Source: an uncultured Gemmatimonadales bacterium | GTDB taxonomy: Bacteria; Gemmatimonadota; Glassbacteria; GWA2-58-10 | DNA: 57,339 nucleotides | Direction of reading: 5' to 3' | Assembly (NCBI GenBank): GCA_964386505.1 | Contig: CAYLSM010000001.1 | Coordinates: forward strand, 1 to 57,339 | Part shown: positions 1-57,339 of the stretch, one piece after another | Position numbering within the stretch: the first letter of the stretch is position 1 | Layout: each line of letters begins with the position of its first letter | Made by a program: the position numbers and the translations under genes | The notes under the pieces: generated by a model | What the model was told of the DNA's origin: nothing | The model's input: the letters and a program-made list of their open reading frames with translations, nothing else | The model's database searches: none

Positions 1-1007
1 CCGCCGGCCTGCCCGCCGGCTGCGAGGTGATCGTGCCTGCCTACACTTTTGTCGCCACTGCCACCGCTGTGCTCGAATCGAACATGGTCCCGGTCTTCGC
101 CGACATCGACCCGGACACCGGCAACATCTCGGCCGCCTCAGCCGAGGCGCTCATCACCGAGAACACCCGCGCCATCCTGCCAGTGCACCTGGCCGGTGTG
201 GTGGCGGACATGGACAGTCTGAACGCCCTGGCGGCCAAGCGCTCGCTCGTGGTGATCGAGGACGCCTGCCAGGCCTGGGGCAGCGAACACAACGGCCGCA
301 AGGCCGGTTCCCTGGCCGCGGCCGGAACTTTCAGCTTTCAGAGTTCGAAGCACATCACCGGCGGCGAGGGCGGCGCGGTGACAACCAACGACCCCGAGCT
401 GGCCGAACGCTGCCGCTCGTTCATCAACTGCGGACGGGTGCGCGGGGGATTGTGGCACGAGCACGGCCTGCTGGGCGGCAACTATCGCCTGAGCGAGCTC
501 CAGGCCGCGGTGATCCTGACCCAGTTCGAGCGTTACGAGCCCATGCTGGCCCAGCGCCAGGCCGCCGCCGCGTTCCTGCGCCGCGAGTTGGCCGCTGTCG
601 AGGGTATCGCTCCCTTGCAGCTTCCACCCTATGCCACAGCCTGCAGCTGCCATTTTCTGATCCTGCGCTACGACCAGGCGGCCTGGGGTGGATTGCCGCG
701 CGATCAGTTCATCAAGGCCCTCAACGCCGAGGGGGTCCGTCCGGCGCACGGTGGCTATTTCACCCCCATCTACCGCCAGAGGTTCCTGCAGGAAAAAAAT
801 GTCGGCCCCTTCGACCGGATCAAGAGCCACCTCTTCCGCGGCGAGGTGATCGACTACGGCAAGTTCCACTGCCCGGTCACCGAGCGTTTCACCGGCAGCG
901 AGGCGCTCTGGCTGCTGCAGAACCTGCTGCTGGCCGACCAGGCCGGGCTGGAGGATATCGTGGCCGCGTTCCGCAAGCTGCGCGAGAACTACCGCGAGCT
1001 GCTCTGA
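1..1007 (+). CDS. DegT/DnrJ/EryC1/StrS-family PLP-dependent sugar aminotransferase (5' end lies outside the window)
   Basis: The reading frame is open from the window edge. Family-typical motifs are VPAYTFVATA, VHLAGVVADMD, VVIEDACQAWG and the PLP-lysine region FSFQSSKHITGGEGG. A stem-loop plus T-run follows the stop. Confidence 0.88.
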   Translation, partial: AGLPAGCEVIVPAYTFVATATAVLESNMVPVFADIDPDTGNISAASAEALITENTRAILPVHLAGVVADMDSLNALAAKRSLVVIEDACQAWGSEHNGRKAGSLAAAGTFSFQSSKHITGGEGGAVTTNDPELAERCRSFINCGRVRGGLWHEHGLLGGNYRLSELQAAVILTQFERYEPMLAQRQAAAAFLRRELAAVEGIAPLQLPPYATACSCHFLILRYDQAAWGGLPRDQFIKALNAEGVRPAHGGYFTPIYRQRFLQEKNVGPFDRIKSHLFRGEVIDYGKFHCPVTERFTGSEALWLLQNLLLADQAGLEDIVAAFRKLRENYRELL

Positions 1008-1036
1008 TACTTTATTGGTTTTTAGCCGTTTACCGG

Positions 1037-1075
1037 ACCCCGCGGAACGGATGGCGCGCCGCGGGGTTCTTTTTC
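1037..1075 (+). terminator. Intrinsic terminator after the aminotransferase gene
   Basis: ACCCCGCGG (1037-1045) pairs with CCGCGGGGT (1059-1067) and is followed by TTCTTTTT. Confidence 0.7.
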
Positions 1076-1142
1076 GGCAGACAGGTTTCTCCGCGGAAAG
1101 CAGGCCCCCGCTGGCTTTGCTTCTTTCGCATAGAGGTAATGC

Positions 1143-2465
1143 ATGAACCGCGAATCTGTCCCCGATTACCCCGCCGCGGTCGAGGCCCTCTACGGCCTCC
1201 AGCGCTTCGGGATCAAGCTCGGGCTGGAAAAAATAAACTCGTTGCTCGAGGCCCTGGACCGCCCGGAGAAAAATTTCCTGGCCGCCCACGTGGCCGGGAC
1301 CAACGGCAAGGGCGCCTGCGCCGCGGCGATTCACGCTGTGCTGCGCGCGCATGGGGTCAACGCCGGGCTTTACACCAGCCCGCACCTCTGCGAACTGCGA
1401 GAGCGTGTGCGCGACAGCCTTGGCCCCGTGCCCGAAAATTTTGTCCGTGAATGGGTCGAGAAAAATCTCGAGCGCGTGCTGCGCGAGCGGATCACTTTCT
1501 TCGAGACCTTGACCGCCCTGGCTTTCGACTGGTTCGCCCGCCGGAATGTGGCCGCGGCCGCGGTGGAGGTGGGCCTGGGCGGGCGTTGGGATGCCACCAA
1601 CGCGCTGAGTCCTGCGGTCTGCGTGATCACCTCCATCGGACTGGAGCACGAGGCCTGGCTGGGGCGCGGCCTGGCCCGGATCGCCGGGGAGAAAGCCGGG
1701 ATCGTGAAGATCGGTGTGCCGCTCCTGTGCGGAGTCACCGCCCGCGCGCCCCGCGCGGTGATCGAGGCAGCCTGCCACACCTCCGGCAGCCCGTTCCTGC
1801 CCCTGGAGAGCGAAATCCGCCTGCGAGCGGTGCGGGTGGTGAAAGAGGGAACCCGGTTCAGCTACCGCTCGGCGAGACTTAGCCTGGAGCGGGCTGTCGC
1901 TCCGCTCTACGGGACGCACCAGGCGCGTAACCTCGCCCTGGGGCTGCGCGCCGCCGAGCTTCTGTTGGAGCGCCTGGGAGTGGCCCCGCGCGCCGAGGCC
2001 GCACTGGCGGCCCTGGCCGGACTTTCCTGGCCGGGACGGTTCCAGAGGGTGTGCCTTCCCGGTGGCACGGAGGTAGTGCTGGATGTGGCCCACAACCCGG
2101 CCGCGGCGCGCAAGCTGGCTGCGGTCTGGCGGCGCGTTTACGGCTCGCGGCGGGCTACGGTGATCGCCGGGTTGGCCGCGGACAAGGATTATACTTCGTT
2201 CCTGGCCGCACTGGCCCCGCTGGCGGTGCGTTTCGTGCTGACCGCCCCCGATTTCGGCGGCTCGGACAACCGCTCCGGCGCCGCCGATCCGCAGGCCATG
2301 GCCCGCGCGCTCGAAAAGCACGGCAGGGGTGTATCTGTACAGGTCGCAGGAAGTGTCAAGCAGGCCCTGGAAAGCGCCCTCGGCAATCCGGAGCCGCTGC
2401 TGGTCACCGGCTCGTTCCGCACCGTGGGCGAGGCCATGCGCTTCCTCGGCCTGGCGGTCGAATAG
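1143..2465 (+). CDS. folC: Folylpolyglutamate synthase / dihydrofolate synthase
   Basis: Mur-ligase P-loop HVAGTNGKGA followed by LYTSPHL. The length (440 aa) and the ATG start at 1143 fit FolC. Confidence 0.9.
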   Translation: MNRESVPDYPAAVEALYGLQRFGIKLGLEKINSLLEALDRPEKNFLAAHVAGTNGKGACAAAIHAVLRAHGVNAGLYTSPHLCELRERVRDSLGPVPENFVREWVEKNLERVLRERITFFETLTALAFDWFARRNVAAAAVEVGLGGRWDATNALSPAVCVITSIGLEHEAWLGRGLARIAGEKAGIVKIGVPLLCGVTARAPRAVIEAACHTSGSPFLPLESEIRLRAVRVVKEGTRFSYRSARLSLERAVAPLYGTHQARNLALGLRAAELLLERLGVAPRAEAALAALAGLSWPGRFQRVCLPGGTEVVLDVAHNPAAARKLAAVWRRVYGSRRATVIAGLAADKDYTSFLAALAPLAVRFVLTAPDFGGSDNRSGAADPQAMARALEKHGRGVSVQVAGSVKQALESALGNPEPLLVTGSFRTVGEAMRFLGLAVE

Positions 2466-2491
2466 ATTCAACCTTTTCTGGAGTTTCGATT

Positions 2492-4717
2492 TTGCCCGAA
2501 AGCTTCGGCATAAACCTGGAAAGCGGGCACAGCCTCTGGCTCTGGCTCATTATCGCCGCCTTGGCCGCTCTGGTCCTCTGGAGCTACCGCCGCACCTGGC
2601 CCCCTGTGGGTGCGCCCTACCGCACGCTGCTTATCGCCATACGGCTGGCCGTATTTGTGCTGACTGCCTGGCTCTTGTTCCGTCCCGTGCTCACCTGGAG
2701 CGTGGACAGCGAGCGCCGCGCGCGGGTAGCCGTGCTCCTGGACAACTCTGCTTCCATGCGCCTTCCAGCCTCTGCCGCGGGCGGCGCTGACAGCGCGAGC
2801 CGCCTGACCCTGGCCCGGTCGCTCCTTGGCGGCCTGCACGCGGACAGCCTCATCGCGCTCTACACCTTCGGGGCGCGCCTGGCCCCGCTCACCGCCCCGG
2901 ACAGCCTCGGAGGTGCTCCCTCCGGCCGCACCGACCTGGCCGCAGCCCTGCGGCAGGTCACCGCGCCCGGCGCGCCAGCCTGGGACCGGATCTATGTGCT
3001 GACGGATGGCGTAGTGAACAGCGGCGTGGACCCAACAGCACTTGCTTCCGGACTTCCTCCGGTGGAAAGCATCCTGGCCGGCCAGACTCCCGCCGCGCCT
3101 GACCTGGCCCTGGCCGCCCTGAGCCTGAGCCGCCCGGCCTATGACAACGAGCCGGTCGAGCTGGAGCTGTCCGTGGCGGTGAACCTGCCTCCTGGTGCTC
3201 GCAGTCTGCCCTCCGGCGTGGCCCCGACAGTCGATTTCCAGGTGGACGGCCACAAGGTGGCCGAGCTGCGTCTGGAGGCGGGCAATCTGGCCGGACGGTT
3301 CATCGGCGGACAGGCCAAGCTGCCGGCCCTGCCCGAGGGCGAGCATGTCCTGCGCGCCGTGCTGCGGCCCCTGCCAGGGGAGTGGACCGAGCGCAACAAC
3401 GAGCGCCTGCTGCTTGTCGAGGTAGCCCGTGGCCGTCACCCGCTCCTGCTCGTTACCAACTCCGCGGACTGGGATTTCGCTTTCCTGCGGCGCGCCCTAA
3501 GCCGCAACGAGGACTGGGCCGTCTCGGCCCTGGTGCTCCTGGGCGGCGAGCTGAATACTGTCCGCAGCCAGGACCGGGAGGGAAAGTTTTCGGCTGGACA
3601 CCTGCCGGATGACCGGGAACTGGAGAATACCGAACTGGTGGTCCTTCACGGCGACCTGGCGCGCCTGGACCGCTCTTTCCTTGAGCGTGTGGCCACCCGT
3701 GTGTCGCGCGGCAGCCTGGCCCCGGTTCTCTGGCCGACAGCGCGCCTCGCCCCGGGGGCTCTTCCTGCCGCTCTGGCCGCCTGCCTGCCCTTTGCCCCAC
3801 TGCCCGCGCAACTGGTCCTACAGCCGGCCCGTGACATCCCCGGCCGTCTGCTGCCGGATAACCGTTTCGGCCTGGCGGTCCAGGCGGGTGATGCTGAGCT
3901 GCCGCCGGTGGAAAGCGTGATGCGCGGGCCCGGGCTGGTCAGGGACGCCGAGCCGCTGGCCGCCTTGAGCGGCGCCGTCTCCAGCCTGGCCTCCGACCCG
4001 CATGGCGCCCCTCTGCTGGTGGCGTTGAGCCGGGATGGCGTCCGCTCGGCCACGGTCCTGGGGACCGGCCTCTGGCGCTGGCACATGCTGAGCCAGGAAA
4101 GCCCGGGGCAGGACAACTCCCGCTACGAGCGTCTCTGGGAGACCCTGGCCGGCTGGCTGATCAGTGGCCGGCGCAAGGAGGGTGGCGCTCTGAGGCCCGA
4201 GCGCAGCGTATTCCAGTGGGGGGAGGAAGTCGTGTTCAGCGCGCCCGCGGGAGGTGAGCCCGACAGCCTGACCCTGCGCCTGAGCCTGGTGCGCGAAACT
4301 GAGGCCCCCGGCGGTGCTCCGGACAGCCTGGTCCCTCTCACGGTTGCGCCTCCAGATCCCGGCCAGGCCCGGCGGGTCTCCGCCGGCATCCTGAAACCCG
4401 GCGTTTATCGCTGGCTGGTCGCTCCCGGAAGGCCCGCCCCTGAGGCTCAAACCTATGGCGGCCTGTTCGCGGTGGAAAACTACTCCCCCGAGTTGACCAC
4501 GGTTCAGCCCGACACCACTCTCCTGTCCGCCCTGGCCCGCGCCACCGGCGGACGCCTCACCGTCAGCCGGGCTTTCTCAGGCCGTATCGGTGACAACCTT
4601 TCCCGGCGGCGTGTCAGCCACAGCCTTTCCCTGGCCGGGGAAAGCTGGCTCTTCTTTGTCCTGATCGCCCTTCTGTCCGCGGAATGGATCCTGCGGCGGC
4701 GGCGCTCGCTGGCCTGA
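2492..4717 (+). CDS. Membrane protein with BatA-type N-terminal double-TM domain, a vWA-like MIDAS motif and a C-terminal TM anchor
   Basis: The listed 2051 start overlaps folC. A TTG at 2492 gives LPESFGINLESGHSLWLWLIIAALAALVLW followed by a second TM segment. The motif LLDNSASM (DxSxS) comes right after the TM pair. The C-terminus is WLFFVLIALLSAEWILRRRR. It is a paralogue of 41359-43467. Confidence 0.65.
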   Translation: MPESFGINLESGHSLWLWLIIAALAALVLWSYRRTWPPVGAPYRTLLIAIRLAVFVLTAWLLFRPVLTWSVDSERRARVAVLLDNSASMRLPASAAGGADSASRLTLARSLLGGLHADSLIALYTFGARLAPLTAPDSLGGAPSGRTDLAAALRQVTAPGAPAWDRIYVLTDGVVNSGVDPTALASGLPPVESILAGQTPAAPDLALAALSLSRPAYDNEPVELELSVAVNLPPGARSLPSGVAPTVDFQVDGHKVAELRLEAGNLAGRFIGGQAKLPALPEGEHVLRAVLRPLPGEWTERNNERLLLVEVARGRHPLLLVTNSADWDFAFLRRALSRNEDWAVSALVLLGGELNTVRSQDREGKFSAGHLPDDRELENTELVVLHGDLARLDRSFLERVATRVSRGSLAPVLWPTARLAPGALPAALAACLPFAPLPAQLVLQPARDIPGRLLPDNRFGLAVQAGDAELPPVESVMRGPGLVRDAEPLAALSGAVSSLASDPHGAPLLVALSRDGVRSATVLGTGLWRWHMLSQESPGQDNSRYERLWETLAGWLISGRRKEGGALRPERSVFQWGEEVVFSAPAGGEPDSLTLRLSLVRETEAPGGAPDSLVPLTVAPPDPGQARRVSAGILKPGVYRWLVAPGRPAPEAQTYGGLFAVENYSPELTTVQPDTTLLSALARATGGRLTVSRAFSGRIGDNLSRRRVSHSLSLAGESWLFFVLIALLSAEWILRRRRSLA

Positions 4718-4748
4718 AACCGTCGCGAGATACGGACTGTGGAAAAAG

Positions 4749-4777
4749 TTGACAACCGGCGCAGGTAAAAATATTTT
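4749..4777 (+). promoter_or_regulatory. Sigma70-like promoter (TTGACA-17 nt-TATTTT) overlapping a direct repeat
   Basis: TTGACA lies at 4749-4754, a 17-nt spacer follows, and TATTTT lies at 4772-4777. AATATTTTCAT (4770-4780) recurs as AATATTTTTCAT (4800-4811). This sits about 135 nt upstream of the 4913 ATG. Confidence 0.5.
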
Positions 4778-4912
4778 CATTCCAAGTCCCTTGTCCGAGA
4801 ATATTTTTCATATTTTACCCACGGGACTTCCGGCGTTGTTTTGCGTCATGCTGGCGAACAGAGCGACATGCAAGTCGGTTTTCAGGACTTTTAACGGCGA
4901 GGTGGTAGCCCC

Positions 4913-5425
4913 ATGAGCGACAACCGCAGTCAGGACATCAAACTCATCAAGCTCTCGATACAAATCGAAAAAGACACTCTCGCCTTCTTCGAAAAATTCA
5001 TCCACAAAGCCGGTGAAACCAGCCACCTGACACCGTTCCTGCAGGGTGTGCAGGCCGAGTTGACCGAGGATATCTCCCGTTTCGAGACTCTTCTCCAGCC
5101 CCTGGAAAGCGAGACCGGGACGGATGAAAGCATCCAGAGCCTGTCGCTGGATGAGTATGTCAAAGGGGTGCACGGCGCCCGGGTGGACAAGTTTTTCACC
5201 TCCAGCCGCACCGCCGAGCTGCTCGACAGCTACTACAACCCGATCCAGGCCCTCGGCGCCTCCATTCAGATATTCAAGGACATCGCCAAGTTCTACCAGG
5301 ATTCCGCCGCCGACATCTTCTACGACAAGGAGAAGGCCGCTTTCCTGGAATCGGCCGAGCGAAAGAAAGAGCAGTCGGAATCTGTAGCCCGCAAGAGACG
5401 CGAGATAATCAGCCGCTTCCCCTGA
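4913..5425 (+). CDS. Hypothetical protein, possibly a degenerate rubrerythrin/ferritin-like four-helix protein
   Basis: Two half-repeats resemble the rubrerythrin-family pattern (A/I)xxExxxxxF(Y/F): IQIEKDTLAFFEKF and IQIFKDIAKFYQDS. The downstream ExxH positions read EDISRF and ERKKEQ, so the His ligands appear to be absent. The family assignment is weak. Confidence 0.4.
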   Translation: MSDNRSQDIKLIKLSIQIEKDTLAFFEKFIHKAGETSHLTPFLQGVQAELTEDISRFETLLQPLESETGTDESIQSLSLDEYVKGVHGARVDKFFTSSRTAELLDSYYNPIQALGASIQIFKDIAKFYQDSAADIFYDKEKAAFLESAERKKEQSESVARKRREIISRFP

Positions 5426-5464
5426 GCGGCCCGGCCGCACTCTTGAATGCCGGTGCGTAACCAT

Positions 5465-5511
5465 GCGCGCCTCCCGGAGTCTGACTGGTTCGCGGGGGGC
5501 GCGCTTTATTT
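5465..5511 (+). terminator. Intrinsic terminator
   Basis: GCGCGCCTCCC (5465-5475) pairs with GGGGGGCGCGC (5494-5504, one G-U wobble) and is followed by TTTATTT. Confidence 0.65.
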
Positions 5512-5540
5512 GAAATGTACTCTGAGTAGGAGCGTTGAAG

Positions 5541-7085
5541 ATGGAAATATCACTGAGCCGGCATCTCGACCTTGAATCCGAGCGGGAGGTCCTTCTCCTG
5601 CCCTTGACCGAGGGCGCTCCGGCCGAGAATCAACTGTTTGCCGCCCTGGACCGGAGGCTTGACGGCGCCCTGGCCTGTGCCGCGGCCCAGGAGGATTTCC
5701 AGGCCAAGAGCGGACAGGCCCTGGTCCTCAACACCCTGGGCAAGATCGCGGTGCAGCGGGTAGTGCTGCTGGGCTTGGGCGAGGCTGCGCGGGTCGGCAC
5801 CGAGCGCCGCCGCCGCACGGCCGGACGGGCCGCGGAGCAGTTGCGGCGGGTCCGCGCTACTTCGGTCCTGATTGTCTGCCAGGCCGCCCCGGGCGACGAC
5901 TTCAAGCCCGCGCGCGGGGCAGCGGCCCTGGGGGGGGGCCTGGACCTTGCCCTCTACCGTTTCGGCAAGTACAAGAGCGGTAACGGCGACAAGCCGCCCT
6001 ATGCCGGCCCGGACAAAGTGGAGCTGCGGGTGGTCGACGCCCAAGGCCAGAGGTCCGGGGAAGAGGCGCAGATCAAGAGCGCCGTGGAGCGCGTCCTCCT
6101 GGTCACGGCCGCCGTGCGCACGGCTCGCGACCTGATCAACGAAATCCCCCAGGAGATGACTCCCGAGCGCCTGGCCGAAAACGCCGCCAGCCTCGTCCAG
6201 GGCATCCCGGGGCTCAGTTGCAGCGTGCTGGATGAGGCAGCGATGGAGCGCGAGGGCATGCAGGCCTCCCTGGCCGTGGGACGCGGCAGCTACAACCGTC
6301 CGCGTTTTATCCAGCTAAGCTGGACACCGCCCGAACAGGCCGACAGCGCCGAGCACCTGGTCCTGGTGGGCAAGGGGGTGACTTTCGACAGCGGCGGGCT
6401 GAACCTCAAGCCCGGCGACTCGATGCTCTCGATGAAAGCCGACATGTCGGGAGCGGCGGCGGTGATCTGCGCCCTGACCGTGATCGCCCGACTGCGTCTG
6501 CCGCTCAAGGTCAGCAGCCTGATCTCGGCGGTGGAGAACATGCCCTCGGGACGGAGCTACCGGCCGGATGACATCGTGCGCTCGTTCGGGGGTATCAACA
6601 TCGAGATCGGCAACACGGACGCCGAGGGCCGGCTGACCCTGGCGGATGCCCTGGGTTGGGCCGTGGCCCGCTGCAACGCCACCCGGATTGTGGACCTCGC
6701 CACCCTGACCGGGGCCTGCATGGTCGCCCTGGGGGTGCAGACCGCCGGGGTGTTCGGCCAGCCGGAATCCTGGCGCGACAAGGTCCTGGCCGCAGCCTCC
6801 GGCACAGGCGAGAAATGCACTCCCCTGCCGTTGGATGAGGACCTGGCCGATGACATCAAGAGCGAGTACGCGGATGTGCGCAACACCGGGGCCACCCGCT
6901 ACGGCGGAGCGATCACAGCGGCGCTGTTCCTGCAGCGGTTCGTCAAGGACACGCCCTGGGCGCACCTGGACATCGCCGGCCCGGCCTGGACCGACAAGCG
7001 GCGGGACTACGCTGGCCCGGGCGGCACGGGTTTCGGCGTGCGCCTGCTGGTGCGCCTGGCCGAAAGCCTCTGCCAGGGGAAATAA
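5541..7085 (+). CDS. pepA: Leucyl aminopeptidase, peptidase family M17
   Basis: The M17 signature NTDAEGRLTLADAL is present, together with VGKGVTFDSGG and MKADMSGAA. The ATG at 5541 follows TAGGAG by about 8 nt. A TTG at 5535 is an alternative start. Confidence 0.9.
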   Translation: MEISLSRHLDLESEREVLLLPLTEGAPAENQLFAALDRRLDGALACAAAQEDFQAKSGQALVLNTLGKIAVQRVVLLGLGEAARVGTERRRRTAGRAAEQLRRVRATSVLIVCQAAPGDDFKPARGAAALGGGLDLALYRFGKYKSGNGDKPPYAGPDKVELRVVDAQGQRSGEEAQIKSAVERVLLVTAAVRTARDLINEIPQEMTPERLAENAASLVQGIPGLSCSVLDEAAMEREGMQASLAVGRGSYNRPRFIQLSWTPPEQADSAEHLVLVGKGVTFDSGGLNLKPGDSMLSMKADMSGAAAVICALTVIARLRLPLKVSSLISAVENMPSGRSYRPDDIVRSFGGINIEIGNTDAEGRLTLADALGWAVARCNATRIVDLATLTGACMVALGVQTAGVFGQPESWRDKVLAAASGTGEKCTPLPLDEDLADDIKSEYADVRNTGATRYGGAITAALFLQRFVKDTPWAHLDIAGPAWTDKRRDYAGPGGTGFGVRLLVRLAESLCQGK

Positions 7086-7106
7086 TCTGCTGGATTCTAT
7101 GCAAAG

Positions 7107-7141
7107 GAAAAGGGGCGACCGGCCGGCCGCCCCTTTGTTTT
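7107..7141. terminator. Bidirectional stem-loop between convergent genes
   Basis: GGGGCG (7112-7117) pairs with CGCCCC (7128-7133). An A-run lies upstream and TTTGTTTT lies downstream. Confidence 0.6.
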
Positions 7142-7174
7142 AGTCCCGAGACAATTGTCACATGCCTGCCAGCA

Positions 7175-8323
7175 TCATACCTTCTCCACCGTCACCGCTG
7201 TCACCGGGCAGATCACCTCGCAGGCTCCGCAGCCGACACACCTGCCGGCCAGCACCTCCACCCGCGCGTTCATCCCTCCCTCATCCCGTACGATCCGTAG
7301 CGCTTTGTAATCACAGTAGCGCAGGCACTGGTCGCATTCCTTGTGCCGGGTAAGAAGGCACAGTTCGGCTTGAATCCGCGCCACCCCCATGACCAGGTGC
7401 TGCTTATCCTCAACCGAAAATTTGCGTATCGCCCCGGTCGGGCAGACACTGCCGCAGGCGACACATTCGGGCAGGCAGTAACCGCTGTCGAATTCCACCG
7501 CAGGAGTTAAAAGCCCCAGCACATCCCAGGAGTCAACAGTTGGTGTGATAATCCCGGTCGGGCAGGCCCGTCCGCAGTTGCCGCAGCGGATACAGACTGC
7601 TCCGAGCTGTCCCGGCTCCAGTGCCCCGGGCGGATGCAACCGGGCTGTCATTTTCGGCCCGGCAGCCCGGCCGAGGCCCATTTTCACTCCCACACCCAGG
7701 AGAGCCCCCAGCAGCACCCGCCTTCCCCCGGAAAAGACCGGAGCCGCGGCTTTCTCCTTCCGGAACAACCGGCGCGCCCAGGAAAGGCTGTCCTGCAGAC
7801 TGCCCAGCGGACACAGTTTTCCACACCAGAGGTTGGGCACGGCCCAAATTACCGCCAGAACGAGGATCAGGCCGGCGGCCTTGAGAAACACCGCCCAGTG
7901 CTGTTGACTGCGGAATATGTCAAAAAAGGCGGTGAACAGGTTGACCGGGTCGAGAATGCTCAGCAGCGGCTCGCCCAGCAGTGATGCCACCAGCGTCGCG
8001 GCCAGAATCAGTCCCCCGATCCGGGGCAGGCTGGCCAGGCGGCTCGCGGGCGGACGGCCCTTGGCCACCAGATCGCAGAGCGCCCCGGTCGGACAGAGCC
8101 AGCGGCAATACCAGCGGTGACGGAACAGTGCGATCAGCAGCACAGCCAGCGCGGCCAGGCACAGCCAGGAAAGCCTCTGCCGCGCCAGGACCGCGTCCAG
8201 AAGGACCAGCGGGCTGCTCCAGAGGTACAGCCCGCTCAACCGTCCAAGTCCAAGAGGCAGGGACAGGACAGCAGCCGCCCCGGTCAGCAGCAGACGGGCC
8301 GTCTGTCGGGAGCGGAGTCTCAT
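7175..8323 (-). CDS. Integral-membrane polyferredoxin (NapH/MauN-like 4Fe-4S binding protein)
   Basis: Several TM segments are combined with cysteine clusters: CPTGALCD, CGKLCPLGSLQD, CIRCGNCGRACPTG, CVACGSVCPTG and CVGCGACEVICP. Its start overlaps the stop of the upstream flavoprotein gene by 4 nt. Confidence 0.75.
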   Translation of the reverse strand: MRLRSRQTARLLLTGAAAVLSLPLGLGRLSGLYLWSSPLVLLDAVLARQRLSWLCLAALAVLLIALFRHRWYCRWLCPTGALCDLVAKGRPPASRLASLPRIGGLILAATLVASLLGEPLLSILDPVNLFTAFFDIFRSQQHWAVFLKAAGLILVLAVIWAVPNLWCGKLCPLGSLQDSLSWARRLFRKEKAAAPVFSGGRRVLLGALLGVGVKMGLGRAAGPKMTARLHPPGALEPGQLGAVCIRCGNCGRACPTGIITPTVDSWDVLGLLTPAVEFDSGYCLPECVACGSVCPTGAIRKFSVEDKQHLVMGVARIQAELCLLTRHKECDQCLRYCDYKALRIVRDEGGMNARVEVLAGRCVGCGACEVICPVTAVTVEKV

Positions 8324-9687
8324 CCCAGGTTGGCGTTCTGCTGCTTCAGCAACGCCTGCACCTGCTTCACGTCCACCGCGCGGGCGGAAACCCCGCTACT
8401 CACCGCCACGGCCGCGGCCGCCCCGGCCCCGTGCCCGGTCACCAGGCAGGTGCCGATAATGCGCGTGTCCTCGACCAGCTCTTTCTCGAAGCAGAAACAG
8501 CGTCCCGCGGCGATCAGGTTCTCGGTCTTTCTGGGCAGAAGCGCCCGGTAGGGTATCTGCCACCAGGGACGTTCGCGCATGGTCACCCGCTTGCCCTTGT
8601 ACATGAGGCTCGTCCAGGCGCCGCTCACTCCGATCACGTCCTCGAAGCTCCTGTAGGTCATCGTATCTTCCAGGCTCAAGCGGTACTCACCGTCCAGGAT
8701 ACGCGACATCCGCACGCCCAGTTGCGCGGCTGTGTCCAGCAGAAACACCTTCTCGTAGCCGGGCTTGGAGCGGATTTTCTGCACGTTCTCCCAGATCTGG
8801 ATCCGGTATTTCTGCTGCAGCTCGGCCAGGGTGTTCAGGTCCAGCGCGTCCTGGTCATCCTCCCCGTGCATGTTGAACCAGTTCACGCCCTCAATGGGCG
8901 TGGGCAGCCCGATCTCCTGCGCTTCAAACCCCGGCCGGGTCTTGTCGATCTTGTCGATGTTTCCCAGACGGTGCACCAGGCCGATATGGTATTTCATGTT
9001 CTCGTAGTTCTCGCCGGCCAGGTGCAGCACGTCCCCGTCCCCGGTGCCGTCCACCACTATCTTGGGCGCCACCGCCACCCGCCCTGATTTCGATTCCAGG
9101 ATCACTGCCTTGATCAAGCCGTTCTCCACGATCAGGTTGGAGACCCAGCAGTGGTAGAGCACCCGCACGCCGGCCTCGCGGGTCAGAGCGTCCAGCACGT
9201 ACTTGCCAGCCTCCGGGTCGATCGTGGGGTTTACCTCCTCGATCGACATGCCCAGCTCGCGCAGACGGCTGTTGATCTCGCCCCCGATCCCGAAAATCAC
9301 CTGCTTGAACCCGCCTTTTTTATCCAGGCCGTGGGTGGAAAGCAGCGGAAGCACCAGTCCACCGGTCCAGAGGCCGCCCAAATGATTATAGCGCTCCACC
9401 AGAATAACCTTGGCCCCGGCGCGCCCGGCGGCGATTGCGGCCGCCACCCCGGCCGGGCCTCCACCCGCCACCAGCACGTCCGTTTCGGCGATTACCGGTA
9501 TCTCGCGCACCGGTTCGAGAATGCTCGCACCCGCCTGCAGCCTGGATGCCGCGGCCAGTGAGTCCGTTTTGACAGACGCTTCCCGCGTGACTGCGGCTTC
9601 CGGGGCTTTCTGCGGGCTGCACTGCGCCGCGCCCAGAAGCGCACTGGAGGAGACTGCGACCGTTGAGATGAAATTTCTGCGCTTCAT
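8320..9687 (-). CDS. Tat-exported FAD-dependent oxidoreductase
   Basis: The twin-arginine leader is MKRRNFISTVAVSSSALLGAAQC. The dinucleotide-binding fold reads DVLVAGGGPAGVAAAIAAGRAGAKVILVE. Confidence 0.75.
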   Translation of the reverse strand: MKRRNFISTVAVSSSALLGAAQCSPQKAPEAAVTREASVKTDSLAAASRLQAGASILEPVREIPVIAETDVLVAGGGPAGVAAAIAAGRAGAKVILVERYNHLGGLWTGGLVLPLLSTHGLDKKGGFKQVIFGIGGEINSRLRELGMSIEEVNPTIDPEAGKYVLDALTREAGVRVLYHCWVSNLIVENGLIKAVILESKSGRVAVAPKIVVDGTGDGDVLHLAGENYENMKYHIGLVHRLGNIDKIDKTRPGFEAQEIGLPTPIEGVNWFNMHGEDDQDALDLNTLAELQQKYRIQIWENVQKIRSKPGYEKVFLLDTAAQLGVRMSRILDGEYRLSLEDTMTYRSFEDVIGVSGAWTSLMYKGKRVTMRERPWWQIPYRALLPRKTENLIAAGRCFCFEKELVEDTRIIGTCLVTGHGAGAAAAVAVSSGVSARAVDVKQVQALLKQQNANLG

Positions 9688-9884
9688 GGCAGGGCCTCTT
9701 GGAATGACTTGACTGGATGGATTTTATATTTCCGAACGGGCAAGCCGGCGGCATGCTGGAGCAGGTAAGGCGTGTCCGCCGCAGGGATGGGATTAAGATA
9801 CTTGGCCTCAGGCCGCTGTCAAGCCGTAACATGAAAGACGCGATAATACAGAAAGGCTTGTCGTAACAGCTATACTCTTGCGGC

Positions 9885-9935
9885 TGTCAGGCCGCCGCAG
9901 TTCTGCCTTTGGGGGCCGCGCCTGTCTGAGCCTGC
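9885..9935. repeat. Truncated copy (51-nt box only) of the intergenic repeat family also seen at 47517-47778 and 28811-29049
   Basis: tgtcaggccgccgcagttctgcctttgggggccgcgcctgtctgagcctgc aligns with 47517-47565 (tgtcaggccgccgtagtcgtctttgggggacgcgcctgtccgagcctgc). It lies just 3' of the stop of the 9964-11016 gene. Confidence 0.7.
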
Positions 9936-9963
9936 ACTACTGGCAGACGGTGCATATGCTATC

Positions 9964-11016
9964 TCAAAACCCTTCCTCCTGCCTCAGGATACGCGCCGCC
10001 TCCACCAGGGCCAGGTAGCCCTCCGTGGGTACGTACTCCGGGATCGAGTTGCCCGAGCCCAAAGCCCAGCCGTGCGCGCTGGCCCGGAACCGGCGCCCGT
10101 CCTCCACCGCCCGGCGCGTGATCTCCCCGGGCTTCTCGCGGCACAGAAGGTCCATGTCGATCCCGCCGAACAGACCGATCCTCTGGCTGTAGCGCCCGAT
10201 CCACTCGTCGAACGGCGCGATCACGTCCTCGTTCGAGTGCTTGGCGTCGATCCCCGCGGCGATCATGTCCTCCATCACCTCGAAAATCTTTCCGCAGGAA
10301 TGCCAGAGCATCGGCTTGCCGGCGCCGTGGATCGCCCCGATCAGGCGACGGTACTGCGGGACAACGTGCTGACGGATCACCGCCGGGCTGGAGAGCAGCC
10401 CGCCCTTGAACCCCAGGTCGTCACCGATCCGGCAGACCGCATACAGGTCACCCCAGCGGCGCAGGAACTCGCTCCAGATCGCGAGCATCGTATCGCCGAT
10501 AGCACGGTAGAGCGCGGCGAACGTCTCCGGGTCATCCACCTGGAGGTAGCTGAGCTGCTCGAACCCCACCAGGTCCTCGCTCAGCTCGTACACGCCGTAG
10601 CCCACTCCGCCCACGGCCCGCATCCCCTCCGGCAGGGCTTTGCCCAGAGCGCGGAACTGGCTGTCGTAGGCTTTCCAGAACAGCTCCGGAAGCTCGGCCC
10701 AGGGGTAGCGCTCGAAATCGGCCCGGCACTGGATCGGCCCGGGCCTGCCGCCGTAGATCGCGCCGTGGCCGGGCAGTATCTCGGCGATCCCGGCCTCGAA
10801 CGAGACCGTATCGTAGGTCATCTCGCGGAAAAAACGGCAGTAGCAGTCGAAAAAGTGCTCCTGGTCGACAGTTTCGCCCTCCAGTTCCCGGGCGAAAGAG
10901 AGACCCAGCACCCGCTCCATCACCGGCGGGTTGACTATGTGCTCGTACAGGGGAAGGCGCGCCGGGCGGCGGTTACGGGCCGCCTCGACCAGGTGGGTGT
11001 AGTCGGGTGTGAACAT
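9964..11016 (-). CDS. Uroporphyrinogen-decarboxylase (URO-D) superfamily protein, MtaA/CmuA-like methyltransferase type
   Basis: The N-terminus RPARLPLYEHIVNPPVMERVLG and the core MLWHSCGKIFEVMEDMIAAGIDAKHSNED resemble non-HemE URO-D family members. No corrinoid protein gene is nearby. Confidence 0.6.
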   Translation of the reverse strand: MFTPDYTHLVEAARNRRPARLPLYEHIVNPPVMERVLGLSFARELEGETVDQEHFFDCYCRFFREMTYDTVSFEAGIAEILPGHGAIYGGRPGPIQCRADFERYPWAELPELFWKAYDSQFRALGKALPEGMRAVGGVGYGVYELSEDLVGFEQLSYLQVDDPETFAALYRAIGDTMLAIWSEFLRRWGDLYAVCRIGDDLGFKGGLLSSPAVIRQHVVPQYRRLIGAIHGAGKPMLWHSCGKIFEVMEDMIAAGIDAKHSNEDVIAPFDEWIGRYSQRIGLFGGIDMDLLCREKPGEITRRAVEDGRRFRASAHGWALGSGNSIPEYVPTEGYLALVEAARILRQEEGF

Positions 11017-11032
11017 TCTCGGTTCCCTTTGC

Positions 11033-12553
11033 TCAGTCCTTGAAACTGCTCTCTCGAAGATCGTTTGCCTTGACCCGCCGGGCCAGCCAGGAGCCGGCGG
11101 TTAAAAGCAGCACAACGCCCAGGCCCCACTGGGCCAGGCAACTCCCGATAGTGGCCACGCCCAGCGGGTTCCACCAGTTGGCCCGGTCCCAGCCCAGTGA
11201 AAGCCAGAACCACCACAGAAGCAGCACCGCGAACTGGAGAGGGATCAGCCAGCTCAGGGTGAACGCGAACCAGCGGCCGGGTTTCATGTCCGGCGTATCG
11301 TCACGGTTCACCACCTCGCGCACGAACCGGCCCGCCCCGTAGAGGCGCACCGCCAGGCTGAACAGAAGGCCGCTCACCAGAAGTCCCAGGCCCCAGACCC
11401 AGTCCTGGTTGTCGAAGAATTTCCCGGACAGCGCGCTGGGCGCTCCGCCCAACAAGGTCAGGCCGGTCACGGCCAGGGTGGCGGTGCGGCGGCGAAGCCC
11501 CAGGTCGATCAGGTTCTTGACCCACATTTCTATCATGGAGATGAAACTGGACATGGCCGCGAAAAACAGGGCCAGGAAAAACAGCGGCAGCATCACCCGC
11601 CCGCCCAGCCCGGCCCCCAGAAGGCGCGGGATCCAGATGAAAGTCAGCCCCGTGCTGTTCTCACCCGGCAGCTTGACCACAGCGGCGGCCTGCTCGGCGG
11701 GCAGAAGGGCGAACACGGTGGGGATCACGGCCAGGGCGGCAAGCAAGCTGGCCGTGTTGTCACCCAGGCCCATGATCAGGCTGTTCTGGACTATCTTCTC
11801 CTTCGGACGGCTGTAGACCGAATAGGTCAGCAGAAGCCCCCAGCCCGCGCCGGTGCTCCAGGCGCTCTGCGACAGCGCCTCCAGGTAGACCCGCGGGCTC
11901 AGGAAATCCGCGGCCTTGAACTGGAACAGGTAATGCACCCCGGCCATGGCCCCGGGAAGGCAGAGCGCGCGCACCGCGGCGTAGACCATGATCAGGGCCA
12001 GCACCGGAATCATCACCTTGGCCGAGCCCTCGATCCCCAGGCGCACCCCGGCGCCCACCACCAGCCCCGCTATCACCGCCGCCGCGCCGTGATAGCCCAG
12101 GGCCTGCCAGCTCCCGGCGAACGCGTGCCAGAACTCCGGCCCAGTGGCGCCGTTCACCGCGCCGCTCAAAGTACCCACCAGGTAGCGCAGGCACCAGCCC
12201 GTGACCACCGAGTAGTAGAACATGATCCCGCCGGTGATCAGGGCCACGAACCCGCCCATCCAGGCCCCACGCTCACCGCGCAGGAACATGAACGAGCCCA
12301 GCGAGCCCCGGCGCGAGGCCCGTCCCAGGGCGCTCTCTGTCACCAGAAGCGGGATCGACCAGAGGAACAGGAACAGCGTCCAGGCCAGGATGAACACTCC
12401 GCCGCCGTTGGCCGCGGCCACGCGCGGGAAGCGCCAGATATTGCCTGTGCCCACGGCGATCCCCAGGGCGGTCATCAGCATGCCCCAGCGGCTGGAGAAC
12501 AGTTCGGCCGCGCGGCCGGCGCGCTTTTCTTCATTGACTGGCAGTTGACTCAT
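11033..12553 (-). CDS. Sodium-dependent transporter, neurotransmitter:sodium symporter (NSS/SNF) family
   Basis: The NSS hallmark GNIWRFPRVAAANGGGVFILAW is present. The 506-aa protein appears to have about 11-12 hydrophobic segments. Confidence 0.88.
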   Translation of the reverse strand: MSQLPVNEEKRAGRAAELFSSRWGMLMTALGIAVGTGNIWRFPRVAAANGGGVFILAWTLFLFLWSIPLLVTESALGRASRRGSLGSFMFLRGERGAWMGGFVALITGGIMFYYSVVTGWCLRYLVGTLSGAVNGATGPEFWHAFAGSWQALGYHGAAAVIAGLVVGAGVRLGIEGSAKVMIPVLALIMVYAAVRALCLPGAMAGVHYLFQFKAADFLSPRVYLEALSQSAWSTGAGWGLLLTYSVYSRPKEKIVQNSLIMGLGDNTASLLAALAVIPTVFALLPAEQAAAVVKLPGENSTGLTFIWIPRLLGAGLGGRVMLPLFFLALFFAAMSSFISMIEMWVKNLIDLGLRRRTATLAVTGLTLLGGAPSALSGKFFDNQDWVWGLGLLVSGLLFSLAVRLYGAGRFVREVVNRDDTPDMKPGRWFAFTLSWLIPLQFAVLLLWWFWLSLGWDRANWWNPLGVATIGSCLAQWGLGVVLLLTAGSWLARRVKANDLRESSFKD

Positions 12554-12583
12554 CGGCTGACCCGGGCGGAAAGAGTGTGTCGG

Positions 12584-12625
12584 ACAAAAAGAAACCGGCT
12601 CCCCGTATACTCTGCGGAGCCGGTT
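12584..12625 (-). terminator. Intrinsic terminator after the repeat-protein gene
   Basis: On the minus strand, AACCGGCTCCGC-loop-GGGGAGCCGGTT is followed by TCTTTTTG. Confidence 0.65.
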
Positions 12626-12679
12626 CCGAACCGGTTTATCCCGCCCGGCCGTGAAAGGCCGGGCTGAAATGCCCTTTAA

Positions 12680-13351
12680 TTACTGCCAGACATCGGGCTT
12701 GTTGTCGCCGTCGGTGTCGAATCCGGCCTGACCCTTGCTGCCGTCCTCGTTGTACTTCTGCCACACGTCCGGCTTGCCGTCCTTGCCCTTGTTGTCGTAG
12801 GCGATCTCTTTCATCTTGCCGTTGGGATAGTAATCGACCCACTGGTCCGTGATCCCGTCGCCGTTGGTGTCGGCTTCCATCCTCTCCTTGACCCCGTCGG
12901 TGTTGTAGAAAATCACCTGGTTGGGCTTGTCGGTCCCTTTGGTGGACATCTCCACCTTTTCCAGCTTGCCGCTGGCGGGATCGTAATACTGCCACTGGTC
13001 GATCTTGCCGGCCTTCTTGGTGTCCTTCTCGACCCGGATCTTCTCACCCTTCTCGTTGAAATAGATCCACTCGTCCAGCGTGCCGTCGAAATCGGTGTCC
13101 GTCTCGGTCTTGACCGCCACGCCTTCCTTGTTGAAATAGCGGGTCTTGTCGATCTTGCCGTCACCGTTGTTGTCAGCCTCGATCAGCTCGATCTTCGCGG
13201 CGTTGTTCGAATAGGTCCAGGTATCCGGCTTCCCGTCCTTGTTCGTGTCCTGTTCTTCCTTAAGCAGTCCGGCTTTGTCCTGCGCTGTCAACTGGACCGC
13301 CGGAGCCGCCACCAGGGCCATGCCAAGAAACAATGCCGCTATCGAACGCAT
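12680..13351 (-). CDS. Secreted protein built from about 7.5 tandem ~24-aa DxDxDG-type (calcium-binding-like) repeats
   Basis: The signal peptide is MRSIAALFLGMALVAAPAVQLTA. The repeat units include DTNKDGKPDTWTY, DNNGDGKIDKTRYF, DTDFDGTLDEWIYF, DTNGDGITDQWVDYY, DNKGKDGKPDVWQKY and DTDGDNKPDVWQ. Confidence 0.7.
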   Translation of the reverse strand: MRSIAALFLGMALVAAPAVQLTAQDKAGLLKEEQDTNKDGKPDTWTYSNNAAKIELIEADNNGDGKIDKTRYFNKEGVAVKTETDTDFDGTLDEWIYFNEKGEKIRVEKDTKKAGKIDQWQYYDPASGKLEKVEMSTKGTDKPNQVIFYNTDGVKERMEADTNGDGITDQWVDYYPNGKMKEIAYDNKGKDGKPDVWQKYNEDGSKGQAGFDTDGDNKPDVWQ

Positions 13352-13483
13352 CTCGTACCTCCAGCAGGTTATCGTTCATCCGGTTTGGAGTCAGTCAAAG
13401 GAATTTTCCCCAAACTAATTTTGCCATGCGCCTGACGCAAGCAATTTTTCATGATTTTACGGCGGTATTCCGCGGCGCAAGGC

Positions 13484-16400
13484 TCAGAAATCGGCGCCTA
13501 TGGAGAAATAGTTCCGGTGACGGCCCTTGACCAGCTCGTCGCTCTTGTAAATCTGGTTCTTGTAGTAGTAGTAGGTGCTCTCGTAGTGATCCAGCGTCTT
13601 GGCGAAATCCAACTTGATGATGAAATATCCCAAGTTCATACGCGTGCCGAAACCGTAGGCCGCCTGGGCGTTCTTCATCTTGAAGAACTTGGTGTTGGTG
13701 GTGGTGAACGGCTGGAACGAATCGTCGTTGTACCACACGCTGCCCACGTCGAAGAACATCACGCCGCCGATCCCGCGCAGGTAGATCGGCAGCGGCCAGC
13801 CCAGCACCAGGTGGTCGATCAGCGGGAAACGCAGCTCCAGATTGCCCAGCACGATATTGTTGCCGCGCATGTCGCCGTAGCCCGCCCCGCGGAACGTGTA
13901 GGGGCCGCCCACGTAAAAAGTCTGCGGGTCATTGCCCTGGCGCGTGCCCGCGATCACCCGGCTGGCGATAGTGACCCGCTGCCAGAACAGCATGTACTTG
14001 CGCCAGTCGGCCAGCACCTCGGTGAAACTTAGCTCGCCGAAGAACTGACGCACGCCCAGACGGTAGCGGCCGCCATCCACCGGCCCGGTGTAGCCGAAAG
14101 CCGCGTTGTCGTAAACCAGCGCCACCTCCGGCCCGGCGAAATAGCTCGTCCCGAACTTGGTCAGGTCGCGTTCCTTGGTCCCGACGCCGTAGTAGCTGAA
14201 CGGGTCGAGGTAGAAATCCACCCCGAAGGTTTTCGAGCTGATCGAATAGGCGTTGAACGCCCACTCCAGGCGGCGGAAACGGTCAAACGGGCGGCTGAAC
14301 ACCATCCCGACCCCGCGCCAGATGTTAGCGAAATATTCGCCCCCGTACGAGGAGATGCTCGACAGGTAGTACACATCCCGGAACTGCGTGACATAGAACC
14401 CGATGTTGGTGCGTGGTTTCAGGTAGGTGTACTGGAACAGAAGGTCGCTGTCCTGGATCTTGCCGTACAGGTTGGCCCCGACCATGATATTGTGGTTCGA
14501 CAGCACGTCGCTGATCGAGACCATCACCCCGCCGGAGGCCCCCACGTTGCCCATGTACGAGCCGTAGCCGGTCACATAGTCGGTGGTGAACTTGGCCTTG
14601 TACTTTTTGTTCTTGAAAGTCGAGGTGTCGGGCAAGGGAATCTTGTCCTTGGGCACGTCGAAATCGAAGCTGATCGACGGCATCTGCTTCTCGCGCGCCA
14701 GGGAGTCGGCCCGCAGAAGGCTCATATCGAGTGAATCGAGCCGCTGGGCGCCGCTGCCGGTGACCGAGGATTCCACGGTGCTGTCCAGGTGCGCCAGGGC
14801 GCTGTCCAGGCCCGGCAATCCGGCGTTCAACGAATCGGCCCGTCGCACCAGGTCGAACAGCGAAAGCGTGTCCAGTGCCGAAATGGCCTTGACCCGCGCC
14901 TGACGGAGCGCCCGGGCCAGACTGTCAATCCGGGCCAGGCTATCCAGCATGGCCAGACTGTCGCTCAGACCGGCCAGGAATTCGAGCCGCCACTCCGAGG
15001 CCGTGCCCTGGCGCGCCAGGCTGTCGAGCACTGCGGAATCCTCAACCCGCGGCGGGCTCACATCGATCATGTCCGGCATCGGGGGACGGGAAACCACCGG
15101 ACGGGCGACCGCGGTTTTCATCCCGCCCGCTGCCTCGGACACCGGGTGGCCGTTGACACCGTTCGGCCGTCCCGTTGCGGCCAGGGTGGAGTCGGCGGGT
15201 TTCGGGGCCGGGTGAGGCGCCAGGCTGTCCCGCGCCTCCTGGTCGCGCTCCAGCTCGGTTTTAAGCTCGGCGATACGCGTCTTGGTGGCGTTCAGGTGGA
15301 TCGTCTCGTAGGCGAAAGTGCGGCTCGTGTCCGGCACCCAGACCTTGCCCATGCTCTCAGGGCTGTTCAGCACGAAAATGTCCCAGCCGGCCTGGTAGAA
15401 CGCGCTGTATGCCAAGCGCCCGCTGGCCGAGCTCCAGGTGATGCAGGGGCTGGTCTCGGTCGGGCCGGCCACGCCGGTAAGGATATCGGTGACCTGGTAT
15501 TCCTTCCCGTCGGCGAAATCGTGGTAAAAGATATTCGGGATGCCCGTGCGGTCGGTTACGTAGGCGATCTTGCTCCCGTCCGGCGACCACTGAGGCGAGA
15601 TGTTGTCCATGTAGCTGTTGGGCAGGATCGAGTACTTGCCCGTGGCCAGGTCGAGAACGCCGATCCGGTAGTCGGCGAAGATCAGGCGGTCCAGGTCGGT
15701 GCCGGGGCCGTACTCGGTGACGAAAGCTATTTTCTTGCCGTCCGGGGAATAGACCGGGTCACGCTGGGTGTAGCGGTCATCGGTAACCTGCTCCAGCTTG
15801 CCGCTCTCCACTTCCACGGTGTAAAGGTTCGAGCGCCCTCCATCGATCCCGCAGAACACGATCTTCTTGCCGTCGGGCGAGAAACTCGGACTCAGGATAC
15901 CGTCCAGCCCGAACTTGAACTGGTGCACGATCCGGTTGTTGAACGTGGCCAGCACATAGATCGCTTCCTCGGGGCCGCTCTTGGCCACGAAAGTCAGGTA
16001 GCGGTCGTCCCGGCTCCAGTTCAGGCTGGTATAGAGGAACCGGAAACTCTCGAAATCCGGGTTGCGCTGGCCCTCGACCAGCTTTTTCGGCTCGCGCCCG
16101 TCGATAGCGCTGGCCTCCCAGATATCGATATAGCCGTCCTTGTTCGAAATATAGGCCAGCTTCTCGCCCGTGGAATTGAGCGCCGGGGCCACGTTGTAGC
16201 TGCCCCCGTCCTCGCCGTGCTTGGTCAGGCGGCGCGAGAAATCCTCGGGTTTCTTGAAGTTGACAATCTGCGGCAGATAGGTCTTGCGGATGTCCTCGTT
16301 CCATTGCTGGCTCAGGGTCTTCACATCGGCCCCGATCGAGCTTTTGAACGCCCGGCCCACGTTGCCGAAAACCGGGGTTTTCTGCAGGATCTCGCCGATT

Positions 16401-17137
16401 TTCTTGTTGCCGTAGCGCTGCGAGATGAAATACCAGACCGAATGCCCGAAACGGTAGGAGCGCAGGTCGGCCATGTAGCCCAGTTCTTCCAGGGTCATCA
16501 GGTAGCCGCTCAGTGCGGCGTCCCGCAGCCACATCTCGGTGTCCGGGGTCATCTTGTCGAGGCTCAGCTCCTCGACCATGCCCTCGATGAACCACAGCGG
16601 AGGCGAATAGGCGAACGGGTTGGCCAGCGGCGCGGCGTCGTTCCAGAGGATATCGATCTGGAACGCGTGGGCCAGCTCGTGGGTCAGCGTGTGCTCGAAA
16701 TCCTTCCACGAGCCGGTGAACGGCAGCAGCACCCGGCGCTTGACAAACTCGTTCACCCCGGCCAGCCCCTCGTTCACGTCCTCGGGCAGCACGTTGGTCT
16801 GCTGGAAATCGTTGTGGCTGGCGTAGAGGATCAGCGGCACCCGGCGGTGCAGGTTGAAATTGAGCATCCGGCTGTAGCGGGTGTAGGCCCGCTCGGCCAG
16901 GCGCGCCGCATCCAGCACCATCCGGCGCTCTTTCTTATAATAGTAGATATCGTAGTGCTCGGTGGATAGCACCTGCCACTGGAAATCCTTGTACTGCACC
17001 TTGTTCTTACCGAACTGCGCCCGGCTGCTGGCGGCCGGGAGCAGGGACAGCAGCGCAAGGAAAAGCACCGTGCGGAACAGTCTGCCTGAGCGCGGTGCAC
17101 GGTTGGCTCGGCTGGCATTGACTGGCATCTGGGACAT
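13484..17137 (-). CDS. Composite outer-membrane protein: signal peptide, HExxH metallopeptidase-like domain, PD40/TolB-type beta-propeller repeats, DSL-rich linker and Omp85/D15-like C-terminal beta-barrel
   Basis: The signal peptide ends near residue 40. THELAHAF occupies aa 152-159 (HELAH at nt 16667-16681). PD40 motifs are SFSPDGKKIVF, VYSPDGKKIAFV and QWSPDGSKIAYV. A DSLA-rich segment spans aa 700-816. The C-terminal ~370 aa have alternating-hydrophobic barrel character and end in FSIGADF. Confidence 0.75.
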   Translation of the reverse strand: MSQMPVNASRANRAPRSGRLFRTVLFLALLSLLPAASSRAQFGKNKVQYKDFQWQVLSTEHYDIYYYKKERRMVLDAARLAERAYTRYSRMLNFNLHRRVPLILYASHNDFQQTNVLPEDVNEGLAGVNEFVKRRVLLPFTGSWKDFEHTLTHELAHAFQIDILWNDAAPLANPFAYSPPLWFIEGMVEELSLDKMTPDTEMWLRDAALSGYLMTLEELGYMADLRSYRFGHSVWYFISQRYGNKKIGEILQKTPVFGNVGRAFKSSIGADVKTLSQQWNEDIRKTYLPQIVNFKKPEDFSRRLTKHGEDGGSYNVAPALNSTGEKLAYISNKDGYIDIWEASAIDGREPKKLVEGQRNPDFESFRFLYTSLNWSRDDRYLTFVAKSGPEEAIYVLATFNNRIVHQFKFGLDGILSPSFSPDGKKIVFCGIDGGRSNLYTVEVESGKLEQVTDDRYTQRDPVYSPDGKKIAFVTEYGPGTDLDRLIFADYRIGVLDLATGKYSILPNSYMDNISPQWSPDGSKIAYVTDRTGIPNIFYHDFADGKEYQVTDILTGVAGPTETSPCITWSSASGRLAYSAFYQAGWDIFVLNSPESMGKVWVPDTSRTFAYETIHLNATKTRIAELKTELERDQEARDSLAPHPAPKPADSTLAATGRPNGVNGHPVSEAAGGMKTAVARPVVSRPPMPDMIDVSPPRVEDSAVLDSLARQGTASEWRLEFLAGLSDSLAMLDSLARIDSLARALRQARVKAISALDTLSLFDLVRRADSLNAGLPGLDSALAHLDSTVESSVTGSGAQRLDSLDMSLLRADSLAREKQMPSISFDFDVPKDKIPLPDTSTFKNKKYKAKFTTDYVTGYGSYMGNVGASGGVMVSISDVLSNHNIMVGANLYGKIQDSDLLFQYTYLKPRTNIGFYVTQFRDVYYLSSISSYGGEYFANIWRGVGMVFSRPFDRFRRLEWAFNAYSISSKTFGVDFYLDPFSYYGVGTKERDLTKFGTSYFAGPEVALVYDNAAFGYTGPVDGGRYRLGVRQFFGELSFTEVLADWRKYMLFWQRVTIASRVIAGTRQGNDPQTFYVGGPYTFRGAGYGDMRGNNIVLGNLELRFPLIDHLVLGWPLPIYLRGIGGVMFFDVGSVWYNDDSFQPFTTTNTKFFKMKNAQAAYGFGTRMNLGYFIIKLDFAKTLDHYESTYYYYKNQIYKSDELVKGRHRNYFSIGADF

Positions 17138-17543
17138 TCGGGGGCATCTCCAGGGCCGGATCTCGTTTTACTCAAAACCAAAGGAATTATTCAACACACG
17201 CCCGCGGGCGTAAAAATCAATACACATCAGAGGCTGCAAGGTTTCATCGGGCAATGATTTCCGTAATCCCTTCCCGGACTGGCCCTTATTCTGCTTGCGC
17301 GCCTGAAACGGATAAGATATCTTTACCATTATTCTAAAAGCCTGCCGCCGGATTCGCAATCCTGGTGCCGTGGCCATTCCGGCCGACGGCAATCCTTGAG
17401 GCGGATACCGCAACCGGCTTTTATCCGGGCGGCGGTTCACCCCCCCGGGCGGGCAGGCTCAGCCGGGCGCTGAATCCGGTCGTTCGGCGCCCACCCGGCG
17501 CATCGCTCCATGCAGCTTGCGGTTCAGAAAGCGACCACGAGCC

Positions 17544-18509
17544 ATGACCGATTACCTTACCTCATTCGGCACCATTTCGCAGCAGGCCTCCGAGGCAATC
17601 GACCGGGTGTTGACCCTGCGTGCGAAAGTCAAGGGCAAATGCCTCGGTCCCAGCCGAGAGCTGCAACGCGAGGTGAGCAGCCTCTACGAGCGCGAAGTGC
17701 TCGAGCGGCTCCAGCAGATCAGCCGGCTCATCATCGAGATGGGCGAGTCCCGTCCCAAGAGGTTGGGAGCGGCCCTCAGCCGCCTGTCGCTCAATCTGGG
17801 CCAGAGCGCCGACCGCCTGGTGGCCATCCTCTGCCTGCCCGGCTACCGCAACCAGTTGAAAATCGTCCTGTCTCTGTTCGATCATATACACCGCTCGCTG
17901 CTCCACTTTCAGAAAAATGTGACGAATCGGAACGAAAGCGGCCTTTTCAATGTAAACAATCTTATGCAGGACATCGCTCTGGCGGTCTGCCCTTTCCGGG
18001 ACGAATTCATGCCGCCGGGAGATGACCGCACGGTCCGCACCGCGTTTGTCGAGAAACTGGACGAGGAAGTCCCCCACATGTCCGGTCAGGCCGAGGGACT
18101 CTATCTGGCGCTTTACCAGTTGGCCGCCAATGCCGTGACCGCGGCCGGCCCACAGGGCACGGTCAGCCTCTATACGAAATATCACGAGCGGTTCCGTCAG
18201 CTCATGGTGACCGTGGCCGATAACGGCCCGGGAATCGACCGCCTCGAGGTCATGCGCAGCGCCCTGATGACCGAGGCCGCCACGGCCGATACAATTGAAC
18301 AGGTTCGCTCCGATACGAGCGATCACAATAACCGTATTTTCGAATTGATCTACCTGCCCCGTGTCAGCGCGTTCAGCCTGGCCGACCAGTCACACCGCGG
18401 TCTCGGCCTCACCCTGGCCCGCGAGCAGATCAAAGCGCATGGAGGAAAAATCGAGATACATAGCAAACCTGGACGGGGAACAACATTCCAGGTAAGTTTC
18501 ACCATCTGA
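17544..18509 (+). CDS. Soluble GHKL/HATPase_c-type sensor kinase-like protein (orphan)
   Basis: The C-terminal ATPase boxes are VADNGPGID, HRGLGLTLAREQIKAHGGKIEIHSKPGRGTTFQVSF. No TM segment, clear H-box or adjacent receiver gene is present. I prefer the ATG at 17544 over the TTG at 17517. Confidence 0.6.
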   Translation: MTDYLTSFGTISQQASEAIDRVLTLRAKVKGKCLGPSRELQREVSSLYEREVLERLQQISRLIIEMGESRPKRLGAALSRLSLNLGQSADRLVAILCLPGYRNQLKIVLSLFDHIHRSLLHFQKNVTNRNESGLFNVNNLMQDIALAVCPFRDEFMPPGDDRTVRTAFVEKLDEEVPHMSGQAEGLYLALYQLAANAVTAAGPQGTVSLYTKYHERFRQLMVTVADNGPGIDRLEVMRSALMTEAATADTIEQVRSDTSDHNNRIFELIYLPRVSAFSLADQSHRGLGLTLAREQIKAHGGKIEIHSKPGRGTTFQVSFTI

Positions 18510-18526
18510 TCCCACAGCCGTGGCCG

Positions 18527-19795
18527 ATGCCAATAAATTATCCAAAGGGGCAAAACGTGGACAAACGTCTATCTCCTCTCCGGAGCCCGGTCCTGATCCT
18601 CCTCACGCTTTCTCTGGCCGGGACTCTGCTGCTCAGCGGTTGCAGCCTGTTCAACAAGGCCACTCCGATGGAGAAATCCACCGGAATCCGCTACATGGAT
18701 GTAGTGCTGTACGCCGGGGCGCAGGCTGACAAAGCCTTCGGGATGCTCAACGGCGGGTTCCCGGTGTTTGGACGGGACGGACAGTGGATAGAGACAGACA
18801 CGGGTGACTGGGCCAAAGGTTATTACCCGGGGATGCTCTGGCTGCTGTCGCAGGTGTCGCCCGACCCGCATTACAAAGACTTGGCGCGCCAGTGGCTGCC
18901 TGCGCTTAACGGCCTGCGGGACCAGTTCCACACTTTCGGGCTGGGGCAGGCCTTCTTCCCGACTTATGTCGTGGGCTATCAACTAACCGGCAACAGCTCC
19001 TACCGCGACGAGGCCATCGAGGCTGCCCGCGTGCTGATGGGAAGGGTCAACCCGGCCGGGTTCTTCCCGGCGTTCGGCGCGGCGGGCGACACCGTGCTCG
19101 GGCGGCGCCTGTCCATCGAGAGCATCATGGACCTGGAGCTGCTCTACTGGGTCAAGGAGGCCACCGGCACAGCCGAGTATGAGATCGCGGCCAACAACCA
19201 CGCCTTCTTCACCCTCAGCCGTCTGGTCAGCTCGGATGGGCGGGTGCTGAACATGGCCGATTTCAACCCCCGGACCGGGAACACCTGGAACGAGCGCACT
19301 CCGGAACTGGCCGATCCGCGATACACTCCGCGCGGACTGAGCGCCAGCAGTTGCTGGGCTCTCGGGCAGGCCTGGGCGATCTACGGGTTCACCACAGTCT
19401 ACCGTCACCAGGGCAAGACCATGTTCCTCGACACGGCCCAGCGTGCGGCCAACTATTTCCTTGAGCATTGCTCGGAGGACGGGATCCCGCCCTGGGATTT
19501 CGACGCCACGGGCAATGATGCCGAACTGAAAGACGCCTCCGCCGCAGCCGTGGCCGCAGCCGGCATGCTCAAGCTGGCCCGCCTCAGCCCGAACAAGGAT
19601 GACCGCGCGCGCTACCAGCGGGCCGGAGAGAAAATCGTCCAGACCCTCAGCACCAGGTATTTCAAAAAGGGTGTGGGCGTGCTGGGCGGCGGCGTGTTCG
19701 ACCGCGACACGGCAGACTCCGGCGGCACCTCCACGGTCTGGGGCGATTACTATTACATCGAGGCCCTGCTCCTGCTGATGGACTATGACATCTGA
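18527..19795 (+). CDS. Glycoside hydrolase family 88-like (unsaturated glucuronyl hydrolase-like) lipoprotein
   Basis: The lipobox is LLLSGCS. GH88-like blocks are WAKGYYPGMLWLL, CWALGQAWAIYGF, IPPWDFDA and DASAAAVAAAGMLKLA. Confidence 0.7.
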   Translation: MPINYPKGQNVDKRLSPLRSPVLILLTLSLAGTLLLSGCSLFNKATPMEKSTGIRYMDVVLYAGAQADKAFGMLNGGFPVFGRDGQWIETDTGDWAKGYYPGMLWLLSQVSPDPHYKDLARQWLPALNGLRDQFHTFGLGQAFFPTYVVGYQLTGNSSYRDEAIEAARVLMGRVNPAGFFPAFGAAGDTVLGRRLSIESIMDLELLYWVKEATGTAEYEIAANNHAFFTLSRLVSSDGRVLNMADFNPRTGNTWNERTPELADPRYTPRGLSASSCWALGQAWAIYGFTTVYRHQGKTMFLDTAQRAANYFLEHCSEDGIPPWDFDATGNDAELKDASAAAVAAAGMLKLARLSPNKDDRARYQRAGEKIVQTLSTRYFKKGVGVLGGGVFDRDTADSGGTSTVWGDYYYIEALLLLMDYDI

Positions 19796-19961
19796 GCCGC
19801 TTGCCCGCTCTTGAACTGTGCAGAGGAGCCGCCGGGCATTCCGCCCGGCGGCCCCTTTTTCTTGCGCATCCAACTGCCATATGTTAGACTTCGGCAGGCA
19901 ACCATATCAAGTCATCCATTCTCTCCAGTCCAAAATTCGCCCGGTCCGAACGGAGGTCTCA

Positions 19962-20543
19962 ATGCCGAGAATGGTCCGTAAGGCATTTCTTTCCACCTCA
20001 CTTGTCTCAGCTTTTGCCCTGCTGGCCCTCGGCTGCTCCTCGGTCGGCCGGGTCAGCCTCAACCCCACGGTCAACCTGGCTGTGGCTCCGGTAACTCTGG
20101 CCGACCAGGCCGCGGTCTACATCCCGTCGCTGCAGCAGAAACTGATGCACAGCCAGACACTCGACGTAATCGGCCGGGTGGAGATCGAGCTTGGCCCGGC
20201 TTTTTCCAAATGCGCTCAGGAATCGTTCCAGCTTTTTTTCTCGCAGGTGATGATGCTCGGCCCGAGCGAGACCACCGGCCTGCCCTGGCGGATCGACCTG
20301 CGCACCGACAGTTTCCGTATCAACCCCGACCTGGGGGCCGACCTTCAGATCTGGTGCAAGGTCATGCACTCGGGCAAGATCGTGCTGGACCAGGCTTTCA
20401 AGGCGCATGTGGATGGTCCGGCCCAGGAATTCAGGCAGCTCGGGACTGCCCGCAAAGTGATCCAGCAGTCGGCCGAAAGCGCTTTCCAGCAGGCCTTTGT
20501 CGAGTTGCAGAAAACCCTGCGCGAGAAAACGGCGGCCAAATAA
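19962..20543 (+). CDS. Hypothetical lipoprotein
   Basis: The ATG at 19962 follows GGAGG (19952-19956). The signal peptide and lipobox read MPRMVRKAFLSTSLVSAFALLALGCSS. The longer 19818 start has no SD support. Confidence 0.6.
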   Translation: MPRMVRKAFLSTSLVSAFALLALGCSSVGRVSLNPTVNLAVAPVTLADQAAVYIPSLQQKLMHSQTLDVIGRVEIELGPAFSKCAQESFQLFFSQVMMLGPSETTGLPWRIDLRTDSFRINPDLGADLQIWCKVMHSGKIVLDQAFKAHVDGPAQEFRQLGTARKVIQQSAESAFQQAFVELQKTLREKTAAK

Positions 20544-20619
20544 GATTCCGGCCGGAGGCTTTCTCCACTCCGGGGTCCCACGGCTGCAGCGGTAATTAAA
20601 TACTTGAGATAAAACCGAA

Positions 20620-20650
20620 GGGGCACGGGACTTCAGCGTGCCCCTTTTTC
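20620..20650 (+). terminator. Intrinsic terminator
   Basis: GGGGCACG (20620-20627) pairs with CGTGCCCC (20637-20644) and is followed by TTTTT. Confidence 0.75.
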
Positions 20651-20678
20651 TCGTTCACGCTACCGGGGAGGCTCCGAG

Positions 20679-20984
20679 GTGCGCACGCGCCTGGGACGGT
20701 TCTGGTTCGAGGGCCCCTGGGATTACACTCCCGGCGGCCTGCGCTATATACAGCCAGAGCCGGGGGTCTACGCGGTCCTCTGCCGGGGAGAGAACGGCTT
20801 CCGCACCTTGGAGCTGGGCACGGCTGAGAATCTGCACCGGGCCCTGGAGCAAAGCCCCCGCGCCTCCGCCTGGGCCGGGCTCTGCCAGGAGGGAGTCCTC
20901 TGCGTGGCCGTGCGTTACGACAGCGAGCACCCGGACAACACCCAGGTCCTGCTCGAGCTGCAAAGTCTTGCGGAGTTGGATTAG
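20679..20984 (+). CDS. Hypothetical 101-aa protein with a faint GIY-YIG-like N-terminal pattern
   Basis: The GTG start lies 7 nt after GGGGAGG. PGVYAVLCRGENGFRTLELGTAENLHRAL loosely fits the pattern GIY-(9-11 residues)-YIG-x-T-x-NL-xx-R. The amino-acid composition is more protein-like than that of the antisense ORF 20655-21071. Confidence 0.4.
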   Translation: MRTRLGRFWFEGPWDYTPGGLRYIQPEPGVYAVLCRGENGFRTLELGTAENLHRALEQSPRASAWAGLCQEGVLCVAVRYDSEHPDNTQVLLELQSLAELD

Positions 20985-21223
20985 CCCGGACGGCGATGGG
21001 CGGATGGACGGATGGCTGATGTTCTCAAGGTTCCTGCAGGAACGCACCCGCGTGTGCGACCGGCCTGACACATGGGTCCGCCACTACACAAGGCGTAAGA
21101 GCGGTCTGAATGTACTCGCCGTCTTTGCTGCTTTCTCCAAAACGAAAGCAGAACGTTTCTTTCAGGAACCGCTTATTATCTGGAAGGATGATTTGAACTT
21201 CAGAAAGAAATATACAGCCGGGT

Positions 21224-21868
21224 TCAGTTGAACAGTCCGGGAAACGCCCCCTTGAATCCGCTGAACATGAAATGCACCCCGATGGCGATGATGAAAATCT
21301 GCATCACCCGGGCCACGGCCAGTGTGCCCACCCGCCCCATCATACGGCCGAGGAAACCGGCGAAAGTCAGGATCAGAAGGGTCAGGCCGAACACCACCAC
21401 GCAGACCGAGAGGGCGAACAGATGCCCGTACTGGCCTTGGAACAGGATCACGGTCACGATGGTTCCGGGGCCGGCCAGCAGCGGGCAGGCGATCGGCGAG
21501 ACCGCCAGGGCGCGCAGACGGTGGACACGGTCGCGGTCGCGCGCGCTCACCTCCTCGTGAAGGGCCGATTCGGGGCTGTCCGTGCGCACCATGTCGTGCA
21601 CTCCGGTCACCACCAGTAGAAGCCCCCCGGCAAAGGTGAACTCGCTCATCGTGATATGGAACACCCGTTCCATGGCGTACAGGCCGACCAGGGCGAACCC
21701 CACGATCAGGACAAACGAGGTGGCCACCGCGATCCGGAACACCCGCTGACGTTCGCCGGCGGTGGCGCCCTGGGTCAGGCTCAGGAACACCGGCAGCCCG
21801 CCCAGCGGGTCGACTATGGCGAACAGAGAAAGCACCGCCTGGAAAAATATCACCGGCTCGAAATACAT
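21224..21868 (-). CDS. MarC-family (UPF0056) integral membrane protein
   Basis: MYFEPVIFFQAVLSLFAIVDPLGGLPVFLSLT is a typical MarC N-terminus. I chose the ATG at 21868 because the upstream extension only translates the REP palindrome (GHGMPCPY). Confidence 0.78.
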   Translation of the reverse strand: MYFEPVIFFQAVLSLFAIVDPLGGLPVFLSLTQGATAGERQRVFRIAVATSFVLIVGFALVGLYAMERVFHITMSEFTFAGGLLLVVTGVHDMVRTDSPESALHEEVSARDRDRVHRLRALAVSPIACPLLAGPGTIVTVILFQGQYGHLFALSVCVVVFGLTLLILTFAGFLGRMMGRVGTLAVARVMQIFIIAIGVHFMFSGFKGAFPGLFN

Positions 21869-21914
21869 GCGGCCCGCCTGTCCGGGTTTACCTGATAGCC
21901 TTGCCTTGATATAG

Positions 21915-21966
21915 GGGCACGGCATGCCGTGCCCGGTTGCTTTCTCCCCCCCTTTCCCAAAGGGGG
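21915..21966. repeat. REP-like palindrome GGGCACGGCATGCCGTGCCC plus a second hairpin CCCCCTTT/AAAGGGGG
   Basis: The 20-nt perfect palindrome at 21915-21934 is identical to 29062-29081. In inverted orientation the match extends to CCCCTA. A second hairpin lies at 21948-21966. Confidence 0.8.
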
Positions 21967-22100
21967 CCCGGGGGGATTTATCCAATCACCCCCGCACTCC
22001 ATACCAAAATACAAGACAATTTCAAGCATTTCAACACTTACAAAAACAGCCGCCCCGCGCGTAACGGGAACGGCCGGAGAGCACATCGTGAGTTGCCGCT

Positions 22101-22547
22101 TTACAGGTCCACTATCTTCAGTTTCCCTCCCAGCCTTTCCTTGAGCACCCCGGCCAGGATCGAGCGGTGGCAGGCTGACGGGTCCTTCTCATAGCACAGC
22201 AGGCAGACAGTTTCGGAGGCCACTTTGTTCTGGAGCGCCTGGAGCGCCTCGCCGCGTCCGGCGAGGCATTCAGTGTACCCGCGGCGCAGAAGGCTGTAGT
22301 CTCTGCTGCACTGAACCTCCACCCGCAGGGCCTTGGGCGCGCTTAAGCTTACCATGTGCTCGTAGCCCAGGCCATGCCCGGCGCAACTGGCGGTGAGGGC
22401 TTTCTTCGAGTAGCCCGGCTTGCGGCTGTTGGGGTTCTGGCGGATATCCAGCAGAAGGGTGATGTTATTTTCCTTCAGGCGGGCGAAAAACTCCGGCGCC
22501 TCCCGGCCCTCGAAACCGATTGTGAACAGGCAGGGTACGCTCTGCAT
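22101..22547 (-). CDS. DUF488-family protein
   Basis: LFTIGFEGREAPEFF and the C-terminal CLLCYEKDPSACHRSIL are typical of DUF488. The ATG at 22547 directly follows GGAGAGGGAG. Confidence 0.72.
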   Translation of the reverse strand: MQSVPCLFTIGFEGREAPEFFARLKENNITLLLDIRQNPNSRKPGYSKKALTASCAGHGLGYEHMVSLSAPKALRVEVQCSRDYSLLRRGYTECLAGRGEALQALQNKVASETVCLLCYEKDPSACHRSILAGVLKERLGGKLKIVDL

Positions 22548-22578
22548 CTCCCTCTCCACTCTACATCAGGCAGTCGTC

Positions 22579-23016
22579 TCACTCCTCGAACTGTCTCACC
22601 GCCTTCTCGAACTCCAGCTCCTCGGCGTCCGGGAAATCACCCTTATGGCCGGGATTGGCCTGCTTGGTCTTGCGCTCCTCAAGCTCGGCCTGCTGGATCG
22701 AGCGCATCACCTCGGTGATCTCGCGCAACAGTCGGGCCGTGTACTCCGAGGCCTGTGTCAGGTACTGCACGTGACGAAGCAGGGGGGTGAACACGGCCAG
22801 CCGCTCGAACATGAATCCCAGCAGCAGCACAACCGTCCCCACGCCCAGCACCAGCGCCCCAGTCAGACGCTCCAGCATGCCGATCCCCAGAGCCACGCCC
22901 AGCACTCCCAGCACCGACAGGAATGTCCCCGCCGCCAGCCAGAGGGCCCGTCCCAGGCCGCCCGCCCCGGTTTTTTTCTTCCCGGCCTCCGCGGGGGTAA
23001 CCTTCTTCGCTTTCAT
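22579..23016 (-). CDS. Hypothetical membrane protein (2-3 TM segments with a charged C-terminal helix)
   Basis: The N-terminus is lysine-rich. Hydrophobic segments are LWLAAGTFLSVLGVLGVALGIGML and ALVLGVGTVVLLLGFMF. No recognisable family. Confidence 0.5.
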   Translation of the reverse strand: MKAKKVTPAEAGKKKTGAGGLGRALWLAAGTFLSVLGVLGVALGIGMLERLTGALVLGVGTVVLLLGFMFERLAVFTPLLRHVQYLTQASEYTARLLREITEVMRSIQQAELEERKTKQANPGHKGDFPDAEELEFEKAVRQFEE

Positions 23017-23072
23017 GCTCCAGCCTCCGTTAAGGGCAGGCGCCGGACGCTCCGGCGTCCCAACGCCCCCAA

Positions 23073-23993
23073 TCAGAATGTGTACGACATCCCGGCCCGG
23101 TGCGTGGTGCCCAGTCCCGAGCGCCCGGAATCGATCTCCGCGGCGTAGTCCACGCGCAGCCGCTCATGGTTGAACCCCAGCCCGAAACTGGGCGAGGTGC
23201 GGTCGAAACGGCGGGTCAGCCCGGCCCGGGCCATGAATATCCTGGGCATGATCTCGTACTCGCCGCCCATGGAAAACGCGGTGTAGCGGGCATTCTCGAA
23301 CCGCAGCTCGCCCGCCACCACGAAACCCTCGATAATCAGGTAGCTGCCGCCCAGCTCGATCTCGCGCGGAAGGTCATCCGCCAGGCCGGTGTCCCACGAG
23401 ATGCGGCTGAACGCGTTACGCACCACCAGGGCCAGCGAGCTGAACGGATCGGGCACGATATACAGGGCCAGGTCCAACCCCGCGCCCTTGCCCCCGGCAT
23501 CCGGGATGTCCGTGCTGATAAAGCAGCCGCGCACCGCCGCGCCCACGGCCAGGAAATCGGTCACCCGCTTGCCCCAGGCGTAGGCCAGCGAGTTCTCGGC
23601 GTAGCTCATCTCGTCCTGGCCGAACGGACCCTCCACGCTCGTGCCGCGCCAGTTCCAGTACAGGCCGCTCGCCCCATAGCCGCCGTCCGGCTGATGGTAG
23701 TCCAGGTAGACATTGCGCACCAGGCCCATCGAGCCGACATCCGCGAAACTGAATCCCACCGAGCGTGTCTCGGCGAAAGCCAGCCAAGCTGGGTTGTGGT
23801 AGCTCGCACCCACTCCCGAGGCCAGGGCCGAGTAGGCCCCGCCCATGCCCACCCCGCGCACCGAGACCGGGAATGAGCTGAACGCCCCGCTGGTCACGGG
23901 CGAGGAGGCGGCCCGCGCCCCGGCCGCGGCCAGAAGACCCAGGCCCAGCGCCAGCGCGGTCAGGCGTCCTGCTGTTTTTGCAATCCGGCTCAT
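23073..23993 (-). CDS. Outer-membrane beta-barrel protein, PorV/PorQ-like
   Basis: The signal peptide is MSRIAKTAGRLTALALGLGLLAAAGARA. GVGMGGAYSALASGVGASYHNPAWLAF is typical of the PorV/TraF-type N-terminal strand. The protein ends in an aromatic residue (MSYTF). Confidence 0.6.
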   Translation of the reverse strand: MSRIAKTAGRLTALALGLGLLAAAGARAASSPVTSGAFSSFPVSVRGVGMGGAYSALASGVGASYHNPAWLAFAETRSVGFSFADVGSMGLVRNVYLDYHQPDGGYGASGLYWNWRGTSVEGPFGQDEMSYAENSLAYAWGKRVTDFLAVGAAVRGCFISTDIPDAGGKGAGLDLALYIVPDPFSSLALVVRNAFSRISWDTGLADDLPREIELGGSYLIIEGFVVAGELRFENARYTAFSMGGEYEIMPRIFMARAGLTRRFDRTSPSFGLGFNHERLRVDYAAEIDSGRSGLGTTHRAGMSYTF

Positions 23994-24065
23994 TCTACCA
24001 CAGGCTCGAAAAGGTTTCAACAAAAACTTCCAAAATTCAGCAATGTATTGATTTTCGGCCGCTGC

Positions 24066-27000
24066 TCAACGCCGGGCCACGGCCAGGGTCTTGCGTATCT
24101 CCTCGTGCCGCCCGTTGTCGTAGCTGATCTCCCAGGCGTAGATGAACACGCCGTTCATCACCAGGTCACCCCGGTCGTTCTTCAGCAGCCACTCGGCGTT
24201 GACCGAGCTGCCGCTGCCGTCGATACGGTCGCTCACGTCCACCCGGCGCACCAGGTCGCCGCGCAGGTTGAATATGCGCAGCACGGCCCGGCTTATCCGC
24301 GCCCCGGCCTGGCCGCTCACGAACGAGATGTGTGCGCTGGTGCGGGCCGGCACCTCCTCCACGTAGGCCACCGACTGCCCGGCCGAAAGCCCGAAACTGT
24401 TGACCAGTGTTTTGCGCCGCAGCGTGTTCCAGCCGGCCCGGTCGGTCACGGTCAGGCGCAGACGGTGCAGGCCGGCCTTGCTCAGGGCATCGAAATCGGC
24501 CTCCAGTTCGCCCGTACTCAGCCAGGTCTGGTTCCTCGGCTTTATTTCATGCCCGTCCGGGTCCTCGATCACCACCTTGGTCTCAGCTCTGTCGATCCCG
24601 GCCACGTCCGGATAATCGCCCCAGTCGGTGAACGCCGCTGTCACCCGCACGCCGTCCGAGGCCACGTTGACCTGAACCTGCGAGGTGTCCGGGGCGCGAT
24701 TGTCCACGGTGAATAAGGTGCGGCTCACCGCCTGTCCGGCCAGCTCCGCCACGTCCAGGTCGGCCAGCATGTCATAGCGGCCGTCCGCGCTGCCGTCCTC
24801 AGCCAGGGTATCGGCGAACTGGAACTTCAGCGTGTCCCCTGTCACGGACTGCGTCCCGGCCAGCGGCACCCCGCGGTAGTTAACCCGCAGCGAGGCCGCC
24901 GCTCCCGGGGTGAAAGTCTGCCCAACCCCGCGCGCAATCGCCCGGACACGCAGCCACTGCCCGTACACGAGCGAGCTGTCGGGCGGGTACACGTCCACGT
25001 AGCCGCTGATATTCAGGGTGAAAGTGCGGGTCAGCGTGGCCTGGTTGCCCGCCCGGTCCGAGGCAGTGACTGTCAGCGCGTAGGCCCCGGAGGCCGTTGG
25101 CTTGCCCGCATCGAAACGCAGGGTCAGGCGGCTCACCCCGTCATGGCTGACAGTCGCCGCAACCGCTCCCTCCGGCCCGGTCACGCCGGCTGTGGCGGTC
25201 AGGATATTCACCCCCGCGCACTCGCGCCCGGGCACGGCCGGACGGTCCGTCAGGTCGATATAAAGCGCGCCAGAGTCCGCGGCGAACTGCACGCCCGCGG
25301 TGTCCGGCGGGATGTTGTCCAGCAGGAAACTGAACGTGGTGTCCGTGCCCGAGGTGGCGCCCAGGAGGTCGGCGGCGTGCACGGACAGGCGCCAGCGCCC
25401 GTCATCCGCGCCGCCAGTGGAGATGAGCCGCCCGGCCTGGAACGCCAGGATATTGTTCTGGTGGTTCAGCGCCCCGCCCACCTCGGCCGAGTCCGGGCCG
25501 AACAGACGCGCCGTGGTGGCGCTCCAGTCGATCCCGGCCCCGCTGTTGTCGGTCAGGGTGAGGCTCACTGTGAGCGGCTGGGTGAACGCCGCCGCGTTGA
25601 CCATCTGGCCGAAAGGCGCTCCGGGCGCGGTCACAGTGGGCCGCAGCCCCGGACCGTCCACCACGAAAGTGAGGTTGCGGGTGCGGTTGTTGCCGGCACG
25701 GTCGTACATGTTCGCGGCCACGCTGTAGATACCGGCCCCCAGGGCGGGCGAGAACGTGGCGATCAGCGTGCTGTCCCCGTCGTTCGAGTACTCGGGCGGC
25801 GTTGTCATCACCGCGCCCCCGCCCGCGGCGGTCACGGTCAGGGCCGAGGCCCGCGGGGCGAGAAGCGACACCCCGGAGCCGCCCGCGCGGTCGTACAGGG
25901 TCAGCGCCACCCGCGTGGAGGAGTAAGAGAAAACCAGGCTGTCCGGGGGACGGGAGTCGTAGAGGAACGACAGGCGCGTGTCCAGGGTGCCGCTGGAGGG
26001 GTCGTTGTCCTCGGCCACCACTCGCAGCTCATAGCGCCCGTCCTTGCTGCCGTCCGTAGCCACCGGGTTCGCGGCGGTGAACGTGAAAGTCCCGGGCGCG
26101 GTGAACGCGGTCGCGCCGTCCAGATGCTGCCCGCTGGTCACGTTGTACAGTTCGAGCAGGCTGGCGTTGGGGTTGATCCCGCTGCCGCTGTTGTCGGCCA
26201 CCGTGACCGTGAACGCCCAGGGCTGGGCCTGGCTGAAATTGATGTAGCCCGGCGGGGCCGTGGCGTTCACCAGGCCGGAGGCGCTCACCGAGGGCCCGCT
26301 GCTGGCCTGACCCACGCTGAACGCCACCGTGTACTGCGCCGTGTTGCCCAGGCTGTCATAGGCCGAGACGCTCAGGTTGTAGCTGCCCAGGACAGTGTTC
26401 ACGGAGTTGGGGATAAAGCGCAGACGGTCGGGCGGAAGCACGATTGTCTTGCCCTCCACATCCTGCCCGCCGGGCGAGGTCACCTGCACCGCGCTGCGGC
26501 CCAGGTCGAGGCCACTCACCCGCCCTGAGCCGTCCCACAGACGCAGTTCCACCGTGTCCGAGGGGCCGTAGGACAGGAGCACGTAGCCGGCCAGACGCTG
26601 TGCCGTGCCGGAAACATAGATCAGCGTATCGGTGACCAGCGGCGCGCGGTTGTCGAACAGCACGCTCAACGTGTCGCTCAGGGTGGGGCCGTTGCGCACC
26701 GCGTCGTACGCCCGGGCCGTGATCTTGCTCACCCCCTGCTTGCTCAGGGTCACTTTCGTGCTGCTGAACACGCCGGTGGCGGCATTGGCCCGCACGCTGT
26801 CGGCGAACGCCCCGTCCAGGAATATCTCCACGCTGCTGCCCGGCTCGGTGCGGCCCGAGACAGTCAGGGCCGCCGTGTTGACCATTGCTGGCAGGGTGTT
26901 CAGCGCCACCTCGGCGGGCTTGAGGTTGTCGATATAAATCGGGGCGCGGGCCTCGCTGGTCTGGTGCGAGGTGGGTTCGAGGGCGGATACGATCAGCCGG

Positions 27001-28526
27001 TATCTCTTTTCCGCGCCCGACGAGACAAAAGCCCCGGTCCCGTCCTTGCCGTCCCATACCACATTGTGCGACCCGGCGGTCTGCGCGGTGCCGCTGGCCA
27101 GGGTACGCACCAGGTTGGAGGCGTTGAAAACAGTGCTGTCGCGGAAAATCTGAATCGTCACCTGGGCGTCCCGGCTTATCGTGTACGAGATCGCGGCAAC
27201 ATCCGCCACCCCGTCCGCGTTGGTCGGGCTGAGCGTGTCCGGGGCGACTGTCAGGCCGGTCACGGCCAGATCGGTGCTCAGAGCGGTCACCGAGCCGCTG
27301 CTCTGCACCTGGTTGCCCGACTCGTCCACCGCAGTGATGACAAACGAATAAGTACCGTCAGTCAGGGTGGTATTGTCCGGCGGGAACAGGGTGGAGTAAT
27401 TGCCGTTACCCGTGAAAGCCTGATCCAGCGTGGAGGTGGTGCTTACCATTTCGTTGTTGCTGTTGAAGAAATCCACTTTCACGCCAGCGCCGGTGTTGGT
27501 GTAGATATCCAGCACGTAGCGGTCCAGGCCGCCGATGGTCCCGGACGAGTAGGGCACAATCTTGGTGATGAAACTGAATTTCTCTGACACCTTGTATATC
27601 TGATCCGCGCCTATCGATATGTCGTTGCTGGTCACCTGCACCGTATCGCCCGAATCCAGTATCCGCCCGCCCTGGATGTAGAAACGGAAATTCGCGGTCA
27701 CCGTGGTGCGGCTGACCAGCAGAAGGCCGACCGGTCCGCTGTTTATGGTAAGGTTGACTGTTGATTTGTACAAAGAGGAAGGGCTCGTGTTGGCTGAGTC
27801 GATGCCCAGGAAAGTGGAGCCGTCCCCCGGCGCCAGCATCGCAAACGCTGCCGTGCCCAGGGAATAATTGGTCGGCAACCCGCCCAGGGTGAAGGACACC
27901 TCGGCCTGGTCGTTGATCTTGTCGTTGTTGGGGCTGAACGGGTTTGGATTGACGCTTATCCCGCTGATCGTGGGAGGCTTGCTGTCTATCACTACCTTGC
28001 CCACGACCGGATTGACCTTGAAACCTCCGCTGCCGTCAAGGTCCTGGGCGCTGATCCGGTAATAGTATGTCGTATCCGGCAGTTGGATGACGTTGCCGTA
28101 CGGCTTGCGCATCGCCTTGCCGTTCCAGGTGAAGCTGTTGACCCCCGCCACCCCGTCAAGCAGGTATTTCCCGGTAACGGCATCCTGCAGCGTGTCCGTG
28201 GCGCACAGGATCCATTGTCCCCCGAGGAAAATCGAGTCTGTCGGCGCTCCGGTGTATATAGCCATACCGCCCACCCGGTAATCGTTGCTCGGGTAGATCA
28301 CTTCCACCGCGATTTTCGCCGCTTCACTCAGGGTGAATGAGAAATGTGTGGTCTCGTTGACGCCATCGTTGTTCGGGCTGAACGGGTTGGGGTCCACCTG
28401 CACATTGGAGATCACCACCGGCTGGTTGGAGGCGGCGCGGGATGTTGTGGCGCTGAGACAGAGTGACAGGACTGCCGTAAGCAGGAAGGCGGGGGGGAAA
28501 AGTCTGACAGTTGCGGTGCGTCTCAT
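24066..28526 (-). CDS. Giant secreted/surface protein with multiple Ig-like (FlgD-Ig type) domains and a T9SS-style C-terminal sorting domain
   Basis: The ATG at 28526 gives the signal peptide MRRTATVRLFPPAFLLTAVLSLCLSATTSRA. The repeated motifs PNPFSPNNDGVNE and NPNPFSPNNDKIND are present. The C-terminus LRIFNLRGDLVRRV...WLLKNDRGDLVMNGVFIYAWEI resembles FlgD-Ig/Por-tail domains. Confidence 0.75.
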   Translation of the reverse strand: MRRTATVRLFPPAFLLTAVLSLCLSATTSRAASNQPVVISNVQVDPNPFSPNNDGVNETTHFSFTLSEAAKIAVEVIYPSNDYRVGGMAIYTGAPTDSIFLGGQWILCATDTLQDAVTGKYLLDGVAGVNSFTWNGKAMRKPYGNVIQLPDTTYYYRISAQDLDGSGGFKVNPVVGKVVIDSKPPTISGISVNPNPFSPNNDKINDQAEVSFTLGGLPTNYSLGTAAFAMLAPGDGSTFLGIDSANTSPSSLYKSTVNLTINSGPVGLLLVSRTTVTANFRFYIQGGRILDSGDTVQVTSNDISIGADQIYKVSEKFSFITKIVPYSSGTIGGLDRYVLDIYTNTGAGVKVDFFNSNNEMVSTTSTLDQAFTGNGNYSTLFPPDNTTLTDGTYSFVITAVDESGNQVQSSGSVTALSTDLAVTGLTVAPDTLSPTNADGVADVAAISYTISRDAQVTIQIFRDSTVFNASNLVRTLASGTAQTAGSHNVVWDGKDGTGAFVSSGAEKRYRLIVSALEPTSHQTSEARAPIYIDNLKPAEVALNTLPAMVNTAALTVSGRTEPGSSVEIFLDGAFADSVRANAATGVFSSTKVTLSKQGVSKITARAYDAVRNGPTLSDTLSVLFDNRAPLVTDTLIYVSGTAQRLAGYVLLSYGPSDTVELRLWDGSGRVSGLDLGRSAVQVTSPGGQDVEGKTIVLPPDRLRFIPNSVNTVLGSYNLSVSAYDSLGNTAQYTVAFSVGQASSGPSVSASGLVNATAPPGYINFSQAQPWAFTVTVADNSGSGINPNASLLELYNVTSGQHLDGATAFTAPGTFTFTAANPVATDGSKDGRYELRVVAEDNDPSSGTLDTRLSFLYDSRPPDSLVFSYSSTRVALTLYDRAGGSGVSLLAPRASALTVTAAGGGAVMTTPPEYSNDGDSTLIATFSPALGAGIYSVAANMYDRAGNNRTRNLTFVVDGPGLRPTVTAPGAPFGQMVNAAAFTQPLTVSLTLTDNSGAGIDWSATTARLFGPDSAEVGGALNHQNNILAFQAGRLISTGGADDGRWRLSVHAADLLGATSGTDTTFSFLLDNIPPDTAGVQFAADSGALYIDLTDRPAVPGRECAGVNILTATAGVTGPEGAVAATVSHDGVSRLTLRFDAGKPTASGAYALTVTASDRAGNQATLTRTFTLNISGYVDVYPPDSSLVYGQWLRVRAIARGVGQTFTPGAAASLRVNYRGVPLAGTQSVTGDTLKFQFADTLAEDGSADGRYDMLADLDVAELAGQAVSRTLFTVDNRAPDTSQVQVNVASDGVRVTAAFTDWGDYPDVAGIDRAETKVVIEDPDGHEIKPRNQTWLSTGELEADFDALSKAGLHRLRLTVTDRAGWNTLRRKTLVNSFGLSAGQSVAYVEEVPARTSAHISFVSGQAGARISRAVLRIFNLRGDLVRRVDVSDRIDGSGSSVNAEWLLKNDRGDLVMNGVFIYAWEISYDNGRHEEIRKTLAVARR

Positions 28527-28810
28527 CAGCGCTCGGTCAGGCTGTGGGTGAAATGCCTCGCTCCGGGCGCCGTCGCCGCGGAGTCCGCCTGGGGCCATGC
28601 GCGCCCCGAATGAATTTGTTCAATTCCGTCCGTTTCGGCAAGGATAAAGGCGCTCCATGTGTTTAAATATTTTCAGCCTTTCTCCTGATTTTGCCCAGGG
28701 CCGCAGCCGTCTGCCGGCTTCCGTCTTCTTTAAGATGAATGGGCGCGGCTTGTCTTGCCCCAAATAATCCTTTGGCTTGGCTTTGCTATAGGTGCATTCC
28801 CACAGCGGCC

Positions 28811-29085
28811 CACAGGGCCGCCCGGGGGCCGTATGTCTGAGCCACAGAAAAGGAGCGGAGTTCTTCTCTCGTGCACATCGAAGCTGCAAAAGCACCGGAG
28901 CCCGGCGGGCGATTCGCGCCAGCGCCGCCGCCGCACCGCGGGCAGCGTGCAGAAGCTCCGTGCACACCGCGGGTGCTAAACCTGTAAGTGCCGGGGCGAG
29001 TTTACGGCCCCCCCTGGCTTCTGGTTCTCTTGGCCGTAACCAAGAGAACAAAAAGCTTTTCGGGCACGGCATGCCGTGCCCCTAC
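28811..29085. repeat. Full-length copy of the ~240-nt intergenic repeat (28811-29049) fused to the REP palindrome module (29014-29085)
   Basis: A box-like 5' end (gggccgcccgggggccgtatgtctgagcc) is followed by blocks shared with 47517-47778: ccgcaccgc, cacaccgc, gagtt.cggccccc. Next comes the hairpin GTTCTCTTGG/CCAAGAGAAC (29024-29049) and then GGGCACGGCATGCCGTGCCC (29062-29081). Confidence 0.7.
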
Positions 29086-29107
29086 GGCAATACACCATAC
29101 CCGCCCC

Positions 29108-30451
29108 TCACTGCGGATGCACCTCGGCGAACAGGTCGTAGTCGCCCGCTTCCACCACCGTGGCCCGCACGATCTGCCCCGGGTGCGGGCGGCCCCGGCT
29201 CAGGTAGACCCAGCCGTCCACCTCGGGCGCGTGGGCCCGGCTGCGGCCCAGCCACTTGTACTCCGGGGCGGGACGCTCGGCGGGCGGGGCGGGCTGTTCC
29301 ACCAGTACTTCCATCTGTTGCCCCAGGCGCTCCTGCTGTATCTCCGCGCTGATCGAGCGCTGAAGGTCGAGAAGGGCCTCCAGGCGGCGCTCCTTCTCCG
29401 TCCGGCTGACTGTCTCGCGCAGAGCCGCCGCCCGGGTGCCCTCCTCGGCCGAGTAGATGAACCCGCCCAGACGGTCGAAGCGCGCCTCGGCCACGAACTC
29501 CAGCAGCTCCTCGAAATCCCGCCTGCGCTCGCCCGGGAACCCCACCAGCACCGTGGTGCGTAGCACCGGGCGCGTCAGCGTACCGCGCACCTGCGCCAGC
29601 AGCCCGCGCAGAGCGGCCCCGGTCAGCGGACGGCCCATCGCGGCCAGCACCCGGTCGCTGACATGCTGGATCGGCAGGTCCAGATACGGCAGCACACGTG
29701 GGTTGGCGGCCATGAACTCCAGCAGACGGCTGTCGACATGCGCCGGGTGGGCGTACAGAAGGCGCAGCCAGGGGATGGAGGTCTCGGCCAGAAGGCCTGC
29801 CAGAAGGTCGGTCAGGTGCTCGCCCCGTTCCGCACCCCAGCCGGTCACGTCCTGGGCGATCAGGTTCAGCTCCCGCACTCCCAGTCCCTCCAGCCAGCGC
29901 GCCTCCTCGGTCAGCTCCCGCAGCGGACGGCTCACCCGGGGGCCGCGGATCAGCGGGATCGCGCAGTAGGCGCAGCCATTGTCGCAACCCTCCGAGATTT
30001 TCAGGTAGGCCCAGCCGTGGGTGACTGTCTCCACCCGGCGCAGGGGAAAGTCGGTAGCCTCACAGCTCATACTGCCCGCAAGGCCCAGGGCGCGGCGCAG
30101 GGCAGCGGGAAGCCCGGCCTGGGACTCGCCCACCCCAAGGAATATGTCCACCTCCGGCAGCTCGGCGCGCAGTTCTTTGCTGTAGCGCTGGGCCAGGCAG
30201 CCCACCACGGCCAGCACGCGCAGGCTTCCGCTCTCCTTGAGCCGCGCCGCCTGGAGGATCGTCTCTATCGACTCCTCCTTGGCCGGCTGGATGAAGCCGC
30301 AGGTGTTGACCACCACGGCCTCGGCCTCGCTCAGGTCCTCGGTCAGTTCGAACCCGGCGCGCTCCAGGTCGGCGCTCATGCACTCGCTGTCCACCTGGTT
30401 CTTGGCGCAACCCAGGCTGATCAGCCCCAGGCGCGGTTTACGCTCGCTCAA
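29108..30451 (-). CDS. rimO: Ribosomal protein S12 methylthiotransferase (radical SAM, MiaB/RimO family)
   Basis: The N-terminal UPF0004 cluster reads SLGCAKNQVDSE...VVNTCGFI. The radical-SAM motif is CDNGCAYCAIP and a C-terminal TRAM-like segment is present. Length is 447 aa. Confidence 0.82.
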   Translation of the reverse strand: MSERKPRLGLISLGCAKNQVDSECMSADLERAGFELTEDLSEAEAVVVNTCGFIQPAKEESIETILQAARLKESGSLRVLAVVGCLAQRYSKELRAELPEVDIFLGVGESQAGLPAALRRALGLAGSMSCEATDFPLRRVETVTHGWAYLKISEGCDNGCAYCAIPLIRGPRVSRPLRELTEEARWLEGLGVRELNLIAQDVTGWGAERGEHLTDLLAGLLAETSIPWLRLLYAHPAHVDSRLLEFMAANPRVLPYLDLPIQHVSDRVLAAMGRPLTGAALRGLLAQVRGTLTRPVLRTTVLVGFPGERRRDFEELLEFVAEARFDRLGGFIYSAEEGTRAAALRETVSRTEKERRLEALLDLQRSISAEIQQERLGQQMEVLVEQPAPPAERPAPEYKWLGRSRAHAPEVDGWVYLSRGRPHPGQIVRATVVEAGDYDLFAEVHPQ

Positions 30452-31377
30452 GCCTTGCTCTCCCGTTCCAGGAACAGTGTCACCACCGCTGAGTGCAGCC
30501 AGACATTCATGAGCACGCCCACGATCCAGCCCACCGGCAGGGTGAAAAGGCCCACCAGGACAGTCAGGCCGCCGGTCAGGTTCTTGAACTGCTCGGCCAG
30601 AGCCCCGGCCATCGAAAAAGGCAGGTTGGTCAGAAAGGCGATCATCAGAGAGGCCGCGGCCAGACCCAGCACCGGTTTAAGGTGGACCCGGAAAAAGCGC
30701 AGCGCCGAGCGCAGGGAAATGGCCGCCCCCTGCCCACGCAGAACCGCGAAGCAAAGGGCATAGCGGTACCAGACCAGGGCCGCCCAGGACAGGACCACGA
30801 AAGCCACTCCGCTCAGCATCAGTGGTATGCCGAACTTGATTATCAGCCCCAGGATTCCCTGCCGTCCCGCGGCCACCAGCTCGGGCAGATGGCCGATCAG
30901 GTGCACGGACAGAAAGATCATCGGCACCAGCGGCGGCAGGGTGATCAGGGCGGCCAGCGAGGCGATCCCGGAGCCTGTGCCCAGCCCGATCTTGCCCGCG
31001 CTCCAGAACCGGGCCAGTTCCACCGGCCGGGCTTTCTCCTCGGCCGAGTCGCCGCACGCCGCGGCGACCACCCCGGTCAGCCCGGCGGTGTAGTACAGCC
31101 AGATAAAGAAGTAAAGGCTGGCCCCGACACTCCAGCCCAGGAATGCCCAGAGCACCAGGCTCCAGTTTTCAACCATGAACCCCAGCGGGTCGTGCGCCAC
31201 TGCCGCCGGCGAGGGCAAGCCGTGGGTCAGCCACCAGAACAGCATCGGCAGCAGAATCCCACCGCCCATCAGCACGGGGGCTGAAAGGGAGGTGATCACC
31301 TCGAACACCAGCAGCCACAGGTTCTTGAACATCACCTGGGCCGCGCGCCGAAGCGCCGCTATTATGCTTTCTACCAT
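30448..31377 (-). CDS. Hypothetical polytopic membrane protein
   Basis: About 6-7 hydrophobic segments are visible. The stop overlaps the rimO start by 4 nt. No recognisable family. Confidence 0.55.
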   Translation of the reverse strand: MVESIIAALRRAAQVMFKNLWLLVFEVITSLSAPVLMGGGILLPMLFWWLTHGLPSPAAVAHDPLGFMVENWSLVLWAFLGWSVGASLYFFIWLYYTAGLTGVVAAACGDSAEEKARPVELARFWSAGKIGLGTGSGIASLAALITLPPLVPMIFLSVHLIGHLPELVAAGRQGILGLIIKFGIPLMLSGVAFVVLSWAALVWYRYALCFAVLRGQGAAISLRSALRFFRVHLKPVLGLAAASLMIAFLTNLPFSMAGALAEQFKNLTGGLTVLVGLFTLPVGWIVGVLMNVWLHSAVVTLFLERESKA

Positions 31378-31482
31378 CTTGATACTCCTTTTTCCGGGTT
31401 TGCCTGACTGATCGGTCCGGTTGCGCGACTTGTGGCAGCCTGTAAGTCTGACCGGCTGTCGGCCGCCCGCGGTTCCAGTTTT

Positions 31483-32202
31483 TCAGCGGCGGCTTCCCAG
31501 GCGCTCCTGGACAGCGCGTCCGGTCAGCTCCCTCAGGGCGTCATGCGCCACCCAGCGCGCGGTGGCACCGCCCTGCAAGGCGATCCGGTGCGCCGCCGCA
31601 ATCGCCTGGCTGTTGAGGGCCAGGTTGCGCTTGCCGATCTGGCGCAGGGCCCAGTTGACCGCTTTCTTAACCAGGTTGCGGCTGTCGCCGGCCTCGCGCT
31701 CGACTGCCTCCAGCAGCGGAGCGAACCTCTCATCCGGGGCGGCCTTGTCGTTCACCGCCAGCGTGGCGGCCAGGGCGAACCCGGCCCGCTTGACATACTC
31801 GTCCTCCCGGGCGCACCATTCCAGGGCCTTGTCCCAGGCCTGCGCCGTGCGCCGGAACAGGTGGATGCAGGCGCCGTCGCACAGGGCCCACGAGTCGAAC
31901 TGCGCGGCCCATGCCTCCATCTGCCCGCCCGTGACCAGTTTCGGCTCCTCCAGGAACACGGCCAGAAGGCGCGCCTCGTGCCAGCCGCTGTCCCAGAGTG
32001 ACAAGGCCAGGGCGTGGCAGCGGCGCAGCCTCCGCGCGCGGAGAATCCCCCGCAGCGCGGTCATCGGCACGCCGAACACTTTTCCGGGCCGGATGCCGTA
32101 GTGCGCCATGCCTGCCACGTTGCGCTCCGAGCCGGCGGCTTCCAGCTCGGCCAGCAGGGACTCCACCACCTGTGATTCCATCGTTTGAGTCGCGTTCATC
32201 AC
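31483..32202 (-). CDS. DNA alkylation repair protein (AlkD-like HEAT-repeat family)
   Basis: Family blocks are FGVPMTALRGI, WHEARLLAV, VKRAGFALAATLAV and LVKKAVNWALRQIGKRN. Confidence 0.72.
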   Translation of the reverse strand: MMNATQTMESQVVESLLAELEAAGSERNVAGMAHYGIRPGKVFGVPMTALRGILRARRLRRCHALALSLWDSGWHEARLLAVFLEEPKLVTGGQMEAWAAQFDSWALCDGACIHLFRRTAQAWDKALEWCAREDEYVKRAGFALAATLAVNDKAAPDERFAPLLEAVEREAGDSRNLVKKAVNWALRQIGKRNLALNSQAIAAAHRIALQGGATARWVAHDALRELTGRAVQERLGSRR

Positions 32203-32801
32203 AAGACTCCCAGGCTGGCCCGGACAATCATCCGTCTGGGGCTGGGTGTGGCGGCTCGGCTGAACCCGGCCCGCTCGTAGGCCGCGGGAGTGCCGGGATA
32301 GAGGAAAATATCCGGGGCTTTGTTCGAGGCAGGCAGCACGGGATAAGCCTCCAGGACCGACGCTCCCTGAGCTGCTGCGTACTCCATCGCCGCCCGGATG
32401 AGCTGCACCGACAGCCCCCGGCGGCGGTACGGGCGGGCCACGAACAGGCAGACCAGGCTCCAGACAGGAGTGTCATCCAGGGGTTGCAGAAGGCGCGAGC
32501 GCGCCAGGCGCGGGAACTCGCCGCGCGGGGCCAGCGAGCACCAGCCCGCGGCCTCTCCCTCCACGTAGCCCAGGAGACCGGGCCCGCGGCCCGCCGCCAC
32601 CAGGGCCCGCATCGCGTCGCGGTTGGGCTCGCCCTTATCGCGGTTGAACTGTGCCGTGCTCTGGCGCCACCACATGCACCAGCAGCCCGCGCAGGCTCCG
32701 CGCGGCCCGAACAGCCGCTCGAAATCGGCCCAGCGCTCCATGGTCAGGGGAAAGCATTCGAGCTTTCCCGGCAGGTTTTCTGCGCTCCGGGTCATGGCCA
32801 C
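32199..32801 (-). CDS. GNAT-family N-acetyltransferase
   Basis: The acetyl-CoA binding-like block reads LFVARPYRRRGLSVQLIRAAMEYAAAQGASVLEAYP. The stop overlaps the downstream gene by 4 nt. Confidence 0.68.
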   Translation of the reverse strand: MAMTRSAENLPGKLECFPLTMERWADFERLFGPRGACAGCWCMWWRQSTAQFNRDKGEPNRDAMRALVAAGRGPGLLGYVEGEAAGWCSLAPRGEFPRLARSRLLQPLDDTPVWSLVCLFVARPYRRRGLSVQLIRAAMEYAAAQGASVLEAYPVLPASNKAPDIFLYPGTPAAYERAGFSRAATPSPRRMIVRASLGVL

Positions 32802-32845
32802 CCGTGATGTGCAACTGTGTTCCCGCCCGGGGTCAGAGGCGGTGG

Positions 32846-33511
32846 CTATTCCTGATCAAGCACCTGGGTCCCGCGCGGCGGCGTGAACTTGAACTTCTCC
32901 GGCTCGATAGCCGTGTTCTCGCGCAGGTCACTCAGGTCGAAAGTGTTGAAATTGGCGCTCTCGTCCTCGTAGCGCACCGCCCGCGTGGCGAAAGAGGCGG
33001 CATCCACCCAGGCGCGCAGGTTGCGGTAGTAGGGGCTTTCCTTGAGCGGGATCAGGTCGAGCACCACGCAGTTCGCGCCGCCGCGCATCTCCTGGCCCAC
33101 CACCGTAACCTCGAACCTGGCCTCCAGGTCACCGCCCAGCACATAGCGCGGCACATCCGCGCCCACGCGGTCCATCCGGGCGCGCATCGCCTGCGGGATA
33201 TCCTCCTGCGGCTGAAAAAACCAGTAGTACTGGCCGTCCGCCACCATCAACTGCCCCTTGGGGCTGGAGTACTCCAGGCGCACCCGGTCCGGCTTCTTGA
33301 AATAGAACCTGCCAGAGTAGCTCTCCCGCTTCTCCAGCACCGGCACCTCGACTGTCTGCTTGAACGCGGCCACCAGTGAGGACAGGCCCTCGTAGTAGCG
33401 GTCGATCCCGGCCAGGACAGTCTCCAGCTTTATCTCGGTTTTCTCGGCCCGCGCCGTGCCGCTTGCGGCAAAAAGCAGAAAGGCCAGCCACAGCAGTCCG
33501 TTCTTTTTCAT
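32846..33511 (-). CDS. LolA-like outer-membrane lipoprotein carrier protein
   Basis: A signal peptide is followed by FKQTVEVPVLEKRESYSGRFYFKKPDRVRLEY, which resembles the LolA fold N-terminus. Confidence 0.68.
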   Translation of the reverse strand: MKKNGLLWLAFLLFAASGTARAEKTEIKLETVLAGIDRYYEGLSSLVAAFKQTVEVPVLEKRESYSGRFYFKKPDRVRLEYSSPKGQLMVADGQYYWFFQPQEDIPQAMRARMDRVGADVPRYVLGGDLEARFEVTVVGQEMRGGANCVVLDLIPLKESPYYRNLRAWVDAASFATRAVRYEDESANFNTFDLSDLRENTAIEPEKFKFTPPRGTQVLDQE

Positions 33512-33525
33512 CCGGTATCTTCCTT

Positions 33526-35910
33526 TCAGCCCGTGACTCCGTAGTCCTCAAGCTCATCCTGACCGATCAGCACCTCGCGCGGCTTGCTCCCGTCCGGCGG
33601 CCCCAGTATCCCGGCCCGCTCCAACTGGTCCACGATCCGCCCGGCGCGGGCGTAACCCACCTTGAGCCGGCGCTGGATCAGCGAGGTGCTGCCCTGCTGG
33701 TGACGGACCACCAGGCGGGCCGCCTCGTCGAACAGCGGATCGCGCTCGCCGTCAGCACCCTCCTCCTCTTCATCCTGTTCGATGTCCAGAAGGATATTGG
33801 GCGGATGGCGCAGCGCGGATTCGGCTCCCTCCTCACCACCGCCCGAGGCCTCCAGCACGCGGCGCGCCTCCAGGCGCCAGTGGCCCACCACGCGCTCAGT
33901 CTCCTCGCTCGACAGGTACGCCCCCTGGATACGGATCGGCTCGGCCTGACCCGCGGGCATGAACAGCATGTCTCCGTTGCGCAGAAGCTGCTCGGCCCCC
34001 GAGACATCCAGGATAGTGCGCGAGTCGATCTTCGAATAGACCTGGAAACTCAGGCGGCTGGGGAAATTGGCCTTGATCAGCCCGGTGATCACATCCACCG
34101 AGGGCCGCTGGGTGGCCACCACCAAGTGGATGCCCACGGCGCGGGCCATCTGGGCCAGGCGCACCAGCGAACCCTCGATCTCGTTCTTGACGTCGCTGCA
34201 CATCAGGTCGCTCAGCTCATCCACCAGCACCACGATATAGGGCAGCTCGGCGATATCGGCCTCGGTCTGGCCCTCCAGCAGGGTGTGGACCACCGCCCCG
34301 GAGGCCACCCGGCGGTTGAAATCCTCGATATGGCGCACGCTGTTGCGGCTCAGCAGACGGTAACGGTTCTCCATCTCCAGCACGGCCCACTTGAGGATTC
34401 GCGCCGCCTCCTTGGCCTCGGTCACCACCGGGTGCAGAAGGTGCGGGATGTCGTTGTAGAGGTTCAGCTCGATCATCTTCGGGTCCACCATCAGAAGGCG
34501 CACCCGCTCGGGTCCATAGCGGAAAATCAGGCTCGAGATGATCAGGTTCATGCACACGCTCTTGCCGCTTCCGGTGGTTCCGGCGATAAGAAGGTGCGGC
34601 GTGCGGGTCAGGTCGGCCACGCGGATGCGGCCTTCCAGGTCTTTGCCCAGGGCGATCGGCAGGATCAGGGCGCTGGTGCTGAACGCCTCGGAGTCGAGCA
34701 CCTCGCGCGCGCGGACCAGCTCGGGCGCGGGGTTGGGCAGCTCCACCCCCACGGCGTCCTTGCCCGGGATGGGGGCCACGATCCGGATACGCTTGGCCCG
34801 CATGGCCATGGCCAGGTCATCGGCCAGGGAGGAAAAACGGTTCACTTTCACTCCGGGCGCCGGGCGTATCTCGAAAGTCGAGACCTGCGGCCCCCGGGCG
34901 ATATCCACCAGTTCGCCCTCCACCCCGAAATCGGCCAGCTTGGAGATCAGCACGCGGCCCATTTTCTCCAGTTCCTCGCGGCTGACCAGTTTCTTGTTCT
35001 CATCCACCGGATCGAGCAGGTCGAGCGGGGGAAGGTTGTAGCTGCCCGAGACCGGTGCGGCGTGTGTCGGGACCGCCACCCCGCTGTCGGTTTTGGCCTG
35101 GCCGTTCTCAGTGGTCCGTGGTTCGGGCCTGGTCTGCGGTTCCTCCTCGATGTCGTATTCGAAATCCTCCGGCTCCTGCTCCGCCGGCTTCGACGCCGCG
35201 GCGGCCGGCGAATCCTTGCCCAGAAGGCCAGCGGTCCTGCGCGTGGCGGGTGGCTCTTTCTTTTCAGCCTCCTCGCGGGCGCGCTTTTTATTCTCCCTGC
35301 CCGCGGGTTTCGGCTTGCGGGCAAAGAGCGGCTTCAGGCTGCGCACGGCCCAGGCCAGCGCCCCACCGAACCCGACCGCCGCACCCTCCACCCGCTCGGC
35401 CGCGGCGCGCAGGCTCAGGCCGGTGAACACCACCAACACCACCAGCAGCGCGACCAGGCTCACAGCCCAGGCGCCCACCCGCCCCAGGTACAGGGTCAGA
35501 TAGCGGGCCAGACGGAACCCCAGGCCGCCGCCGCTCCAGTCGAACGAGCGCAGCGAGTCCCCCTGCCCGGCCAGTGCGGCCACGAGCATAAGAAGGAACC
35601 CGGCCAGGGCGGCAAACAGGCTGAACCGGGCCAACGCCGGGGTGGGCTTGCCACGGAACACCCGCCAGCCCCAGGCCAGCAGGAGAAGCGGCAGGCTGTA
35701 GGTCCACACCCCGATCAGGTCCTTGAGCGACTCGTTGAGCAGCTTGCCGGCCAGGCCCATCACGTTGGTCAGCTCGGCCCCCGGCGGGGGCGGCGGCGCA
35801 AACCGGCTCGCCACCGGCTGGGGAAGTACGCTCAAAAGCACCAGCAAACCCAGGACCATCAGCAGCAGTCCGAGGATTTCCTCTTTCCTGTCCTTGCCGG
35901 AAGAAGCCAT
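33526..35910 (-). CDS. ftsK: DNA translocase FtsK
   Basis: N-terminal TM segments are followed by a low-complexity linker. The motor domain carries the Walker A motif GTTGSGKSVCMN and VVLVDELSDLM. The C-terminal gamma-domain reads STSLIQRRLKVGYARAGRIVDQLE. Confidence 0.95.
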   Translation of the reverse strand: MASSGKDRKEEILGLLLMVLGLLVLLSVLPQPVASRFAPPPPPGAELTNVMGLAGKLLNESLKDLIGVWTYSLPLLLLAWGWRVFRGKPTPALARFSLFAALAGFLLMLVAALAGQGDSLRSFDWSGGGLGFRLARYLTLYLGRVGAWAVSLVALLVVLVVFTGLSLRAAAERVEGAAVGFGGALAWAVRSLKPLFARKPKPAGRENKKRAREEAEKKEPPATRRTAGLLGKDSPAAAASKPAEQEPEDFEYDIEEEPQTRPEPRTTENGQAKTDSGVAVPTHAAPVSGSYNLPPLDLLDPVDENKKLVSREELEKMGRVLISKLADFGVEGELVDIARGPQVSTFEIRPAPGVKVNRFSSLADDLAMAMRAKRIRIVAPIPGKDAVGVELPNPAPELVRAREVLDSEAFSTSALILPIALGKDLEGRIRVADLTRTPHLLIAGTTGSGKSVCMNLIISSLIFRYGPERVRLLMVDPKMIELNLYNDIPHLLHPVVTEAKEAARILKWAVLEMENRYRLLSRNSVRHIEDFNRRVASGAVVHTLLEGQTEADIAELPYIVVLVDELSDLMCSDVKNEIEGSLVRLAQMARAVGIHLVVATQRPSVDVITGLIKANFPSRLSFQVYSKIDSRTILDVSGAEQLLRNGDMLFMPAGQAEPIRIQGAYLSSEETERVVGHWRLEARRVLEASGGGEEGAESALRHPPNILLDIEQDEEEEGADGERDPLFDEAARLVVRHQQGSTSLIQRRLKVGYARAGRIVDQLERAGILGPPDGSKPREVLIGQDELEDYGVTG

Positions 35911-36457
35911 GCAACCGTTCCTTTGCAGGCGTTCATGACGGCGCGGCGCACAGTCCGCGAAAAAAACGAAAACCGGTTAAGAAAAGTAGCGCCGGCCCCC
36001 GGCCTTGTCAATTCGGCAATCCGGACAAAGGGAATTTTCCCGAAGCGGAACTCTCCCTCGTCGCTGCAGCCGGATGGCAACTGTTACTCCAAAAGTAACA
36101 CAGTTTTCCGGGTGGAGGAACAAAAACTTTATTCTCCGGAGTCGGATGACAGCGCGTCAATTCAACAACCGTGGTTGTCGCTGTTCGAAATTGTGCAACG
36201 ACCCGCTGCTGTGTGCGAAATCGGGCAATCAGGACTCCAAAAACAGCACACTTTCCTGATTTTCTCTGCCGGGGGACTTTTCAACCAACGCCACCCCATC
36301 CAAGGCTTGGACAACTACAATCAAGTCCGCCAAGGCGCAGCCTTCCATTACGCAATTGCTTTAATTTCAACATCTTTCACGTGTCTAAAACTCGTTCGAC
36401 ACTTAGCACGGAAATTGCTCTAAGAATACGGTGTACACTTGGATGGGGGAGGAAAAG

Positions 36458-36616
36458 ATGAGAAAAGTAGAGCTGTCGGATGAGCAGGTCAGACTGCTGG
36501 TAGAGTCCTGGCGCAGTGCGGCCCGGGGCTCGCTGGAGCAGAAACTGATCGAGGACCTCTTCCTGATCACCGGCGCAGTCTCCGCGCTGGCCCTGCTTTC
36601 GCTTGACATTCGCTGA
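36458..36616 (+). CDS. Hypothetical 52-aa protein
   Basis: The ATG at 36458 lies 6 nt after GGGGGAGGAAAAG. The sequence is MRKVELSDEQVRLLVESWRSAARGSLEQKLIEDLFLITGAVSALALLSLDIR, with a hydrophobic tail. It sits in a low-G+C island. Confidence 0.4.
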   Translation: MRKVELSDEQVRLLVESWRSAARGSLEQKLIEDLFLITGAVSALALLSLDIR

Positions 36617-36634
36617 TATGGAGGTTGTGGACGC

Positions 36635-36976
36635 TCAGCCGGCGGCGTTCCACATCTTTTCGAGTTCTTCGATCAGGCTGTCCAGCCCGTCGAGGTCGAA
36701 AACCCCGCTGTAGCGTCCCAGCACCTCGATCAGGTCGGGCACAACCAGCGCGCCGCCCAAAGCCTGGATATCACCCCCGGCGGTACGGACATTCTCGGCC
36801 AGCGCGGCAACACAGGTCTTGATCTGCGCGGCCACCTGCACGCGGTCCACTCCGGCGGAAACGCCCTCGATCCGGGCTTTTTCCACCAGCGATTCGGCCT
36901 GCTCCAGTTCCTCCAGCAGGGCCTCGTTCTGCTCGAAAATGGACACGCCGGCCTCCGCGTCCCTGTTAAATACCAA
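36635..36976 (-). CDS. Hypothetical acidic protein
   Basis: The composition is protein-like and rich in E, D and L. The TTG start lies just after an AT-rich near-palindrome (GGTTATAATATAATATAACC, 36984-37003), so the start site is uncertain. Confidence 0.45.
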   Translation of the reverse strand: MVFNRDAEAGVSIFEQNEALLEELEQAESLVEKARIEGVSAGVDRVQVAAQIKTCVAALAENVRTAGGDIQALGGALVVPDLIEVLGRYSGVFDLDGLDSLIEELEKMWNAAG

Positions 36977-37016
36977 AGCATAGGGTTATAATATAATATA
37001 ACCATAGCCCGTAAAT

Positions 37017-37049
37017 AAAAAAAGGACTCAAATGAGTCCTTTTCTTTTT
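37017..37049. terminator. Bidirectional intrinsic terminator
   Basis: AAAGGACTCA (37021-37030) pairs with TGAGTCCTTT (37034-43). An A-run and a T-run flank the stem. It lies directly 3' of the HTH gene. Confidence 0.75.
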
Positions 37050-37075
37050 GCATCCGGGCATTATCTAAGCCCGTT

Positions 37076-37432
37076 TCAGGCACCCTGCTGCAGGATCTGA
37101 CGAACCCGCTCGCGCGACACCCCCACCTGACGGCCGATTTCGGCCTTCGACAAACCCTTGCGCTGGAGCTGGAAAATCACCTTGCGCTTTTCGTCGCTCA
37201 TCTTGCGCCACTTGGGTTCGCGCGCCCCGTTAGAGGTAAGGATCTGGGAAATGCGGTTCTCCGTCAGACCGTACTTCTGGGACAGCCGCTTTATGCCATA
37301 ACCCTGCTGGTAGTCGCGGATAACCCGATCATCCCGTCTCTTCAGAGAATTACGGCTGTTCGGCCGGATCTGAAATCCGACGCGCAGCTTGTGTCCCAGC
37401 AGCTCCAGGGCCATTGAAAGTCCTTTCTTCAT
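37076..37432 (-). CDS. Small DNA-binding protein with two helix-turn-helix modules (Mor/sigma70-region-4-like)
   Basis: The first module is IKRLSQKYGLTENRISQIL. The second is LSKAEIGRQVGVSRERVRQIL. The protein is 118 aa and sits in a low-G+C island. Confidence 0.6.
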   Translation of the reverse strand: MKKGLSMALELLGHKLRVGFQIRPNSRNSLKRRDDRVIRDYQQGYGIKRLSQKYGLTENRISQILTSNGAREPKWRKMSDEKRKVIFQLQRKGLSKAEIGRQVGVSRERVRQILQQGA

Positions 37433-37670
37433 CTGTTCACCTCGCCGTTAACTTATACCGTTGTTCAACCGGAGCTGGTCGTTCGTTCATTGTTTAATAC
37501 AGCAGGAACTATGCCAGTGTTTCAAAAATACGTGTCAAATATTTATTCTGGTTTTTATTTCTTCCAAAGATTGATAGAAAAATGTGACCAGCGGAGTAAC
37601 ACCCGGCCCAGCCTCACGGCCGACCATCTCTGACATCGCCGGAGGTGCCCTGAGCCAGCGCTTCGCGGGC

Positions 37671-37706
37671 AATAAAAAACGGTGGAAAAGAAATCTCTTC
37701 CACCGT
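37671..37706 (-). terminator. Intrinsic terminator after mfd
   Basis: On the minus strand, ACGGTGGAA-loop-TTCCACCGT is followed by TTTTTTATT. Confidence 0.8.
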
Positions 37707-37738
37707 CGCTGAAACGTTATCATCCTTCCTGTTTCGGC

Positions 37739-40700
37739 TCAAAGCGAGTGAGACACACCGGCCTCCAGGCTTGACGCCACCGACTCCAGGAACCGGTCAG
37801 GCTGCGCGGCCATGAACCCCAGCGCAACATTGATCTGGGCGAAGGCTTTCTGCTTCGACTGCGGCTGGATCACTATCGAGACCGGGTCCAGGCTCAGCAC
37901 CTCTTTCTGGCCGCTCACGCTCTCCAGGGCCCGGCAGACCGGATTCAGCCGCACCCGCGCCTGGCGCGAGAAATCCAGCTTGCACAGGCCGTCCGAGATG
38001 TACACGCTCGCCAGGCCCAGGCGGGCGGCGAAAATGCGCAGGCGCATCTTCTCCAGCAGACTGCGCACCTCCTCGGGCAGCGCGCCGAAACGGTCCTCCA
38101 ATTCACGGGCCACCTCATCCAGCAGGCCCGGGTCCTCGCTGGAGGCGATCTTGCGGTAGAGGGCCAGTTTCTGTTTCTGGTCCGGCACGTACTCGTCCGG
38201 CAGGTAGGCCGGCAGGTCCAAGTTCACCTTGACCGACATCGCCTCCACCCGCTGGCCGCTGTTCTCCAGCTTGGCGATCGCGTCCTTGAGCAGCTTGAGG
38301 TATGTGTCGAACCCCACGGCGGTGATGAACCCGTGCTGCTGGCTGCCCAGGAGATTGCCGGTGCCGCGCATCTCCAGGTCGCGCAGGGCGATCTCGTAGC
38401 CGCTGCCCAGCTCGGTGTACTCCTCCAGCACGCGCAGGCGCTTGACCGCGTCATCGGTCAGCATACGCTGGGGCGGCACCAGAAGGTAGGCGTAGGCGCG
38501 GTGGAAACTCCGGCCCACCCGTCCGCGCAACTGGTAGAGCTGGGCCAGCCCGAAACAGTCGGCGCGGTTGACGATGATCGTGTTGGCGTTGGGGAAATCC
38601 AGCCCGTTCTCGATGATCATGGTCGAGAGAAGCACGTTCACCTCGCGGCGCTGGAAACGGCGCATGCTGCTCTCCAGCTCGCGCTCCGGCATCTGGCCGT
38701 GGGCAACCCCGATCCGGCACTCCGGCACCACGCGGTGCAGGAACTCGTGCATGGCGAAGATCGAACCGACCCGGTTGTGCACGAAAAACACCTGCCCGTC
38801 GCGGGCCAGCTCGCGGCGGATCGCCTCGGCGATCACCTCCTCGTCGAACCCGCAGACCCGGGTGTGGATGGGCAAACGGTCCTGGGGCGGAGTGGTGATC
38901 AGAGACAGGTCGCGTATGCCCATCAGGCTCATGTGCAGGGTGCGCGGGATGGGCGTGGCGGTCATGGTCAGGGTGTCCACCTCGTTGCGGATCTTTTTCA
39001 GCCGCTCCTTGTGCTTGACCCCGAAACGCTGCTCCTCGTCGATCACAAGCAGGCCCAGGTCGCTGAACTTGACATCCTGGCTGAGCAGGCGATGGGTGCC
39101 GATAAGGATATCCACCTCTCCCTTGCCCAGGCGCTTGACGATGTCTTTCTGTTCCTTTGGCCCCTTGAAACGGCTGAGGGTCTCCACCTGCACCGGAAAA
39201 TCGGCCAGACGCTCGCTGAACGTGATGTAGTGCTGCTGGGCCAGGACCGTGGTCGGAACCAGCACCGCCACCTGCTTGCCGTCCTGCACCGCTTTGAACG
39301 CCGCGCGCAGAGCGACTTCAGTCTTGCCGAAACCCACGTCGCCGCAGAGCAGACGGTCCATGCAGGCCTTCTTCTGCATATCCGTCTTGATTTCCTCGAT
39401 CGCCCGGAGCTGGTCGGGTGTTTCCTCGTAGACGAACGAGCGCTCCAGGTCGCGCTGCCAGTCGGTGTCCGGGCTGAACTCGAACCCGCCGCGCACCTTG
39501 CGCGTGGCGTAGACCTGTATCAACTCCTCGGTCATGTCCTGTATTGCCTTTACCGTGCGCGCCTTGACCCGCAGCCACTGCGTGCCGCCGATCTTGTGCA
39601 CAGTGGGCGGCTGGCCGTCTTCGGAGCTGTAGCGCTCCACCAGGCCAAGCTGGTCCATCGGCACGTACAGGAAATCGCCGTCCGCATACTCCAGCCACAG
39701 GCATTCCACCGTGGCGTTCTCGGTCGTGATCTTTTTCAGCCCGCGGAACTTGCCGATCCCGTAGTCGATATGCACCACGAAATCACCGGGCCGCAGGCTG
39801 GAGAAATTCTCGAGCGAGGGGGCGCGCTTGTAGTTGCGGCGGCCGCGCACGTGACGGAAACGGCGGAATATTTCGTGGTCAGTGTAGAGGACCAGCTCGC
39901 AGTCCGGATAGCTGAAACCGGTCTCCAGGCTGCCCAGGGCCAGAACGGCCAGCTCGGCGCTCTCGCCCAGCAGTTCCTCCAGACGCTCGAGCTGTCCGGA
40001 GGTGTCGCAGAGCAGCCAGTTCTGGCGCCCCCGCTCGTGCTCACGGCGAAGGTGGCCGCGCAGGCTGTCCAGGTTGCGGTCCACGGCCGGGGCCTCGCGC
40101 GTGTCGAACCGGATCGCCTCGCCCGGGCCCTCTTTCACGTGCAGGCTGCACAGGTCGGCGCGGCGGAACTGCTCCAGACGCGCACCCAACTCCTGCGGCG
40201 ACAGGTACAGCTCCTCCGGGGCGCGGAACAGGGCTCCCCGGCGCTCCACCGCCCGCTCGTGCAGCTCGTGCACCTCCTCCCAGAACTTCTCCGCCTCTTC
40301 CTGCACCTTGTCCCGCTCGTCGAACAGCACCAGGCTTCCCGGGGCCAGGTAGTCGAACAGATCGCCCAGGCGCGCGGAGCCAGCCTGGCCGCCGTTGCGC
40401 TTCCAGTCGAACGGCTCGGCCACGGGCAGAAGGCGCACGCGCTCCAGTTTCTCCACCGAGCGCTGGCTGGCGATCTCGAAACAGCGCAGGTCGGCCAGCT
40501 CATCCCCGAACAGCTCCAGACGCACCGGGTTTTCCATCTCGAAGCCGTAGATGTCCAGGATGCCGCCGCGCACGCTGAACGTGCCCACCTCCTCCACCAT
40601 GGCCTCGCGCTTGAACCCCAGCTCCACCAGACCGGCCAGAAGGCTCTCCAGATCCACGCTCTGACCCAGGCGCAGCGTAATCTCGCGGCTGTTGAAATCC

Positions 40701-41119
40701 CCCGGCGCCACCACGCGCTGGCAGAGCGCGCGCACCGGGATCACGGTCACTCCCGGGGTCAGGTGCATGAGCCGCGAGAGGGCCTCGATCCGAGGCCCCA
40801 CTATCCCCGGCTCCGGGCGCGAATCCTCGTAGGGCAGAACCTCCCACTGCGGGAACACGTTCACCTGTTCCTCTGGCAGGAAATTGAGCAGGTCCGCCTC
40901 GATTTTCTCCACCTGGCGCGCGCCGCGGGTCACGTAGAGCGTGGTCCCGGGACGGCGCGTTTGCAGCCCTGCGGCCACAAAGTTGCGGGCCGAGCCGTAC
41001 AGGTTGCCAAGACGCGCCTCGGCCGCAGTCTCATCCCCGCGGCCGTACAGGTGCTCCAGCGCTTTGGCAAACGCGCGCGAGCTGTCCAGCCGCTCCAGCA
41101 AGCTTTTCAGGTCCGCCAT
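37739..41119 (-). CDS. mfd: Transcription-repair coupling factor
   Basis: The 1126-aa protein has superfamily-2 helicase motifs LLCGDVGFGKTEV and LVIDEEQRFGV. The CarD-like block GDFVVHIDYGIGKF and the TRG region are present. Confidence 0.95.
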   Translation of the reverse strand: MADLKSLLERLDSSRAFAKALEHLYGRGDETAAEARLGNLYGSARNFVAAGLQTRRPGTTLYVTRGARQVEKIEADLLNFLPEEQVNVFPQWEVLPYEDSRPEPGIVGPRIEALSRLMHLTPGVTVIPVRALCQRVVAPGDFNSREITLRLGQSVDLESLLAGLVELGFKREAMVEEVGTFSVRGGILDIYGFEMENPVRLELFGDELADLRCFEIASQRSVEKLERVRLLPVAEPFDWKRNGGQAGSARLGDLFDYLAPGSLVLFDERDKVQEEAEKFWEEVHELHERAVERRGALFRAPEELYLSPQELGARLEQFRRADLCSLHVKEGPGEAIRFDTREAPAVDRNLDSLRGHLRREHERGRQNWLLCDTSGQLERLEELLGESAELAVLALGSLETGFSYPDCELVLYTDHEIFRRFRHVRGRRNYKRAPSLENFSSLRPGDFVVHIDYGIGKFRGLKKITTENATVECLWLEYADGDFLYVPMDQLGLVERYSSEDGQPPTVHKIGGTQWLRVKARTVKAIQDMTEELIQVYATRKVRGGFEFSPDTDWQRDLERSFVYEETPDQLRAIEEIKTDMQKKACMDRLLCGDVGFGKTEVALRAAFKAVQDGKQVAVLVPTTVLAQQHYITFSERLADFPVQVETLSRFKGPKEQKDIVKRLGKGEVDILIGTHRLLSQDVKFSDLGLLVIDEEQRFGVKHKERLKKIRNEVDTLTMTATPIPRTLHMSLMGIRDLSLITTPPQDRLPIHTRVCGFDEEVIAEAIRRELARDGQVFFVHNRVGSIFAMHEFLHRVVPECRIGVAHGQMPERELESSMRRFQRREVNVLLSTMIIENGLDFPNANTIIVNRADCFGLAQLYQLRGRVGRSFHRAYAYLLVPPQRMLTDDAVKRLRVLEEYTELGSGYEIALRDLEMRGTGNLLGSQQHGFITAVGFDTYLKLLKDAIAKLENSGQRVEAMSVKVNLDLPAYLPDEYVPDQKQKLALYRKIASSEDPGLLDEVARELEDRFGALPEEVRSLLEKMRLRIFAARLGLASVYISDGLCKLDFSRQARVRLNPVCRALESVSGQKEVLSLDPVSIVIQPQSKQKAFAQINVALGFMAAQPDRFLESVASSLEAGVSHSL

Positions 41120-41245
41120 CTTACTGCCTTCCCACTCTGTTTCAGCTTATACCCGTTGTCTTCCGCAGGGGCGTCCACATGGGGCCTCCCGGGCGTACTC
41201 GCGGGTGTGCTCCTGCAGCAGGCTGATTTCGTCGGAAACAACCCT

Positions 41246-41318
41246 CTGGCTTATGGTTCTCTTGGCAGTAACCAAGAGAACACCAATGCTTCTCGGGCAC
41301 GATGCTCCGTGCCGCTAC
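41246..41318. repeat. Second copy of the 72-nt double-hairpin REP-like module
   Basis: ctggcttatGGTTCTCTTGGcagtaaCCAAGAGAACaccaatgcttctcgGGCACGatgctcCGTGCCgctac aligns with 29014-29085. Both hairpins are retained, and the second has a changed loop. Confidence 0.8.
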
Positions 41319-41358
41319 ATTAAACACGGAACTCTTCATAGATGATGCAAAACCGCTT

Positions 41359-43467
41359 TCAGTCCTCTTTCCGGTTAGCCAGCACCTGCTCGGCGGCCAA
41401 AACGAGCAGGAACAGCCCGAGCAGCCAGGGCCAGAGTTCCACTCCGCCGCGCTCCGGGAAAACCGCCTCGGCCAGGTCGTCATCCGGGCCGATGAAGCGC
41501 ACCTCGCGCCCTGTGAAATAGCGCCGGATTTCCTCCCGGCTTTCCGTGCGGACATCGCTCTCGGCCGGGTCGATCCCGGCGGCGAACGCCCCGGCCAGGC
41601 GGCCGTTGTCGTAAATGCGGTACAGCCCCGGCTGACTCGCCCCGTCGAAATCCACCCGGCTTCGCTCACCCGGAGGCAGCATGAAACGGCTCTCGGCCGG
41701 GCCGTGAATCTCAAGTCCTGCCGTGTTGACCGGCGCGCCGAAAAACAGGCTCACGCTTTCGCCCACACGCACCTCGGGCTGCACCACCGGGCCGCGCCCG
41801 GCACAGAGCGTGAGCAGCGAATGCACCAGTGGCACGAAAAGCGGGGTCTCGGGAAGCTCGGTCTGGGATGGATCGGCCAGGTCCAGTCCGGCTGCAGCCA
41901 GAGCGAAGCCGCCCTGACGGACAAAACGGAGGAGGGGTTTCCCCCCAGCGCTTTTCAGGTCCCAGGCCCGGATTTCAGCGTCTGATACCTCCGGCTGAGC
42001 CAGGTTGCGCAGCGCGGTCAGCTTTATCCGCTCCAGGGCCGGCAGAGACTCGAACAGCGCACCGAACACCGCCCCTGACTCCTGGCCCGGAGCCGGTCGC
42101 GACGGCGTGTCGAAAGACCCGCCCTCCAGGCGTTCAAGTGCGCCGAGGCTCACCGGCAGGCCCATCCGCGCCGCGGCCTGGCTGAATCCCTGCGCCGCTC
42201 CATCCGCGGCCTGGTCCTGCCCGGACGGCAGCACAAGCACGCCCAGTCCGGCGCTCATGGCCCGGTCGAGAAATGCCCCCAGGGCTGCCTCCGGGTAAGC
42301 CACTCCGTGCAGGATAACCACATCCGAGCCTGTGAAGGCTGTCTGCGGCAGGGGCAGGCCAGCGGCCTCGTTCAATCTGATTGCCCCGGCATCGTCCAGC
42401 ACCTGAAGAGCCGCGCGCAGCCAGGGTCCGCCCGCTCCGCTCTCCACCAGGGTCACGCGCAGGCGCGGCGGCACGCTCAATAGGGTCGAGCGGTTGTTGT
42501 CCACCTCCAGGTTGTCGGCATCCAGACGGGCGGAAAGCTCGTAGGCGCCGGCCTCCTGGGGCGGCAGCTCCACTGTGGCCGCGGCGGCGTCATCCGGCTC
42601 CAGGCTCAGCTCGCCCTGGGCCACCAGACGGCCGTCCAGGTAAATCCTCGGCATGGCCTTGACCGTGCCCGTCCCCCCGTAACGCGCCACCGAGACGCGC
42701 ACCTTGAGCGGCGCGCCTGGGCGGACTATTTCGCCGGGCAGGGACAGCCCGGTCAGGGCCAGGTTCTCCGGCGCCCGGGAATGCGCCTCGACCACATACC
42801 AGCGGGTTATCCGCCCGGTAGTTTCCGAACCCAGGCTGTCTGGCCCCAGAAACCCGTGCTGGCAGTCGCTGAAAACGAACCCCTCGCGGGTCACGCTGCC
42901 GCGCTCGGCGGCCAGGGCGCGCTCCGCGGCGCGCACCGCCTCGCCCAGGCTCGCCGTGCCGTAGCCCGGGGCCAGGAGCGCCCCGCTTGGCCCCGGCCCG
43001 CCAGGGACCAACCATTGCACGTTCCGTGAGGCCTCCAGGCCTGACGGCGCAGTGACAAGGCAGTAGCGGTCCTGTCCGCCCAGCCAGGAGCGCACCCGCT
43101 CCATTCTGGCCGCCAGTCGGTCACTCACCGCGCCGTGCTCATCCACGTAGCCCTGGCTGGCCGAGTTGTCGAACACGAACGCCACGGCCGCGGGAAGATG
43201 CTCGGCCGGACCGGCCTTGAAAAACCCGCGCAGCACGGGGCGCGCGGGAACCAGCACCAGCAGGATTACCGCCAGGGTGCGCAGGATCAGCAGCAGCCAG
43301 CGCCGCATCCGAAGGCGACGCACGTTGCGCTGGGCCACCTCGGACAGCAGCAGAAGCGAGCTGAAATCGCGCCGCTCGGCCCGGAAACGGCTGAAAAAAT
43401 GGATGATAAAAGGGATCGCCCCTGCGGCCAGACCGAGCAGAACCAGCGGATTTAGAAACTGCAGCAC
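41359..43467 (-). CDS. BatA-type N-terminal double-TM / vWA-like membrane protein (paralogue of 2492-4717)
   Basis: The GTG at 43467 follows GAGGGGAG. VLQFLNPLVLLGLAAGAIPFIIHFF is the classic aerotolerance-regulator N-terminal domain. The MIDAS-like motif is VFDNSASQ. The C-terminal TM segment is LWPWLLGLFLLVLAAEQVL. Confidence 0.72.
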   Translation of the reverse strand: MLQFLNPLVLLGLAAGAIPFIIHFFSRFRAERRDFSSLLLLSEVAQRNVRRLRMRRWLLLILRTLAVILLVLVPARPVLRGFFKAGPAEHLPAAVAFVFDNSASQGYVDEHGAVSDRLAARMERVRSWLGGQDRYCLVTAPSGLEASRNVQWLVPGGPGPSGALLAPGYGTASLGEAVRAAERALAAERGSVTREGFVFSDCQHGFLGPDSLGSETTGRITRWYVVEAHSRAPENLALTGLSLPGEIVRPGAPLKVRVSVARYGGTGTVKAMPRIYLDGRLVAQGELSLEPDDAAAATVELPPQEAGAYELSARLDADNLEVDNNRSTLLSVPPRLRVTLVESGAGGPWLRAALQVLDDAGAIRLNEAAGLPLPQTAFTGSDVVILHGVAYPEAALGAFLDRAMSAGLGVLVLPSGQDQAADGAAQGFSQAAARMGLPVSLGALERLEGGSFDTPSRPAPGQESGAVFGALFESLPALERIKLTALRNLAQPEVSDAEIRAWDLKSAGGKPLLRFVRQGGFALAAAGLDLADPSQTELPETPLFVPLVHSLLTLCAGRGPVVQPEVRVGESVSLFFGAPVNTAGLEIHGPAESRFMLPPGERSRVDFDGASQPGLYRIYDNGRLAGAFAAGIDPAESDVRTESREEIRRYFTGREVRFIGPDDDLAEAVFPERGGVELWPWLLGLFLLVLAAEQVLANRKED

Positions 43468-43718
43468 GATTGCTCCCCTCTTGCACCCCGACGCAATAAG
43501 GCCGCGCGGCTCAATCGCCGCCACGGCTATCCAACGCGATTACCCCTCCCGACTCCGCTGTGGAAAGTCGCGAGGGGTCCCTCAGAAATCTGACACTGCC
43601 CTGCTCCCGGCCCAACCGCACGCCGGCGGGCAGTCTGCTGCCAGGCGCACCCGGCGGACCGCCTGTCCGGCTCACGAAAATTCACCACCGGAGGCTGCAC
43701 GAGGTTGCACGAAAATAC

Positions 43719-43749
43719 ATAAAAAAGCCCCGGTTGGCAATCCCGGAGC
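43719..43749 (-). terminator. Probable intrinsic terminator after the radical SAM gene
   Basis: On the minus strand, an imperfect stem GCTCCGG/CCGGGGC is followed by TTTTTTATG. Confidence 0.5.
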
Positions 43750-43779
43750 TTGTCTTTCTCAATTGCCGACCACGTCCGT

Positions 43780-45084
43780 TCAGCCAGCCAGGCCGGGCGG
43801 CACTGGGTAGACCTCGCCCGCGGCCTCCAGCTCGGCCTTCTTCTCATCGGTCAAGCCGATCTCCTCATCGCTCAGGTAGCAGGCCGGGTCCGGCCCGAAC
43901 GGGTCGTCGTAGACCCGCGCGGCCCGCACGCGCATCGCCCCGCCGCAGAGCGCGAAGTAGCGGCACAGACGGCAGCGCCCGCGGATACGCCCGGCCCGGT
44001 CTTTCAGCCCGGCCATCAGGGGGTCGGAGGTGTCGGTCCAGATCTCGGAGAATTTGCGCTCGCGCACGTTGCCGAACGTGTGGTCCATCCAGAACTGGTC
44101 CGGGTGGACATTGCCGAACCAGTCCACCTCGCCGATCCCCACGCCGGTGGAGAACATCCCGCCGCGGTTCCACTCCAGCAGCTTGCGCACGGCCTCGGCG
44201 CGCGGGCTGCCCTCGGCCTCCAGGCGCCGCAGCACGTAGATCCCGTCCACGTGGTTGTCCACGGTCAGGATGTTGACATTGAGGCCCCGAGAGTGGAAAT
44301 CGCGCGTGCGGCGCATGATTATCTCCATGGCGTCCCGGCTCTGGCTGTGCGACAGGTCGCTCTCGGCGATCCCGGCCCCGCGTCCCGAGTAGACCAGGTG
44401 GTAGAAACAGGCCCGGTTGATCCGCTCACGCTCGATGAAATCGAAAATGGCTTCCAGATCGTTGTAGTTGCTGCGGGTGAGGGTCAGGCGAAGGCCAACG
44501 CGCTGGCCCAGCTCCACCAGGTTTCGGAACCCCCGCATGGCCAGGTCGAAAGCGCCTTTCATGCCCCGGAAACAGTCGTTCACATCTCCGATCCCGTCCA
44601 GGCTGATTCCTACATAGGTAAACCCGGCCTCTTTCACTTTCCGGGCCGTTTTCTCGTCGATCAGGGTGCCGTTGGTCGAGAGCGTGGGACGAAGGCCTTG
44701 GTCCACGGCAAAGCGCACCAGCTCGAAAATGTCCCGCCGCACCAGCGGCTCGCCGCCCGAGAACAGCACGGCCGGAACCTTGAACCCGGCCAGGTCGGTC
44801 AGGAAAGCCTTGGCTTCCTCGGTGCTCAGCTCGCCCGAGTAGCGCTTGTTCTCACTGTCCGTGTAGCAGTGCACGCAGCGCAGGTTGCAGCGGCGCGTGC
44901 AGTTGAACACTACAACCGGACGGCGCTCGGCGGCGCTGGCCGGGGCGGTCTGCGGAACGCTGTGCTGCACCGCCGCCGCCGATCCATGCGGAGGCGGGCA
45001 GGACGGTGCAGCGGCGGCATGACCGTAGCGGATCGCGTCCCCGCTCGACTGCTCCCCGCACAACAGTTTCGTTATGTCTATCAT
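43780..45084 (-). CDS. Radical SAM/SPASM protein of the NirJ/AhbC/AhbD (heme-type tetrapyrrole maturation) subfamily
   Basis: The ATG at 45084 follows GGAGAG. The N-terminal LLCGEQSSGDAIRYG is followed by NCTRRCNLRCVHCY (CxxxCxxC). The C-terminal Cys-rich segment CRLCRYFALCGG is SPASM-like. The subfamily call is tentative. Confidence 0.75.
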   Translation of the reverse strand: MIDITKLLCGEQSSGDAIRYGHAAAAPSCPPPHGSAAAVQHSVPQTAPASAAERRPVVVFNCTRRCNLRCVHCYTDSENKRYSGELSTEEAKAFLTDLAGFKVPAVLFSGGEPLVRRDIFELVRFAVDQGLRPTLSTNGTLIDEKTARKVKEAGFTYVGISLDGIGDVNDCFRGMKGAFDLAMRGFRNLVELGQRVGLRLTLTRSNYNDLEAIFDFIERERINRACFYHLVYSGRGAGIAESDLSHSQSRDAMEIIMRRTRDFHSRGLNVNILTVDNHVDGIYVLRRLEAEGSPRAEAVRKLLEWNRGGMFSTGVGIGEVDWFGNVHPDQFWMDHTFGNVRERKFSEIWTDTSDPLMAGLKDRAGRIRGRCRLCRYFALCGGAMRVRAARVYDDPFGPDPACYLSDEEIGLTDEKKAELEAAGEVYPVPPGLAG

Positions 45085-45326
45085 CCGCTCTCCGCTGGAT
45101 TGAGGGCTTGACCGGAACGTCTCGTCATGTTGAAACGGCGGCCGGTCGGGAGATGTTGCGGCAAGACTTGCACTCGGTTGCAACGAATTGCTTCCGAAGC
45201 CCTCAGGCTATAGATTATACAAGAAGATATAGTCATGCATCAGGTCAATTTAGTCCCGGGCCGACAGCCTGTCAATCCAGGCCGCCGTCCGGCCGTGATT
45301 CAGCGAGAGCGGGGAGAACGTCAAGC

Positions 45327-45743
45327 ATGGAGAAAGTCAAGCGCTTCGGGATATCCATCGAATCCGACCTGGCGGACCGTTTCGACCACCATATCCTGGC
45401 CGAGGGCTACTCGAACCGCAGCGAGGCCCTGCGCGACCTGATGCGCGAGCACCTGGTGGCCGACCAGTGGAACCTGGACGGGACCGTGACCGTGGCCTCG
45501 CTCAGCCTGGTCTACAACCATCACCAGCGCGACCTGGGTGACACCCTGACCGATATCCAGCACGACCACCACGAGATAATCATATCCTCACTCCACGTCC
45601 ATATCGATCACGACAACTGCCTCGAGGTAATCATCCTCAAAGGCCCCAACACCGAGATCAAAAGCCTGTCCGACCGCCTTATGGCCACAAGGGGAGTCAA
45701 GCACGCGAAGCTGACCATGACTACCACCGGACGAGATATCTGA
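45327..45743 (+). CDS. nikR: Nickel-responsive transcriptional regulator NikR
   Basis: The ribbon-helix-helix N-terminus reads KRFGISIESDLADRFDHHILAEGYSNRSEALRDLMREHL. The C-terminal metal-site region is rich in His and Cys (HHQRD...IQHDHHEII...HVHIDHDNCLEV). Confidence 0.88.
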   Translation: MEKVKRFGISIESDLADRFDHHILAEGYSNRSEALRDLMREHLVADQWNLDGTVTVASLSLVYNHHQRDLGDTLTDIQHDHHEIIISSLHVHIDHDNCLEVIILKGPNTEIKSLSDRLMATRGVKHAKLTMTTTGRDI

Positions 45744-45803
45744 AAAGCGTGGCTCCACCCCGGACGGCATCCGCCACCTTCAGCATGGAAGGAGGAACGT
45801 CCA

Positions 45804-46109
45804 ATGATCAGCCGAATCTGGCACGGCTGGACCACCAACGCCAATGCGGACAAGTATGAGGCTCTGCTGAAAGAGGAAATCTTCGTCGGCATCCGTAACC
45901 GTCACATCTCCGGCTTCCGTGAAATCCGTCTCCTTCGCCGCAATCTGGCCGAGGAGACCGAGTTCGTCACGATCATGACTTTCGACTCCCTGTCCGCGGT
46001 GCGTGATTTCGCCGGTCGTGACTACGAAGCCGCCGTTGTCCCGAAAAGCGCGCGGCAGGTTCTTACCCGTTTCGATCAGCGTTCACAGCATTACGAGATA
46101 GTTGTCTGA
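45804..46109 (+). CDS. ABM-like (dimeric alpha/beta-barrel) small protein
   Basis: The 101-aa protein has a strong SD (GGAAGGAGG). The pattern WTTNANADKYEALL...FVTIMTFDSLSAVRDFAG resembles antibiotic-biosynthesis-monooxygenase-type domains. Confidence 0.5.
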   Translation: MISRIWHGWTTNANADKYEALLKEEIFVGIRNRHISGFREIRLLRRNLAEETEFVTIMTFDSLSAVRDFAGRDYEAAVVPKSARQVLTRFDQRSQHYEIVV

Positions 46110-46140
46110 GCCTCACTCCGACGCCGATCGCCTTTGATTA

Positions 46141-46180
46141 AAAAAGCCCGGACCCGGTACGATACCGGGTCCGGGCTTTG
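46141..46180. terminator. Bidirectional intrinsic terminator (serves the ABM-like gene and mini-ORF A)
   Basis: GCCCGGACCCGGTA (46146-46159) pairs with TACCGGGTCCGGGC (46163-46176). AAAAA lies upstream and TTT lies downstream. Confidence 0.8.
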
Positions 46181-46201
46181 ACATTCCTCTGCGAACACGC
46201 C

Positions 46202-46315
46202 TTAAAGCCCCAGCAGCCCGACCAGCAGAACCAGAGCCATGAAATAGGTCAGCATGCTTACCAGCACCCGGGCGAAAAACCCGGCCTTCTCGAACACACT
46301 CTCTTTGAAAAACAT
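46202..46315 (-). CDS. Mini-ORF A: 37-aa single-TM peptide (MFFKESVFEKAGFFARVLVSMLTYFMALVLLVGLLGL)
   Basis: Hand-translated and absent from the ORF track. The ATG lies 6 nt after GAGGAG. It has one hydrophobic span and its own terminator, and it shares the Y-F core with B, C and D. Confidence 0.55.
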   Translation of the reverse strand: MFFKESVFEKAGFFARVLVSMLTYFMALVLLVGLLGL

Positions 46316-46453
46316 CTCTCTCTCCTCGTTAAGTGCAACGCTCGCGTTTCCAATATGCAAGCCGGATACCCCGGCTGAACTCAGCCCTTAAACAGCGAGG
46401 CCGGCCGCCCTTCCCGGGCTGCCGGCCTCGCTCTGTCCGTTGATCGCTTTCTG

Positions 46454-46561
46454 TCAGAGCCCGGTCAGCGGACTCAGCAGAAAACTCAGCAGGAAGAAGT
46501 AAGACAGGTACAGCCCGAGAAACCTGGCGGAAGTCATCAGATAATCGATACGTTCAGTCAT
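46454..46561 (-). CDS. Mini-ORF B: 35-aa single-TM peptide (MTERIDYLMTSARFLGLYLSYFFLLSFLLSPLTGL)
   Basis: Hand-translated. The ATG lies 7 nt after GGGGGG. It is followed by the stem-loop CAGCGAGGCCGGC/GCCGGCCTCGCT (46393-46435). Confidence 0.55.
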   Translation of the reverse strand: MTERIDYLMTSARFLGLYLSYFFLLSFLLSPLTGL

Positions 46562-46739
46562 CTTTACACCCCCCGTGATTAAAAACTCTCGTCCCTAATC
46601 GGCATCGCCGCTCCGGCCCTCTTTTATTGCTTCTCATTATCAATCTCCACATACGACTGTCCTTTCCTTTTCCGTTCCATCCGACCCGCCCCCTGCGGAT
46701 CGATACTGTTAAAACACCATTGTTTACTTTTTGTTCCAT
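46554..46739 (-). CDS. Possible 61-aa basic leader ORF whose stop overlaps the start of mini-ORF B (ATGACTGA)
   Basis: The sequence is MEQKVNNGVLTVSIRRGRVGWNGKGKDSRMWRLIMRSNKRGPERRCRLGTRVFNHGGCKDD. The frame stays open in a comparatively AT-rich stretch, but there is no clear SD and no recognisable family. Confidence 0.2.
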   Translation of the reverse strand: MEQKVNNGVLTVSIRRGRVGWNGKGKDSRMWRLIMRSNKRGPERRCRLGTRVFNHGGCKDD

Positions 46740-46848
46740 TTTTCTTGCAAAAAAAACAGACCCCGACTTCAGATATTTTCTGGACGCCGGGAGGCCGCAC
46801 CCGCTTGTTTCGGCTGCGGCCCCACAGGCGTCCCTCGTATTTTTTCTC

Positions 46849-46986
46849 TCATATCAGCTTTCCGCCAGAGACCGAGAGCATCACCCAGGCGAAATCGATC
46901 ATCGCAAAATACAGCGCCGCCGAGATTGCGGCTCCGGCCCAGGCGTAAGAGGGGCCGTCATTCTTATCACTGCGGATGGTTTTCAT
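46849..46986 (-). CDS. Mini-ORF C: 45-aa single-TM peptide (MKTIRSDKNDGPSYAWAGAAISAALYFAMIDFAWVMLSVSGGKLI)
   Basis: Hand-translated. The ATG lies 5 nt after GGGAG. Downstream lie the stem GCCGCACCCG/CGGCTGCGGC (46794-46820) and a T8 run (46748-46757 on the minus strand). Confidence 0.55.
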   Translation of the reverse strand: MKTIRSDKNDGPSYAWAGAAISAALYFAMIDFAWVMLSVSGGKLI

Positions 46987-47134
46987 TTTTTCTCCCTCGA
47001 TGGAATTGAGTGAATCGAAGCTTGACTATCCAGGGAGAAAAGCGCTTTTCTCGACTTTCATTTACTATGACCATTCAACCGGCCGCCAGGTTTCACAAAT
47101 CTTGCCTGCCCGACTCGGCTGCAAGTTTCAGGGC

Positions 47135-47170
47135 AATAAAAAGCCGGCGGGGATTTCTCCCCGCCGGCTG
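47135..47170 (-). terminator. Strong intrinsic terminator after mini-ORF D
   Basis: On the minus strand, GCCGGCGGGGA-gaaa-TCCCCGCCGGC is followed by TTTTTATTG. Confidence 0.85.
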
Positions 47171-47192
47171 CGTTCCGCCTCTTTCCCGGCGC

Positions 47193-47315
47193 TTAGATCA
47201 GGCTGTTCAGGCCCAGGCTGAGCGCGGCGAAAGCAAAGTAGACTATCGTGCCCAGGAAGGCCTGGAGGTACACGGTCACTGTGCTGTTGTCAGCGGACTG
47301 AGTCATGGCTTTCAT
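47193..47315 (-). CDS. Mini-ORF D: 40-aa single-TM peptide (MKAMTQSADNSTVTVYLQAFLGTIVYFAFAALSLGLNSLI)
   Basis: Hand-translated. The ATG lies 6 nt after GGGAG. It is followed by the strong terminator at 47135-47170. Confidence 0.6.
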   Translation of the reverse strand: MKAMTQSADNSTVTVYLQAFLGTIVYFAFAALSLGLNSLI

Positions 47316-47516
47316 CGTTGTCTCCCTTTAGGAGTTTGGGTTTCGGCATCAGTGTGAGGCTTTTCGAAAACCGGTTTCTGTGCCCTTCACACTATATGAC
47401 TCACCCATTGCCCGCAGGGTTTCATTTTTTGGGGGAAAATGAAGCTTTACGGGCGAACATAAAGTCTTCCCCTCTGCAACACCGCCTCGCATCGCGGGAA
47501 AAAACCTTCCTGCGGG

Positions 47517-47778
47517 TGTCAGGCCGCCGTAGTCGTCTTTGGGGGACGCGCCTGTCCGAGCCTGCTCCACGGGTAGCGTGAAAATGCTCCGTAGACACCG
47601 ATGGTCACAAATCGGTCGCTGTGCGGCGCGCATTCAGCGTCAGCGTCGCCCCGCACCGCAACAGCGGAATCGCGGCGACTGACACACCGCTGGCAGAAAT
47701 AGCGCCGTGTCCCGGACGAGTTCGCGGCCCCCACGTCCTTTGGTCCTCTCGGGCAAGACCGAAAGGACATAAAACACG
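47517..47778. repeat. Full-length copy (~262 nt) of the intergenic repeat family; possible structured RNA
   Basis: The 49-nt box at 47517-47565 matches 9885-9935. Its internal blocks are shared with 28811-29049. The terminal hairpin GTCCTTTGGTC/GACCGAAAGGAC (47745-47778) occupies the position held by GTTCTCTTGG/CCAAGAGAAC in the other copy. Confidence 0.7.
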
Positions 47779-47876
47779 ATTTTAGAGCTTGATCAGAACA
47801 CGCCACATTTTGGGAATACTTGAGCCAAGTGCAGCATCACATTCAATTTTTACGGCAGGAATTACAGGAGGGAAAA

Positions 47877-48656
47877 TCAGGACTGACTGTCCGTAGCGGC
47901 AAAGCCCATGAAAGCCCACATCCGGCCCAGGCCGGCCTCGGCCTCGGCGCGGAAGGAATGGAAAAGGTCGTTGTGGCAGCGCGTGCACCAGCGGCTGATC
48001 GCGATGCCGGATGCGGGCACACCCATTTCCTGCGCCCGGTGCGCCAGGAGCGAACGCAGGTCGATCCGCCAGCCGCCGCTTTCAGTCCGTCCGGCGAACC
48101 CCGGGCTTTCCGGCCCATTAACACCCAGCCAGACCGCCACCTCGCGCCCCACCTCGTAGCAGGCGCCGCAGATTGCCGGACCGAGGTAGATTTCGAGTTC
48201 CTGCGCCGCGGCCCCGGTCAGCGCGGCCAGACGGGCCACGCCCTCCTGGAGCACTCCGGCCGCCACTCCGCGCCAGCCCGCGTGCAAAAGCGCCCAGGCC
48301 CGCGCCCGGCGGGCCAGCACGAACACAGGCACGCAGTCCGCGGCCGAGACCACCGCTGCCAGCCCCGGCGACGCCCCCACCAACCCGTCCCCCTCCAGCA
48401 CGTGCTCCAGCGAGAAAGACTCGTCCATGGCGCCCTCGAGCAGGCTCACGTTCACCACCCGCTGCCCGTGCACCTGCGCCAGGCGGAATGCATCGCGGAA
48501 ACCCCGCGCTGCCAGCTCTGCGCCCAGAAACGGCAGGCCCTCGCCGCGACCGCGCTCAGGCAGGCGCAGGCTCACCCCGTGCACCAGTCCAGGCACCCCG
48601 GCCCAGGGGTTGTAACGCACATAAAAAAACTGTCCCTCGGCCCGCAGAGTCTCCAT
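47877..48656 (-). CDS. pgeF: Peptidoglycan editing factor PgeF (YfiH/DUF152, laccase-domain protein)
   Basis: Family blocks are QVHGQRVV, ADCVPVFVL, HAGWRGVAAGVL, GPAICGACYEVG and CTRCHNDLFHSFR. Confidence 0.85.
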   Translation of the reverse strand: METLRAEGQFFYVRYNPWAGVPGLVHGVSLRLPERGRGEGLPFLGAELAARGFRDAFRLAQVHGQRVVNVSLLEGAMDESFSLEHVLEGDGLVGASPGLAAVVSAADCVPVFVLARRARAWALLHAGWRGVAAGVLQEGVARLAALTGAAAQELEIYLGPAICGACYEVGREVAVWLGVNGPESPGFAGRTESGGWRIDLRSLLAHRAQEMGVPASGIAISRWCTRCHNDLFHSFRAEAEAGLGRMWAFMGFAATDSQS

Positions 48657-48738
48657 CCGGCCCGCCGTTTAATGTTTATCTTTTTGTGACCCGTCCGCGT
48701 CCCGGCCCTGACAGACGGAGGCGGACAGAACGGTGGCT

Positions 48739-49260
48739 TCAGTCCAGAAACAGGTAGCGCCGCCACTTGTTCTCGCCCGCCGGGTGGTGGAAACGGATAA
48801 ACGAGAAATAGCTGGGACGGCGCGGCTGGCGCAGAAGGTGCATGCCCGCCATCTCGGGCGTGCGGTTACCCTTGTGGTTATTGCATTTCACGCAGGCGGT
48901 GACCAGGTTCTCCCAACTGTCCTCACCCTGGCGCGCCCGCGGGACGATGTGATCGGTGGTAAGTGGTTCGTGGGTGGAGCCGCAGTACTGGCAACGGTAC
49001 CCGTCCCGCCGCAACAGGTTGCGCCGGTTGAGAGAAATCGTCCGGCGACCGGGCTGTACGTAGATCATAAGCCTGATAACGGAAGGAATGGGGTACTGAC
49101 GGCTCACCGAGCGGACAACAATGTGGTCGTAATACTCCAAAATCTCGGCCTTGCCCAGCATCGCCAGAATGATCGCCCGGCGCGCCGAGCAGATATGCAC
49201 CGGCTGGAAACTGTTGTTCAGCACCAGCACCTGGCTGCTCAGAGTGTCACCTGGGTCCAT
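48739..49260 (-). CDS. HNH endonuclease family protein
   Basis: CQYCGSTHEPLTTDHIVPRARQGEDSWENLVTACVKCNNHKGNR carries the HNH motif with a zinc-finger CxxC pair. Confidence 0.85.
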   Translation of the reverse strand: MDPGDTLSSQVLVLNNSFQPVHICSARRAIILAMLGKAEILEYYDHIVVRSVSRQYPIPSVIRLMIYVQPGRRTISLNRRNLLRRDGYRCQYCGSTHEPLTTDHIVPRARQGEDSWENLVTACVKCNNHKGNRTPEMAGMHLLRQPRRPSYFSFIRFHHPAGENKWRRYLFLD

Positions 49261-49303
49261 GCCACTGCCTGCCTCCGAAAAAGTCCCTCGCTTTAAGTGG
49301 ATT

Positions 49304-49828
49304 TTACCATTGCTGAAGCACCGCGCTTACCAGATCATCCGCCAGCAGCAACATCACCCGCTGGGCGGCCTGTTGCTCGGTTTCCTTGTCCGGGTCGTAG
49401 ACCACGTAGCGCGAGAAGTTCGAATCCCGCCACAGGGTCTTGCTCTCCACCCGGTCGACAAATTCCACGTCCAGCACTATCGTGACCCGCCGCCCGGTCA
49501 CCTGGATGTCCTGGGTCTGACGGTACGATTCGGCTTCCTCGTAGTAGTGACGCACAGTGCCGTTCAGAGCCGCATCCGCCTGGTCAGCCTCGGCCAGACG
49601 GAGATTCGCCTCGCTCAGAAACCGCTCGGTCACCAGGTCGGTGATCCCCTGGGGCAGGCTGAATTCCGGCGTCTGGTTCTCGAAAGTCGGGATGCTGATT
49701 GTCCGGATGTGCGCCGGCAGACGGCCGGTGGTGCTGTAATGACTGCACTCGGCTGCGCACAGCGCCAAAACTGTTGCCGCCCAGACACCCGCCAGACGGT
49801 ATGTCGCCGCACGGCGCCGCACTGTCAC
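49304..49828 (-). CDS. lptE: LptE-like LPS-assembly lipoprotein
   Basis: The lipobox-like segment is VLALCAAEC. IRTISIPTFENQTPEFSLPQGITDLVTERF resembles LptE-family N-termini. It sits in an operon with other envelope genes. Confidence 0.55.
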   Translation of the reverse strand: MTVRRRAATYRLAGVWAATVLALCAAECSHYSTTGRLPAHIRTISIPTFENQTPEFSLPQGITDLVTERFLSEANLRLAEADQADAALNGTVRHYYEEAESYRQTQDIQVTGRRVTIVLDVEFVDRVESKTLWRDSNFSRYVVYDPDKETEQQAAQRVMLLLADDLVSAVLQQW

Positions 49829-50571
49829 TGGCCCTCGGGCAACGTGATCTCGAACGCCTTTGCTGTAAGCTCCTGGTTGATTTCCTCTTTGCTCACCAGC
49901 ACCGTGATCTCGCGGTCCTCCTGAAAATCGCGGTACACCGTGTGCGTGGCCCGCTGCATGCCGTTCACCGGACGGAACTCGGAGCGTACTATCTCGCGCC
50001 GGATCTTGCCGTGCTCGAAGTGAGCGAACCGCACCACCGCGCGCAGGGCCGTATCGTAGGTGAACTCGTAGACCGAGTTGCTCCCGCTCAGCCGCAGACG
50101 GCGCAGGGTGCCCTCCTGGGCGGCCTGCTCGTGCATACCCTCGCGGCGGAACCGCTCGGCCTTGAAAATTCCGGTCACTCCGCCCAGGAACTCACCATCC
50201 GTCAGGCCCTCGCTCGAGGAGAGCCGGGCCAGGGGTTCCGGGTTGCCGCGCTGTGCGCGGACCACGCGGTTCTCCTTGGGCAGCACCACGGTGATCGAGT
50301 CCCCCCGCTGGAGCATCTGCATCCAGAGCGTGGTGAACGGCGGTCCGTAAATACTCATCTGCAGAGTGTCTGGGGCATGAAAAAACAGCGCCCCGTCCCC
50401 GCTGAACGTGCGTCCCTTGTCCAGAAGGCGCACCCGGAAAATCTGCTTGTTGGTCTGCAGGTCCTGCTCCAGGCGGTCCAGGTCGGCCAGCACAGCCTCC
50501 GGCTCGATGGGCGTTCCGCCCAACTGCTTCATCGCCACTGCGCAGCCGGCCCCCAGGCCGGCCAGGATCAC
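49825..50571 (-). CDS. Hypothetical lipoprotein (LolB/DUF4292-like?) with an uncertain, possibly non-canonical start
   Basis: The only canonical start (GTG at 50571) gives MILAGLGAGC. The upstream in-frame sequence (IRAGLAALALV) would complete a classical lipoprotein signal peptide but begins at an ATC codon (50601). Confidence 0.5.
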   Translation of the reverse strand: MILAGLGAGCAVAMKQLGGTPIEPEAVLADLDRLEQDLQTNKQIFRVRLLDKGRTFSGDGALFFHAPDTLQMSIYGPPFTTLWMQMLQRGDSITVVLPKENRVVRAQRGNPEPLARLSSSEGLTDGEFLGGVTGIFKAERFRREGMHEQAAQEGTLRRLRLSGSNSVYEFTYDTALRAVVRFAHFEHGKIRREIVRSEFRPVNGMQRATHTVYRDFQEDREITVLVSKEEINQELTAKAFEITLPEGQ

Positions 50572-50645
50572 CAGCGCCAGCGCGGCCAGTCCCGCCCGGA
50601 TCGCACCTTGTCCGTGTGCCGCTATTTTCGGCCTCCCTCGTTCCG

Positions 50646-52841
50646 TTATTTCCCCGTGTTTTTCAGCTTATCCAGCCGGGCCTTGAGTTCGCTGTTCGTC
50701 GCATCCATCTCCAGGCTCCGGTTCCAGGCCGCCACGGCCTCGGCTTTCTGCCCCAGGGAGAGGTAGATTTCCCCCAGGTGCTCGTATATTTCGGGGTGCT
50801 CCATCGCGGCCAGGGCGCTCTTGATCTCCTTGAGCGCCTCCTCCCGGCGGCCCTGCTTGAACAGCACCCAGCCCTTGCTGTCGATGTAATGCCCGTTCTC
50901 CGGCTCCGCGGCCAGGGCGCGGTCCACCAGACGGCCCGCTTCCTCCAGGTTCTCACCCTTTTCGGCGTAGTAGTAGCCCAGATAATTCAGCGCCGGGGCA
51001 TAATCCGGCCAGTCCTTGAGCACCAGGCGCAGGTACTTGACCGTGTTGGCGTCGTCTCCCATCTCGTGGTAGACATTGGCCATCGAGAACAGCACCTCGC
51101 GGCGGCTCTCCGTATCCTGTTCCCGCACACGCGGCAGACCCGCCTCGAGTTCGGCCAGCGAGCGCGGGTAGTCCTTCAGCGTGTAGTAGGCCCGGCTCAG
51201 GGTCAGGTAGACCGGTAAAAAATCCGGCAGGCGCTCTTTTACGGCCTGGAACACCCTCACTGCCTCGGGGAGCCGGTTCAGGCGCGAGAACAGGAACCCG
51301 AGCGTATAGAGCCCGTTGTCTGTCAGACTGCTGTCCGCTGCCAGCGGCTCCAGCAGGCCGAGCGCCTTGTCCAGTTGCTCGGCGTGATAGTACAGACGGC
51401 CCAGGCCCTCGCGCACCGCCGTGGTCGTGTCACCGCCGGCCACGCGGCTCTCAAACAGAGAGATAGGGGCAGTCAGGTCCTGTCCGCGCAGCGATACGGT
51501 CAGCAGATGGTCAAACACCGAGGCCGTTGCCCCGGGATCGCACTCTATCAGCCGAAGGTAGTTCTTCTGGGCGCAGGCCCAGTCGCCGCCAGTCTCGCAG
51601 AGGTTTCCCAGCACGCGGTAAGGTTCGGCGAACGTGCTGTCCTCCGCAATCGAGCGTGTCATGTAGTCGCGGGCCTTGGCCTGGTCGCCGGTGCGCAGGT
51701 AGAGCACGCCCACCTGGAACAGGTCCCGCGACAGGTTGCTGTTGTCCGCGGTCAGAAGCGGCTCGTACAGCGGGATCATCTCGTCGTACTTGCCCTGCGA
51801 GAACAGCACCCGCAGCAGGCTGCGCCGGGTGAAACGGTCGCCCGGCTCTGCAGACAGGATCGCCTTGTAGCTCACCACAGCGCTGTCCGACTGGCCCGTG
51901 GCCTCCAGGGCGATGGCGTACACCCGCTTCAGCGCCGGGTTGAGCGAATCCCCCTCGCTCTGGCGCGCCCGCAGGCGCTCGAGCAGGGTCGGCCAGGCCT
52001 CATTGCCCGCGGAGCTGTCGCCGCTGTAGGCCGGGTAAGCCGCCCGCAGCGCCACCGCCACCACCTGCGGCATCACGCTCTCCGCCTCCTCGGGTTTCTG
52101 CTCGAGGAACAGAAGGTAGTGGTCCAGGGCCTGCGAGTATTTCAGCTCCAGCTCATCCAGACGGGCCAGGAGGTTGTGCGCCTCGGCCAGCGAGCTGTCC
52201 GCGGCCAGGGACTCCTCCAGGTACTGACGGGCCGGTTCGCGGCCGCCCACACGCATGTACAGCGCGCCCATCTGGTAGCAGTCGAACGCGTAGTTCTCGC
52301 TCTCCGGGTTCAGAAGGTAGCGGTAGACCGGGATCATCTCCTGGTAGCGACCCAGGCCGTTGAGCAGGTCGAGCAGACGGCGCCGGGCCCACTCCTCATC
52401 CGGCTGGCGCTCAAGCAGACGGCGGAACCAGGCCACCGCCTCATCGTTGCGCCCGGTGGCCTGACAGCTCACCGCCAGCATCCGCAGGGCCTGCACGTTG
52501 ATCGAGTCGCCCTTGTCCACCAGCGGCTTGAGGGTCTTGAATATCTCCTCGTGACGGCCCAGGGCGAACAGCGCCTCGGCGTACAGCACTTTCAGATAGG
52601 CGCTGGAGGGGTCCATCCGCATGGCCGCCCCCAGGCTGTCCAGCGCGAACTGCTTGTCGTCGTTCAGCAGGGCCCCGTAGCCCAGGATCACCTTGCGCAC
52701 CGCATCCTTGTTATAGGCCGCCTGCGGCGCGGCCGCCCACAGCCCGGCCGAACCCGGCCCCAGGACCAGCATCAGCGCCAAAGCCCACTCTCTCGTATTC
52801 TTTCCCACTCTCCCTCCATCCGCACGCCACCCGGCGCGCAT
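50646..52841 (-). CDS. Tetratricopeptide-repeat (TPR) protein, secreted or periplasmic
   Basis: A signal-like N-terminus is followed by many TPR-like ~34-aa units with the recurring pattern A...Y..lG......g....A... Confidence 0.78.
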   Translation of the reverse strand: MRAGWRADGGRVGKNTREWALALMLVLGPGSAGLWAAAPQAAYNKDAVRKVILGYGALLNDDKQFALDSLGAAMRMDPSSAYLKVLYAEALFALGRHEEIFKTLKPLVDKGDSINVQALRMLAVSCQATGRNDEAVAWFRRLLERQPDEEWARRRLLDLLNGLGRYQEMIPVYRYLLNPESENYAFDCYQMGALYMRVGGREPARQYLEESLAADSSLAEAHNLLARLDELELKYSQALDHYLLFLEQKPEEAESVMPQVVAVALRAAYPAYSGDSSAGNEAWPTLLERLRARQSEGDSLNPALKRVYAIALEATGQSDSAVVSYKAILSAEPGDRFTRRSLLRVLFSQGKYDEMIPLYEPLLTADNSNLSRDLFQVGVLYLRTGDQAKARDYMTRSIAEDSTFAEPYRVLGNLCETGGDWACAQKNYLRLIECDPGATASVFDHLLTVSLRGQDLTAPISLFESRVAGGDTTTAVREGLGRLYYHAEQLDKALGLLEPLAADSSLTDNGLYTLGFLFSRLNRLPEAVRVFQAVKERLPDFLPVYLTLSRAYYTLKDYPRSLAELEAGLPRVREQDTESRREVLFSMANVYHEMGDDANTVKYLRLVLKDWPDYAPALNYLGYYYAEKGENLEEAGRLVDRALAAEPENGHYIDSKGWVLFKQGRREEALKEIKSALAAMEHPEIYEHLGEIYLSLGQKAEAVAAWNRSLEMDATNSELKARLDKLKNTGK

Positions 52842-53051
52842 TCATATCAGAGTAATATATCCCTGTCCGAGCGGAACTGTCAAGCAATCCATTCAGCCGA
52901 CAATTCACCTCATCTTGTTTGTTTTCATCGAGTTATACCGCATTTTACCGCTCGGGATAATACTTTTCAAACCGGAGGCTTATATGTATATTACAATTTT
53001 GGTTTAGGTTCGTTTCCTGCAAATGGCGGGGCTTTCCGGCCCCATGGGGGC

Positions 53052-54092
53052 ATGACTTTGAGCCAGAATGGCAGAATAAAGACCGGCGTGGTGGGTGTGG
53101 GACATCTGGGAAGTCTGCACGCGCGCATTTATAACGAGATCGGGAGCGCCGAGCTGGTGGGCGTGTACGACTCCGACCCGCAGCATGCCAGCGAGGTAGC
53201 CGGGCGTTTCGGAGTGCGCGCTTTCGGATCCCTGGACGAGCTGGCCGATTCAGTGGAGGCGGCAAGCCTGGCCGTTCCCACCGACCTGCACTACGAGATC
53301 GGCCGCGTGCTCCTGGAACGCGGCCTGCACCTGCTGGTCGAAAAGCCGGTCACCGAGACCCGCGAGCAGGCCGCCGAGTTGATAGATCTGGCGCGCCGTT
53401 CCGGCAAGGTGCTGCAGGTGGGGCACGTGGAGCGTTTCAACCCGGCCCTGCTCTCCGCGGTGGAGCATGTGCACAGCAGCCTCTTCGTCGAGAGCCTGCG
53501 CCTGGCGCCGTTCAATCCCCGCGGCACCGAGGTGGATGTGGTCCTGGACCTGATGATCCACGACATAGACATCATCCTCAGCCTGATGCGCCGCCCGGTG
53601 GTCGAGGTGGCCGCCTCCGGGGTGCCGGTGCTGACCGATAAGGTCGATATCGCCAACGCCCGCCTTACTTTCGAGGGCGGCGCCGTGGCCAACATCACTG
53701 CCAGCCGGGTCAGCCTGGAAAAGGTGCGCAAGATACGTTTCTTCGCCCGCGACTGCTATGTCTCGACCGACCTGCTGGGCCGCAGCGCTACGCTCTATCG
53801 CAAGCGCGCGCCAAATGGGGCCGGTCTGGCCGGAGCGCTCACCAACCGCGGTGTCCTTCCCGACATGCTCTCGCTCTTCGAGCGCCGCAGCCTGAAAGTG
53901 GACAGCGCGGCCGAGCCGCTGCGCCTGGAGCTGGAAAGCTTCATCGGCTGTGTCCGAGACAGCGTGCGCCCGGTAGTCTCGGGCGAGGACGGGCTCCAGG
54001 CGCTGGAGGTGGCCCAGCGTATCCGTGAGGCGGTCGGGCGCTCCCTCGAACTGGCCGGGCTCGCCCCAGCCGGCAGCCCCCAACTGGACTGA
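53052..54092 (+). CDS. Gfo/Idh/MocA-family NAD-dependent oxidoreductase (GnnA-like context next to lpxB)
   Basis: The Rossmann N-terminus is IKTGVVGVGHLGSLHARIY. The family block HLLVEKPVTETREQAAELIDLARRSGKVLQVGHVERFNP is present. The listed 51375 start is an antisense artefact over the TPR gene. Confidence 0.82.
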   Translation: MTLSQNGRIKTGVVGVGHLGSLHARIYNEIGSAELVGVYDSDPQHASEVAGRFGVRAFGSLDELADSVEAASLAVPTDLHYEIGRVLLERGLHLLVEKPVTETREQAAELIDLARRSGKVLQVGHVERFNPALLSAVEHVHSSLFVESLRLAPFNPRGTEVDVVLDLMIHDIDIILSLMRRPVVEVAASGVPVLTDKVDIANARLTFEGGAVANITASRVSLEKVRKIRFFARDCYVSTDLLGRSATLYRKRAPNGAGLAGALTNRGVLPDMLSLFERRSLKVDSAAEPLRLELESFIGCVRDSVRPVVSGEDGLQALEVAQRIREAVGRSLELAGLAPAGSPQLD

Positions 54093-54104
54093 GGAGAAAA
54101 CGTC

Positions 54105-54254
54105 ATGGGCATATCCGGCTACTGGGAGGCCCGCCGCCGTTTTCTGGGGCGCGCCGGAAACCCCCGTCCTATCTGGCGCCTGTTGATCATGCTGGCGATC
54201 ATCCTCTACCTGATCTACCGTTTCGGCCACATGGAACAGATTCTTTCCCATTGA
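54105..54254 (+). CDS. 49-aa mini-ORF encoding a single-TM peptide (MGISGYWEARRRFLGRAGNPRPIWRLLIMLAIILYLIYRFGHMEQILSH)
   Basis: Hand-translated. The ATG lies 8 nt after GAGGAG (54091-54096). It is wedged between the oxidoreductase stop and the lpxB start. Confidence 0.45.
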   Translation: MGISGYWEARRRFLGRAGNPRPIWRLLIMLAIILYLIYRFGHMEQILSH

Positions 54255-54286
54255 GCCAGAGCGAACCGCCTCCCGGACTTGAGCCG

Positions 54287-55450
54287 ATGGACGCTCCCGA
54301 CATCTTTGTCTCCGCGCCCGACCCGAGCGGCGAGATGCACGCCGCCCGGATGCTGGAGCGCCTGCAAGGGCTGGCCCCGGGCCTGACAGTGCGCGGGATC
54401 GGCGGCCCGGCCATGCAGGAGCGCGGCGTGGAGCTGCTCTGCACCCAGGACCGTCTGGCCGTGATGGGACTGGTGGAGGTCATTGCCCACCTGCCGTTTT
54501 TCCTGCGCCTGATGGCCGACATCCGTGCCGCCTGGAGGCGACGTCGCCCCGACCTGCTTGTCCTGGTCGATTTCCCCGATTTCAACCTGGGTCTGGCTGC
54601 CGAGGCCCGCAAGCTGGGCATCCCGGTCCTCTACTACATCAGCCCGCAGGTCTGGGCCTGGCGTCAGGGCCGCAAGCGGCGCATCGCGGCTCTGGCCGAC
54701 CGCCTGGCCGTGGTCTTCCCCTTCGAGGTGGATTTCTACCGCGACACCGGGGCGCGCGTGGAGTATGTGGGCCACCCGCTGATGGAGACCCTCGCGCCGC
54801 GGCCCGACACGGCGGCTTTCTTCGCCCGCTGGGGCCTCGACCCTTCCCGCCCCATCGTGGGCCTTCTGCCGGGAAGCCGCGCCCAGGAGCTGGAGCGTCA
54901 CCTGTCCGTGTTCCTGGAGGCCGCCGCGCGTCTCCATCAGGCCCGGCCCGAGGTCCAGTTCGCCCTGGGCCTTTTACCCCACATCGCCGCCCGTCTGAGC
55001 GCCCAGCAGCGCGACTCCATCGGCCGGCTGGAAATCCGCGAGGTCACCTCTGACAGCGCGGCGCTGATCTGCGCCAGCCGCCTGCTGCTTTCCAAGAGCG
55101 GCACCGTCACCCTGGAGGCGGCTCTGCACGGCACCCCGCTCGTGATCGGCTACCGCACGAGCTCGCTCAGCTACGCCCTGGCGCGGCGGCTGGTCAAAGT
55201 GAGCCACATCGGCATGCCCAACCTGCTCGACCCCGACCCGCAGATCCCCGAGCTGGTGCAGAATGAACTGACCGGAAAGCGTCTGTGCGGGCTGGCCCTT
55301 GAGATTCTGGAAGATTCCTCGCCCCGGCGCGCGGCGATCCTGGCCCAGTGCGCCCGCGTGCGCGAGCACCTTCGCTCTGCCAAGGCCGCCAGCCTGCGCG
55401 TGGCCGAGATCGCCCTCGAAATGTGCCGCAGCCGCGGGGAGGGCGCATGA
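54287..55450 (+). CDS. lpxB: Lipid-A-disaccharide synthase
   Basis: GT19 blocks are YYISPQVWAWRQGR and FPFEVDFY, plus SGTVTLEAALHGTPLVIGY. I prefer the ATG at 54287 (MDAPDIFVSAPDPSGE) over the TTG at 54251. Confidence 0.85.
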   Translation: MDAPDIFVSAPDPSGEMHAARMLERLQGLAPGLTVRGIGGPAMQERGVELLCTQDRLAVMGLVEVIAHLPFFLRLMADIRAAWRRRRPDLLVLVDFPDFNLGLAAEARKLGIPVLYYISPQVWAWRQGRKRRIAALADRLAVVFPFEVDFYRDTGARVEYVGHPLMETLAPRPDTAAFFARWGLDPSRPIVGLLPGSRAQELERHLSVFLEAAARLHQARPEVQFALGLLPHIAARLSAQQRDSIGRLEIREVTSDSAALICASRLLLSKSGTVTLEAALHGTPLVIGYRTSSLSYALARRLVKVSHIGMPNLLDPDPQIPELVQNELTGKRLCGLALEILEDSSPRRAAILAQCARVREHLRSAKAASLRVAEIALEMCRSRGEGA

Positions 55451-57276
55451 GCGACACCCATCCCAAATACGGCTGGCGCGACAACCTTCTGTTCTGGCTG
55501 GCCGGAGTGGTGGGCGTGACTATCCTGCGGCTTCTGTTCTCCACGATCCGCACCCGGGTCTACGGCGAGCAGAACCGCAGCGATGCGCGCAAGCTCGGCC
55601 CCGGGCCGCTGGCTTTCGCCCTCTGGCACAACCGCCTCCTCGGCCCCTGCTGGCAGAACCGCGGCGAGGGGGTCTGCGTGCTGAGCAGCCAGCACCGCGA
55701 CAGCGAGTATATCGTGCGGGTGGTCAAGCGCCTGGGTTTCTACTCGGTACGCGGCAGCGCCACACGCGGCGGTGTGCGCGGCATGCTGGCCATGCTGCGC
55801 GCCATGCAAGAGGGCCACGACCTGGCCCTCACCGTGGATGGCCCCAAGGGTCCGGTCGGGGTGGTCAAGCCCGGGCTGATCTACGCCGCCTCGCGTTCCG
55901 GCTGCCCGCTGCTGCCCTCGGCCGTGAGTTATAGCGCCTACTGGAGCCTTCATACCTGGGACCGTCTGCGCATCCCCAAGCCTTTCAGCCGCATGTCCGT
56001 GGTCTACGGCGAGCCGATGCTGATCCCGGACAAGCCGGATGAGGCCGAGGTGGAGCGCCTCTGCCTGGAGGTGGCCGCGCGGGTGGATGAATGCGCCGCC
56101 CTGGCCGACAACCTGGTCCGGCCGGTGGAGCATGCTGGCAAGAGTCCCTGGCTGCGCCGCACGCTCGAATCTTTCCTCACCCGGCCCCGTGACCGCTGGT
56201 ATCAGTTTCCGCTTCTTCTTTGCCTGGTGCCTTTCGAGGCCCTCTGGCTGGGCGGCTGGCTGGTCCGGGAGTATTTCTACCGACGGGGCCTGCGGGCCGG
56301 GGTGCACTCGCTCGTACCGGCGGTCTGCGTGGGCAGCCTGAGCGCTGGCGGCGCCGGCAAGACCCCGGCCGCCCTGCTGATCGCGGGTCTGCTTCAGAAA
56401 TCCGGCTACCGGGTCGCCCTGCTCAGTCGGGGCTACAAGCGCCCGGATGGCGAAAAGCTGTTCCTGTCCGGTCCCGCACCCCGCGAGATACCGCCCGGAG
56501 AGCTGGCCGTGCGCGCCGGGGACGAGGCCGCCCTGGCCGCCCGACGCCTGCCCGCGCTCATCCTGGCCGTGAGCCCCGACCGCCGCGCCGCCGCGGCTGC
56601 GGCAGTGGAACAGTTCGGGGCGCAGGTGCTGGTTATGGACGACGGGTTCGGACACCGCTCTTTCGGCCGCAGCATGGACCTGCTCACCCTCACTCCGCGC
56701 ATCCTCGGCCTGACCGGCCATGTCCTGCCCGCGGGCTACCTGCGTGAGCCGCGCTTCGCCGCCGACCGCGCCCGTGCCCTGCTTTTCGTGCTGGATGAGG
56801 ACGAAAGTACGCTGGAGGTGCCGGTCACCTGGCGGCGTGATAAGGTGGTCATGCGCCTGGTGCGCAAGACCTTGGGACTGCAGGAGCTGGCCCACTGGCC
56901 CGGCGAGAGCTACCTCGAACCGGCCGGGCGTCTGCGCGGACGTAAGGTGCTGGCGATCTGCGGCCTGGCCCACCCGGAGAGTTTCCGCGACAGCCTGGCT
57001 CTTTCCGGTGCGGGCGAGCTTGAGGTGCTGGCCTGGCCCGACCATTTCGCATGGCCCGAGGCGGCCCAGCGCCAGGCGGCCGAGCGCGCCCGCGCCACTG
57101 GCGCAATCCTCGTGACCACCGAGAAGGACGCGGTCAAGCTCGACCCGGCCCTGGTCGGCCCGGACTGTCTTGTTCTGTGCCAGGGCCTTGAGGACCGCTC
57201 CCACGGCGCCCTGGGACGTATCCTGGACGAGCTGCTCCTTCCCGCCGATGGCAACTGGAGACGCAGCCGGGCCTGA
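55447..57276 (+). CDS. lpxK: Fusion protein: DUF374 (lysophospholipid-acyltransferase-like) domain plus tetraacyldisaccharide 4'-kinase LpxK
   Basis: The ATG at 55447 overlaps the lpxB stop (ATGA). The N-terminal half has DUF374 blocks (LWHNRLL, SQHRDSEYI, VRGSATRGG, TVDGPKGP). The C-terminal half has the LpxK P-loop VGSLSAGGAGKTP, LLSRGYKR and MDDGFGH. Confidence 0.8.
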   Translation: MSDTHPKYGWRDNLLFWLAGVVGVTILRLLFSTIRTRVYGEQNRSDARKLGPGPLAFALWHNRLLGPCWQNRGEGVCVLSSQHRDSEYIVRVVKRLGFYSVRGSATRGGVRGMLAMLRAMQEGHDLALTVDGPKGPVGVVKPGLIYAASRSGCPLLPSAVSYSAYWSLHTWDRLRIPKPFSRMSVVYGEPMLIPDKPDEAEVERLCLEVAARVDECAALADNLVRPVEHAGKSPWLRRTLESFLTRPRDRWYQFPLLLCLVPFEALWLGGWLVREYFYRRGLRAGVHSLVPAVCVGSLSAGGAGKTPAALLIAGLLQKSGYRVALLSRGYKRPDGEKLFLSGPAPREIPPGELAVRAGDEAALAARRLPALILAVSPDRRAAAAAAVEQFGAQVLVMDDGFGHRSFGRSMDLLTLTPRILGLTGHVLPAGYLREPRFAADRARALLFVLDEDESTLEVPVTWRRDKVVMRLVRKTLGLQELAHWPGESYLEPAGRLRGRKVLAICGLAHPESFRDSLALSGAGELEVLAWPDHFAWPEAAQRQAAERARATGAILVTTEKDAVKLDPALVGPDCLVLCQGLEDRSHGALGRILDELLLPADGNWRRSRA

Positions 57277-57339
57277 TCCCGCCGCCCCGCCGCCTCAGAC
57301 TTTCGATAATCCGGCCAAGAGGTTATATTCAGTCCAGAG

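Follow-up and report, generated by a model that had tools for sequence, protein, structure and literature searches.

A 57,339-nucleotide stretch of DNA (the window) carries an array of four very small genes, A to D, on its minus strand, and comparison with related lineages confirmed at the sequence level that these are genuine conserved coding genes under purifying selection. Our best reading, which we hold with about as much belief as doubt, is that the array encodes lineage-specific, envelope-stress-induced small membrane proteins and not a classical pair of a toxin and its antisense RNA. As part of this same reading the array would have been inherited vertically, at a fixed place, in a small Glassbacteria-like clade of uncultured Gemmatimonadota.

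Four conserved small genes between pgeF and nikR

The first-pass annotation had described four minus-strand mini-ORFs, each with a Shine-Dalgarno (SD) site and an ATG. All four were found exactly where it had placed them, with the same translations, and they are already present as hypothetical proteins in public gene calls.

46202-46315, minus strand: gene A, 37 aa single-TM protein with an LTYF core, dN/dS 0.28, no conserved promoter motif found
46454-46561, minus strand: gene B, single-TM protein of 35 aa in which a Pro near the C-terminus is conserved, dN/dS 0.27
46849-46986, minus strand: gene C, the paralogue of D, single-TM protein of 45 aa in which an intramembrane Asp is conserved, dN/dS 0.33
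47193-47315, minus strand: gene D, 40 aa single-TM protein, the most widely conserved type, dN/dS 0.33

The ATG of each ORF lies 5-7 nt past a GGAG, GGGAG or G6 SD site. The array is located between pgeF and nikR, with nikR convergent to it. Leaders of 140-290 nt in a low-G+C island had been reported earlier, which agrees with the spacers of 138, 287 and 206 nt between the genes and with an array G+C of 0.48-0.58 as compared to 0.64 for the whole window.

Conservation was assessed by comparing the locus across related lineages. All four ORFs were present in the same order between pgeF and nikR in L001, L087, L088 and L093, whose pgeF genes are 89-60% identical to that of the window. ORF lengths were equal to those of the window in L001, L087 and L093, while in L088 D has 41 aa and A about 39 aa. 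Three of the four ORFs were found in L091/L092 (pgeF identity 45%) and two in L002 (pgeF identity 51%), and the synteny of the array was kept down to 45% pgeF identity. Frame conservation and tandem recurrence, proposed earlier as a check on the genes, were both evident in these relatives. The proposed frames gave dN/dS values of 0.27-0.33, and in the other two frames pS was not greater than pN. Compared to L001 there were zero indels in all four ORFs and the spacers were full of indels, as was also seen in a four-way spacer alignment. No indels or stops were detected in the 20 ORFs of the five lineages with all four genes. In the ORFs of the window GC3 (0.67-0.80) exceeded GC2 (0.26-0.50) in the proposed frame.

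These data bear directly on the idea that the ORFs are fortuitous and that the real products are non-coding sRNAs made from stress promoters. Short predicted transcripts (about 250-320 nt) whose promoters, leaders and terminators are conserved would fit sRNAs, and so would the non-coding nature of the most conserved sequences of the array. Frame-specific purifying selection, the intact ORFs in five lineages, the conserved SD sites and ATGs and the excess of GC3 over GC2 all speak for translation instead. We consider the sRNA idea hardly credible, and the frame-specific dN/dS in the aligned sequences appears to have largely refuted it already.

The fixed location also has implications for mobility. 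A tblastn search of plasmids and phages resulted in no match to the array peptides; this lack of plasmid or phage copies, the lack of DNA repeats between the units and the synteny down to 45% pgeF identity argue against a mobile or selfish element.

The peptides comprise three types of predicted single-pass membrane protein

Transmembrane prediction by hydropathy, as the first-pass annotation had suggested, identified one span in each of A-D (best 19-residue window, mean Kyte-Doolittle 1.7-2.6), in agreement with the single hydrophobic span it had described for each. The peptides have a short polar N-terminus followed by a single TM helix with a mid-helix Tyr-Phe. YF is the sole dipeptide common to all four, which upheld the earlier claim of a shared aromatic core; composition-preserving shuffles produced a common YF in 0.08% of cases and a common aromatic pair of any kind in 0.28%, both as post hoc figures. 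The depth of the YF is similar throughout, and in A, B and D it is 12-13 residues away from the C-terminal end. The invariant mid-helix residues are the YF, the Asp in C and the Pro in B. The C-terminal flanks are GL, TGL, SVSGGKLI and LSLGLNSLI, with a net charge of 0 to +1.

The four genes had been called paralogues, and this was supported for D and C only. Profile comparison with hhalign paired D with C at 80% probability (E 1.4e-5), while D-A reached 12%, B-A 8% and the remaining pairs less than 2%. Leave-one-family-out HMMs did not recover the left-out peptide type, and pairwise Smith-Waterman alignment of the four peptides gave no similarity above shuffles. These comparisons support D and C as the sole demonstrably paralogous pair, with A and B as probably separate and equally old types.

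The first-pass annotation had recognized no named family and our searches agreed. Pfam (E<=1) and NCBIfam (E<=10) resulted in nothing beyond one chance 12.5-bit match, and neither PADLOC nor PHROGs gave a significant match. None of A-D belonged to Hok, Ldr, Fst, TisB, Ibs or similar families as judged by Pfam, NCBIfam and PADLOC. A search of the PDB using four type-specific profiles was also without a significant match, the best being a human TCR TM segment at E 0.23.

Conserved small membrane helices of this kind could be constitutive accessory subunits of one membrane complex that are encoded apart from the large subunits. Like CydX, KdpF, PetG/PetN and CcoQ the peptides are small with a single TM helix and conserved intrahelical aromatics. 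The three types have stayed together in a conserved order, they are under purifying selection and keep the invariant mid-helix residues named above, and a YF at similar depth would fit a common binding surface. Unlike those subunits the array is not encoded with any complex and there are no membrane-complex genes in the neighborhood, the four type-specific profiles found no similarity to small subunits in the PDB, and the promoter motifs described below are of a stress type and not of a housekeeping type. Together with the predicted translational off-switch on C this makes an accessory role quite unlikely.

We also considered export, either as a multi-peptide leaderless bacteriocin or as RiPP precursors of a nearby radical SAM/SPASM enzyme. 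At a distance of about 1 kb from the tandem small genes there is a radical SAM/SPASM gene, a conserved arrangement. However, the radical SAM protein was typed as a NirJ1/AhbC-like tetrapyrrole enzyme (528 and 484 bits) and the best peptide-maturase model, mycofactocin, scored only 140 bits, on which the RiPP candidate was rejected. The convergent nikR separates the radical SAM gene, which has its own divergent promoter region, from the array. The peptides lack both Cys and a leader/core layout and are not cationic, and no transporter or immunity genes lie nearby. Export is therefore most improbable.

ECF-sigma-type motifs precede D, C and B

Upstream of three of the genes we found a -35 element (GGAAC or GAAAC) and a -10 element (GTC or GTT) 16-19 nt apart, as in promoters of extracytoplasmic function (ECF) sigma factors.

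47395-47424, minus strand: ECF-sigma-type motif of D, TGAAACC-N18-TCATA, with the core GAAAC-N18-GTC at 47398-47423
47066-47095, minus strand: ECF-sigma-type motif of C, TGAAACC-N18-TCATA, with the core GAAAC-N18-GTC at 47069-47094
46710-46738, minus strand: ECF-sigma-type motif of B, GGAAC-N17-GTT at 46713-46737

The published ECF consensus is GGAAC-N18-19-GTT, and E. coli sigmaE uses GGAAC at -35 and GTC at -10 (PMC10012870); GGAACTT is a further published ECF consensus element (PMC3326320), and the array motifs match these elements. The array resembles ECF regulon promoters of the sigmaE/sigmaW/SigE-SigH type in its -35 and -10 elements, in the 16-19 nt spacing, in an upstream A/T-rich tract and in having membrane-protein target genes. 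It differs from E. coli sigmaE promoters in that the spacing before GTC is one base longer.

The ECF core is short, at 8 bases, and its significance comes from conservation and from the extended motif. The motif was present before D in seven lineages (the window, L087, L001, L093, L088, L091 and L002), with its position kept at 69-93 nt before the ATG in six of them. In five lineages the C motif was located 78-84 nt upstream of the ATG; the B motif (GGAAC-N16/17-GTT) is likewise conserved as a block in five, 146-153 nt upstream of its ATG. For the relaxed motif TGRAAC-N19-TNWTA the expected number of occurrences in the window is 0.04. Among 94 loci the TGRAAC-type motif was restricted to the regions upstream of D-type and C-type genes, and the extended motif was absent from 78 other Gemmatimonadota loci. 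The remaining ECF-core sites of the window are all inside long ORFs and are probably chance occurrences. No conserved promoter motif was recognizable upstream of A.

Other readings of the motif were tried and rejected. The 20-22 nt spacing did not fit sigma32 or sigma70, and there was no GG-N10-GC as for sigma54. The E. coli NikR operator is GTATGA-N16-TCATAC. As the primary reading a NikR operator was rejected on the spacing of TGAAAC and TCATA and on the orientation of nikR, which is convergent with the array and not divergent from it. In L002 a canonical TTGACA-N17-TAATAT lies upstream of the B-type gene, indicating that the lineage does not simply use the GAAAC motif as its housekeeping promoter. 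A scan of ten window ORFs revealed no ECF sigma gene among them. From the motifs we infer that an ECF sigma factor, for envelope stress or another signal, may turn on the genes of the array.

A hairpin follows each gene, as had been reported, and two of these are strong terminators.

47138-47169, minus strand: intrinsic terminator of D, 12-bp stem and T5
46782-46834, minus strand: hairpin 3' of C, GC-rich, no adjacent U-tract in the window
46394-46432, minus strand: hairpin 3' of B, GC-rich with a weak U-tract
46140-46179, minus strand: intrinsic terminator of A, 17-bp perfect stem and T6, facing the convergent ABM-like gene

The D terminator was kept in four aligned lineages with a compensatory change of GGGGA/TCCCC to GGAGA/TCTCC, and a similar hairpin was present 3' of D in L093. 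At the position of the post-C hairpin L088 has a canonical terminator. The proposal that each gene is a separate transcription unit was borne out in part: conserved promoter motifs were seen for D, C and B but not for A, and in the window the hairpins after C and B lack a proper U-tract. Read-through from B into A is possible.

The C leader contains a predicted translational switch

The leaders of D and C were evaluated for structures that involve the ribosome-binding site.

47316-47394, minus strand: D leader, with a small CUCC/GGAG hairpin over the SD at 47322-47335
47033-47055, minus strand: invariant block of the C leader, GTCGAGAAAAGCGCTTTTCTCCC, with an SD mimic, GAGAAAAG, followed by an anti-SD, CUUUUCUCCC
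46987-47001, minus strand: C SD region, AUCGAGGGAGAAAAA, which pairs with the anti-SD (inverted repeat I6)

The 23-nt C-leader block was identical in five lineages while the DNA of the C ORF was only 64% identical, and the stretch from the block to the C SD varied in both sequence and length. The minimum-free-energy fold hid the C SD in all five of the five lineages, and this fold was favored by 2.3-5.6 kcal/mol over the alternative with a 5' hairpin. Folding of whole leaders gave z-scores that were not significant (-1.4 to +1.4), and only the specific C-leader pairing was conserved. In these folding models the C leader was shown to be an invariant three-part element of mimic, anti-SD and SD, whose most stable predicted fold hides the ribosome-binding site. 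The D-leader hairpin is weak (4-5 bp); its anti-SD CUCC and the SD were kept in four lineages and the loops vary. As DNA, the 5' block of the C leader forms a perfect palindrome and could be a protein operator instead of, or besides, an RNA element; as both palindrome arms are invariant there is no covariation to decide between the two.

Comparison with type I toxin-antitoxin loci

Small hydrophobic peptides with SD-sequestering leaders also have the appearance of type I toxins. In the tisB, zorO, dinQ and aapA mRNAs the leader fold sequesters the SD. The array could be a type I toxin-antitoxin array of membrane-damaging toxins that are silenced by leader structure together with an unrecognized antisense or trans-acting sRNA. 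Like the ldr/rdl, ibs/sib, tisB/istR, shoB/ohsC, zorO/orzO, dinQ/agrB and aapA/isoA loci it has hydrophobic one-TM peptides of less than 70 aa, several in tandem in one intergenic region, with separate promoters (D, C and B) and terminators (D and A) and, in the C gene, a leader whose stable predicted fold hides the SD. This likeness of the leader to type I toxin mRNAs is supported in part by published work (PMC2887945). Vertical inheritance under purifying selection is also compatible with this reading, as chromosomal type I loci can show both (Fozo et al. 2010, PMC2887945). The SD sequestration in the C leader is toxin-like and is not specific to toxins.

The layout of the array had been likened to type I loci in the first-pass annotation, and our searches found no antisense RNA signal, DNA repeat, C-terminal cluster or toxin family to go with it. 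No sigma70-like or ECF-like promoter on the antisense strand was shared in six lineages, with one weak 9-of-12 sigma70-like match in L093 only, and a scan of the window found no antisense terminator. All conserved non-coding blocks were accounted for by sense-strand signals, and the complementarity of the leaders to nearby sequence consisted of only chance 12-23-nt matches. Rfam searches returned no RNA family in 45000-49000 (E<=1) or in the whole window (gathering score). Fozo et al. (2010) used tandem nucleotide similarity that extends beyond the ORF and a C-terminal cluster of charged, polar or bulky residues as criteria (PMC2887945). The array showed no tandem repeat at the nucleotide level, the direct repeats in 46000-48000 being two-copy and at most 22 nt, and the TM helix extends to the C-terminus, which ends in GL, TGL or NSLI without a charged or aromatic cluster. 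The promoters are ECF-type and not SOS-type or constitutive, three distinct types are kept in a fixed order over deep divergence, and there were no plasmid or phage copies and no similarity to any toxin family in Pfam, NCBIfam or PADLOC. Together these data make a type I array unlikely.

A related possibility is a stress-triggered module in which an ECF sigma factor fires three or four of the peptides and a self-contained cis RNA switch of mimic, anti-SD and SD in the mRNA leader, not an antisense RNA, restrains their toxicity or strong membrane activity. We consider this decidedly unlikely. If true it would be in effect an "antitoxin-less" type I-like system that forms part of the envelope-stress response in an uncultured lineage.

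A model of stress-induced small membrane proteins

Under the preferred reading of envelope-stress-induced small membrane proteins, the locus would hold three ancient types of peptide: A, B and the paralogous D and C. The genes would be activated by an ECF sigma factor, of the envelope-stress kind or another, and the leader would also gate translation of C, and weakly that of D. Ribosomes would have access only as long as the anti-SD is bound up in the 5' hairpin, for example in nascent transcripts or upon binding of a factor. The peptides would then insert into the cytoplasmic membrane and either make helix-helix contacts with at least one larger membrane protein or act on the bilayer, and so modulate the stress response much as small proteins of the MgrB, AcrZ or MgtS type do.

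The regulatory small membrane proteins MgrB, AcrZ, MgtS, MgtR, PmrR and SafA are likewise single-pass proteins of 30-50 aa. They are induced by a stress or signaling pathway and act by TM-helix contact with a larger membrane protein, a mode that the model proposes for the array. They have no sequence relationship to A-D, the known examples are single genes and not arrays of three or four, and the host lineage of the array differs in being uncultured Gemmatimonadota.

Small membrane proteins are systematically under-annotated, and beyond the Proteobacteria and Firmicutes that serve as models very few are known. In this array three types of 35-45 aa that look unrelated have stayed together in a fixed order under purifying selection, within a deep branch of uncultured Gemmatimonadota, with a readable regulatory logic of a stress-sigma-type promoter and a predicted translational switch. 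The practical impact is moderate because the organisms are uncultured and no long-standing question is opened. Should the ECF link be real, the promoter motif would provide a handle for the envelope-stress regulon of the lineage and the C leader a compact and testable three-element translational switch. As measured with a D-type profile the D family comprises 5-7 clusters among billions of proteins in global databases. Samples in which the array was seen are JGI 3300022663 and 3300022666 and SRR6476075/76. A profile of the concatenated peptides found no match among 5.8 billion proteins, a result that is uninformative as the exact peptides are in that collection. A peptide-pattern scan of metagenomes identified one extra contig, which is a near-copy of L001.

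Four conserved mini-ORFs downstream of pgeF

The coordinates, strand and translations of the four mini-ORFs (A to D) all matched the sequence as the first-pass annotation gave them. A GGAG, GGGAG or G6 Shine-Dalgarno (SD) site was found 5-7 nt ahead of each start and each peptide carried one hydrophobic span, a single 19-residue window with a mean Kyte-Doolittle value of 1.7-2.6, both as described earlier. The supposed low-G+C island was evident (0.48-0.58 G+C in the array region vs 0.64 for the window), a hairpin was present behind every gene with canonical terminators after D and A, and the neighbours had the identities guessed for them (pgeF, nikR and an ABM-like gene). Codon composition in the proposed frames (GC3 0.67-0.80, GC2 0.26-0.50) was like that of neighbouring real genes.

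Features of the array and its flanks
43780-45183, minus, radical SAM/SPASM gene (flanking)
45330-45743, plus, nikR (flanking)
45804-46109, plus, ABM-like gene (flanking)
46140-46179, minus, canonical terminator 3' of A, 17-bp perfect stem plus T6
46202-46315, minus, ORF A, 37 aa
46394-46432, minus, GC-rich hairpin 3' of B without a good U-tract
46454-46561, minus, ORF B, 35 aa
46782-46834, minus, GC-rich hairpin 3' of C without a good U-tract
46849-46986, minus, ORF C, 45 aa
47138-47169, minus, canonical intrinsic terminator 3' of D
47193-47315, minus, ORF D, 40 aa
47877-48656, minus, pgeF (flanking)

Relatives were sought by a PgeF scan of one genome per species, which returned only Gemmatimonadota MAGs, and further contigs were reached via PgeF homologues. 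In L001, the closest locus in the scan, pgeF is followed by all four ORFs, whose order, strand and exact lengths match those in the window; nikR and the radical SAM gene come next. The trio in L091/L092 also sits between pgeF and this gene pair.

Mini-ORFs in related pgeF loci (PgeF identity to the window)
L087, 89%, all four
L001 and its close relative L093, 68% (L001), all four
L088, 60%, all four (D 41 aa, A about 39 aa)
L002, a Ca. Glassbacteria MAG, 51%, two
L091/L092, 45%, three (single D-, B- and A-type ORFs)

Between the window and L001, dN/dS in the proposed frame was 0.27-0.33 per ORF (pooled pS 0.59, pN 0.29), and pS (0.35 and 0.27) did not exceed pN (0.37 and 0.40) in either of the alternative frames. 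No indels separated the two loci in any of the four ORFs while many were present in the spacers, which were compared in four lineages. Frameshifts or stops in relatives had been proposed as a refuting test; the frames were intact, so this test does not refute the claim, and A-D are real genes. The frame-specific selection contradicts a reading of the region as encoding small RNAs only.

A D-type profile recovered 7 clusters among 5.8 billion proteins and, among 1.84 billion representatives, five true members; two other matches, long and repetitive, were false positives. A peptide-pattern scan of JGI metagenome contigs added one further contig, and a pooled four-type HMM, run on 78 other Gemmatimonadota pgeF loci and on the rest of the window, found no more members. 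As far as these searches show, the family is restricted to one small clade that is seldom sampled; one of the members carries the label Ca. Glassbacteria, a name that appears in papers on Gemmatimonadota lineages. The description of the array as undescribed holds in that no named family was matched, but public pipelines already call the ORFs as anonymous hypothetical proteins.

Predicted promoters and transcription units

The most conserved sequences of the array were non-coding. In all lineages D and C are preceded by the motif TGAAACC-N16-RGTCWTA (core GAAAC-N18-GTC), as is the only D-type gene in each of L002 and L091. An A/T tract lies ahead of the motif, whose end is 69-93 nt before the ATG. 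A relaxed form was expected 0.04 times in the window and seen three times, two in the array, and the strict form was absent elsewhere among 94 loci. The third relaxed match, TGGCATAGTTCCTGCT at 37495-37524 (minus), fits a sigma54 -24/-12 element (GG-N10-GC) and lies in the spacer downstream of a 1126-aa ORF (37739-41119). Upstream of B, GGAAC-N16/17-GTT was present in five lineages 146-153 nt ahead of the ATG. Corynebacterial and mycobacterial SigE/SigH promoters have the form GGAAC-N18-19-GTT, and the E. coli sigmaE elements are GGAAC (-35) and GTC (-10) (PMC10012870; PMC3326320). The D, C and B motifs fit these published ECF-sigma elements as predicted promoters, and sigma70, sigma32 and sigma54 readings of them fitted poorly.

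In L002 a B-type mini-gene (9400-9692) lies about 2 kb from the D-type gene with two unrelated genes between, and a textbook TTGACA-N17-TAATAT promoter replaces its GGAAC-type motif, so the GAAAC motif is not just this lineage's housekeeping promoter. No conserved promoter motif was found in the regions upstream of A across lineages, and transcription from B, where the hairpin has no U-tract, may continue into A. The proposal that each gene is a separate transcription unit is therefore upheld for D and probable for C and B, all with their own motifs; it is not supported for A.

The leaders of C and D

A 23-nt block in the C leader, GTCGAGAAAAGCGCTTTTCTCCC (47033-47055, minus), was identical in five lineages, whereas the C ORF was only 64% identical at the DNA level. 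The 3' half of the block, CUUUUCUCCC, is complementary to the SD region GGGAGAAAA (46988-46996) and acts in the fold as an anti-SD, while the 5' half, GAGAAAAG, resembles the SD region and can pair with the anti-SD instead, which gives a 7-bp hairpin close to the predicted 5' end. Between block and SD lie 25-31 nt that vary freely in sequence and length. The minimum free energy fold hid the SD in all five lineages and was 2.3-5.6 kcal/mol better than the 5'-hairpin alternative. As modelled, the leader is arranged like a translational switch. Both arms of the block are invariant, so there is no covariation. It is also a perfect DNA palindrome, and a protein operator is therefore possible as well. 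A weaker counterpart is present in the D leader, where a CUCC/GGAG hairpin of 4-5 bp covers or adjoins the SD and is kept in four lineages.

Relationship among the four peptides

Pairwise local alignment of the window peptides gave scores not above composition-preserving shuffles (best A-B, p 0.047). Profile-profile comparison with four to seven orthologues per type joined D and C (80% probability, E 1.4e-5) and gave 12% for D-A, 8% for B-A and less than 2% for the rest. HMMs built with one type omitted did not recover that type among about 15,500 six-frame fragments, whereas of the eight peptides of the window and L001, seven were among the top nine matches of an HMM from the two Glassbacteria peptides. 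The annotation of four paralogues is thus supported only for the D/C pair. YF was kept in the orthologues of every type, with the sole exception of D in L088 (YL). YF is the only dipeptide common to A-D of the window, seen post hoc in 0.08% of shuffles (0.28% for a shared aromatic pair of any kind). Our reading from these alignments is of three types of long standing, namely A, B and a D/C type that was duplicated in the window clade. They share an architecture and a functional motif; descent of all three from one ancestor is possible.

Candidate functions

The first-pass annotation likened the array to type I toxin-antitoxin loci. Small size, a single TM helix, clustering within one intergenic region, predicted own promoters and an SD sequestered in one leader (C) agree with this layout, but several other expected features were looked for and not found, and we retain it as a rival of low probability. 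Neither a promoter nor a terminator turned up on the antisense strand when the window was scanned. No antisense-strand promoter was common to six lineages, the one weak sigma70-like match (9 of 12) being in L093 only, and an ECF-like antisense motif was present in none of the six. The conserved blocks were all sense-strand promoters, leaders, SDs and hairpins, and leader-complementary sequence nearby consisted of chance matches only. Fozo et al. 2010 (PMC2887945) used a C-terminal charged or bulky cluster and repeats to recognize type I toxins; A-D lack such a cluster and no nucleotide-level repeat between units was found. Toxin, defence, phage and structural libraries gave no match to the peptides, and no copies were found on plasmids or phages.

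The radical SAM neighbour prompted a reading of the peptides as RiPP precursors. This was rejected as the enzyme types as a NirJ1/AhbC-like tetrapyrrole enzyme (528 and 484 bits), its best peptide-maturase model (mycofactocin) scored only 140 bits, and its gene sits beyond the convergent nikR. A-D could also be constitutive subunits, but this agrees badly with promoters of a stress type and with an off-switch in translation. In the best-supported interpretation, A-D form a set of small single-pass membrane proteins, three types in four genes, that is specific to the lineage and fixed in its synteny. ECF-type stress promoters would drive the genes and C would additionally be gated through its leader switch. 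Most likely the proteins would act under envelope stress by modulating a membrane partner or the bilayer itself. A-D represent new families, of a kind of gene that is already known.

Other elements in the window

The ABM/Dabb-like gene downstream of nikR (45804-46109, plus, 101 aa) occurs only in the window clade and L087; it was not found in L001, L088, L091 or L093, and its protein had sub-threshold Pfam matches and none in NCBIfam. An insertion of about 410 nt (~47431-47841, read on minus) lies between the pgeF stop and the D promoter in the window and the near-identical strains L082-L085 and is missing from L087, L001 and L088. It is edged by a 10-nt direct repeat (AAAAATTGAA, 47842-47851; AAAAAATGAA, about 47421-47430), is GC-rich and strongly folded (-136 kcal/mol for 331 nt), and ends in a small hairpin plus T6. 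It has neither a convincing ORF nor an Rfam match, and could be an sRNA gene or else a mobile or repeated element of small size. Another element, about 85 nt long, has two intergenic copies with 82% identity (9860-9965 and 47490-47575, both minus; consensus ...GCAGGCTCrGACAGGCGCGnCCCCCAAAG...CGGCGGCCTGACAnCCGCA...), one of them within this insertion upstream of D. Every lineage examined, to a PgeF identity as low as 45%, has nikR in a divergent pair with the NirJ1/AhbC-like radical SAM/SPASM gene (window 43780-45743; L091 6900-8849; L092 4156-7761), and in L092 a ZnuA-type ABC transporter comes next. A nickel regulator beside a siroheme-pathway-type radical SAM enzyme is an unusual pairing in a bacterium.
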